Shown: piece after piece, positions 1 to 64,000 of the stretch
How positions within the stretch are numbered: the stretch's first letter is position 1
How the letters are laid out: every line of letters starts with the position of its first letter
Source: Octopus sinensis
Taxonomy: Eukaryota
Direction of reading: 5' to 3'
DNA length: 64,000 nt
NCBI RefSeq assembly: GCF_006345805.1
Contig: NW_021835955.1
Span: forward strand, 62,001 to 126,000
Notes under the pieces: generated by a model
Database searches by the model: none
What the model was told of the DNA's origin: nothing
The model's input: the letters and a program-made list of their open reading frames with translations, nothing else
Program-made: the position numbers and the translations under genes

Positions 1-781
1 CAACCATGTTGCCATGGGTTCAGTCTCACTGTACAGCACATTGGGCAATTCTCTTTCATTACAGCTCCATGCCAACTAAAGCCTTGTATATTATATAATT
101 GTCATTACTGTATTAATATATAAAATAATACAAGCAATTCATTTATTATTGTCCTGTAATAAACAAATTGAAGTTCGTATATGAAATTGATCTTTTTTCT
201 ACTTCAATTATTACATGATTTTTCTTATGAAATGCACACATACAGGAGAAGCAAATCTCTCTCTATATATATAATAACACTCTGAATGTGGTTCCTGAGA
301 AAGAGTAAAAGTAATTACTCAATCAATGATAGGTATTACTGCTAGTAAAATAATAAAGCAAAGAATGACAGTATATTTAGTGAGGGAGCACCATTAGAAC
401 AGCAGACAGTTTTTCTTGTGGTGAGTAACCGCAGTTGGCAACAGAAGAATGTTGAGTTGAACAGAACAGAAAGGTCAATTTAAATGGCATTGGGTAGCTT
501 AGCAATATTAGATAAGATTTCTTTTGAAACTGAAGAATAATTGTGAAATCTACAGAAAATAAAATAGTCCTCCATAAATCCATTTATAATTCACATCTCA
601 ATTTTGGAGACAAAACTATCTTAAAATCTCCAGTAGCAAACATAAGACTCCTTCATCAGATGTCTGTGGGAATAATTTATAGTACCCTTATACCATGGTA
701 CTACACCCACCCCATGGCTGTATTGTTAAAATGTTTGCTTCTGGACCTCAGGGTTTAGGTATCAATCCCACTGCAGGGCAC

Positions 782-1083
782 CTGATGAGAAACCAGTAAG
801 GTTCAAAAATCGATTAAAGTTGTTCATCATTTTATTATATCATACCTTGATATTGTATGGACTAGGATCCCTGGTTTTATAGGTTTTTATAGGGTGTTAA
901 ACACTTTTGGTATGCAAATTAGGTACTCCTTCATAGAGTAACTGCTGCATTTGTTGAGTATATAAACTCTTTGTTTGCTTGTTTCTCTGGAGATTGTCAG
1001 AATGATGTGAACACCTCTGATGAGAATGCAATAAGGTTTGAAATTTAAGGTTGTGCATCATTTTTTATCAGTTTGCAGAGAAA
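782..1083 (+). mobile_element. Penelope-like pLTR remnant with two tandem degenerate hammerhead motifs 235 bp apart
   Basis: CTGATGA at 782 and 1017, each followed by a similar helix II (...TAAGGTT), (G/A)AAA and A(A/G)GTTGT(T/G)CATCATTTT. Confidence 0.55.
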
Positions 1084-1117
1084 TGACTAAAATTTGCCCT
1101 GTTTATAATTATACCAT

Positions 1118-1173
<56 letters not shown>

Positions 1174-1179
1174 TGTTCC

Positions 1180-1719
<540 letters not shown>

Positions 1720-2064
1720 GGTGGCACGTAAAATGCACCATCCAAATCGTGGCCAAAGCCAGTGCCGCCTCGACTGGCTTCCGTGCCGGTGGCACGTAAA
1801 ATGCACCAATCCGACCGTGGCCGATGCCAGCCTCACCTGGCACCAGTGCAGGTGGCACGTAAAAAGCACCCACTACACTCACGGAGTTGTTGGCATTAGG
1901 AAGGGCATCCAGCTGTAGAAACATTGCCAGATAAGACCGGAGCCTGGTGCAGCCTTCTGGCTTCCCAGATCCCCGGTCGAACCGTCCAACCCATGCTAGC
2001 ATGGAGAACGGACGTTAAACGATGATATATATATATATATATATGCTAATGTGTGTATGTGTCT

Positions 2065-2335
2065 GAGTGTATGTGAGCATGTCTCCTTGTCTTCTGTGCT
2101 TCTGTTTCCTTGTCTTGACGTTCCACGATTGTTGTAAACGAGTCTCATGATCATACAAATAGTGTCATTCGTTTTCAATCTTCTACAAAAACATGTCCAG
2201 CCATGGAGAAATATTACTTTGCTTGAATATAGGGGCATGTTGGCAACAGGAAGAGCATCCAACTACAGAAAAATCTGCTTCAGTAAACTCCATCTGACCC
2301 ATGCAAGTATGGAAAAATGACCATTAAAAGATGAT
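2065..2335 (+). mobile_element. Older repeat sharing the RTE-type tail (family E)
   Basis: TTGGCAACAGGAAGAGCATCC...CCCATGCAAGTATGGAAAA...TTAAAAGATGAT. Similar copies at ~25000-25260+, 50390-50635+, 53425-53548-, 33740-33990-. Confidence 0.7.
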
Positions 2336-3309
2336 GGCTCTCATGGAAAATGTACTTATAATATAAACACTAAATCTTGTATTTAGTTCAAGCCATATCA
2401 CTGCTTTTAAAGAAATTCGGTATAAATATTTAATATCGACATATTTGTATATTACTTGTGTAGTGTAATGGATAAATGTATTGAAACCCTGAGGGTAAAT
2501 AATAAAAGTTTGTAATGTTAATCTCAAGCACATACACATAAGATCTGCTGAACAGAAGCAAACACATTACACACTGGCAGTCTACATGGCTATTGTCCAA
2601 TCTGTTAGAAATAGCAGCTAATTTTCCTCAAATCATACACATTTTAACCATCTCAAAAAGCAATAGCAAAGAAAAAAAACACATAGGTGTAGGCGTGGCT
2701 GCTTGATAAGAAGCTTGCTTTCCAACCACATGGTTCTGGGTTGAGTCTCACCATATAGCACCTTGGGTAAATGTATTCTAGTTATAGCCTTGGGCCAACC
2801 AAAGCCTTGTGAGTGGATTTGGTAAACGGAAACTGAAAGAAGCTAATCATATATATATATGTGTATATCTATGCATGTGAGTCATTGTGTCTGTGTTTGT
2901 CCTCCTCATCACTGCTTGACAACAAGTACTGTTGTGTTTATGTCTCTGTAACTTAGTGGTTCAGCAAAAAAGAACTGACAGAATAAATACCAGGTTTTAA
3001 AAAGAAATATGTACAGAGGTCTATTCATTCAACTAAAAGTCCTTCAAAACAGTACTCCTGCATTGCTGTAGTCAAATGATTGAAACAAGTAAGAGAATAC
3101 ATAAGCTTTTTAACTCTAGGCACAAGGCCTTAAATTTTTTGCAGGAGAGGGCCCGTCGATTAAAACTGGAACTTAATTTATCGACCCTGAAAGTATGAAA
3201 GGCAAAGTCGACCTCAATGGAATTTGAACTCAGAATGTAAAGACAGATGAAATACTGCTAAGCATTTTGCCTGACATGCTAACATTTCTGCCAGCTCGCC
3301 GCCTTTTTC

Positions 3310-3495
3310 ACATTACACAGGTTTATGTAGTGACAGTCGAGTTCCAGAGTCAAGTGTGGAACATGATTGTCACTACATAAACCTGATGACTGCGTAATGC
3401 ATGAAAGTACTAGTTTATTTCAATATTGTAAAATTGTAAAAATTGCAAATAATAAAACAGGGAAATCAGACTTCGTTAGAATTTCATTGATTGAT
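3310..3495. mobile_element. Second, left-truncated copy of the hammerhead-bearing palindromic element
   Basis: CAGGTTTATGTAGTGACAGTC...GATTGTCACTACATAAACCTG inverted centre. The right arm matches 52655-52750 plus 53316-53370. Confidence 0.8.
3377..3418 (+). ncRNA. Minimal type I hammerhead ribozyme motif (Penelope-like-element type)
   Basis: ATAAAC-CTGATGA-cTGCGtaaTGCAt-GAAA-GTAC-TA-GTTTAT: perfect 6-bp helix I, intact core, palindromic helix III (AGTACT), CUA cleavage triplet. Confidence 0.75.
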
Positions 3496-3580
3496 ATATT
3501 CTTCTATATACAGTCATGCAAACTTGGATATATATCTATATCTATCTCTGTATATGTATACATACATACATATATATATA

Positions 3581-3657
<77 letters not shown>

Positions 3658-3692
3658 TAGATAGATAGATAGATAGGTATAGATAGATATAT

Positions 3693-4005
3693 GTGGAGGC
3701 GCAATGGCCCAATGGTTAGGGCAGCGGACTCGTGGTCATAGGATCGCGGTTTCGATTCCTAGACCGGGCGTTGTGAATGTTTATTGAGTGAAAATACCTA
3801 AACCTCCATGAGGCTCTGGCAGGGGTGGTGGTGGTGATCCCTGCTTGTACTCTTTTGCCACAACTTTCTCTCATTTTTTCTTCTATTGGCCTGCTCCCTT
3901 AGTAAGTGGGGTGGCGTCATTTGAAGGCTAAAACAATGCAAAGCACATTGTGACCAGCGATGTGTAGCAGCATCTGATTGCCTGGTCGGTTACTGTGATC
4001 ATGGT
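3693..4005 (+). mobile_element. tRNA-derived SINE family C
   Basis: Head GGAGGCGCAATGGCCCAATGGTTAGGGCAGCGGACTCG...GGTTTCGATTCC with A and B boxes. Related heads at 1180-1462-, 44685-44935+, 52771-53066-, 53070-53315-, 59130-59470-. Confidence 0.85.
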
Positions 4006-4075
4006 GATATGACCTCGTGTGTACCATTGGCAATTTTTTTCCTCTGTCTTCCCTTCTCTGGATCTTTCCTTCTAT

Positions 4076-4110
4076 GTTTCCGACGAAGAGCTCCGCTCGA
4101 AACGTTAAAC
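4076..4110 (+). ncRNA. Minimal hammerhead motif, U4C core variant, within a ~200-bp pyrimidine-rich Penelope pLTR-like segment (~4005-4210)
   Basis: GTTT-CCGACGA-aGAGCtccGCTC-GAAA-CG-TT-AAAC: 4-bp helix I, 4-bp helix II, palindromic ACGT helix III. Confidence 0.6.
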
Positions 4111-5289
4111 CCTCCTTCTTCCTTTCCTGAGCGTCCAATAATACTATATTTGTTCCACGTCCTCATGTTGTTGTGTTTTTTTTTGTGTTTTCCTGTTTGG
4201 ATTAACTTTATATATATATATATATATATATATAGACAGACAGACAAATAGATACCGATATTTATATGACAGGTTTCAGCATAGTATCCAACAGGTAAAT
4301 TCCACTTACCATGTGTTGGTCTATTTAAGGTTTGCAGGACTAGACTCCTACCCAAGGTATGACTATTACTTTATATAATGCTTCTAACTGTAAGCTTTCT
4401 GGTCGTTGTCATAATTCTTATTATCAGTAATATCAAAATTAGCTAAATTTTGTCAACTTTTTTTTTTTCCTTTTTGTTGTCTGTTTTAACACCCAGTCAA
4501 TGTTCTGTACAAAGTGCTATGGAGAAAGAAAGCACCCTTGCAGAACTAGTGTCTGCACCTCAAACAAATTTGTTTGTATCTGTCTACAGCCTTTACATAG
4601 AAATTTAACTTCATAAATATTTGCTTGACTAGTTTTAAGTGAAATGTTGTTGGCCTCTATAATGTTTTACAATGTTGGTTTCTGGATTCAATGATATGTC
4701 ACACTGAAGTACATATATTATAATTTTTTTTCTTCTCTTTATATATTGCAATATATATATGCTCATGAGTATCCTGAGTTGAAAAATATTCCATTGCAGC
4801 TGTTTATGGTTGACTTATATTTGGATCTATATCAATTTGGAGAAAGAATTGCATTCGGAATTAAGTAAATTCACCTCCCAAAGTATATATTGGTTGTTGT
4901 AATATTGAGATAAATGAATAGCTGTATCCACAAAGAAATCTACTAATAGCTTTACTGTGTTATAAAAATATTGATACAATTACAAGCTTACAGATGCATA
5001 TGCACACGTTTTTGTGTTTACACATGCATACACACACACATGCATGCACATATGTGTATGTGTACATTTATATGTATGTGTGTGCGTATGTATGTATATA
5101 TACATTTATACACGTATGCTCACACATATACATCAACATGCAGAGTGTAAGCTACTTAGAGCAGTCTCTTTGATACAGAGCCTTGTTGATAACAATAACC
5201 ATTTTATAGCAATAACAGTTAATATTAACTGTGATTGTTGTAAGCGGCTCCCACTGTGTGTGTGTGTGTGGTTGTCTGTGTGTGTCTGT

Positions 5290-6412
5290 GTCTGTGTTAA
5301 ATTACTGTACCAGACTGTGAGATGAATGGAAACAGTTATAGCTCAATTGATATGGAAGAGAGTAGTGAAGATGTGATGCAGTTCAGTTCTGTGCCAGGAA
5401 GAAATATTACTGATTGCATCTTCCTATTAAAGCAACTGCATGAGAAACACACGAACCAGGATTAAGTTGCGGTACCTGGTATTAGTTGACCTGTGAATAA
5501 ACCTTCAGGAAGGGGTCTCTCACTCCTTAACTTGATTGTTGCTGAGGAAGCAAAATGTAGATGAATGGCCTTTGAGTGTAATACTAGCCATGTACAGAGG
5601 TGCTATCAGCTGGGAGAAAGTTATAAAGGAAAATTACCTTTCTCAGTATGTAGAAAATGAGTAGAGATGAATTCCTCATGTTGCATCTTCTGCAAACTAT
5701 GGACTCACAAGAGGTACAGTGGAATTGTGAGCAGATTAACAGAGAAAGCAGACTTTATATATGCCAAATGCACAGGAGCAATAAAAACAAATAGCATATG
5801 GAAATAGATTCTCTCAAATGCTTGGGAGGATTCCTAAAAGTAGTTGATAGCTTCTGAAACCTAGATGATGTAGTTAGCCATAGAAAAGGATGTCCTGAAA
5901 GGATAGTAGCCAAGTTATGAACATGTCGAAAAATGTTGACAATGAGGTCTTCTTGAGAGAGAAGGGCAGACTGTATGTTGCTTGTGTACAAACCACATTG
6001 CTATACAGTTGAGCACTGAGTACAGAGGACCTGCAAAAACTAGGAAGAAATTAAGTGAGCCTGCTCTATTGAATGTGCAATGCCAATATGCATGATTGAC
6101 AGACTAAAAATGTGTTAAGAGAAATCTGAGCATAAGAGGAGTTACATGTAGTGTGCAAGAGAGGAAAATGCATTGTTAGATGTATATGATATATACATAG
6201 ATGAGCACAGTTGTTTAAAAAAAGTGCTTATCACTTATGTGGTTGGAATTTAAGGAAGACAGTGACTTCAGAATATGTGGTGAAGATTGATCTCAGGATT
6301 TTGAGCCTCATTAAAGAGATGACAAAGTTTGAGATGACTGGAGAGATGCAAGGTTTCAAAAGACTTGCCCATCCATACTAGGATGGAGAAACTGATATTA
6401 AAATGTTGATAG
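5290..6412 (+). mobile_element. Highly decayed RTE-clade LINE 3' portion
   Basis: From 5376 reads MQFSSVPGRNITDCIFLLKQLHEKH...YLVLVDL, resembling RTE QFGFMPGRSTTDAIF.LRQL.EK...Y.AFVDLEKA. Ends CCATCCATACTAGGATGGAGAAACTGATATTAAAATGTTGAT, like the RTE-type tail of family D. Many stops and indels. Confidence 0.75.
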
Positions 6413-6552
6413 AGATGGAAACTGAAAATGTATTGTGTAAGCACATAACTCAATACCTTATCCGTATGTTCCTGTCAAGTCTACATCTATTGTTCTACCT
6501 CATCTCTTCATCATTTTTCTGTCTATTGTATTATATATATATTTCACTTTCT

Positions 6553-6729
6553 ACAGAAGTTATAGCCTGTGCTGATTTTTGATATGTTGTTTTGCATCCG
6601 AGATGCCAGATGTAAACAAACAATGAGATCGAAAATGAAAACAGGATCTTTTATTATATTGTTTGTTTAGATCTGATGTCGTGGATATGAAACATTGAAA
6701 CAAAAATCAGTGCTGGCTATAATTTCTGT
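6553..6729. repeat. Older imperfect palindrome (MITE-like)
   Basis: ACAGAAGTTATAGCC..CTGATTTTTG...CAGATGTAAACAAACAAT / ATTGTTTGTTTAGATCTG...CAAAAATCAG..GGCTATAATTTCTGT. Confidence 0.8.
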
Positions 6730-6865
6730 TGAATATCTGTAGTGATGTAAAGTGCACTGCTAACACAGTAGAATATAATGTTGATTTTTAAAAATCATTT
6801 AATATACTTTATAGCATATTATGTTTACATAACAAAATACTGCATCCCTACAAGTCATTAATATG

Positions 6866-6907
<42 letters not shown>

Positions 6908-7439
6908 ATCATCATCATCTTTTAACGTCCATTTTCCATACTAGTACCACAAGAGCCAGCCAGGCTGAAGCCTGCACCAGACTTCTGTGACTGTTTTGGC
7001 AAGATTTTTACAGCTGGATGTCCTTCCTAACACCAACCACTCAGCAGAATATATGTGTGTCTGTGTGTGTGCATTTATATAAATATATATAATTATTAAC
7101 AATAATCAGCAGAAGTTACAGAGTGACTCAAGTGACGCCAGTTTCTTACACTGATAATTGTCAATGCACAATATGCTCAGATCTTGAGTTATTCTGTAAC
7201 TTCTGCCAACCAAACACACACACACACACATATGTACGTACATGGAAACACATACACCTGTATATATTAGTTTCAAATTTTGGCGCAAGGTCATCTATTT
7301 CAAGGGAATGGGTGAGTTGATTACATCGACCTCCCTCAGAAAAATTTGAACTCAGAACATAAAGACAGACGAAATCCCAATAAACATTTTGCCAGACATG
7401 CTAATGATTCTGTCAGCTTGTTACCTTACACACACACAC

Positions 7440-7512
<73 letters not shown>

Positions 7513-8399
7513 ATGATATACATATACTGATATATTTACACACATACATATATGCACATGCTTCATTATAAAAACTGGTCAAGTTGATAGCATGTTAGTC
7601 TAACATGTAAACATTTGTCATTCCACTTTTGCATTTTAGTCTGTGGCAAACAGACTTAATTTTCAGTCAATCTAATTACAAATAAGTATATGGTGTAACA
7701 CGATTCGCTATTCTATGCAGCAGATGCACCATACAGTTAATGAGTATTTCACAAGTTTACGGTGCAATGTTCAATTCTTCAAGACTGTTCTATCACTCTC
7801 TAGATTATGACATTTGTTGCTTCATTATTCAGAAAATTATATTTCTAATATAAATTGCACACTTTAAGCAATATACTTATTAAATTAAAATATAGGACTT
7901 TGCTGGTCTCAAGAGCATTTTATGCTAGTATATCATTTAAACATAGTCATAGAAATTTAGGTAACTACTACATACAAATGTGTATTGCATATACAAATGT
8001 ATATAGGGAAATTCTAGATCAGTCATGGACAAATTGGAACCCTAGGGTCACATTTGGACTATGGGACTTCCTGAATAGCATACCTGATTGAAAATTTGTT
8101 TCAGTAGTGAATATTTTTAGTGGTGTGATCTATGACTCATGTAGCCAGCTTCACAAGAAAGGTTGTCCATGCTTGCTCTTGATGGTCACACAACCTGTTA
8201 AAGATAGCAGCCAAATCTTCCAAAAATCTTACTTTGCAGTCCTAAAAATGATTGGAGAGATTAGATAATAAGGTTCTCACTTAAGAAAAAAATGGTTTAA
8301 TTACTCAGATCTGACTTAGGATTAAACAATTGCAACAAATGAATATATCATGCAAGTTCAGTCTACTCCAGATGAATGGTCTTCATTTGAAGAAAAGGT

Positions 8400-9200
8400 A
8401 AAGAAAATAATATGTCTGATTTGTAAAGAAAGCATAAAAGAATTTCTTACCAAATTATTAAGATAGTTAAATTGAATGGCTTAAAAGAAATCCGTTGTTG
8501 GTACTTGCATGAAGATCTTTCTCCTTTGTCTTTGTTACATAATGCTTTTACTGTCACAGAAAATGCATTCATCTTAATAAATGGTAAAGAATATATGGGA
8601 AAGAAAATCTAAAAATTATGAAATGTTCAACCCCCCAGCATGTAAAAATACAATCTGCTGCATATATATGTATATTCATTTTTTTTCCTTTCAAGCTGGT
8701 GAAATATATCTATATTTCTTTCTAAATCCATAAAATGTCTGGTGATTCCAAACCCCATTAAATTAATCTTGATAAATGTCTCTTATACAAAATATTTTGA
8801 TGAATACTTCTACTTGGAAGTTTTTCCAATAATAATTCCTTATTTCAAAAGCTGGGTATGTTAGATGTTAATCATACCATTTATTGATCAGGAATTGTTT
8901 TTAAGCTAACTCCAGCATGATTTGACACCAGGTGACTCTCAACTGGGTAAATATGGAACTATATACATGGCTTTTACCATTTTGCCACTCTCTTTACTCT
9001 TTAAAATTTATTTTTCATTCCCTTTTTCTCTTTTGCTTTTCCTTGCTGAAGAACACTGTAAACATCTCCTATTTACAGTATTAAACTAAATGCTTTTATT
9101 CATTATTTGATGTTCTATTTGTTTTCTTCATGGTTCATTTGTTTCACAACCATTTTCTATACTTGGCATGATAAGATTACTTTATATCTATATGGTTGTG
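8400..9200 (+). mobile_element. Very decayed Penelope-like element 3' region
   Basis: MFNPPACKNT at 8623 (cf. PLE linker WFNPP...NT). Downstream CTGAAGA-ACACTGTAAA...TTTACAGTAT-TAAAC is a hammerhead-like relic at 9046-9086. Confidence 0.4.
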
Positions 9201-10224
9201 GCCAATAGTTTAGAACATAATCTGAAAATTTTTTATTAGAATTATGTATTACATTTTATGTTAGAATTTTTATATCAAATAAAAATCAAATGGAAATTGT
9301 AGCTGTGATACCTGTGCCGGTGGCACGCAAAAAGCACCATCCGAACGTGACCGATGCCAGTGCCACCTTGACTAGCTTCCGTGCCTGTGCCACGTAAAAA
9401 AGCACCAACCTGTGCCGGTGGCATGTAAAAAGCACCCACTACACTTACGGAGTGGTTGGCGTTAGGAAGGGCATCCAGCTGTAGAAACACTGCCAGATCA
9501 GACTGGAGTTTGGTGCAGCCTCCTAGCTTCCAAGACCCTGGTCGAACCATCCAACCATTGCTAGCATGGAAAACTGACATTAAACGGAGATGATGATGAT
9601 GCTGTTCCAAACTTTTGGCCACTACTGTATATATATATATGTGGGTGTGGTATCACGCATGTGTGTGTGCAAATTGACATATATTTTAGAAAAATTTCAT
9701 TAACAGCAGATGAGTAAATATTTGTTTTTTTTTTTTAAAGTGGCAAAATATGTTAATTTTGTTTGATCATCTCAGCACAAATCATACAACTCCTCAAAGT
9801 GGTCTGGGTGGGTGCATTTTGAAAGTTAGTCCAATTGACCAGGAATCCTTGAGGTGTAGCAATCTCCTGTGGTGGAGTCTAAGGTCATGAGGTTTAATGA
9901 ATGCAGTGGGGATTTAGATTAAACTTATGGGGAGGAGGTAAGCCGTCAGAGAAAATGATAGAAGGAAAAGGCCATGAGATGAACATTGATAAGTTCAAAT
10001 AATCTGAGTTGTTAGCCAGTTTATATGAAGTGTTAAAGGGAATTTTATATGATATGGAGTGTATGAGTGTGTATGCACATGCTTGTGCATGCATACATGC
10101 TTATAACTATGTATATATATATATATACATATATATAAATTTATAAATAAGGATAATATCGATATTTAAATATCGATCTTATCAAGTGGCCAGCATGGGA
10201 ATAAATACCATACATAATTTATAG

Positions 10225-10259
<35 letters not shown>

Positions 10260-10682
10260 GGCACAAACACAGCAGCATGGTAAGATGTTTGATTCCCAAC
10301 CTCGTGGTTCTGGGTTCAGTCCCACTGTGTCATATATTGCTCAAGCACTTTCTCCAAAAGCTTGAGTGGATTTGGCAGACAGAGACTGCAAAAAGCCTAT
10401 CGTGTGTGTCTGTGTGTGTGCACGTGGGCGTGCATGTGCATGCATGTACATGCATGTGTTTTGTGTGTGCATCTTTGTGTCTATGTTCGTCTCCCACAGT
10501 CACCTGACTACCTATGTTGGTGTGTTTATTTACATACACATAACTTAGTGGTTCAGCAAAAGAGTTCGATTGGAAAGGTACTGGGCTTTGAAAAAAGTGT
10601 CAATCAACTAAAAATTTCAAGGTGATGCCCCAACATAGCCATAGTGTAATGATTGAATCAAGTAAAGAAAAGGGGAAATATA

Positions 10683-11457
10683 CACAGGCGTAACAGAAGT
10701 AAATAGACACCCTCATAAAATATTGTTTTATGTTTATTTTTACTTGAAAAGGTTTATATTTTTTATTAATTGTCATTTTAATGTTTCATGTTCTATATGT
10801 GACTGTTTGATATCATGTACAAAAGAAGCCTTGGAACTATCAGAATTTTAAGGAGGTTTTATTGTGGGTCAAACTGAGGGTGGAAACCTTGGAATCTTGC
10901 TTTCTACAGTCAATAGAATGATTGTGCAATTCACCAGGGCCCTCTGACAGGACCCTTCTCTTGTTAAAAGAAGTGTGAAGGATCTTTGTTGCCATAGAAT
11001 GACAAGTTGATGTCAGTCCCAGAACAGCTGTCAGGTATCTCCACAAACTTGGTTACTATGGCAGAACACAGCTAAAAAAACACACAAGATTGGCTGGAAG
11101 AGGATGGCATTAAAAAGCTTCTATGGCCAAGCCAATCACCAGATATGAACCCTATTGAACATCTCTGGGGCATAGTAGACAGGACATTTCACAAAGATAA
11201 CAAGAAAGCATTCTCAATGGCAGATCTTTTGAGATTTCTGCAAGAAACTTGGTAAGAAATTCCTCAAGCGAATATTTGTCATCTGATCAGTTGCATGCCT
11301 AATTCGTCCTTGCATTGAAAAGGGTGAAGAGTATGTCTGTTAAATATTAGATATTCACATTGTAATAATAATTGACAAATAATTTGAATGAATAATTTCA
11401 AATTTAAGTAAATTTTAATTATTATAAGTGTGTTTATTTACTTCTGTCATGTCTGTG
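10683..11457 (+). mobile_element. Internally deleted Tc1-like DNA transposon with TIRs and TA target
   Basis: TIRs CACAGGCGTAACAGAAGTAAATAGACAC / GTGTTTATTTACTTCTGTCATGTCTGTG flanked by TA. From 11124 reads WPSQSPDMNPIEHLWGIVDR...ETW*EIPQ...LISCMP (Tc1 C-terminal catalytic-region motif). N-terminal ELSEF*GGFIVG remnant near 10830. Confidence 0.9.
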
Positions 11458-11729
11458 TATATTTGGCATTGAATTGGCAGAAGAACAGTATACAAAATTT
11501 GTGACAGTATTTGTATCAACTTTGTGTCGTGAGTTTAACTCTCATATAATGTCACAAGAAAAAGCTGTGTTCATCAGGGAGAGCTGAAAAGGATCATAGA
11601 CTTGGGTACTTTTAAGTCGCAGCTCAAATATATCATCTGGTTTCTGCCTAACATAGCACACCAGCTGGCAGGAGGAATGCAAGGTTCTTTCAACTCCTGT
11701 ACACTGAATGAATATAAAAGAGTGCTTAT

Positions 11730-11766
<37 letters not shown>

Positions 11767-11816
11767 GATAGATAGATAGATAGGTAGATAGATAGATAGA
11801 TAGATAGGTAGGTAGG

Positions 11817-11906
<90 letters not shown>

Positions 11907-12890
11907 TACATATACATATAGATAGATAGAAACACACACACTCACACACACTCCATTTGCTGAAAGTTTGAAATATCAATCCTGATTGTTCAGATGAGAA
12001 ACTTGTCTGCTATTTTAGTCTTCTCGATTCTGGTATGTTAAAAGCCGAAGGAAATGATCCATACCTTTTGCAGAGAAAAGATGCAGAATCGTTCTAACAA
12101 GGGAGTGTCTACATCCGTGGAAAAACAGCAAGTGAATGACCCTGTAATGCCTTAAACAAGAGAAGCATATATTAGATAATGTAGTCCCTAGTTACCCTTA
12201 AAAAGATGATACAGCCACAACTGAATGCTTCTGATCAGAGGGTTTATCAATCAGATTTGGCTTGGCCTAAACTACAATAACAGCAATGACAAGAATAACA
12301 GAAACAACAGCAGCAAAATACTGATGCTTCCGTTAACAAACCATTCTTATAGAAAATATGAAGAGAAGCAAAAACAAAAAAAGAAAAGCAAAATAAAATG
12401 CGGGCAAGGTGATTTTATAGTAAAGATAATCAGTTAGTTTTTAGATATGCCTGGACAATTGATGAGTGGTCTGGGAGTTAATAGTTTTGAAACACAAAGT
12501 TCTGAGTTTCAATCCTTCAATAGATGACATCATTTTTAAGTCTCTATGATCAATAAAACAACAAGAATCAGCACATAGGGACTATTGATTGAAAAGTGAA
12601 GCACGTTTGGCGTGGATCTCTGAATTAACCTTCACACTCATTCTAAGCATTTGATTAGTTAATAAATATCATCCATGCATATTGTCCATATTGCATATCT
12701 GCTCAGCTGGTGAGTAGAAACTTGCTATAAAACAATGTCCTTGGCAGGAAAATTTTTGCATTCTCTGTTTATTACAATGGTGCAAATAACACAGATTTTT
12801 CTCCAGAGGCTAAAAGAAACAAACCAATATAACTTTGTGTGCGTGCACATATATGTACATATATATATATACATACATACATATACATGC

Positions 12891-12932
<42 letters not shown>

Positions 12933-12990
12933 CATATATATACATATATATATACATATATAGATACATAGATACATACATAGATACATA

Positions 12991-13035
<45 letters not shown>

Positions 13036-13092
13036 ATATATATATATATATATGTATATGTATATATATATATGTGTGTATATATATAAATA

Positions 13093-13185
<93 letters not shown>

Positions 13186-13198
13186 GTATATATATATG

Positions 13199-13253
<55 letters not shown>

Positions 13254-14908
13254 ATATATATGTATATGTATGTATATATATATATATATACATGTATATA
13301 TATATATATGTTGTATATGTATATATATACATGTATATATATGTATATATGTATATGTATATATATATATATGTATATATATGTATATATGTATATATGT
13401 GTATATATATATGTATATATATATATATAATTATTAGCCTGTTAGCTATTTGCAACTTAATGCTTAAATATGTATATATACATACACACACACACACACA
13501 TAAGTATGTATGTATATATATATGCATGTCTACACACACATGCTCACACATATATATTTACAGACATACACACACACACACATATACATTTACACATACA
13601 CACGTGAATATATACTCTATTGCATTGTTTAAAGCTAATATTTCTTGAATGTATACACTATCACTTAAAAGGACATACACTTTATACTACCTTGCTGTAT
13701 TCACCACACATAACATACAAGAGAGATATAACGAAATGTTTTCTGCTGGAATATTCTAGCTTAAATGATAAATGCCCGCATAACTGTTATTAGCATTAGT
13801 TAAGCTGATAAAGTGCTCCAAAATAGTCGCACAGGGAACCATTTCAATTCATCTTACAATTTCATTTCACTTGATTATTTCTCGCAAACCACTCAGGTGA
13901 AAATGTGGCATGTTAAAATATTCCATGATTTATCTTATGTCAACTGCTTCAATGTAAATAAGATGTTTTATGAGGCCCTAAACTTTTGGTCAGATATTGA
14001 GCTACATTTTCTGTCTTTTGGGAAAGTAATTTATTCACTTATTATGTAAAATTTCTGAAAATATTTTAATTTTACAATGCCTAACATATTGAAAACATTA
14101 TGTCATTGCAGATAATGTTTGATAGGAGAAAGTTATTGTTACAAAGTGCACTGAAAGCTTTTATTTTAATCAGAGATAGTTGCTGATGTTGTAAACACTG
14201 ATAGTGAACATATTGTCTTTACCTTGAAATCTTGAAATCGAACATCAGGGGTATCTTAAGTTCTATTCAATAGTCAACAAAACATTATGAAGTTACACAC
14301 CTACGCACACACACAAACACACACACACATCATCATCATCATCATTATCCTAATTTAACGTCCACTTCCCATACATGTGTATATAAATGTGGACAGAAAG
14401 CCTGTGTATATAAAGCTGGCAGAAACGTTTGCACGCCAGGCAAAATGTGTAGCTGTATTTCGTCTGCCATTACGTTCTGAGTTCAAATTCTGCTGAGGTC
14501 GACTTTGCCTTTCATCCTTTCGGGGTCGATAGATTAAGTACCAGTTCACTGGGGTCGATGTAATCAACTTAATCCGTTTGTCTGTCCTTGTTTGTCCCCT
14601 CTGTGTTTAGCCCCTTGTGGGTAGTAAAGAAATATATATATGTGTGTGTATGTGCGTATGTATGCACAAAATATATTCATTTATTATGTTATATAGAATA
14701 TTGAATCTATTTTTTCCATATTGGCATAGATTAAGGAATTGCTAATTTGAGGTGGTTTTTCTTATGGTGTGATGCCTTTCCTGTCACCAACCATTACCAG
14801 CTTTTCAAGTAAAGATTATTTTATTCTTGTAGATTTTGAAAGGGCAGAGCTTCAGAACATATTGCTCTTAAGCAATGTAAACATAACATTATTGTTTTAT
14901 ATACATAT

Positions 14909-15055
14909 GCAGATGAGGGCAGCTGCATCAAACTCTCTCATGCACCAAATGGTAATTGCTAAAAAGCATTCGTGAAGTAAAATCATGTAGCAACACCAAA
15001 TGGCGGTGCCCCAGCATGACCACAGCTCGTGAGCTGAAACTAGATAAAATAAAAA
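14909..15055 (+). mobile_element. 5'-truncated 3' end of a related CR1-group LINE
   Basis: Encodes QMRAAASNSLMHQ, identical to the ORF2 C-terminus near 49960-50000. It is followed by the same 3' UTR (GGCGGTGCCCCAGCATG...CTGAAACTAGA) and an A-rich tail. Confidence 0.9.
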
Positions 15056-16799
15056 ATATATACAGCAAACAAACAAGCATACATACAGACATCTAGATAT
15101 AGAAATACACATGCATACATACATATGTATTTACGTATGTATGTATGTATGTATGTATGTATGTATGTATGTATGTATGTATGTATGTATGTATGTATGT
15201 ATGTATGTATGTATGTATGTATGTATGTATTTGTTTTACTTTATTTTTGCTTGCTAGCAAGGTAAATTATTGATTTGCTACAAACTGGTGTGTTGAGTCA
15301 AATGTCTTGCAATATTTTGGAAACTCAAGGTGGCGAGCTGGCAGAAATGTTAGCACAAGGGTGAAATGCTTAACAGCATTTCATCTGTCTTTATTTCCTG
15401 AGTTGAAATTCTCCCATGGTCAACTTTACCTTTCATCCTTTTGGGTCGATAAATTAAGTACCAGTTGCATACTGGAGTTCGATCTAATCGACTGGCTCCC
15501 TCCCAAAATATTTTGGGCCTTGTGCCTAGAGTAGAAAAGGAATATTTTGGAAGCTCATTTGCTTTATTAGCCAAGTTACAACAAAAGCAGTCTAGCATTC
15601 ATGCCCATGTTTGGTGACAGGTGCCAAAAGCTGGCCCTTGCATAATCTGTGCTTAGGCACATTAAAATTATGAAAAACAGATTATTACTTCTTCCAATCA
15701 ATGGCTCACATCCTGTGCTTGCAATACTTCATCAGCCAAGTAGAGGTAGAAGCTTCAGTGGACGAGTTCTTTGCCTTAAAAGAACAAGCATTGGTATCAG
15801 TGTGGGATCAAAGAACTGGCAAAAAGGTGGCTTTATTCAATGCAACATGGTGGCCTCTACTTTGAATGCTTGGGATGTTTGTTGTTGTAACTTCATGAAT
15901 AAAGCAACTAAGCTACAAAAATTTTGCAAAATTTTTGACATAACACAATATATTTATATTGAAATCAAATTTGATGGCTGGCATCCGAGCTAGTGGTGCA
16001 CTAAGAGTACCATACGAGTTTGACAGATGCCAGAGCATCAAACTGGCTCCCATGCTAGTGACATGTAAAAAGCACCATTTGAGTGTGATCATTACCTGCG
16101 TCGCCTTACTGGCACTTGTGCAGGAGACACGTGAAAAAACATTTGAGCAAGGTCATTGCCAGTGCTGCTGGACTGGCTCCTGTGCAGGTGGCACATAAAA
16201 AGCACCATTTGAGAGTGGCCGTTGCCAGTACCACCTGACTGGCCCTCGTGCCGGTGGCACGTAAAAGCACCCACTACACTCTTGGAGTGGTTAGTGTTAG
16301 GAAGGACATCCAGCTGTAGAAACTCAACCAGATCAGATTGGAGCCTGGTGCAGCCATCTGGTTCACCAGACCTCAGTCAAGTCGTCCAACCCATGCTAGT
16401 ATGGAAAGCGAACGTTAAACTATGATGATGAGGAGGAGGAGGATCTCCTATGTGACCATGGAAAAACAGATGTAAAAATGATTAAACAAAGAAGCATATG
16501 TACTACCAAGCATGTTAATTTTTTTTTGTATTTTTAGCATTTCATCATGGAAAGAATGGCACACATGAGTCACTTAATTTTCAGAACTTTCTGAAATTGA
16601 TAAGGAAGAAGGAAGTTATCATCAACCAGAAGGCTTGCAACAGATTTGCCTCTGTTCAAAGTACCCAAAACCAAGTGAGTGTTTTCAACAAAACCATAGA
16701 TCCGGTCACTTTTGCTGGATGACCTCCCTCAAATGCTTTAAAATGTTACAATAGAACTCTCAATTGATGGTCTGGTCCTAGAGGAGAATTCCTGATGCA

Positions 16800-17187
16800 C
16801 AATACGACATACCACATTTCTGGGGTTGGCAGGTCTTCCAGATCACTCATTATCTTCCAGGGACATTCTTCCACTTTTAAAGCACTCATGCCACTCAAAA
16901 CATTGCATGCAACCCATTGCTTCATCGTCATAAGCTTCCTCAATGTCTCTGTAGCAGACTTCTAAAGTTTAACACAAAATTTCACATTGGCTCTTTGTTC
17001 CTGTTTATGACAATATTGCAAACTAACACACACATGTGATCACAAACTTATGAAGTAAACACTGCAATGTCACTCGGCACACTGCTTCATGAAGGTTACT
17101 GCTAGCTCTCACTGAGCACACAACCATGTGTTGCCACCTGTTGGCACACTACAGAACCAGTCCAGGCACTTTTTGATATTACCTTGT
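16800..17187 (-). mobile_element. Mariner transposon 5' remnant (TIR + HTH region)
   Basis: Minus strand reads EQRANVKFCVKL*KSATET..EAYDDEAMGCMQCFEWHECFKSGRMSLEDNE*SGRP. The terminus TACAAGGTAATATCAAAAAGTGCCTGGAC is mariner-TIR-like. Confidence 0.85.
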
Positions 17188-19641
17188 ATTTACTATTCTC
17201 AATCATCTGCCATATATAAAGATTACCTTCTCTGTCAACCTGTCTGAGATCCTACTATACTTCTTATGAATCCTTCTGCTGACAATTATAATGCAATCTT
17301 AGATTTCATTTGCCAGGAACTAATTTATCCCTTGATTTGCGTAACATGCCAAAATCATGTAATATTCCTTTAAAAGTTGTTGTCAGACTATGGAAAAATA
17401 GAGAATTCAACAAGACCAGTCAAAATGTTCTAAAAACATGTAAGAAATTAATATTCTTTCATCTTTTGTCTTTTGATTGTTTCAATCATTAGATTGTGGC
17501 CATGCTGGGGCACTGCCTTGAGGAATTTTAGATAAACTGGTCGATCCCTGTACTTGGATGTAAGTACACCAACACCAGTAGTTAAGTGGTGGTAGTGTGA
17601 CAAACACAGACACAAAAATATACACACATAGATGTATACATACACATATATATATAAAGAGAAGGAGGAATAAGAAAGAAATTAGCAGAAAACTAAAAGT
17701 GGAGAAATATAGTGTGATAGGTGAATAGAAATATTCTATCTAGGTCCTTTCCTTATGATAAAAGTAAATCTTTTTGTTCGCTCTGTAATAATGAACTGTA
17801 TTTCATCCTGTTCTCATTTAAAAAATGCATTTATCATTGCAAACATTGGCAAAAACATACCTTTAGTTCTTATCAGTAATTTCTACCAGTGTATAAAATT
17901 TGACCTTTAACTGTCTTCTTACATTTCACTTACACTAGGTATATCTATTTACATGCTTTTAATCTGTATTCATATTCACCTATTGCACTATATCTCTCCA
18001 CTTTCAGTTTTCTGCTAATTTCTTTTTTCCTCCTACTTCTCTTTCTATAAATTGCCTTTCATGTTATATCTATTAACAGTTTTTTTTTTAAATATTACTT
18101 ACCAGCCAGCATTCCCTTCATATGCAGCAATTACATTTGGTTTAAATCTCTTATTGATACGTTTTGTTTCTCTTTTTTTCCCTAATGGGAAGATTGCATT
18201 GTTTTACATCATTTTACTCCTGGAATAATATCAATGTTTTCTTCAAAACATATGTCGGCAGTATAAAGATTTGAATAACACCTGCGTTTAACTCCAATTA
18301 TTTATTATCTATGTTATTTCAAAACATTTCCCTAAACCCTGGAATTTCTACCTTTATAAGTGAGCTGTTACATCCTTGGTACTAATGCCAATTTTTGCTA
18401 CCCTGGTAACTATTTATTTTTTCCATGTTATTTGTAAACATAAAAAATATGCATACATTTATCAAAAATACACACACACACACACACATATAGTAACAAA
18501 CTGAGGAAAAGAGATCCCTCAAAGGGGTGTGTTAAACATCCATTTCACAGGTATGTCAGTTGATTACCATATAGATATGGGTATAATGCAATTACAAAGA
18601 TAAATTCAATAGTGAGATACTATTGACAATCCAGTAATTTATTTATATTATAATATTACATGATATACTATGAATATAATATAACATTATATTATATAGC
18701 ATAATTATTTAAAATACCATAAAAGGCCAATGAATTGTTTCAACTTATACATTTTCTGATGTATATATACAATAACAGTTTCCTTATATATAAGTCACTT
18801 CAGGGTAATGGTTTAATGACAGATAAAATTCTATGTGAAATGACGGCTGGATTGTAAAAATTAATTCCAAAGTCTATGTATTATGAGTGTGAGCATTAAC
18901 TATACAATAATACATCAATTACAATTAAAAAAACAACAAAAACACTCTAACGGATGATACAACCAAGTAAGTGCAATCCACAACCATCAAAATTCATTTC
19001 ATTACATCTCAAACACATACCAGTCAAAACCCGTTCATGTCTAAAAGAGTCCCTCGTCCCTACAACATACAACAATAAGATAGGTGTGTGTGTGTGTATA
19101 TATATATGTATATAATTAAGTATTAAAGTCTTCCCCTATGTATAACGGCAACAAAAAATATATAAATAATTACATTTTCAATACAACAACTCTTCTATTT
19201 ATTTAGATTAACTGATATGAAAAACAAATATTGTTTAAATTAACTAATAATAATTTTCTATATTTATTGTTTTCTTGGATGGATAATACCATAGTAGATA
19301 TGACTAGGAACCTAATAAAAATTTTCCTTGCTTAGTTAATTTATCATAGGGAGAATTCCATAATAAACATTAATATAAACTTAAGGCTGTAAAGGCAATA
19401 ACCAAAGTACCCCGTAGATATATATTTTTAGGCTATAGTAATAGAAATCAAATTTACTAAATTTTTTAGGGGTAACCAGACTTGAAGTTATATTTATAGT
19501 ATATCATGTAATATTATAATACAAATAAATTATTAGATTGTCAATAGTATCTCTCTATTTAATTTATTTATATATATATATGTGTGTGTGTGTGTAGCCA
19601 TATTAAATCTCTGAGTGAAAGGTAAACAGTAACAGTATGGA

Positions 19642-19812
19642 ATCATAAAATATATTTGCCAACTAAATGTGGTGGTCCCACAGAGGACGACGTTACTGTT
19701 GTTTTTAACCCCAGGAAGACATGTCATTAGCCAGTCTTCCTGGGGCTAAAAACATCTGTAACATCGTCCTCTATGGGACCACCACATTTAGTTGGCAAAT
19801 ATATTTTACGAT
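19642..19812. repeat. ~170-bp near-perfect palindrome (MITE-like)
   Basis: AAAATATATTTGCCAACTAAATGTGGTGGTCCCA...CCCCAGGAAGAC / GTCTTCCTGGGG...TGGGACCACCACATTTAGTTGGCAAATATATTTT. Confidence 0.92.
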
Positions 19813-19837
19813 ATATATATATGTTACAGTTGTTTTG

Positions 19838-19874
<37 letters not shown>

Positions 19875-21328
19875 GGAATATATATATATATGCACACACA
19901 CACACACAGACACAGATATATAGACAATCAGCTTCTCTCAGTTTCTGTCTGCCAAATCCTCCCACAAGGCTTTGGTCTGCTTGAGACTATAGTATAAGAC
20001 TCGTGTCCAAGGTTCCATGCAGTGGGACTGAACCCAGAACCATGTCGTTGAGAAGCAAATTTATTATCACACAGCCACACCTGCACCTATATGTCATGAA
20101 ATTTTACAAATTCTCTAATTTATCAATGCAACAGCAGTGTTTCATGAACATGTGCATGCTTCTATGGTTTTGTGGATGCCATGTGAATTTGAGAACACTA
20201 GGAGTAACTAGAAGTCATTACTTCTTCATAATAGTAATTTCAATAATCAGTAAATGACATTTGAGTTTCAAATCATTAGACTTCTTTGACTTATCAAGCA
20301 TATCGAGCAATTCACATAACATTCATTTGATTTAAAACTTAAAGTAATCACTCGAACATGTGATTTGATAAATATTCTGTTTCTCTTCATTTAACTTTGA
20401 TTGGCGTAATTAATATATATCAGACTACAGCAAAATGTTGTTAATGCTTCAGGACAAATGCCTTCCAGAAATTCAAAATTTCAGTTGCTTTTGAATAACA
20501 ACTGTTCTAGAGCTAATAGTTCTTGATAAAATTCCCACTGAACTTTTATTTAAAAAAAAATATTTAATTTCAGTATATTTAATTTTATTATATATTTGGT
20601 TTTAATTTTGTATTAATAATCCCTTTAAATCAGTGAGTAACGGTAGAATATCTATTAAAATAGTTGTTATTAAACTAACAATAGTTCTCTTCAGCCAACC
20701 TACGACTGAAATTACCTGTCTAAGAGAAATGTTGTAATCATATTTTAACTGTATTTCATATCCACAACAACTTCTTTAAACCAATTATCGCTACTGGTTC
20801 ATCATTGATAAGTTAAATATATTTTGATTTGGATTTTAATGTTATATAAATCTTCTAGAGTTTTCTCTACTTAATAACCACTTGTCGATGCTATGAGGTT
20901 ATATATTTTCAATATTATTAATTATTAAAGCGTGATTAAGACTGGAGCCTGGTGCAGCCATCTGGTTTGCCAGTCCTCAGTCAAATCGTCCAACCCATGC
21001 AGGCATGGAAAGTGGACGTTAAACGATGATGATGATGATGATGTATGGCAGAATTTGTAGAACTCAAAATACTTTGCAGTATGTCTTCAATCTCTTACCT
21101 GTTTCAGTCATTAGGCTGCGGCCATGCTGGGGCACAGCCTTGAAATAATTTTTTAGTCAAACCAATCAACCCCAATACTTTTTTTTTCTTTAAAGCCTGG
21201 TGCTTATCCTATCAGTCTCTTTTGCTGAACTGCTATGTTATTGGGATGTGAACACACCAACACCAGCTATCAAGCAGTGACGAGGGACAAACACAGACAC
21301 AAAGACACTCACACACACATATACATGC

Positions 21329-21411
<83 letters not shown>

Positions 21412-24400
21412 GGTCAGACTGAGGCTATAGTACAAGACACTTATCCAAGGTGCCACACAATAGGAGTGAACCTGGCACCATGTGGTTGGGAAGGAAGCTT
21501 TTTACCATAAACACATGTATGCACCTATGTTTATCTACATAAATATAGAAAATTGTTTCTGAATATGTATTTTCTATGAAGGAATAGACAGCCAACTCTT
21601 CACTTTTTAGGTTTAAGCCCTGCCTATACAGATGTTACTTTCCCTTCTTCCAAGATAGATGCAATAACATCCAGTAATACACTGGACTTTGATTCAATTG
21701 AATACCCTCTTCTATAATTTTAATTAATATAACATAACAAAAATTGCCAAATCCTATCACAGCCAACTTTGTCTTTCACTCTCCCTAGCATCAATAAAAT
21801 GAGTACAAGAGATATTCTGAGGTTAATTTCATCAACTGTCTCCTCATATTGACATGGACTTGGACTTATGATTAAAACAAAATGTTCTAATTGCTGAGAA
21901 TATTTTGAATCTGCTAAGATAATGCTTATTTTTTCTCACTAGTGTGACAGGAACCAGCTTCTTTTGTTTATTAAAATGTTTTTATTGACAGAGGCTTTCG
22001 ATTCAAATACTCCATCATCCTGTGGATAGTCTGTTTTTTTTTCTTGTTGATCTGGGTTGGACAGATCTTATGCCATCTTGCTCTCTGCTTTAGATCATTA
22101 TGGTACTTTGTCAGCCGTTTGTCTTGCTAATGAATATTTTATTGAAAAGATGTTATATAGAGTCATTTAACCATGATTTGAACAACAGAACAACATGCTA
22201 GAAATAGCAGCTACAGCTATATCAAATCACACCCAGCATGGGATAAAATAAATTCTAAAAATACAGACAACATGGTAATTGTTAGAGTGGCTTTTAATCA
22301 TATTGGAGCTGACCTAGGGTTAAACAACAACAATAAAATACACACACACATGTATGCACACACACACGCATACAGGCATGCACACATAAACATTGACATA
22401 CACAAACATATACGTACACATATACACACATACTCACTCTTTGTTATACAGTCAGTGTTTGTTGTATGATCTCCAGATATATAAGGACATAATATATTTG
22501 GACGGTGGCGCGTAAAAAGCACCATCCGAACGTGGCCGATGCCAGTGGTGTCTTGACTGGCTTCCATGCCAGTGGCACGTAAAAAGCACAAACCGATCGT
22601 GGCCATTGCCAGCCTCCCCTGGCATCTGTGCTGGTGGCACCCACCACATTCACGAAGTGGTTGGCGTTAGGAAGGGCATCAAGCTGTAGAAACACTGCCA
22701 GATCAGACTGGAGCGTGGTGCAGTCTCCTGGCTTCGCAGACCCTGGTCAAACCGTCTAACCCATGCTAGCATGGAAAACGGACGTTAAACGATGATGATG
22801 ATGATGATATCTGAGTGTCATAGTTCATATTGAGGTTGACTTAGCTTAAGTACCAATAAGCCAGAGTCATCAGTGGTGATCAGAGAATAGAATAGACACC
22901 ATCCATGCATCCCCACTGCCACCACCACCACTGCTGCCACTGATCACAAGTATACAAACATCTTATTATGAATGATATGAAACAATTTAATGGCTATATT
23001 TAATGAAGGCATAATCACAATGTATATATAAATGCATTCAGTTTTTTCTGCATACATACATACATATATACACACATACATATACACTTACATATATACA
23101 TGCATATATATTATTGGATGTACTTCCATATGTTATTGGCAATTTTACAATTTGATCAGCAAAGACATGTGTTGAAAAGCAGTTGTAATGACACTTAGCA
23201 TATTAGAACATTCGCCAGCAATTATCAACCAATGATGCAAAAAAAACAATATTCTCGCAACAAAGTAAAAAGAAAACAAAAAAAACAACAACAACAAAAA
23301 ACACACAATACAAAATGAATATATATACATATATATATATCTTGGAATGATATCAAAATTATCGATATGTTTATGGGTTCTGACAATACCCACAATAAAG
23401 ACATTTTGAACATTCGCTTCTGATGTAAACTTTGTAATATTTTCTAATTTATTTATCAAACTGATTGCCAATATGTCTTGGGGAATATTCTTCTTTCTCT
23501 ATTATGAGAAGAAGTTCCAATGAAGCAGAAACACAGCGTTTAATTATATAATTTTTAGAGTGTTTTTGGACCATTTTGAAAAGAAAGAATGTAAGTAAGC
23601 ATGTTTTCAACTAAATATTCTGTAGTAGTATTGGTAGTAGAGGTAGTGGTAGTAGTAGTAGTAGTAGTAGTAGTAGTAATAGTAGTAGTAGTAGTAGCAG
23701 CAGCAGTAGTAGTGGTGGTGGTGGTGGTGGTGGTGGTGGTGGTTGCTGTTGTTGGCAGTGGTGATATCAATGTTGTTGCAATTGATAACAGTGTTTTTGT
23801 TGTTGTTGTTGTTGTTATTTAGCTTCAGGTTAACTATGATTGAACAAACTCATAATCAAGTCATTCCAATTGTTGTTGTTTAACAGCAAATAGCCTCTGA
23901 TCAAGCAAACCTATGATTAAAAGAAACAGACAAGCCATGAACGTCCCTTTTGTATTCCATCTTTGGTGATACTGTAATCACAAAGTACATCACCTAACGT
24001 GTATTTTTTTTTGTTATAGACACAAGCATGGCTGTGTGATAATGTTCTTCAACCACATGATTTTGGGGTCAGTTCTACTACATGGCACCTTAAGCAAGTG
24101 TGTTTGTAACTTCAGGATGACCGAAGCCTTGTGAGGGGATTTACCACATGGTTCCAGGTTCAGTCCCACCTTGATCAAATGTCTTCAAATATAGCTTCAG
24201 ACTAACCAAAGCCTTGTGAGTGGATTAATAGACGGAGGCTGAAAGAAGCCTGTCATATGTATATGAGTGTGTTTGTGTGTGTGTGCATGTGTATGTGTGT
24301 GTATATGTGTGTGTGTGCGTATATGTGTGTGGTGTGTGTTGTGCGTGTTTGCATCTCTGTAACTTAACAGTTCAGCAAAAGAGACTGGTAGAATAAATAC

Positions 24401-24539
24401 CCGGCCTAAAAATAAAGTACCGGGGTCAATTCATTCAACTAAAAATTCTTCAAGGTGATGCTCCAGTATGGCCACAGTGTAGTGACAAAAAAACAAGTAA
24501 AAGATAAAAGGCATGTACATATTTATATATATATTCTTT

Positions 24540-24930
24540 TATTCTTCTATTTGTTTCAGTCATTTAACTGTGGCCATGCTGGAGTACCATATTCAGTTGA
24601 ACAAATCAGCCCCAGAACATATTCTTTGTAAGCCTAGTACTTATTCTATCGGTCTCTTTTGCTGAACCACTAAGTTATGGGTACATAAATGCACCAACAT
24701 CGGTTGTCAAGCGATGGTGGAGGGACAAAGACAGACACACAGACACAGACACACACACACACACATATATACGACAGGCTTCTTTCAGTTTCCGTTTACC
24801 AAATCCACTCACAAGGCTTTGGTTGGCATGAGGCTATAGTAGAGGACACTTGCCCAAGGTGCCATGCAGTGGGACTTAACCTGGAACCATGTGGCTGGTA
24901 AGTAAGCTTCTTACCACACAGCCACTTCTG
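24540..24930 (-). mobile_element. SINE family A copy, tail-to-tail with a + copy at ~24020-24510
   Basis: Matches the family A consensus in reverse orientation. Confidence 0.85.
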
Positions 24931-25742
24931 AGCCAGGATGTATAATAAAGTATGTCATTCTATCCATTTTTTATTATTCATCTATATATATATATATATA
25001 TGAGTGTGCGTATCTTGGTGTTTTTTATCTTGATCTTACTTACTAGTTGTGAAATAATTGTCACTATCATACAAGTTATGTCACCCGCTTCCAATATTCA
25101 GCAAGAACACATATGGACATGGTGAAATATTACCTTGCTTGGAAACAGGTATGGATTGGCAACAGGAAAACTATCCAACTGTAGAAAATTTGCCTTAATA
25201 AAACTGCATCCAACCCATGCAAGTGTGGAAAAACAGACGTTAAAATGATAAGGATTTTGACGACAACGATGATTGTAAGGTGGATGTTGATTGAAAGAGA
25301 TTGTTCTGCTATTTCTTGCTAGTCAAGCAATCATACAGAGCAGTGGTTCTTCTTTGTTTTTTTTTACCTATGGACTCTTTGATTCCTATTTTATTCATGT
25401 GGACCTTATAGCCATTTGATGATAAAAGAAATCTTTATTGTATTTTTATAATTAAATATTATTAGTGTTATGTCACACGTTCGGATGACTGCTACTCAAC
25501 TCTCGACTTCTGTCAACATCTAGGCTTCTCCCACTATATCTACGTATTGGGCTAGCCTACTTCATCGTCTAGATGTAGCAGATTAGATGTTAGATGATAC
25601 AGTTCAATGTACCTATATAAAATGGAATGATCCTGACTGCAATGCCTTTGATCTTGCAATTGTTTAATCAAGGTCTGACTTGGAACTAAAAAACAATAAA
25701 TAACAAATGTTTTTACCAAAGCACAGACAGAATTATATCCAT

Positions 25743-26340
25743 GCGGTGAGCTGGCAGAAACGTTAGCATGCCGGGCGAAATGCTTAACGGTATTTCGTCT
25801 GCCGTTACGTTGTGAGTTCAAATTCCGCCGAGGTCGACTTTGCCTTTCATCCTTTCGGGGTCGATAAATTAAGTACCAGTTACGCACTGGGGTCGATGTA
25901 ATCGACTTAATACCTATGTCTGTCCTTGTTTGTCCCCTCTGTGTTTAGCCCCTTGTGGGTAATAAAGAAAAAGGTATTTCGTCTGCCGCTGCATTCTGAA
26001 TTCAAATTCTGCCAAGGTCTACTTTGCCTTTCATCCTTTCAGGGTCGATTAAATAAGTACCAGTTATGCTCTGGGGTTGGTATAATCGACTTAATCCGTT
26101 TGTCTGTCCTTGTTTGTCCCCTCTGTGTTTAGCCCCTTATGCGTAGTAAAGAAATAGGTATATCATCTGTCTTTACATTCCGAGTTCAGATTCCACCGAG
26201 GTTGACTTTGCTTTTCATCCTTTTGGGGTCGATAAATTAAGTACCAGTTATGCACTGGGATTGATGTAATCGACTTAATCCCTTTGTCTGTTCTTGTTTG
26301 TCTCCTCTGTGTGTAGCCCCTTGTGGGTAATAAAGAACTA
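25743..26340 (+). mobile_element. SINE family B head-to-tail trimer flanked by a 16-bp direct repeat
   Basis: GGTGAGCTGGCAGAAACGTTAGC...GAGTTCAAATTCC...GCCTTTCATCCTTTCGGGGTCGATAAATTAAGTACCAG, three times. AGAATTATATCCATGC at 25729-25744 and 26341-26356. Single copies at ~3105-3305-, 14410-14635+, 15327-15540+, 27220-27435-, 28850-29060+, 31088-31305+, 34095-34320-, 37288-37500+, 38260-38470+, 51100-51310-, 58020-58420-. Confidence 0.9.
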
Positions 26341-27974
26341 AGAATTATATCCATGCAGCATGCAAATCTCCACACATCATTAAAGAATTTATGTCTTATT
26401 TGTTTGTAGGAGATGGAATGCAGCCAAAAACAAAAATTGGGGGACATCCGCAATAGCAAACGTTGTGAAGCTGGCTGTGGAGATGAAATGTGTGGTTTTT
26501 TGTTATAAAACAATGAAGTGTAATTTGAGTGAGATTTGGTCACTATTTCTAGCAAATTGAGTGATCATATAGAGGCTCCTTCATTGGCTCATTGATATTT
26601 ATTTTACAAGTAGTAAATATGGTAGTTCCAAGGTTCCTCTCTCATCTCATGGCAAACACAGGTTATATATGAAAGAAGCTATGAGCTCTTTGTTGGCGGA
26701 ACAGCATTGTCATCATTTGTCACCAAGTAATAGTCAGTCTAACTGCAAGAAGGTGATGACATTTTGATCTTATGGCCTTTATCCTTCTTCTCATCTTATT
26801 CATCATTGTGAATTAGCTTTCATGTGGTGCTTTCATATTATGTTATCTAACACTATCAATGTCAAACCTAACAGGATTTGAGTTTAGAACTCAGAAACAT
26901 TGAGTAACATATGATAAATATTTATTCCACCCCCTCAGTTTCTGTACTGTATTTACCAAATCTCTGTATCTGAGATACCAAATTAACTGAATCACTTCAT
27001 TTCTCATATATATTTCCAATCCACACAACTTATACAGATGAGCTAGGACTTATGCTATACAAAATATAATGCATGAGAAGTAAAAAATTCTGGTTAACTG
27101 TGAAACAAATTTTGTCAAAATATTTATTCTACTAATATTTTTGTCAAAAGGGTACACATGTGAATGTATTTAAAATCTTGAACAAAATGTTACCTCTAGG
27201 AATGTTGATAATATATTTTATTCTTTTCTACTCTAGGCACAAGGCCCGAAACTTTTGGGGAGAGGGCCAGTCGATTAGATCAACACCAGCACGCAACTGG
27301 TACTTAATTTATTGACCCCAAAAGGATGAAAAGCAAAGTGGACCTCTGTGGAATTTGAACTCAGAACATAAAGACAGACGAAATACTGGTAAAATTTTCA
27401 CCCAGTGTGTTAACGTTTCTGCCAGCTTGCCACCTTATATATTTTATTGCAAAATATAAATATTTGTCAGATACTTTAGAGGCTGGACACAATTAAAACT
27501 TCCATTTGACAAGAATTTGGTGTGTTATTTGGATACAAAACTAATTGCTATGTTATATAGAGGATCAATAAGTTTTTTTTCTCCTCTCCATGGTCCCATC
27601 ATAATCCAAAACATGTAAATAAATCTTGCTGCCAATAGCCTCAAGTGAATTAACAGAAAGGTGGCAATATCACATTGTAGTAAATGTGATATTGTCTAAG
27701 AGACAAACATCCAATTGAGTAACAAAGTGATAGGGAGATTTAAATGCCCAAGGGTAGCCTACTGGGAACAGCGTCAATGGAAAGCCTAATGAAACCCTTC
27801 TACCAGGTACATTCAGCTTATGATTAATGTCAGTATATGAAGAAACCCCATGTTATTTATACCTACTGGTGTTAATATATGTAATACCCCAATGCCCTTA
27901 TAATGGCCTTCATGTGTTCAAGTTTGCATATATGTGCATTTGTATGGAGGCAGCAGCTGTGCAAATACTCTTTT

Positions 27975-28187
27975 CTCTTTTTCTCTTTTTACTTGTTTCA
28001 GTCATTTGACTGTGGCCATGCTGGAGCACCACCTTTAATCGAGTAACTCGACCCCAGGACTTATTCTTTTGTAAGCCCAGTACTTATTCTATCGGTCTCT
28101 TTTGCCGAACCGCTAAGTAACGGGGACATAAACACACCAGCATCGGTTGTCAAGCAATGCTAGGGGGACAAACACAGACACACAAAC

Positions 28188-28218
<31 letters not shown>

Positions 28219-28392
28219 CATATATACGACAGGCTTCTTTCAGTTTCCGTCTACCAAATCCACTCACAAGGCATTGGTCGGCCCGGGGCTATAGCAGAAG
28301 ACACTTGCCCAAGATGCCACGCAGTAGGACTGAACCCGGAACCATGTGGTTGGTTAGCAAGCTACTTACCACACAACCACTCCTGCGCCTAT
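27975..28392 (-). mobile_element. SINE family A, young full-length copy
   Basis: Reverse complement of the 55078 consensus, with CpGs retained. Confidence 0.9.
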
Positions 28393-29064
28393 CGAATGTC
28401 TATCGAATTTATTGTACCTGTAATTAAAAAGGTCTGGCTTTGTCACAAAGTGACTCATTCTGGTTCTACTTGAGTATTACCTTAAAGGTATGTGCTTATG
28501 CAAAATACTCAACCAATTAGAGGCTAATTCAATGAGCAGATAATTCAGCTGACCAAACAGCTCATTGTTGAAGCCAGCGGAGATCTATTTTACCTATATG
28601 TGTGTGTATATGTGTGCGTATTTGTGCATGTGTGTATGTGTGTGTTTGTACACGCTTGTGTGTGTGTGTGTGTGTGTGCAAGTATATATGTGCATACATT
28701 TCTATAGGTAACATTTTGCTCAAGTATACATGTACATACATATATACATATGTATACATACATATCATGCCTAATTCATACATACATATATATGTATGGT
28801 ATATACATACTTACATGCACACACAGCACACACATATATATTGTTGTTATTACAGAATCATTAGCACACCGGACAAAACGCTTAGCAGCATTTCAACTGT
28901 CTTCACACTCTGAGTTCAAGTGCAGCTGGTGTCGACTTTGCCTTTCATCCTTTAGAGGTTGATAAAACAAGTATCAGTTGAGTACTGGGGTCGATGTAAT
29001 CAACTTATCCCCTCCCCCAATATTTCAGGCCTTCTGCCTATAGTAGAAAGGATTATTATTATTA

Positions 29065-29402
29065 CTGAGTGAGAGAGCAGTGCATGCCATCAAAGTGACA
29101 CTGGAGTAAAATATACGAAGCCCAGTATACCCATCATGACTACCCGTCTGATAAGGGGACACTAGGCACATGCATCACAACCATATGTGCGCGACATGGT
29201 GATCTCATATCAAGATAAACAGCACATGACCTTGCAGGTGGGGCCCAGTTAGAATTTTCTTCTGGTTGAGTAACCCAATCCGCTCAAACAGTCCCTGAAT
29301 AAGGGTTGTTTAAGGATGTTGAATGAAACACCCATGTTTCCAGAGGTTAATTATTCAAACCCCAAAGAATCCCTCTCAACATGTCGCTATGATGCTCCCC
29401 CG
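29065..29402 (-). mobile_element. Short interspersed element embedded in an (ATT)n tract
   Basis: A ~340-bp block of higher GC, flanked on both sides by (ATT)n at the tail of a family B SINE. Strand inferred from an assumed (AAT)n tail. Confidence 0.45.
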
Positions 29403-32400
29403 CAATAATTATTACTATTACTATTATTATTATTATTAATACATGTTTGGCTTTTGCTTTCAATTTGTACAAATTGACTCCAAGTCTTGTCCAGAGAAGT
29501 TCAAGTTGGTATTATGACTAGGGTGTCACATTTATGGTTTTGCAGAGAGTACTGTTCTAGAGAATGTCTGTCAAAACATAAGAAAATTAAAAGTTTGTTT
29601 TAAAAGTAATTTGATAAGATGATAGTGTAATGCTAATATGACAGTAAAAGGTATTTGCTATTATATATAGTTACAAGTACTTTTACAATGTTTACAGATT
29701 GAAATGTTATGGGGATTACATAAAAAATATTTTTTGTAAGATATGAGCAGTTTCCATCAGCACTATTTTTAAAAATTTCTTTTATTTTTGGCTTTCCTGG
29801 TATCTGAGACAGGCAGCAATCAGCCCCTTTTGCTATCATTCCACTAAGCACTGCATTTTGTCCGGCATGCTCACAATTCTGCCAGCCCACCTTGAACTTA
29901 CATATTAATCATAAAGTTAATGTAATCTTTGAATTATCACATTTGTGTAAACTGCATTAATTATTTTTGTTTTTTTTAAATCATTTATAAGACTGAAGAA
30001 TCTTAAGAATCTTAACTCAGAACCAGTACTGGTACTTTGGTCTTCATCTCATTAGTGAAAGAGATGAATGACAATATTGATGCTATCAGGATTTGAGTTT
30101 AGAACTCATAAGCATTAAGATAGGTTTGTAAATATCTAGTCCAGAGCTCTTCAGCTCCTGAATTACATTAACCATACATTTACCTAATTTATTTCATTTC
30201 TCATATATTCTGAGTTACATGCAGTGAAGTATTATTTTTCTAATATCTTTCTCAGTGCTTTATTAAGGATGGCATCATGATACGTGATATCATCTAACTT
30301 TAACAGCAGAGATAAAGCAACAAATTATTGCTTACCATTATTTATACGATTCAGTTCTGCATCAAAATGATTTAAACTGGGAAGCTATTAGATCTTGATT
30401 AAATATTAAATATTTTGCATGACATAACAACTCAATACAAATAGATATAATACACCATACTGACAGGAATAATGTCTGTCAGGAAACCACTTATAGTACA
30501 TGAATTAAACGAGAAAAAAAAAACCCATATAGTTTCTTATAATATTATCAAGATAAAGATTTAAACTTAGATCTGTTTCTGTTGCATAATTTGAATTTTT
30601 TTCTGCTTGTCTAACATCACTGCAAACCATTGTGAAGTTTATATACTATTTCTATATATTTCAGACTGGCTGATTTGAACATGTTTCAGAAGTGGCATGA
30701 ATGATAAGCTGCAACAGTGGCAAAATATATATTGGTTGCTTCCAGGTCAATTTCGTTTTGCCTACCTCTGAAGTATATTGTGTTTTTTTAACAGAATACA
30801 TCTATAAAGGGACGTTTTATTGGATGAAAATCTGCAGCTCTGGCTTTCAATGACACATGTTAAGTATGTTATATAGATGATGATATTATCAAGTATTTCT
30901 TACATAACTTACTAAGATTGTATAAGCATAACATGTTCATCACTTTCTCATATCTCTAATAAATTTTATTGAGCTATAAATGCAGTGATAGCTAAAATCT
31001 ATCAACATATGCCATGTATGTTTTTTCCAATTTTCTACCTTGAATAATTAAAAATAATTTATATCAATTTGTCTGTATGCTGTGCTTCAAAGGCAGCGAG
31101 CTGGCAGAAATGTTAGTATGCCGGATGAAATGCTTAAGTGAATTTTGTCTGTCTTTATGTTCTGAGTTCAAATTCCGCTGAGGTCGACTTTGCCTTTCAT
31201 CCTTTTGAGATCAATAAATTAAGTACCAGTTGCATACTGGAGTTGATGTAATCAACTGGCTCCCTCCCCCAAAATTTCAGTCCTTGTGCTTAGAGTAGAA
31301 AAGAACATGCTGTGCTTGAGAAGAAGACCCATTAAAGCAGGTGAAATCATAGTCATGGAAGAGACTAGTGTCACAAAGCTGACACTCATGCCAGTGGCAC
31401 ATAAAAGCACCCATTACACTCTCGGAGTGATTGGCATTAGGAAGGGCATCCAGCAATAGAAACCATGCCAAATCAGACTGGAGTCTGGTGCAGCCCCTCA
31501 GCTTACCAGCCCTGGTCAAACCGTCCAACCCATGCCAGCATGGACAACAGCTGCTAAATGATGATGATGATAATGGTGATGGTGGTGGTGGTGGTGGTGG
31601 TGGTGGCGGCGGTGCTGGTGGTGGTGGTGATGATGATGATGATGAATAGTGGGAGGATTGGTAGGGATTTGTTTGCTTTTTCTAACAGGTTTATTTACAA
31701 CACAGAAATAAAATGGCAGAGTTGTTACAGCACCAGACAAAATATTTTGCTGTATTTTGTTCTGATTCTCAGCATTCCAAGTTCAGATTTCTTGTTTTAG
31801 AATATTTTCTCCTCTCATTCCTGCCAATGTTGGAGGCTCTGTTATGGGTCATTAGCATTACCTTCCCTCTAACTTAGATATAAAAAAGGGCTCCCTCATC
31901 TATTATTTTTCTCTGGCTCACAGAATTTGTACCTCAATTAGACAATTTTGTTAAAAATATGCAATAAAACAATGAGATCCCTGTGCATATTGTTACCCCT
32001 TTTTACTATAATCAGTGCCCACGTATTGTTTTTCTTCCTTTCATTTATTTGAAATGTTATCAGAGTAAATCTTTCTTAATCATTCTACTTATGACTACCA
32101 AAGAAAAACTTAAGTAATCGGTAGATTTAAGGCAGACTGATGAGTTTTAAGACAAATGTAACTAGCTCCATGGAAAGATATATGTGTGTGTGAACATGTG
32201 TGTGGATGTGTGTATGTGTGAGAGAGAGAGAGAAAGACCGACAGACAGACAGACAAGACAGACAGACAGTCAGGCTGGGAGACAGATAGAATGACAGAAC
32301 GACTGTGACTTTTAGTGAAGACATAGTTGGATTGACGCAGAGAAAAACAGATTGCTGGTGAAGGATAGACGATTCCTTGACCACAACGACTGGGCCACAT

Positions 32401-32622
32401 TAATAACTGGTCTAGAAACTGTTTTTATGGCCACAGTTGCAATTCTCTAAGCCCCTACCCCACCAACTTCTTTCTCTCACTTCCCTCAATACCCCGGTTG
32501 TCATCCAGATTTCCTTTTTTACTTTACTCTTCTTTCTCCTTTCTCACTCCCTTTCTGAGGTCCTTTGTTCCGGACGGCGGAGGGGGGTGGTTTAGAATTA
32601 ATTAGCTTTATATGATTCTGTG

Positions 32623-32654
<32 letters not shown>

Positions 32655-33485
32655 CACATGTTTGTGTGTTTAACTGCAGGTTGGGATGAAGATGTATGAG
32701 TACAGAATTGAATGCTGAATGCTAGAGTTTTGTACGGGTATGATATGTATTTCTGCATATGTGTATATGTCTGTATGCATACATGTATGTATATATTTAT
32801 GTGTGTACATGGGTACATGTGTGTGTGTGTTTGTGTCTATCTACATATATGCACATGCATGTATTTATGTGTACATATATGTACATATGCGAAGGCAATA
32901 TAATGTATGTTGATGCCGAGATTCAAGATTCTAATTGAAAGCCAAAATAGATTGGCATTCTCTAATTTCCTGACTTGTGTAAAATATCTTCAAATCTAAC
33001 CACATCAAAAGATAACATTTATAAAAATATCACACACAGCAAAGGGATCAATTAGGTAGGAAAGCTGGATGTTACCATGCATACGTGACGACCGACCGAC
33101 GGAGTGTTTTTTTTTATCACTGAATAAAATTGTCTCTCAGTCTGACTGGCTGTCAATCTGCCTGTCAGTCTGTCTGCTTGTCTGTCTGAGTGTCTCTCTC
33201 TCTCTCTCTCTCTCTCTCTATGTTCCTTTTTCTGTCCCTCTTTCTGTCCCTTGTCTGTCTAGCCACCTATCACAATGTCTAGTCCTCCGTTTTCATCACT
33301 GTCTATTTGTCTATCTGTTCAACTTTTTATCTGTCTGTTTATCTGGCTGGCTATATCTATGTCTATTTTTCTGTCACTCTGTCTATCTGTCTATCGATCT
33401 ATTTGTCTACCTACCTACCTACATACATACATACATACATATATACATACATACCAACATACATACATACCTACATACATACCTA

Positions 33486-33521
<36 letters not shown>

Positions 33522-34036
33522 TCTATCTATTTATCTATCTATCTATTCTATTCTATTCTATTCTACTTATCTATCTATTACCTATCTATCTGTCTGGCTG
33601 GTACCTTGTCTGTCTATCAATCTATCTTTCTATCTCTATGTCTATATCAAAACTATCGTGTTGGCTGCCAAATGTTTGCAGGGAAACGCACCTTTTGCAT
33701 ATCTATTCTTAAAAGAGCTGTAAAAGACTTTCAAGATCCTCATCATCATCACAATTGACATTGCCATTCAATATGCAGTTTTCCATGCTTGCATGCATCA
33801 GACAGAATTCGTGGATGCAGAACTCTGTGACTGAATACCAATCCTGTCACCAACACTACTCTTATCTCCAAGCAAAGAAACATTTTCCAACAGCCTTATA
33901 TGTTTTCATGGAAGATTGGAAATGTATGGCACCACTTGTATTACAGGAATACTTGTTTATAACTACTGTGTAATGTCAAGATGAAGAAGCACAAACACAC
34001 AAAGAAATACATCTACAAATGTGTGTGTGTGTGTGT

Positions 34037-34078
<42 letters not shown>

Positions 34079-35119
34079 TGAGTTTCTTCCAGTTTCTTAG
34101 TTCTTTACTGCCCACCAGGGACCACACACAGAGGGGACAAACAAGGACAGACAAACGGATTAAGTCGATTATATCGACCCCAGTGCGTAACTGGTACTTA
34201 TTTAATCAACCTTGAAAGGATGAACGGCAAAATCCACCTAGGCAGAATTTGAACTCAAAACATAACGGCAGACGAAATACTGCTAAGCATTTTGCCTGGT
34301 GTGTTAACATTTCTGCTAGTCTCTGTCTACCAAATCCACTCACAAGACTTTAGTAAGCCTGGAGCTATAGTAGAAGGTATTTTGCCCAAGGTGCCATGGT
34401 GGCTGAGAAGCAAACTTCTTAACAACCAACAACCATTCCTGTATTTTCTGTCTACCAAATTTCATTCACAAAGCATCAAAGCTGAGGCTAGGGTAGAAGA
34501 TACTTGCTTAAGCTTCAATTTATGAAGATTGAATGAGAAACCATGTAGCCGTTGCAAAGTGAGCTACACAACCTGGAAATCATATGCAATGTATACAGCT
34601 TAGAGTTTAGGTGAAAGGTCAGAAGAGCATTTGAACAGCTACATCGGAAAGAAATCTGTATTTATAACTTTCCCAAATTAGCTGGGCAAATATGCCAGAC
34701 CAATCAATATCTTATTGATATGACATCTACACCTTTGGTATGCATGTCTTATTAATACACCCGGAAAATCTATTAGTATGACAGGCCAGAGAACTGGTCA
34801 GCACAACAGAATGCATATCTCTTCTTAAACATAAGTATGTGTGGCCGGCCCCAGTGCACTTTATTCAGGGTGAACAGGAGAAGTCACACAATATGATTGG
34901 TGCATAATATATCTCTAATATTTTCCTTCTTTTATATTAGATGTTACACTCCTTTATGTTGTCATTCCAATGTTTAAAATACAGTACCAGACAAGTTGTT
35001 TTTTTTTTTTTGTATCACCTGATACGCTACCTTTACAATTTACTTTCTGGTACCCATAGCAAGCATTTCTCATCAACCGACATGAGTGCTTTTATGCACT
35101 ATATATCTATATTATACTT

Positions 35120-35930
35120 ATCTATTATATGAAATCCATTCTGTCTGTCTGTGTGTCTTTTAGGATCTTGGGCATCTTCCATCTGATTGCGCTCAAATTT
35201 GATATGTAGATACCGACAGTATCAAGGCGTGTATAAATCTTTAAAAGATTACAAAAATCAATTCCAGGTGAGAATGCGATCGATAAAGCCGTGGGAACGT
35301 GCATTTGTACATGCAAGTACATCAGCTGTTGCGATCAATACTATGTGTACGCGAGAAAAATGCGCAGTGTCTCAAATTTAGGTTAAATCAGTGTTTCTCA
35401 AAGGGGAGGCCCATGGAACAGTCGGAAAAGTTGTTTTGAAAAAATTTGGTCTAAATGTTTGACAACTCAGCACCATCCATTGGACGGGTAGCGTTTTGCT
35501 TGTATAAGTTATATGTATAAGTTAGGATTATTAAGCTAATCAAGTTCTTTATTTCAAACCATATGAAGTAACATCAACATCAAATTTGAGCGAAATCCAT
35601 TGAAATTGGTAAACTTTTGGCTGAAAATGAGTTGCAGACAACTTGATTGGGTAATCCCATGAGGAATCGGTTTATCGATTTTTTTCACTCATCAATTTTG
35701 TTTTTCCATTTTTGGAGAACTTAAAGCATTCAAAGATCCCATGAATCCTAAGTAATGCTCACATCAAGTTTGAACAAAATACATCAAAATTGGTAATAGT
35801 TATAGTTGAAAATGGGGTGTAGCCAATTTTATTGGGAAATCCTATAAGCAATCGGTTTATTGATGCTTTTAATATCCTGGTTAAATGGAAAACCCCATAA
35901 AGAATCAGTTTATTGATTTTTCACCCCAAA
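35120..35930 (+). mobile_element. Helitron/Helentron-like non-autonomous repeat with an internal ~183-bp duplication
   Basis: Starts TCTATTATATGAAATCC followed by (TCTG)n. CATCAA(A/G)TTTGA..AAAT..AT..AAATTGGTAA...AATCGGTTTAT recurs at ~35578 and ~35762. Confidence 0.5.
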
Positions 35931-36437
35931 TAGGACTTAACTGAACACAATAATGCTGATTCAAAAGCATCTATATTTATACTTTAAAGTTGGTTCTCAC
36001 ACCCATCCCAGTTCTGCAGAATCAGTGTCACGACAGGAGCGCATGGGTTGGGAGTTTGATAGGCAGAGGTGATCAGGATGCACATGCCAGCCCTTTGAAA
36101 ACACCACTCCCATCATCTAAACCCCCTTTGCCTATGGGTTGGGAACCTTTCCAGCAAGGAAAATAGAATGCCCAAAAGGCTTCCCGATCCTCTGTGTCAG
36201 AAGCGGTTATGTTCAGATCACAACTAAGTCTTAAGTATACATATATATATATATCTATATATATATATATGGGCAACATACACACACACACGTATGTATG
36301 TACACCTATTGTATACATGTTTTTTGTACGCATACATGTTCGTGTGTGTTGCCCGTATATCAATCAACAAAACACCTTTTTCCTCGATGGAAAAAAAAAC
36401 AACAAATGTCTTAACAGAAACTTACTCTTCACTTGAA

Positions 36438-36675
36438 GAGGACTTAACTCCTGTTTGTAAAGAATTTCTCTGACTTGAAAATTGTTAAAAGTTTTGGTTG
36501 AAAATTTATTTTTACTGCTATTCGCTGGTGCCTCCGAGAAAAATAAGTTGATGAAAATACAGCTAGGATTATGACGAATGTCCTAAAATTGGAGCGACAT
36601 GCATGCTAATTTGTGGGCATGCTTAAATTACATTCACGTATATACACACACACATCCTGCCTTTTATATATACTG
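36438..36675 (-). mobile_element. Second copy of the 54525 Helitron-like repeat
   Basis: TGTCCTAAAATTGGAGCGACATGCATGCTAATTTGTGG...CACACACATCCTGCCTTTTATA mirrors 54535-54620. Confidence 0.7.
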
Positions 36676-37500
36676 ATATATATGTCTGTATATATCTGAA
36701 TATATATATATTGTATATATTTATATTATATATGTCTGTATGTATATGCATATGTTTATTATATATATATATGTATATATGTGCGTGTGTGTATGTATGT
36801 ATACACGCACATTCACATGTATATTTATATGCATGTATAACAATTTTAAAACTATGTTTCTTACTAATAGCTTGTTATGTGTGATAATATTCTCAGTGAA
36901 TATAAACATAACCGCTACCACTACTACAGCTGTTAACTTTTCTAAATATCATATTTATGATAATGCTTAACAAAGTAACAGTAAATAAATACTAATTATT
37001 ATTGTATAATCTTCATTGTAGTATCTGCACCATTAATATAAAGATTGGACCAAATCATTATTGTGACAGACAAACTGCTTTGAGGGATTTTTTCTGGTTC
37101 CTTAGATTCTGTGTTCAAATTCTGCTGAGGTCAACTTTACCCTTTTCCTGTTTGGGGTGGTGGAAGGGGTTAATAAAATATGGTTGAGTTAATGATGGGA
37201 TCACTATCGTCAGCTTGCCCTCTCCTGTCAAAATTGCTGACCTTGTGTCAAGATTAGAGTGAATTGGTATTGATATTATTACTATTAAAGTGGCGAGCTG
37301 GCAGAATCGTTAGCATGCTGGACGAAATGCTTAGTGGTATTTTGTCTGCTGTTATGTTCTGAGTTCAAATTCCACTGAGGTCGAGTTTGCTTTTCATCCT
37401 TTTGGGATCAATAAATTAGGTACCAGTTGAGTACTGGGAGTTGATGTAATTGACAATCCCCCTCCCCTAGATTTCATAGCTTGTGCTTATAGTAGAAAGG

Positions 37501-37531
<31 letters not shown>

Positions 37532-37569
37532 TTTAAAAAGGATTGACGTAACTCTTCACAAAGGTAAAC

Positions 37570-37673
37570 AGTCAAGACGAAGAGTGCGATTCGATTGTAA
37601 GACAGTCGTACTGTTGAAATATCGTTCTACTAATAAACTTTCTTACAATCGAATCGTGCTCTTCGTCTTGACT
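37570..37673. repeat. ~104-bp hairpin with a 33-bp stem
   Basis: AGTCAAGACGAAGAGTGCGATTCGATTGTAAGA / TCTTACAATCGAATCGTGCTCTTCGTCTTGACT. Confidence 0.92.
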
Positions 37674-37754
37674 ATTATTATTATTATTTTTATTATTATT
37701 TTTATTATTATCATTATTTTTATTATTATCATTATTCAAGAATTTGTATCCTTG

Positions 37755-38207
37755 TGGTACCAGTGCCGGTGGCACGTGGCACACAAGAAAACCATCCGAA
37801 CGTGGCCGTAGCCAGTACCGCATCGACTGGCCTCCGTGCTGTGGGCACGTAACAAGCACCATCCGATCGTGGCCGTTTTGCCAGCCTCATCTGGCACCTG
37901 TGTCGGTGGCACATAAAAACACCATCCGAGCGTGGCCGTCTGCCAGCCTCGTCTGGCACCTGTGTCGGTGGCACATAAAAAACACCATCCGAGCGTGGCC
38001 GTTTGCCAGCCTCGTCTGGCACCTGTGTCGGTGGCACATAAAATCACCCACTACACTCTCGGAGTGGTTGGCGTTAGGAAGGGCATCCAGCTGTAGAAAC
38101 ACTGCCAGATCTGACTGGACTGGTGCAGCTTTCGGGCTCCCCAGACCCCAGTTGAACCGTCCAACCCATGCTAGCATGGAAAGCGGACGTTAAATGATGA
38201 TGATGAT
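37755..38207 (+). mobile_element. Family D copy with an internal ~61-63 bp tandem array
   Basis: GGTGGCACATAAAAACACCATCCGAGCGTGGCCG...GCCAGCCTCGTCTGGCACCTGTGTC repeated. Other copies at 1717-2026+, 6905-7045-, 9283-9602+, 15985-16440+, 20935-21043+, 22500-22808+, 31315-31570+, 45050-45312+. Confidence 0.88.
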
Positions 38208-38531
38208 CATCATTATTATTATTATTATCATTATTATTATTATTATCATTATTATTATTGAAGGTGGCAAGCTGGCAGAATCAATTAGTATGCCAGGCAA
38301 AATGCCTAGCAGCAGCATTTCACCCACCTTTATGTCCTGAGTTCAAATTCTTCTGAGGTTGGCTTTACCTATCATCCTTTCAGCATTGATAAAATAAATA
38401 CTGAGGTCCATGTAATTGACTAGTGCCCTCCAGCAAATTTCAGGCCATGTGCCTTCAATAGAAAAGATTATTATCATTATTGTTATTATTATTATTACTT
38501 TTATTATTATTGTTATTATTGTTATTATTAC

Positions 38532-38574
<43 letters not shown>

Positions 38575-38994
38575 TTTATCATCATCATCACCATCATTAT
38601 TATTATTATTATTATTATCATTATTATTATTATTACTTTTATTAATATTATTACTTTTATTGTTATTATTATCATCATCATCCTCATCATCATCATTATC
38701 ATCATCATCATTATCATCGTCATCATCATCATCATCATCATTACTGAGGTGGTGATTAGGCAAAATTGTAAACACACCAGGAAAAATGCTTAGCAGCATT
38801 TCTTCAGTTTTTATGTTCTTAGTTCAAATTCTGCTGAGGAAAACTTTGTCTTTCATCCCTCTGGCACCAATGAAACAAGTACCAGTTCAGCACTGGGGGT
38901 TATGGTAATCGACTTACTCACTCTCCAGAAATTGCTAACCGCATGGCAAAATTCGAAACCATCATCATCACCACCACCACCACCACCACCACCC

Positions 38995-39028
<34 letters not shown>

Positions 39029-39496
39029 TCATCAATATCAGTAGTAGTAGCAGTAGTAACAGCAGCAGTAGCAAAGATGGCAATTGTGGGATGGTGGTGG
39101 TGGTGGTGGTGGAGTTTGGTGGTGTTGGTGGTAGCTGCAGTGCATGATGATGTTGCTCTCATTTCACGTTACTAATCAGCAAACGTGCTTCCTTTAATTG
39201 TCACTATGATCAACTGCAGAGCAACATGCAATTCAGTAGTTAAACATGCATTTGCACATTCATATATGCACATACACACACACATACACACATATGCACA
39301 CACATATAAACACACATGCACAAACTCACCAGCATATTCTATTCATAGACATGTAGTCAAACACTCAAGTCTAACACACCATACAGAATATGTTATGCAC
39401 AGTTGTTCATATATATACATGGCAGTGATATATACACATATACACTGCCTACATCATAAATATATATACATACATGTATATATATATATATGTGTG

Positions 39497-39585
<89 letters not shown>

Positions 39586-40127
39586 GTATATGGAAATATT
39601 TGGTATCACTTCTAATGATGCATATGTTAGCGAGCATGCATGCTACACATGTATTTGTAGAGCTTGAACATATATGGACAGCCAATTATTTACATTTCTC
39701 CTCTTCCTAAAATGCTTATTAATAAATTAGATTTATGTTGTAACATATTTCTGATATATGTGTATGCATGTGAATACATATATATGTGTGTGTATGTATA
39801 TGTGTGTGTGTTGCATATTTGTATTCGGATGTGTATTTGTGCATATAAAGTCATGTGTGTGTATGCATGTATATGTGTTAATATATATATACATGAATGT
39901 ATGTATGTGTGAGTCTGTTTAGATGTGTATGTCCTATTGATAATTATATAAATATGCAGAGTAATCTTATGCATAACTATAGAGATGATATAAATATTCA
40001 ACATATGGTTTTCTGAGCTCAAATCTCACTTAGGTCTTAGAAACTATTACTATTATACTTGGAAACATAAATGAATAAATGGGAATGCATATGATCATAT
40101 ATATGTATATATGTATATATGTATATA

Positions 40128-40168
<41 letters not shown>

Positions 40169-41473
40169 ATGTGTGTAAATATGCATGTGTACATGTGTGT
40201 CTTTGTGTCTGTGTTTATCCCCCACCACTGCTCGACAACCGATGTTGGTGTGTTTATATTCTTGTAACTTAGCAGTTTGGCAAAAGAGACAGATAAAATA
40301 AGTACCATGTTTAAGATAAAATAAGTACTGGGATCAAATCATTTGACTAAAATTCTTCAAAACAATGCCCCGACATGGCCACAGTATACCGACTGGAACA
40401 AGTAAAAGATAAAAGAATGTACAGACTCTTCTACTGCTTTTACCTTGCACATATGATGTACATAGTATGTTTCTGCTGTTTCTTACTTAACTCACCACCT
40501 GTATCATTCACACCTGTTAGTATATGTGCATCCTCATTCAGTTTTTCCCAATTTTTTCTATTATACTGAACGTTCTTGTGTGTTGCTTTCACTGCAATCT
40601 GGAAGCTGCTGTCTGATATAACAATTTTGGTCAGGTTCTTGTGCAACAGGTAACGTTTTGTTATTTCACCAGTTATATTTGCCAGTCAAGGACCAGAATA
40701 TTGTCAGCTATTTTGCCATATATATATATATGGCAGGGAAAGCTATATTTCTCACTTAGCTGCCTTATTTCCTTTTACCTCACCTCTAGAGAATGCATTC
40801 TGACACTATCCTTTCATATGGACTTGAGTGAAAACAGCATACATAGCAGAATCTGCCACTGTCCTCTCGCATTTTCTTTTGTCTTAAATAACATGGTAAG
40901 CTGAACTAGAAGTGATTTGCTAATTTCTATTTCCACCAAGATAAAAGTATGAATCTTATCTTTTTTCTTATTTTTACTTTTCTACCAATATTTTCTTGTA
41001 AACTTGTGCCAAACTTAAGAATATTCATCTAATGTTATTTCTGAAGTACTGAATTACGTATTTGCCCTTACACACAAGAAAATGAATACAAACATTTTTT
41101 GCACCACATTATGTTTGTGTATTGATGTTAAATATTGAAACTTGTCTACATCTGAATCACCAGCCAAACAAGTTTGTTACTTTTTTATCAATATGCATTG
41201 CCTTCATTTTCATTTTCAGCCAGCATTCCCAACCTTTGTAACAGCACATACTGTTTAATCACTTTTAAATGAGGTTCTACTTAGACTGGATTGCAGCAAT
41301 GCTTTGAAAAAAAACTGATATATGTAACTTTATTATTGCTAACTCTTCAAGCCTAAATCTGTGCCCAAATACCATACACACACACACATAAACTGTATAA
41401 AAATAATATATATGTGTATATATGTACATATGTATGTATATATGTACGTATATATTTACGGAAATATTCTGTA

Positions 41474-42328
41474 CGTGAGAAGACCAGGCAGGACAAGTGA
41501 GCCCAGCCCACTTATGAATGCCTTTCCTCCCTGGACACAAAGACCGGTTGAGGCAAGCGAAGTCGATATAGAACCTCATCCGACGACAGACACCCATCCC
41601 AACCCCCCATGCTTGCGAAGACATGTTGGGGCAAGCGAAATCGAAATCGAAATCGAAACCGAATTGAACCAGCCAGGATCCCTGGCCTGGTGGTACGTAA
41701 AAGCACTATCCGACTCGGGGCCGTGGCACGTAAAATACTCCAATGCGACCGTACGACAGGCACCCATGCCAACCCCTTTGCTTGTGAAGACATGTTGGGG
41801 CAAGCGAAATCGAAATCGAATTGAACCAGCCAGGATCCCTGGTCTGGTGGTACGTAAAAAGCACTATCCGACTCGTGGCCGTGGCACGTAAAATACTCCA
41901 ATGCGACCGTACGACAGGCACCCTTGCCAACCCCCTTTGCTTGTGAAGACATGTTGGGGCAAGCGAAATCGAAATCGAATTGAACCAGCCAGGATCCCTG
42001 GTCTGGTGGTACGTAAAAAGCACTATCCGACTCGTGGCCGATGCCAGCACCGCCTCGACTGGCTTCCGTGCCGGTGGCACATAAAATACACCAATCTGAC
42101 CGTGGCCGTTGCCAGCCCCGCCTGGCACCTGTGCAGGTGGCACGTAAAAAGCACCCACTACACTCACGGAGTGGTTGGCGTTAGGAAGGGCATCCAGCTG
42201 TAGAAACATTGCCAAATTAGACTGGAGCCTGGTGCAGCCTTCTGGCTTCCCAGAACCCCGGTCGAACCGTCCAACCCATGCTAGCATGGAGAACGGACGT
42301 TAAACGACGATGATGATGATGATGATGA
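41474..42328 (+). mobile_element. Family D non-autonomous RTE-type retroelement, longest copy, with an internal ~160-170 bp tandem triplication
   Basis: GCTTG(C/T)GAAGACATGTTGGGGCAAGCGAAATC at 41611, 41780 and 41939. Common 3' block GGCGTTAGGAAGGGCATCCAGCTGTAGAAAC...CCGTCCAACCCATGCTAGCATGGA...GGACGTTAAAC(GAT)n. Confidence 0.85.
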
Positions 42329-42799
42329 TATATGTATTTATAAAAAAACTACATCATTTATAGATACATATATATATCAAGAAAGAGATGGATGGAGATA
42401 GTATTTTTGCACCAGTAAAAAGTTATCCTTTTAACTGATAATTACGGATATTTCAAAATGGTAACTTTTGCTTTTACCTGTTCAGTAATTGTTTATTTTG
42501 TGAAGAATAAGGAAATAATATTTGTATACACACTGATTGATAATGCTCTATAAAATCATGGCAGAAATATTTATTATTTCAGGTATCATAGTGCTGATGT
42601 ATCCTGATAAATATTTGGATTGTTTTAGTGAATTATGTTGCTTCTTAGTACATGTATGTATGTATGTATGTATGTATGTATGTATGTATGTATGTATGTA
42701 TGTATGTATGTATGTATGTATGTATGTATGTGTGTGTGTGTGTTTGTGTATGTGTGTTTATGTATAATAATAATAATAATGATAATGATAATAATAATC

Positions 42800-42835
<36 letters not shown>

Positions 42836-43326
42836 GTAATAATAATAATAATAATAGTAATAATAATAATAATAACAATAATAATGATAATAATAATGAT
42901 GATGATGTTTATCCCCCACCATGATGATGAAATTATTGTGTATCATGCTTAGGTGCTTTACAAGTCATCAAAGGTGCATCTATAGTACATAGAATTATGT
43001 ACAAAAATCAGGATAATGAACAGTGCACAAGTCATAGTATACATACATGCATGCATATGGAGTGGGAATATCAGGTGTAGTGTTGGCGAATTTCAGGAAG
43101 CATGGAGGTTTTAAAGGATGCAATGTCTCGGCAGCTAACAAATGGTGCAGGTAGTTTGTACCATGCTTCAGCAACTCTGAGTGTAAAAAATGTTTCTGAA
43201 AGTCATGGAAGCCGTGTTGTTTTCTGACTATCAGTCTCTTTTGCCAAACTGCAGAGTTACGAAGACATAGACACACCAGCATCGGTTGTCAAGTGATGGT
43301 GGGGGGACAAGCACAGACACACAAAC

Positions 43327-43365
<39 letters not shown>

Positions 43366-44608
43366 GGCTTCTTTCAGTTTCCATCTACCAAATTCACTCA
43401 TAAGGCTTTGGTTGATCTGAGGCTATAGTAGAAGACACTTGCCCAAGGTGCCACACAGTGGAACGATCTGAACCTGGAACTATGTGGTTGGGAAGCAAGC
43501 TTCTTACCCAACAGTCACGTCTGTACCTATATATATATTTCTATTTTTTAGTCCCCCACATAAGCTCTGTTTGAGGAGACATTTGTTCAAAGCCATTTCT
43601 GATTAGTAGCAGATAAGACTTTATTATCTAAAACCTCCTTTTCGTTTTAATGAAGCATAATGTTATTTGTGTCTAAATCAGTCAATATTTTTAGCAGTTC
43701 AAGGGATTGTTTAAAGACTCTCTTGTAGGCTGGTTTTTGTACACATAAGTTGTGACTGTTTACTCACAGGCCAGCCTTGACTGTGTAGACTTATGATGAA
43801 ATGTATTCCAGCTATAATCATCTTTTCTATTTTTGTTTATTCTTACTTTCTCAAGCATGTGTTGTAGATTACATTATCTGTGTTTCTTTTTGAATATGTA
43901 TGGTATGTTTTGAGGAAGATTTGGTTGCTATTTCTAGCAGACAAAGAAACTACATCAAGACTCTATCATTGGCTCTTATATGTATGTATGTATCTGTTTT
44001 ACTGCCAGATATTACTACCTCTATGGCATATGCCTATAACTAGATCCATTGGTGATAATGATACATACATTTTGAGTTCACCGTTTAATTTAATTTGCCT
44101 TTATCTCAAATGTTCTGCATTAGCAAATACACTCAAATTCACTGGACTTTCAAAGTAGTTACAAGAAAGTTCCTCTTGTGATATAAATATCTGGTTCATC
44201 ACCTAAACATCTTAGACTGCATCAGTTTTTGGCACAAACTTGGTAAATATAAGTTCACAAGCATATTATCTGTATTAACAATAATCTTTCAGTCTGTGTT
44301 CCAGGCAAGTCTTTGCTTAACACTGCAGTCTTACACAGACTATGTTTGAAAAGAAAGCAATGGGTTGCATTAGATGATATATAAGCAGTGTATTTCATCA
44401 AAAATACTGTGTTAAACAGGTAAGATAACATCAATTTAGGTGCAGAAATAACTGTGTGAATATGGTGTTCACCTTCATAAGCACATTGTATTTGAGTTCT
44501 CTTGCTCTCTACATGGGAACTTGGGTAAGTGTCTTCTTACTTTCGCCTCAGGGTGCCAAATGCCTTGTGAGGGGAACTGATTGATACAAACTGTATGGAA
44601 GCCTATTA

Positions 44609-44672
<64 letters not shown>

Positions 44673-45385
44673 TGTGTGTGTGTGTCATGGCACATGTGGC
44701 CTAGTGGTTAGGGAGTTGCACTCATGATTGCTAGATTGTGGATTCAATTCCTAGACCAAGTTGTCCAGTCCACTCAGCTGAAATGGGTAACCCAGTGATG
44801 AACTAGTCTTCCAAGTAGGGGGAATGTTGGTAGCCAGAGGGTTGCACCATTCAAAAACTAAAAGGATGCAAAGCACATCATGGCCAGTGATGCATTATGA
44901 CATCTAAAAGTTTGGTCATTCACATGATCATGTGATGTATATATATAGATATATGGCTGTATGAGTTAGGTGTTAAGCAACCATCTAAAGTATAATGAAT
45001 ATCCAATATACTACAGGATGTATACCTACACATTTATATCCAAGTGCACCACACAAACGTGGCTGATGCCAGCACCGCCTTCACTGGCTTCCGTGCCTGT
45101 GGTATGTAAAAAGCACCATCCAATCATGGTCAATGCCAATCCCCTCTGACCCCTGTACCACCCATTACACACTCGGAGAGGTTGGCATTAGAAACACTGC
45201 CTGATCAGACTGGAGTCTGGTGCAGCGGCCTGGCTTCCCAGACCCCAGTCGAACTATCCAACTCATGCCAGAATGGAAAATGGACATTAAACGATGATGA
45301 TGATGATGATGTTTACCATTGCAAGGCAGTATCACAATTGAATACTAGGGATGACTGGGGGTAAAACAGAAATTTACCCAGAATT

Positions 45386-45653
45386 TATAAGGCAAATAAG
45401 AAAATGGAGAGGATAATCAATTGATAAGCATCAGCATGTAAACATTCATTTATATCTATTTATTAATTGATTACAATCATATGTATGTCATCAAAATAAA
45501 CAAATGAAATAAGCAAATAAACAAGTAAATAAATCATTCATTCATTTGTTTATTTTGATTACTTATACATATAAGTGTAATCAATAAATATATATAAAAG
45601 AATGTTTACAGACTGATGTCTGTCAATTGAGTATCCTCACCATTTCTTATTTG

Positions 45654-45660
<7 letters not shown>
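45386..45660. repeat. ~275-bp imperfect palindrome (foldback/MITE-like)
   Basis: TATAAGGCAAATAAGAAAATGG(A/T)GAGGATA(A/C)TCAATTGA... on both arms, matching for ~120 bp. Confidence 0.9.
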
Positions 45661-45704
<44 letters not shown>

Positions 45705-45706
45705 AT

Positions 45707-46107
45707 TTTTCAGATACTCTGTCTTCTAATTAGCCTTAAGATTAAATTAAATAACGTTTAATATTACCCACACTCTAATATAATATTAATATTGCTAATA
45801 TATTTTCAGATACTCTATCTCCAAATTAGCCTTAAGATTAAATAACGTTTTTTTACCCACACTCTAATATAATATTAATATTGCTAATATATTTTCAGAT
45901 ACTCTATCTCCTAATTAGCCTTAAGATTAAACAACGTTTTTATCCACACTCTAATATAATATTAATATTGCTAATACATTTTCAGATACTCTATCCCCTA
46001 ATTAGCCTTAAGATTAAATAACGTTTTTACCCAAATAACGTTTTTACACAAACTTTAATATTGTTAATATTTCTTTTTCAAGTACTCTATCTTCTAATTA
46101 GCCTTAA
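45707..46107 (+). repeat. Tandem array of ~4.4 copies of an 87-96 bp AT-rich monomer directly upstream of LINE ORF1
   Basis: CAGATACTCT...TAATTAGCCTTAAGATTAAA...ACCCACACTCTAATATAATATTAATATTGCTAATA recurs at 45711, 45807, 45896, 45983 and (variant) 46079. Confidence 0.92.
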
Positions 46108-46168
46108 TATCTTCCTGTCTTCTCTCGAACATAATTAGATAGATAAACATATAGACGGATTATCCAGC

Positions 46169-47106
46169 ATGTCCAGAGCATGGAGACCTGACGAGCTGGA
46201 TTTATTCGTACAAGCATGGGAGTGCGCCGGCGGAGATAGCCCTAGCGAGGTGATTGCGGCTGTGCTGAAGAGCAGAGGCTACAAGAGGACAGCAGCTCAG
46301 ATGGAGCGAAAGAGACGGGAATTTGTGCGCTCATATGCGCTTGTACGGTCGCACATTGGCGCACTTGATGCCATCTTTGAGAACGAGCGGGGCAAAGATG
46401 GCAAGAATGGAGATGATGAAAGAAGTCACCCCCACCTGGTGGACGCCCGGGAGGAGGTTTTGAATGAGAAACCTGCCCGGGAAGTGAACCCAGGTGCAAG
46501 TTCTCCAACCGGCAGCAAGGGCCATGGAGACGGAGAACCCGGTGAAGAGGTAGAGGGAGGAAGAAGAACTAAAAGAAAGACTGGAAGAGCTAAAGGAAAA
46601 GAAAAGCTCAAGCAGGACCAAAGAGTGAAACAACCAGGAATAGAAGTGGAACCGCAAAGGATGGAACCAAACAGCGCACACGGGTGTGTATATTCTACCT
46701 GAGAGGTTCCTGCTGGCATGGAAAGGAAGGTGCAGGCTGCCGCTTTGCACATCGGGGACCCTGCCACAGAGACACGAGGCAGATGGACAAATCATCAACA
46801 CAAAGAAAAGGGATGGACCACGCACCACCTGCTCCAAAGCGGAGGTACGCAGATGTTGTGCGCGCCACAAACAGCCAACATGATGTTGTCGAAAGAGCAG
46901 CTGCTGAGCAACAATCTTTTTTGTGCATGGCACAAAAGATTGTACAGCAGCTGACCTGGCTTCATCAAACCAAGCCCGCAGGTGGGACTACCCACTATAT
47001 ACCAGACCACCACAGCAAACAGACACAGGATGGACACTGCCGGCAACAACGTACACCTCACCTCGATACTCCTACTGAACATCAGAGGACTGCAAACACT
47101 CTGTAA
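46169..47106 (+). pseudogene. LINE ORF1, frameshifted: N-terminal Myb/SANT (trihelix)-like domain, charged linker, C-x7-C-x8-C-x3-H zinc finger
   Basis: ORF 46169..46702 begins WRPDELDLFVQAW...IAAVLKSRGYKRTAAQMERKRREFVRSY. An overlapping frame, open 46594-47106, contains CIFYLRGSCWHGKEGAGCRFAH and overlaps the ORF2 start by ~77 nt. Confidence 0.75.
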
Positions 47107-50026
47107 CAGGACAAAGATCCCGTTCCTGAGAGACTTTGTTGCATGCAATCAAGCCTTATGCATAGCACTTACAGAAACGCACCTGAAACCGGACATAGCA
47201 GATGCGGAGTTACACATACCACAGTATGCTGTACTACGGACCGACAGGAAAGAAAGGAGTCATGGAGGTGTTGCTATGTACATCCGTGAGGACCTCACAC
47301 CCCAGGTCCTCTTGTCATACTCAAACTCGGTGTGTGACACACTAATTGTACATATTAGGCAACTTGATGTAGTTGTGTGTGCTACATATCGCCCTCCAGA
47401 TGCCCCAAGCCATGTGGGCAAGTTTGAAGACTGCCTTATAAAAATAGAAGAAATTCTAACCACATTAGAACAACACATAGGTGTGCTTCTTATGGGAGAC
47501 TTCAATCTGCCCAATGTCAGATGGCCCGAGGGCCTTTCTCTCCCAGGAATGACAAGATGTGAACGAGGACAGGCGAGGTCCCTCCTGAACCTCATCAACA
47601 CCCTGTACATGGAGCAGGTAATACTCCAACCAACCAGGGCAGGTAACACACTGGATCTCTGCTTCACAAATGACATGGATCTCATCCATAATGTGAAAGT
47701 GACACCGACACTACTCTCGGATCACAACATGATAGAGCTGACCATGTATGGGCCAAAAGAGAGCACGGACATGCAGCCTACAAGAAACCCTCAAAATCTT
47801 TCCAGCTTGAACTACCATAAGGCAAACTGGAAACAAATTGAGAAAGAGATCCTCAAACAAAACTGGCCTAAATGTCTCTCCTCGCCAGACATCGACGTGA
47901 AACTTCAACAATTCATGTCTGTAATGCAAGCCATATGCTACAAATGTGTCCCAGAGAGAAAGGCCACTGTACACAAGAACAAAATCCCCAGAGAGAGGAA
48001 AATTTTAATGAGACGGCGTACAAAATTTTCAAATCGCCTAAACAAACAGATTGAAAGCAGTTAAAAGTCCCGCCTAAAAATAAAACTGTTGGAAATCGAA
48101 AAATGTCTGCAACTCTCCCATGAAAAAGAAAGAGCAGACAAAGAAGCCTGGGCTATAGAAAACATAAAATCTAACCCCAGAGCTTTCTACAGGTATGCCA
48201 AAGAAACAGCTACAGTGCACTGTAAAATAGGGCCACTCCTCGAAAAGGATGGCACACTTACAGGAAAACCAATGAGGGTAAGCGAAATACTGAATGAGCA
48301 ATTCAAGAGTGTTTTCACTCCACCCCTTGGGCATCTCCAAATCACCAATCCAACTGACTTTTTTACCACTGCAGATATAAAATCAGAGGCGGCGACGATA
48401 GATTACATCGATATAAAGGAAGACGATGTAACCAAGGCTATAGATGAAATGAAAACAGACTCAGCTACTGGCCCCGATGGATTCCCGGCAATTCTCCTAA
48501 AAGCATGTAAGAGAGTCCTAGCAAGACCACTGCAGTTCCTCTTTCAGAGCTTCCTTGCAGCTGGCAAACTTCCAGGAAAACTGAAGGAAGGTAAAATATG
48601 CCCCATTCATAAAGGAGGTAGCAGAGCGGAAGCCAAGAACTATAGACCTATCTCTCTGACCTCACACATCAGCAAGGTCATGGAACGAATAGTCAGAAGG
48701 AAGCTGATCACCTTCCTTGAAGAGAATGACTTGCTGCCCGACACCCAACATGGTTTCCGACAAGGGAGAAGCTGTTTAACTCAGCTCCTACAACACTATG
48801 ACTGGGTGCTGAAACGGCTGCTCAACCACTCAAATGTGGAAGTGATATATCTCGACTTTGCAAAGGCCTTTGATAAAGTCGATCATGGAATGATATGTCA
48901 CAAACTGCGTGATCTCAACATAGTTGGAAAACTGGGAGAATGGCTTCATGACTTTCTGAAGGATAGAAGTCAGGTGGTAGTAGCCAATGGGGCCACCTCC
49001 ATTAACACACAAATAGTGAGCGGTGTTCCGCAGGGCACTGTTCTGGGACCACTACTGTTCATAATGGCCCTCTCAGACATGCCCTCAGCCACGCAGAGAG
49101 CCACGATCACAAGTTATGCAGATGATACAAAAGTTTCACAGGCAATACAGAACCCTGAGGACACTAAACACCTGCAATGTGAGCTGGACGAAATATACAA
49201 GTGGGCTGAAAAGAATAGCATGCAGTTCAATGCTGGAAAGTTTCAAGCTTTATACTATCAGCATGCAAAACTGAATGCAATACCCAATGAATACACTGGA
49301 CCCGGAGGGATTGCAATCCCAGAGGCACAATCAGTGCGTGACCTGGGTATTCACATGAGTGATGACGCGACCTTTCATGTACATGTTGCTAAACTGACAA
49401 TGAAATGTAGACGGCTGGCTGGATGGATTCTTAGAACCTTTAGAACAAGAGAACAAGAAACCATGATGGTCCTCTGGAAGACACTTGTCCTAAGCCACTT
49501 TGACTATTGCTCTCAGCTATGGTCACCATCCAGTGTCAAGTTGATCACAGAACTTGAGGCGATCCAACGAAGCTACACAAAGAAGATAGCCTCTATGCAG
49601 AATGTAAGCTACTGGGAAAGACTCAAGAGATTAAAATTATATTCCCTGGAGCGTAGGTGGGAAAGATATGCCATAATATACATCTGGAAGATCCTGGAGG
49701 GAAGTGTCCTGAACTTTGGCATCGAGAGTTACGCAAATGCCAGAACTGGGCGCCACTGCGTGGTGCCTAGGACTCCAAACCTGCCATCAAGATGTAGGAC
49801 AAGATTCTGTGATAGCCTGGGCTTCCGAGGCCCACAGCTCTTCAATATCCTCCCGAAGAACCTGAGAGACCTGCATGGGGTGGATACAGATGTTTTTAAA
49901 ATGAAGCTGGATCTCTTCCTGTCAGGTGTCCCAGATGAACCAACTTCACGGCAGGAGGGGCAGATGAGGGCAGCTGCATCGAACTCTCTCATGCACCAAA
50001 TAGCAGTTGCTAGAAAGCCTCCATGA
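47030..50026 (+). pseudogene. LINE ORF2: apurinic-like endonuclease + reverse transcriptase, interrupted by a single in-frame TAA at 48062-48064
   Basis: APE motifs LLNIRGL, ALTETHL, GGVAMY, TYRPP, MGDFN, PTRAGNTLDL, SDH. RT motifs YRPISLTS, QHGFR, LDFAKAFDKVDH, GVPQGTVLGPLLF, YADD. ORFs 46982..48064 and 48089..50026 share a frame (IESS*KSRLKIKLLEIEK). ATG at 47030. Confidence 0.95.
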
Positions 50027-51844
50027 AGTGAAACCAAGTAGCAACACCAAATGGCGGTGCCCCAGCATGGCCACAGCTCATAAGCTGAAACTAGAATCAA
50101 TCAATCAATCAATCAATCATATATATATGTTTATTTATTTATATCTATATAATATGAATTATTTACATGTTTTTAAGTTATGAAACAATTTCTCATGATA
50201 TTAGAATTTACTTATTATTAAATAAAATTTTATCAAACTATTTTGCTGTCACTTTTTACTTCGGATGTATGTATGTATGTATGTTTGTATGTATGTATGT
50301 ATGTATGTATGTATGTATGTATGTATGTATGTATGTATGTATGTATGTAGTGTATGTATATAACACACACAAACATGGATGTGGGCGTATGTGTGTCTCT
50401 GCTAACTTGTTTGCAAAATACCATTCAAGCAAAGAAAGGTATCATTGTGTTGATATTCCATTATAACAGATAGTTCTGTAGCTCTGTACTTTCAAAGACA
50501 GTTGGAAGATACATCCCTTAGTTGAAAAACATTGTAAAGGTTAGCAACAGGAAAGGCTCCATGCAATAAAATAATGCTTCAATAAGCTTTCATCTGATCC
50601 GTGATAGCATAGGAAAAAAAAATGGACATAACATGAACAAGCATGTTCAGCTCAAGAAAAATAATTATCAGACATTTATGAAAAGATGTTATGTAAATGA
50701 CTGGCATATTTTACAAATCTTAGGGTTTATCAAATGTAGAATCATCCGACGAGGTTTGAACACGTATCAAAAAGGAATGAAACCAAATACTGTTAAGAGA
50801 TTTAGTCTACAAAGGCACCCTCTCTGGCAATCCATCACACTTCTTTCATATGAATAATAGAATAGTATCTTATTAGAAATACATCAGTATCTAGATTAAA
50901 TTTGTAATGATTGATCATGAATACATTTTATACAGTATCATTGTACTGAAGCAGATGTAATATTGGATATTACTGTTGAATACTAATTTGAAATAGCTAC
51001 CTATTTGATATATCTATTATGGTTCGCAAAATATACTAAGTATTCAACATCAATTTTACTACTGTCCTCAATTAATAACTCTAAATAAAAAATTAATTTC
51101 GAATTTTGGCACAAGGCCAGCAGTTTTGAGCCAGTCAGTGAGTTGATTACATCAACTCCAGTGCTCAACTGGGACTTATTTTATTAATCCCCAAAAGATG
51201 AAAGGCAAAGTCACCCCCAGTGGAATTTGAACTCGGAACACAAAGACAGAAAAATATCACTATGCATTTTGCCCGATCTGCTAACAATTCTGCCAACTCA
51301 CTAGCCTTGACCCTAAATAATAAATTATTCAGTTTGTTTTCAAGAATATACAATAGATTCAAAATGTGTGAGTTTCTATTTGATCCAGGTGTATCAAAGT
51401 ACAAAAATTGCTCGTAACAAAGTCAGTATGGCAGTGCTGATAAGCTGTATGAGTGTGTAAGGGTAGTGTAAAGATTTTATCATTTGTACACAATGTATCT
51501 CATACCAGGCAGATTTGACTTGGGAAGACCAGTGAAATATATTTTAGATTGGAAAGCAGTTAGAGCATCCAGTCCGGAATGTGAAAAGTTCATAATAGTT
51601 CATTTTTTTATAGGTAAAAGTATTAAAATGATCAAAATTGATCTGATACCTGGACTGCCCATTTAAGCTTATACCAGCTCAAATGATATAGTGCCTATAG
51701 CCATTTTTGATTTAGGTAGGTCTCACACCCCTACACTAAATGTTGGTAGAGTTTAGCCACCATGCAATGGACTCATAGTTGAGTGCCTGAATAACACCTT
51801 ATAGCTTCATCAAAGCCTTGAATATGAAGTATTATATATATATG

Positions 51845-52023
51845 TAGTATTTTAACATGTATAAGGAACCCTGTTTTGTCAAAAATTAGGTTAAAAAGTA
51901 TGGGAGTTTCTTATACATGGTTAGTATTTATAATTCCTTACAAAACCATTTTTCCAAATTTTAAGCCCCAAAATTAGGGGGCTACCTTATACATGTGGGT
52001 TCCTCATACACGTTATAATATAG
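51845..52023. mobile_element. MITE, Tc2/pogo-like, in TA context
   Basis: Imperfect TIRs TAGTATTTTAACATGTATAAGGAACC / GGTTCCTCATACACGTTATAATATAG, with internal repeated CTTATACATG and AAAATTAGG motifs. Confidence 0.6.
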
Positions 52024-52464
52024 TATATATATATATATATATATATAATATGTGATACATATATTGACAGACAGCCAGACAGATAGATAGACACACACAC
52101 ATATGTGGCTTTTCACACTTTTGCTTTCCTACAGGAGTATGGTTATTACATGAGCCTGTGAAGTTCATCATAGCAATACATAATGTTGGGACAATTGCAA
52201 TGATAATCGTAATATTAGTTAGTCTGAATGCATGAATACTTCTATAAAATTAATAACTATGAATGTACATCGATTCCTTATTCACTTTGAACACACTCCT
52301 TTTCATTGTTGCCCACAAAATGAACCAAAGTATGTGTATATTATATATATATGAATTATATAATATATAATAACTATAATATATACTCACATATAGATTG
52401 ATAGATATTTAGATAGATAGATAGATATCTGAGTTTTGTATGATTGCACATCAAAGAATATAGT

Positions 52465-53370
52465 AATGAATGAAATTCTAACACAGTCTTATTTTCACAT
52501 TTTATTATTTATAATTTTTACAATTTTACATTTTTACAATATTATATGGTTATTGTGATAAAACTAGTACTTTCATGTGTATGTAATCATCAGGTATATG
52601 TCATAGTAGTGACAGTAGTGTCCACAATTGACAACATGGTTGTCACTAATGCTACATAAACCTCATGACTGTGTAATGCATGAAAGTACTAGTTTTATCA
52701 CAATAAGTATATAATATTCTATTATTATAATATTGTAAAATTTGTAAATTTAAATTTTCTTTTTATTTATGCACCTTTTTCAAGCCTAGCCAGACTCATG
52801 GGCCCAGTTTCCCGGTTTCTGTGGCGTATGTGTTCCCCCCAGCTGTACAGGATGCCAGTCCATCACAAGAAGAAAGAAACAGGAAGAAAGGGTGTGAAAA
52901 GTTGGGGCAAAGGAGTACAACAGGGATCACCACCACCCCCTGCCGGAGTCTCATGGAGCTTTAGGTGTTTTTGCTCAATAACACACACCACACCCGGTTT
53001 AGGAATTGAAACTGCGATCCTCTGACTGCGAGTCTGCTGCCCTAACCATTGGGCCATTGTGCCTCCACTGCACCCTTTTAAAGCCTAGCCAGGCTCATGG
53101 GCCCTGTTTCCCAGTTTCAATGGTGTCTGTGTTCCCCAGATGGAGGGATGCCAGTCCATCGCAGTGTTACTCATTTTTGCCAGCTGAGTGGACTGGAGCA
53201 ATGTGAAATGAAGTGTTTTGCTCAAGAACACAATGTGTCACCCGATCCAGGAATCAAAACCACAATCTTACGATCATGATGCTGACACCTTAACCACTAA
53301 GCTATGCGCCTCCACAAAAATTGTAAATAATAAAATGTAAACATCAGACTACATTGGAATTTCATTGATT
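52465..53370. mobile_element. Palindromic element with two opposed hammerhead motifs; right arm interrupted by two SINEs (52771-53315)
   Basis: Left arm ...TTGTGATAAAACTAGTACTTTCATG...TCATCAGGT mirrors right arm ACCTCATGA...CATGAAAGTACTAGTTTTATCACAA. The arm resumes after the SINEs (AAAAATTGTAAATAATAAAATG...GAATTTCATTGATT). Same family as 3310-3495. Confidence 0.8.
52771..53315 (-). mobile_element. Two tandem tRNA-SINEs (family C variants) sharing the same 3' end
   Basis: GCACC(T/C)TTTT(C/A)AAGCCTAGCCAG(A/G)CTCATGGGCCC occurs at 52771 and 53070, each leading to a tRNA-like head. Confidence 0.85.
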
Positions 53371-53416
<46 letters not shown>

Positions 53417-53550
53417 AATCCACAATCATCATTGTTTATTGTGTCCACTTTTCCATGCTTGCAGACTGGACAGAAATTGGTAAGGTAGATTTCCCATGCT
53501 TGGATGCTTTTCTTGTTACCAGCCCTCACCTGTTTCCAAGTAAGGTAATA

Positions 53551-54020
53551 TTGGGTTGTCTGGAAAGTCCGTGCCAATTTATAGTAGCTTACTTTCTGAC
53601 TTATTTTAGAACATGGTTGAGTCCATAAAATAGGATTTGACTACACCTCAATTTAGAGCACAGTTTAAGCTATCTTTTCGTGGAAGAAGGTTTATGTTCC
53701 TATAACCTGTGTTAATTCTGTAACCCTTTAAAATGGAAGATAAGAAAGTTCATTTTTGGCATCTGATGCTTTGGGAACCAGACAAAAATTGCTATAGCTC
53801 AGCTGGATGTGTTACACCACTCTCCATATTCAGCAGATAGTGCTCCTTTGGATTTCCACTTATTCAGATCTCCGCAGAATAGTCTTAATGGTAAAATTTC
53901 AATTCCTTGGATGACGTAAAAAGATACCCTGATGAATTCTTTGCTATAAATCCACCTCATTTCTGGAGAGGGTATTTTCAAGTTAAAGGAAAGATGGAGA
54001 TGCATTGTGCAACAAAATGA
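53551..54020 (+). mobile_element. Internally deleted mariner remnant
   Basis: TIR-like TA|TTGGGTTGTCTGGAAAGTCCGTGCCAATTT. MEDKKVHFWHLMLWE at ~53733. HSPYSADSAPLDFHLFRSPQNSLNGK at ~53818 (mariner YSPDLAPSD motif). Ends RWRCIVQQN. Confidence 0.88.
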
Positions 54021-54098
54021 TCCATCTCCTTATTCTTTACTCCCTTCCTCTGTCATCATCTCATTAATATATACCATTCTTATTTTCTCTATTTTTCC

Positions 54099-54162
54099 CA
54101 ATTTGTCTGATGACAGAATATCCCATACTCGGGGATATCCCAGAAACATCTGTAAGACATTG
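54099..54162 (+). ncRNA. Type I hammerhead motif with intact core
   Basis: CAATTTGT-CTGATGA-cagaATATCCCatactcgGGGATATccca-GAAA-CATCTG-TA-AGACATTG: 7-bp helix II and GUA triplet; helix I is partly eroded. Confidence 0.6.
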
Positions 54163-54524
54163 AATGTTTTCCAGTAATAATATTGTATAAGACTTGAGCT
54201 GTTTGCCTTGCCTTAATATTTGTTGTCTTCTTTAACAATTATATATCCACTATATTGGAAATCTGCAATGGCTCCGTAACTACCATCTCAGCTACAACCT
54301 TGGAGCACTAATAATCTATTACAACATTTATTTAGTGTACCTAATCATTTAGATCACCTGTGAACTAAACCCCATACTTTGTATGTATATATATCTTTTT
54401 TCTCTTTATATATATTATATATTATATATATATTATTATAATATATATTATTATATATATTATTACAATATATATAATATATATTATAACATATTTATTA
54501 TATATTATGTATATTATAATATAT

Positions 54525-54780
54525 CTATATCTATAAAAGGCAGGATGTGTGTGTGTACATGAAAATTTTTTGCGCATCCACAAATTAGCATGCATGTCAC
54601 TCCAATTTTAGGAGGACATTGGTCACGACCATTGCTGTGCTTTTGTCAACTTATTTTTCCTGTGGCACACCCGGATAGTGGTAAAAATAGCTTTTCACAA
54701 CCATAACTTTTACCAATTTTCACGCCAGTGAAATCCGTAAGTTTGCTAACATGAGCTAAGTCCCCTGTTTTATAGATTAA
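54525..54780 (+). mobile_element. Helitron-like non-autonomous repeat, 5' part
   Basis: Starts ATCTATATCTATAAAAGGCAGGATGTGTGTGTG. A reverse-complement homologue lies at ~36438-36675. No 3' CTAG hairpin was identified. Confidence 0.55.
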
Positions 54781-55077
54781 TTCACCCTAATACAATGTCT
54801 CCAAAAACAAAATTAGATTTGGACTACCTAGGCAATCTCAGTGTAGAAAAAGTGAAAGAGCTGAAGAGACTGACTATCAGCAGACCCATTAGTAAAATAT
54901 AACTTTTTGGGCCAAAACCTGGCAATAAGAGCTTGCAGATATTCTGCTACAAAACATTCAATAATATCGAAGCAGAAACTTTCATAAATCAGAGTATAAT
55001 TTTTGAAAACTCTTTCTGAACCCAGTCAACAATGGGTATTTCTGCTAGTATATTATATATCATTATATATATATATA

Positions 55078-55204
55078 GGCGCAGGAGTGGCTGTGTGGTA
55101 AGTAGCTTGCTAACCAACCACATGGTTCCGGGTTCAGTCCCACTGCATGGCATCTTGCCTTGTGAGTGGATTTGGTAGACGGAAACTGAAAGAAGCCTGT
55201 CGTA

Positions 55205-55249
<45 letters not shown>

Positions 55250-55470
55250 GTGTGTGTGTTTGTGTGTCTGTGTTTGTCCCCCTAGCATTGCTTGACAACC
55301 GATGCTGGTGTGTCTACGTCCCCGTCACTTAGCGGTTTGGCAAAAGAGACCAATAGAATAAGTACTGGGCTTACAAAGAATAAGTCCCGGGGTCGATTTG
55401 CTCGACTAAAGGTGGTGCTCCAGCATGGCCGCAGTCAAATGACTGAAACAAGTAAAAGAAAAGAAAAGAA
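55078..55470 (+). mobile_element. tRNA-derived SINE family A (internal (TA)/(TG) microsatellite, CR1-type 3' tail), representative copy
   Basis: Box A TGGCTGTGTGG, box B GGTTCAGTCCC, tail GGTGCTCCAGCATGGCCGCAGTCAAATGACTGAAACAAGTAAAAGA. Other copies at ~2687-3095+, 10260-10670+, 17465-17620-, 19900-20070-, 21095-21525-, 24020-24510+, 40190-40420+, 43225-43530-, 58800-59060+, 62470-62812-. Confidence 0.9.
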
Positions 55471-56198
55471 TATTATAATAATACATATAAATATACAATA
55501 TATGTAATATGTATATTCTTATATACATTTGGTTGTTAGATAAATTCATTAACTTTTCCATTTATTCTAATCCTTACATTTCATCAACAGTTTTAACAAA
55601 TCAGTGTCAATAATATATTCCCCTTTCTTCATAAGTTCTTGCTGACATTCATCTAGCTTTTGCAGTTTCACATTATTGTTGAAGGAAATACCTCACAGAC
55701 TGTTGGTAAGCAACTGGAAAGGGTACTTTATGGGGAGAATTTGGTGGGTATTGGTAGAACTTACCAATTTTGGTCCTTAAATAAAATTTTTAGCAAATTA
55801 GAAATGTGATGAACTGTGTCACTATTCAGATTGCTGGGCCTTACCCATCACATGGGTGATGGCTATCAGGGAACATACTATCTGTTGGACCAACTGATTA
55901 TTAATCAACTCAGATTCTCATGGATGAGCTTGTTCAATCATTTCTCCTTGAAATAAAGAGGCCAGACAAACTATGGTGAGACTGAGATGCTCAATTTACT
56001 ATCTTTGAACTGCATAAACAATTTCTGGTGTAAACCATTTATTTGCAATCTTTTAGTAATAGCAGCTACGATAAAACTATAATGAAATTATTTTGCATGT
56101 TACTTCAAATACTGTTAGAAAGAAATGGACAAATTTATCCAACAACCAATTCATATACCATGTATATATGTACATATCATTTACATACATATATATTT

Positions 56199-56233
<35 letters not shown>

Positions 56234-56324
56234 AATTTAGGTAGCAAAAAAATTCAATAGAAATTTATCGCAACCAGCTGCTCTTTCTGGTGGACGAGTG
56301 ACCTGTTGGGGTCACTCCTAAATC

Positions 56325-56368
<44 letters not shown>

Positions 56369-56393
56369 GTATATATATGTATGTATATATATG

Positions 56394-56472
<79 letters not shown>

Positions 56473-56666
56473 TATAATATATATATATTAATGTTTAGTT
56501 TTATGTTCAGTTGGCATAAAAATAGTTTTACATTAATCTGAAGGGTTATTCTATACTTTTGTAGAGTCCAATGTTAGTGTTCTTTAATGCTGACAATACT
56601 ATTCTTGTTAAAGAATAATAAATACATGAATATCATATATGTATAATGCATATGTATGTGTATATG

Positions 56667-56707
<41 letters not shown>

Positions 56708-56762
56708 GTATGAGGTATGTATATATTTATATATATATGATATATCTATATGTAGTTATATA

Positions 56763-56828
<66 letters not shown>

Positions 56829-56989
56829 TGTATGCATATGTGTGTGTAGATATATATATACATGTATAAATTGTCCGTGTATAAATAGACATAGATTGAG
56901 ATAGATAGTAATATCAATAATAGATATATGTATGCTTATATAATTCTCTCTATATAGATTAAATATGGGAATGTATGTATATATATATA

Positions 56990-57066
<77 letters not shown>

Positions 57067-57581
57067 TTATGCACATTCACACACATTCACACACACATAT
57101 ATAACATAAGTGTGTCTATGCATGTAACATTACTTTGAATTCGTTGTTCTCTTAGAAGTTGGTATGCAAATAAGATGTATTTTGATTTGATCATTTACAG
57201 AGAGGGCAGGTGTAGTGCACAGGCATTTGTTTTCCTTTCTTTTTAAGCTTCAGTGGAAACTTGATAAAATAGCGTGCTTGTTAGCCGCATGTGAGGAAAC
57301 CATCACATTATTTCCATGTTTATCTATGTGTCATTCTTGACTGATGGACAAACATGTGTTCAGTTATTCATATATTTTGTACATTTCCATATTTATTGCT
57401 TGATATATTGAAGAGTAAAATAACACATGAAATATAACTATTTGTGACATTATTTTGGTTGTCTTTATTCATTTATCTGTCTGTCTATGATGGGTTTTTA
57501 TTTCATATATTTTTTGTTATTTTACTACAATATCATGGGTTTCTTTATTTTTGTTTTGCACTACTTGTGTGTGTGTCTGTG

Positions 57582-57673
<92 letters not shown>

Positions 57674-57755
57674 CATATACATCTATAAAACAGATATATG
57701 TACATCCATCCATTCATCCCTCCATCCATCAATCACTCCATCCATCCATCCATCC

Positions 57756-57832
<77 letters not shown>

Positions 57833-59899
57833 CAAGAATTCTTGTATATTGTATCTTCCGTCTTTCATTTGCCATATATATATATATGTGTTTGTGTGTG
57901 TGTGTGTGTGTGTGTCTATCCTTTCATTTTTGGGGGCAGATGCCTCAGAATATGCTCATCAAAGCAAGCTACTTACCACACAGCCACTCCTGCACCTTTT
58001 TTAAAATTTGTTACAATAAACCTTTCTGCTAAAGGCACAAGGCCTGGAATTTTTCGGGAGGGTGCTAGTTGATTACATTAAACCCAGTGTTCAACTGGTA
58101 TTTATTTTATCACCTACCCCCCACAAAAGGAAGAAAGTCCAAGTTGACCCTGATGGAATTTGAACTCAGAACATAAAGATGGATGAAATACTGTTAAGCA
58201 TTTTACCCAGCTCAATGCCTCAACAATAATAATACCTGGAATTTGAGGAGAGGGGGATAGCCGATTACATCAATCTCAGTACTTGACTGGTATTTAATTT
58301 ATCGACTCTGAAAGGGTGAAAAGCAAAGCTGACCTCGACAGAATTTGAACTCAGATTGTAGCAACGGGCAACTACCGCTAAGCATTTTTGCTAGGCAAGC
58401 TACTGATTCTATCAGCAATAATAAGGTTTCTGATTTGGGCACAGAACTAGAAAATTTGAGGAGTGGTATTATAAGTACTTGACATGTACAATATTTTATT
58501 GATCATTCTCTACCATGGCCACCACTAATAAAAAAAAAAAACAGAATGAAAAATGAACTTGGCCTCATTAGGATTTGAAACTAGAATGTAAAGAGCTAGA
58601 ACAAATGTTACATTTTTTTTATGATACTCCACTGATTCTGCCTGCTCTTCACCTTCCATATGGCTTCTGCTCTTTACCCACTTCCACCTCTCCCCATACT
58701 ACTACTGCTACTACTACTATGATGATGATGACAATGATGAAGGTGATAGTATTAATTGATCTATATTTTGGTAAAAGGCTAGCAATTCTGAGGGGAGAAG
58801 CAAGTGCCACTGGGTTCAGTCCTACTTCGTGGCACCTTGAGCAAGTGCCTTGTACTATATAATTCCTGTACTCACTAAAGCCATGTGAGTAGATTTCAGA
58901 GACAGAAACTAAAAGAAGCTGTCGTGTGTATGTGTGTGTGTTGTGCATGTCTTTGTGTTTGTTCCAAACTGGGATCAGTTTGTTCGACCAAACCCTTCAA
59001 GCTGGTGCCCCAGTATGGCTACACTCCACTAACTGAGACAAGTAGATTAAAAGAAAATGAAAAGAAAAAATTTACTAACAATTCAAATATAATCACAAGA
59101 GTAGTACCCTCTGCATTTCGGACTATTCTATCCAATGTAAAAGGATAAAGAGTAAAAAACCCCTTTGGGGTTATGAATGACCATAAGATTGCACCTAGTA
59201 AGTTTCCCTCCAAGGCACTAGTCTGTGCCAGATTGTTTATGGAAGACCTGCAGTCACCCATGCATATCAGCCTCCCATGTTGTCCAAGGGAAAAGCAAAG
59301 ACTGATACGGCTTGTTCACCAGTGACATCACAACTCATTGCTACAGCTAAGTGAATGGAGCAATATGAAATAAAGTATCTTGCTCAAGAACACAACACAC
59401 AAGCCTGGTCCAGAATCGAACTCACTACCTCATGACTGTGAGACCAACACTCTAGCCACTGAGCCATGCAATGTAATGCTTATTTATTCACATTTTTTTA
59501 ATCAATCATTCATTAACTCATGATGTAATTGTTTATATTTACAATGACATTATAGGGTAGGTGTGAGAAGTCAGATCTGGCTGGTGTGAACATTATACAG
59601 GTAGAATGTTTTGGCCGGATATGGCCAGTTTAAATGCTGAAAAGTTAAGCAATGAAGTGAATATCCTTCACTCACTACAAGTTAGTTTTGTTTAAATAAT
59701 TGGATCAAAACATTTTTACCTTTTTTATACATAGTTAACAATTAAAAATGCCTCATTCATATTGTTGCCAGCAGGTATGGTATATAATCTGCTTATTCAG
59801 AGATATATTAATTGTTATTGTCATCATCATCGTCGCCGCCGTTGTCATCATCTCACCAGCCTCATCCTTGTCATCATCATCTTTTACTTCATTATCATC

Positions 59900-61240
59900 A
59901 TCATCATCACATCATCATCTCTTCTTTTCCTTCCTCTCTTCCCTCTTCTTCTTCTTCTTCTCTACCCTTCCCCCTTCTCTACCACTTCTTCTCCTTCTCT
60001 CGCCCTCCTCTTTTCTCTTCTAACTCCACTCTCCTCCTTCATCTTCTTCTTCTTCTTCTTCTTCTTCTACAGAGAGAGGGAGATAGATACATAATTTAAC
60101 TTTCACTTTTCCTTTTTACCTTCAATTCTTTGTCCCCACCCCATTTCTTTCCTCTACATCACGTTAATTTATTTCTTTACATCTTACCCTTTCTTTTCTC
60201 TATTCTCACTTATTCTTTCTTTTCATCTTCTTCTTCCTGTATTCTTCAAACATCTGTGATTTCCTTCTTTTTCCCTTCACTGGAGATTTTACTCTCTCCT
60301 CAATTTTCTTCCTTGTAAATGCTATATTTCTGATGTCCTCACTTCCTAGATCTCCCCAACTCTAGTTCTTTCTCTTTCTCTCTGTATCTATCCCCTCTGT
60401 CTGTATTTATCCCTCTCTCTCTCTCTCTGTATCTCTCCACATTTCTATCATTCCTTCTTTCTCAGTATTTATGTCCCTCTCTCTGTATCTATCCCTTTCT
60501 CTCTGTGTCTATCACCCTCTCTCTCTCTCTCTCTCTCTCTGTATCTATCCCCCTCTCTCCGTATCTATCCCTCTCTCCTCTCCCTGTATCTCACCCCCTC
60601 TCTCTGAATCTCAACCCACTCTCTGTTTCCCTCCCCTTTCTCTCTGTATTCATCCCCCTCTTTGTATCTCACCCCCTCTCTAGTAGCCATCTCCCTCTCT
60701 CTATATCTACCCTCTCTCTCTCTCTCTGTATCTCTTCCCTCTTTCTATATCTACCCCCTCTCTTTGTATCTCTCCCTCTCTCTCTGTAGCTTGCCTGTCT
60801 CTGTATCTATTTCTCTCTCCCCTCTCTCTGTATTTAGCCCGTCTTTCTCTCCCTCTCCCTCCTCTCTCTCTTCCCATATGACTTCTGATTCTGTTTCTTC
60901 CTTCAGACCCTTTCTCAGCCTCTCCTCTTCTACTCCTTAAATCCATGGTCTCCCTCTACCTTCCACACCTAATATATTTTGGCTCTCTTTTAAATGGCAT
61001 CTGATTTTCTTTGCTACCTCACTTCATCCACATGCTTCTCCTCTCCTTGCTCATCTTCCACTACCCCTTCTTTTTCTTCCTCTTTATTTTCATCTGTTAT
61101 CCTCTACCCTTTGATTGTTAATCAGCTTTCTCTCTCTCTCCCTCTCCTTCTTTATCTATTTTCTCCCCCTCTCACTCTCTCACATTCTCTTGCTCTATCT
61201 CCCTCTCCTATTTATTCATTTATTTATCTATTTTTACTTT
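59900..61240 (+). repeat. ~1.3-kb polypyrimidine low-complexity tract, including a degenerate CTCTCTCTGTATCTATCCC minisatellite (~60370-60840)
   Basis: Seen directly. Confidence 0.9.
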
Positions 61241-61355
61241 ACTGACAAAGTGACCAAGTGAGTTATATCCCTTGAGTTAACACTGGTCAGCGGTTAGGTC
61301 CAAGTGGCTGAAATAGCAGTCAGTGACTGGACAATGTCATACTATTTATATTTGT

Positions 61356-62258
61356 TCAGTAAATTTAAAATATTTTAGTAACTAACATATTAAAACATAT
61401 AGTAAGTCTTATTGTTTTTTCAACACAATCCAGGATATCTTGAAATTAAAATTTTAAATATATTTCCTAGTTTTAAAATTTAAGGGTTAATTTTTAAAAA
61501 TTTCATTTAAAGGTATAATATTTTTGTACCAAATATGAGGAATCTGGTTTTTGGAATACAAGATGATTAATTCTTTTATTCTTTTATTTATTTCAGCCAG
61601 TTGACTGTGGCCATGCTGGAGCATTTTATTTCAGTAAGAATTTCATTTAGTAACAAGCACATTAAAACATAATATAGTTAGTCTTAATGTTTCAAATAAT
61701 TTCCAACATAATCCAGAATATTTTACTCTCTGTCTTTTTACTCTTTTACTTGTTCCAGTCATTTGACTGTGGCCACACTGGAGCACCACCTTTAGTCGAG
61801 CAAATCGACCCCAGGACTTATTCTTTGTAAGCCTAGTACTTATTCTATCGGCCCCTTTTGCTGAACCGCTAAGTTATGGTGATGTAACACACCAGCATCG
61901 GTTGTCAAGTGACACACATACATATATACAACACACATATATATATATACATATATACGACAGGCTTCTTTCAGTTTCCATCTAACAAATCCACTCTCAA
62001 GGCTTTGGTTGACCCTAGGCTATAAGTAGATGACACTTGCCCAAAGTGACACACAGTGGGACTGAACCCGGAACTTTGTGGCTGGTAAACAAGCTACTTA
62101 CCACACAGCCACTCCTATGCCTATTGTGAAATTAAAATTTTAAATATATTTCCTAGTTTTAAAATTTAACTGTTAATTTTTTAAAATTCCATTTAATGGT
62201 ATTATATTTTTGTATCAGATATCAGGAATCTGGTTTTTGAAACACAGGGTGATAAATG
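61356..62258 (+). repeat. Local tandem duplication of a ~215-bp AT-rich unit
   Basis: TGAAATTAAAATTTTAAATATATTTCCTAGTTTTAAAATTTAA at 61441 and 62127. Upstream TCAGTAA...ATTAAAACATA...AATCCAG at ~61356 and ~61631. Confidence 0.85.
61722..62123 (-). mobile_element. SINE family A copy inserted in the second unit of a local tandem duplication
   Basis: Matches the family A consensus; its flanks join to reproduce 61420-61460. Confidence 0.88.
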
Positions 62259-63391
62259 ATATCTTTTTTCATCTTTAAGTTAGAATTTTACATCATCCTT
62301 TTCTCAATAACATTATTATATACTACTTATGTTTTAAAAATCTCTATATAAATGATTAATTACTTGTAAATCTTAATGATATGATAGTGAAATAGAAACT
62401 GAGTAGGGGAAAGAAACTAACAATATATTGCATATTCAGTAACACATACATATATATCTTTTATCTATTATCATTTACTTGTTTCAGTCATGAGACTGTG
62501 GCCATGCTGGGGAACCTCCTTGAACAATTTTTAGTTGAAAGAACTGAACCTTGTAAGTACATATTTATTTTAAGCTTGGTACTTATTCCATAAGTCACTT
62601 TTCCTGAATGACTAAGCTCCAGGGAACCTGATCACACCAACACTAGTTCTCAAGTAGACAAGGGGCGAATGCACACACATATGCTCAATGCCCATCTTTC
62701 AGCCAAGGCTATATAGCAGAAGACTCTTACTCAAGGTGTCATACAGTGGGACTGAACTCAGAACCATGTAATTGGGAAGCAAGCTTCTTATCACACAGCC
62801 ATGCTTGTGCCTATATAATAACAAATATTAGAGATATTGTTGAATATAATTATTACATCATCATTAAGAATTAAATTACTAATGAGAACTGACAGTAAAA
62901 TATTCCCAAATTTTATCAAAACTATAGTGATATTAATGCTATGGTAACAAAAATATTACAGAAAATACAAGCGTCATAAATTATATACATATATCTACAA
63001 GCATGTGTTTATTGTTTGTGTATATACGTACACACATGCATACATATATATGTTTTTGTGTATCTATATATATAAAAACATATAGGTATGTGTTTATATC
63101 AAGTATGTGTGTGTATATATATATATATATATATAGCATACATATATAGATAGATTGATATAGATGAATATGCATATGTATAAACATATATATATAACAT
63201 ATATATCATCATTTAACATCCCCTGTAAACAGCTTTCTCTCTATGTATATGTGTGCATGTGTATATACATATACATGCATATATACATACATTTATACCT
63301 ATATATATACATATACATATATAGAGTAAGCACATAAATATGAAACAAGGTGGAAAAAATAGTACTTAAATACCAGAGGTAGAGTAATATG

Positions 63392-63493
63392 CTTTATTAA
63401 AAAGCAGCAAAAGTCACAAAAACTGTCCAATGAAAGAGAACATGAAACTCTGAGTAACAGCTTTTGTGATATTTTTGCTGCTTTTCAATAAAG
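63392..63493 (+). ncRNA. Decayed hammerhead motif closed by a ~35-bp helix I
   Basis: CTTTATTAAAAAGCAGCAAAAGTCACAAAAACTGT-CCAATGA-AAGAGAACAT-GAAA-CTCTGAG-TA-ACAGCTTTTGTGATATTTTTGCTGCTTTTCAATAAAG. Confidence 0.55.
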
Positions 63494-64000
63494 TACATAT
63501 AAACACACAGTACACACACACACACACGAATATATATGCTTATATAATTATGCATGTTTACACACACACACACACACACACGCACACGTATACACTTATC
63601 TGACTGAGTGGACAAACGAAAGATAGAGGTGCTCAACACATCTGTTTGAAGTTACATATATCATTATTAAATAAATGTAATAACATTTTTATTTGACTCT
63701 TCATGAGCTAGGTTTGTAAGATGAGGTTGCAAAACTTTAAGTTGCATGAAGCCAAATCAGCCTATTATTAAATAATAACAACACAACAACAATAATGATA
63801 ATAATAATGATAATAATAATGATAATAATAATAAAAATAATAATGATAATATAATAATAATAATAATAAATAATAAATAATAATAATAATAATAGTAATA
63901 ATAATAGTAATAATAATAGTAATAATAATAGTAATAACAATGATGATGATGATGATGATATCAACAACAAAAATAATAATAATAAGTAATAATAATGATA

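What the first reader, a model, noticed from the sequence alone, without database searches (positions are those of the whole stretch)
3377..3418. Intact minimal hammerhead core with a palindromic helix III (dimer-type ribozyme)
Seen: a 42-nt motif with all conserved core nucleotides (CUGAUGA, GAAA, UA), a perfect ATAAAC/GTTTAT helix I, a 4-bp helix II above a C.U mismatch, and helix III reduced to the palindrome AGUACU. Established: minimal PLE hammerheads with palindromic helix III are reported to cleave as dimers. Inference: this is the best candidate for a still-active self-cleaving RNA in the window, and it would cut any host pre-mRNA transcribed on + if a partner copy is available.
Basis: partly seen in the sequence, partly recalled or inferred. 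Interest (0 to 1): 0.75.

Follow-up and report, generated by a model that had tools for sequence, protein, structure and literature searches.

The report
Folded-shut hammerhead in Penelope retrotransposon remnant
This is a real but ordinary copy of the small self-cutting RNA motif that Penelope-type jumping genes carry in their end repeats, one of more than a thousand in this genome, and this aged copy is predicted to be folded shut by a neighbouring inverted piece and has no intact partner nearby, so it likely does not cut.

Summary
The motif is present as described and is not chance (1 of 200 shuffles). It lies in a 187-nt remnant (3349-3535) of the end repeat (pLTR) of a Penelope-like element. 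Longer copies run upstream into a decayed GIY-YIG endonuclease, and a younger sister family has a full-length RT+GIY-YIG element with this hammerhead in both pLTRs. Helices I and II each show a compensatory change between the families, so the lineage's ribozyme is real; the genome holds 1,200 exact core matches. 'Still active' is not supported. The copy is 8% diverged. Its C.U replaces the family's U.U. Core decay equals flank decay (18/213 vs 159/1853). An upstream inverted stub (3318-3346) is predicted to bury helix I and C3-U4-G5 in a -46 kcal/mol hairpin. The only same-strand copy found nearby, 49 kb away, has a changed core base. No host gene or transcript was shown. The scan reported this kind of motif before in other families and genomes, but not this sequence.

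The parts
3377..3418 (+). Type I hammerhead motif of the PLE pLTR: helix I 3377-3382/3413-3418, core 3383-3389 and 3403-3406, predicted cut after A3412
   Evidence: covariation with the sister family
3390..3402 (+). Helix II: C.U mismatch (family state U.U), 4 pairs including a G.U left by a C>T change at a CpG, 3-nt loop
3406..3411 (+). Palindrome A15.1-U16.1; loop-less helix III, self-duplex -4.8 kcal/mol
   Evidence: shared by old and young families
3349..3535 (+). Direct arm: 5'-truncated pLTR remnant of an old Penelope-like family, 88% identical to copy L009, starting near the family's 5'-end hot spot
3318..3346 (-). Inverted arm stub (93% identical to the same pLTR); predicted to pair with about 3357-3385 in a 29-pair hairpin of -46.2 kcal/mol that takes up helix I 5' strand and C3-U4-G5
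3536..3680 (.). TA-rich microsatellite at the 3' end of the insertion (approximate bounds); likely the target site
   Evidence: TA preference described in PMC8557442
52410..53413 (.). Second two-armed insertion of the same family: + arm motif 52656-52697 with G5>C at 52664; - arm motif 52593-52571 with broken helices I and II; + arm split by an unrelated insert

Best explanation
The motif is the hammerhead in the end repeat of an old Penelope-like retrotransposon family, left here as a short two-armed insertion, and this copy is likely inactive because it is predicted to be folded shut and lacks an intact partner. Shown: family membership, the link to a GIY-YIG endonuclease, a full-length RT+GIY-YIG sister element with two hammerhead-bearing pLTRs, compensatory changes between the families, neutral decay within the old family, and the inverted stub. 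Inferred: in the parent element the RNA likely starts about 70-80 nt before the cut site at a TATA/CCAAT-type promoter and is mostly reverse-transcribed uncut. The ribozyme would cut weakly, as a dimer and probably with help from the element's protein. In a + strand read-through transcript the inverted stub is made first and would capture helix I and half the core before the ribozyme can form.
For: Dispersed repeat: 626 candidates, 40 scored, best non-self hits 79-92%; 148 exact old-type and 1,200 broader core matches against controls of 0 and 1. Old-family loci L092, L087, L099, L095 carry decayed endonuclease (53-70% identity to the sister protein over the longer matches) upstream of the motif. 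Sister ORF of 718 aa hits RVT_1 (E 2.8e-6, below the curated cut-off) and GIY-YIG (E 5.2e-5, above it). L141 has direct pLTRs 4.3 kb apart, each with the motif. One two-sided change in helix I and one in helix II; 94% of cells paired against 20-41% when slid. Core 18/213 vs flank 159/1853 in UTR-selected copies; window copy 8.1% from majority, mean 8.6%; 5 of 51 copies are as intact. Ribozyme-compatible fold costs 18.4-25.3 kcal/mol with upstream context, 3.5 in isolation. 14 of 30 young copies begin at -78 to -82 and all 30 span the whole motif; 18 of 30 old copies begin at -75 to -60. In the Anolis element the hammerhead does not cut without protein and uncut RNA is the main template (PMC11167929).
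Against: Folding is a nearest-neighbour prediction without core tertiary energy, proteins or helicases. A transcript starting inside the stub loop would escape the hairpin, though the fold still costs 5.6-6.7 kcal/mol. In the BLAST-selected set the core is somewhat less diverged than flanks (15/384 vs 207/3447, P=0.11), so slight constraint is not excluded. Family-wide neutrality does not rule out one co-opted copy. Contig bases 136,001-154,426 were not examined for partners. No cleavage was tested.
Confidence: 0.85

Rival explanations
1. Still-active dimer ribozyme that cuts a host + strand pre-mRNA with a partner copy in cis.
For: All 11 core letters, 6-bp helix I and the palindrome are present. 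A double hammerhead of two isolated copies scores -11.2 kcal/mol against -7.2 for two monomers. Dimers of such motifs cut weakly in vitro (PMC4209133).
Against: The -46 kcal/mol hairpin. The same two copies have a better non-ribozyme dimer at -17.0. The only same-strand partner found is 49 kb away with G5>C; none in contig bases 1-62,000 or 126,001-136,000. C.U replaces U.U, the best-tolerated mispair (PMC3088659). No host exon among 150 candidate frames.
Confidence: 0.04
2. This copy is only a substrate: RNA of the young sister family, bound to its protein, pairs with 3406-3418 in trans and cuts after A3412.
For: The palindrome is shared by 1,200 exact matches. A natural young enzyme strand pairs 6+6 with the window's substrate strand at -9.8 kcal/mol, and the upstream hairpin covers only the enzyme half. 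In the young family 7 junction events fall at G1.1 against 0 of 14 and 1 of 6 hits at two control positions.
Against: 3412-3418 is predicted paired with downstream sequence (unpaired probability 0.11 or less). The arms are short and AU-rich. Five of the 7 junction events have microhomology that explains them without cutting; the 2 clean ones give P=0.26. Transcription of the locus is not shown.
Confidence: 0.04
3. The whole lineage's motif is a vestigial or structural RNA element that no longer cuts even in the parent element.
For: The usual G10.1-C11.1 pair is absent in both families, and a large young subfamily has U4>C. Nearly all young copies were copied uncut: 609 keep A17, and 30 of 30 sampled span the motif.
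Against: Core letters and palindrome are kept between families about 76% identical in coding DNA, while N7 and loop 2 change and the helices covary. U10.1-U11.1 and U4C occur in natural hammerheads, and U4C keeps enough activity in a viroid (PMC3088659). This rival is compatible with the verdict on the window copy.
Confidence: 0.2
4. Chance match to the hammerhead consensus.
For: The isolated 56-mer folds no better than shuffles (z=+1.06); no Rfam hit.
Against: 1 of 200 shuffles passes the descriptor; position in a PLE pLTR and covariation.
Confidence: 0.01

Closest known systems
Hammerheads in pLTRs of metazoan Penelope-like elements, subtype with a small palindromic helix III (Cervera and De la Pena 2014, PMC4209133; text parts 1-2 of 4 and supplement parts 1-2 of 3 read, figures not seen)
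   Same: Type I order, position in the pLTR, palindromic 15.2-16.2 region, mostly single or opposite-strand dispersed copies, weak stems.
   Different: Their consensus has one extra base after A9 and G10.1-C11.1; this lineage has a U on each side above a U-A pair. The text rows of their Fig. S3 include no cephalopod.
Neptune/Nematis-type EN+ PLEs (Craig et al. 2021, PMC8557442; passages read)
   Same: RT followed by C-terminal GIY-YIG, a CX4CxxC linker, CxxC within the GIY-YIG core plus two later histidines, pLTRs, inverted 5'-truncated arm, microsatellite targets.
   Different: Neptune versus Nematis not resolved; no tree was built against named references.
Poseidon element PAc of Anolis (PMC11167929; passages and second half of the main text read)
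   Same: Hammerhead near the start of the element RNA; copies derive mostly from uncut RNA.
   Different: Different PLE clade; in PAc the ORF starts inside the hammerhead, here it starts about 240 nt downstream (L141).
Natural U10.1-U11.1 and U4C hammerhead variants (Perreault et al. 2011, PMC3088659; section 8 and passages read)
   Same: The same two departures from the consensus occur in this lineage.
   Different: There they are rare single examples; here U.U is the majority state of both families and U4C marks a young subfamily. The window copy has drifted to C.U.
Metazoan non-LTR retrozymes (PMC7229834, passages; bioRxiv 10.64898/2026.07.22.740005, part 1 of 5)
   Same: Type I hammerhead that works better as a dimer.
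   Different: Retrozymes are short head-to-tail tandem arrays; this copy is single. The one 370-bp tandem array seen of this family has a broken GAAA.

Membership tests
PLE-associated type I hammerhead | Core CUGANGA, GAAA and UH between helices I and II | tested here: met
PLE-associated type I hammerhead | Located in the pLTR of an RT+GIY-YIG element | tested here: met
   old family linked to decayed endonuclease; full-length sister L141
PLE-associated type I hammerhead | Palindromic 15.2-16.2 / loop 3 | tested here: met
PLE-associated type I hammerhead | Compensatory changes in the helices | tested here: met
   2 of 10 pairs changed on both sides, 7 distinct rows from two related families, so two events
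Strict min-HHR consensus of Cervera 2014 | One extra base after A9, then G10.1-C11.1 | tested here: not met
   family has U.U, window C.U, above a U-A pair; filed as a variant, not as the strict consensus
PLE-associated type I hammerhead | Self-cleavage as a dimer or with protein | not testable with these tools
   needs in vitro assay; genomic junction excess at G1.1 is inconclusive
Neptune/Nematis EN+ PLE | C-terminal GIY-YIG with CX2-5CxxC linker and CCHH motif | tested here: met
   translations read against the definition; copy L132 has one linker cysteine changed
Neptune/Nematis EN+ PLE | RT phylogeny places it in a named clade | not tested
   no named reference sequences were fetched
Non-LTR retrozyme | Head-to-tail tandem units each with a hammerhead | tested here: not met
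   single copy; next same-strand copy 49 kb away
Rfam hammerhead families | Covariance-model score | tested here: not met

The most novel reading that the evidence does not exclude
The young sister element's RNA-protein particle acts as a trans-cutting hammerhead on the thousand-plus dispersed pLTR remnants that share its palindrome, A3412 among them, so that an active retrotransposon slices host transcripts at its own fossils, using a doubly non-canonical core (U.U under helix II, U4C in the youngest subfamily).
Probability: 0.04. Interest if true: 0.7.

Novelty: new member of a known kind. Interest (0 to 1): 0.17.

Why it matters
As found, it is one decayed copy of a known ribozyme class, and it shows that an intact-looking core says little about activity: in a dimer-type hammerhead a copy's core cuts its partner, and the inverted arm typical of Penelope insertions can shut the motif. 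The more useful lead is the young sister family. It has near-intact ORFs, a sharp 5'-end hot spot, a fixed U.U mismatch and a U4C subfamily, so it is a ready test of whether and when PLE hammerheads cut, which is still open.

Tried and rejected
Rfam scans gave no hammerhead. First upstream search hit an unrelated repeat and was dropped. Expression: no RNA holder listed; the one completed laying used contigs and is dominated by repeats, so it says nothing on strand or ends; transcription remains open. Host gene: 150 frames were sent to Pfam (148 of 193 filtered candidates plus 2 picked by eye; candidates in L149, L150, the LINE at 46-50 kb and a few others were left out). Hits were two DDE transposase pieces, three weak matches and a KH_PARP14 match that proved to be a decayed PLE RT fragment; short exons would be missed. 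The 100%-identical locus on C9036 shares its flanks and is likely an assembly duplicate, not a partner. CpG double-decay in helix II: G3394/C3398 co-vary (P=0.003, 83 copies), but the other pair does not (P=0.31), an unpaired control gives P=0.08 and copies are not independent; not used. A downstream 'decoy' hairpin on the 3' strand of helix I is not above shuffles (17, 29, 28, 46 of 200); rejected as a designed switch. Fossil cleavage signal at G1.1: P=0.003 for all 7 events, P=0.26 for the 2 without microhomology; inconclusive. Alignment A1 had two misplaced rows and was replaced by A2. Literature searches returned no paper on this family; subscription papers, Repbase/Dfam and bioRxiv supplements were not seen, and the File S1/S2 lists of PMC8557442 were not opened.

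Full report
1. Observation. A strict descriptor (6-pair helix I, 4-pair helix II) finds only this site on either strand; 1 of 200 shuffles gave any hit and none had a palindrome. Rfam does not recognise it, and the isolated 56-mer is no more stable than shuffles.

2. What it belongs to. The genome is 2.72 Gb. It is likely an octopus; that label comes from recalled repeat content and from earlier AI notes, not from a call that names the organism. The stretch 3300-3500 is a dispersed repeat (626 candidates, 40 scored). Many copies occur as head-to-head pairs. Copies with a direct upstream flank share about 400 nt more, and beyond that a decayed GIY-YIG endonuclease lies on the same strand as the motif in L082, L087, L092, L095 and L099. 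Searching with that coding piece found a younger family about 76% identical in DNA. Its copy L132 has an open frame of 718 aa with RVT_1 and GIY-YIG matches, and L141 is full-length, with direct repeats at 2335-2612 and 6611-6895 that each hold the hammerhead. The linker CX4CxxC, the CxxC in the GIY-YIG core and two later histidines fit the Neptune/Nematis definition in PMC8557442 (passages). Exact core patterns give 148 old-type hits (control 0) and 1,200 hits for both families (control 1).

3. The lineage's ribozyme is real. Between the two families N7 and loop 2 change, one helix I pair goes from A-U to G-C and one helix II pair from G-C to A-U, while the core and palindrome stay. This is two events on 7 distinct related rows, so the shuffle counts (6 of 500) are not probabilities. 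Both families have U opposite U under helix II, where the published PLE consensus has an extra base and G10.1-C11.1 (PMC4209133). Natural U10.1-U11.1 is described as the best-tolerated mispair (PMC3088659 section 8; its cited source not read). A young subfamily, including L141, has U4>C, which lowers activity in vitro but is tolerated in a viroid.

4. This copy. The direct arm 3349-3535 is 88% identical to L009 and ends in TA-rich microsatellite; an inverted stub 3318-3346 precedes it. The copy is 8.1% from the family majority, against a mean of 8.6% for 51 copies, and differs inside the motif at 3390 (family T, 37 of 50) and 3398. Five of 51 copies are as intact, so its state needs no selection. 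In 20 distinct copies from the 30 loci chosen by 3' UTR similarity (loci that did not cover the motif were dropped, and one row is a second arm), core positions differ at 18 of 213 and non-CpG flank positions at 159 of 1,853 (P=1). In 35 BLAST-chosen copies the figures are 15 of 384 and 207 of 3,447 (P=0.11), and merged 31 of 553 and 344 of 4,892 (P=0.25).

5. Folding in place. 3300-3440 folds at -52.9 kcal/mol (z=-8.3). The stub pairs with about 3357-3385 in a 29-pair hairpin of -46.2 kcal/mol that holds the 5' strand of helix I and C3-U4-G5. Forcing the ribozyme helices costs 3.5 kcal/mol in the isolated motif, 5.6-6.7 when the RNA starts at 3347, and 18.4-25.3 when the stub is included. On a + strand transcript the stub is made first, so kinetics would favour the hairpin too (inference). 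These are predictions without tertiary or protein effects.

6. Partner. In a double hammerhead the palindromes of two copies pair, so the core of one copy surrounds the cut site of the other (my inference from the strand order; the paper's figure was not seen). Cutting at A3412 thus needs another copy's core. The window holds one more insertion of the family at 52410-53413: its + arm has G5 changed to C (that G5 is critical is recalled) and its - arm has broken helices. No pLTR copy was found in contig bases 1-62,000 or 126,001-136,000; the last 18 kb were not fetched. Even two isolated perfect copies have a better non-ribozyme dimer (-17.0) than the double hammerhead (-11.2). Published monomers showed no cleavage and multimers little (PMC4209133), and the Anolis PLE hammerhead does not cut without the element's protein (PMC11167929). 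No host gene was identified, and transcription of the locus is untested.

7. How the parent likely works. Of 30 young copies that keep A17 (the first 30 of 609), 14 begin at -78 to -82 from G1.1 and all 30 span the whole motif. Of 30 old copies chosen by core pattern, 18 begin at -75 to -60. The hot spot lies about 30 nt after a TATA-like box with CCAAT boxes upstream, so it is likely the transcription start, and most templates were uncut. Against a clean 'never cuts' reading: of 16 young hits lacking A before G1.1, 8 are point changes and 8 loci (7 events) are junctions there, against 0 of 14 and 1 of 6 at two control positions. But 5 of the 7 have microhomology, and the 2 clean events are not significant. 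In the old family 1 of 12 such hits clearly starts at G1.1, and one more may. Low-level cutting in vivo is possible, not shown.

8. Comparison and verdict. It works like, and sits where, the known hammerheads of Penelope-like pLTRs do. It fails the strict min-HHR consensus at 10.1-11.1 and is not a retrozyme. I found no paper on this family, within the limits of that library; repeat databases and some supplements were not seen. Earlier notes of this scan describe the same kind of motif in other families of this genome and in other genomes, none by this sequence or place; they are unchecked and are not counted as support. Verdict: new member of a known kind, this copy probably inactive (0.85), interest 0.17. 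The boldest reading left open is trans cleavage of remnants by the young element (probability 0.04); the pairing is possible (-9.8 kcal/mol) but the target strand is predicted to be paired.

Noticed in passing
L141 (G000:C10:81392456-81400500), 2335-6895: Full-length young Penelope-like element: direct pLTRs 92% identical, hammerhead in each, ORF in two frames (451 and 777 aa stop to stop), U4>C in both motifs.
   Followed up: yes
L180-L209; L018 upstream of its motif: 5' ends pile up at -81 (young) and -70 (old) from the cut site, about 30 nt after a TATA-like box with CCAAT boxes upstream; likely an internal Pol II promoter (motif names recalled).
   Followed up: partly
window 4076-4110 (+): Hammerhead-like motif of another common repeat: U4>C core, extra A after position 9, 4-bp helix II, palindrome AACGTT, 4-pair helix I.
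   Followed up: no
window 782-830 and 1013-1051 (+): Two decayed hammerhead-like motifs with CTGATGA cores.
   Followed up: no
window 46955-50026 (+): LINE-type element with endonuclease-like and RT-like frames (369 and 653 aa) separated by one stop; identified by eye from the translation.
   Followed up: no
L170-L173 (G000:C4:128439829-128440962): 370-bp head-to-tail array of four old-family pLTR remnants with flanking host DNA; GAAA is broken, so it looks like a local duplication, not a retrozyme.
   Followed up: partly
L144:20-331 (-), contig bases about 51,600-52,500: Decayed RT fragment of another Penelope-like element, about 13 kb upstream of the finding.
   Followed up: partly
L159-L161, L164, L165: Fold-back junctions of young copies that fall at the 3' strand of helix I, where short inverted matches allow template switching.
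   Followed up: partly
L002 (G000:C9036:67462-70662): Near-identical duplicate of the window region including flanks; likely a haplotype duplicate in the assembly.
   Followed up: partly
window 4460-4500 and 415-426 (+): Splice-acceptor-like and donor-like sequences seen by eye; the frames after the acceptor have no Pfam match.
   Followed up: partly
window 11076-11252 (+): DDE_3 transposase fragment (E 1.3e-7).
   Followed up: no
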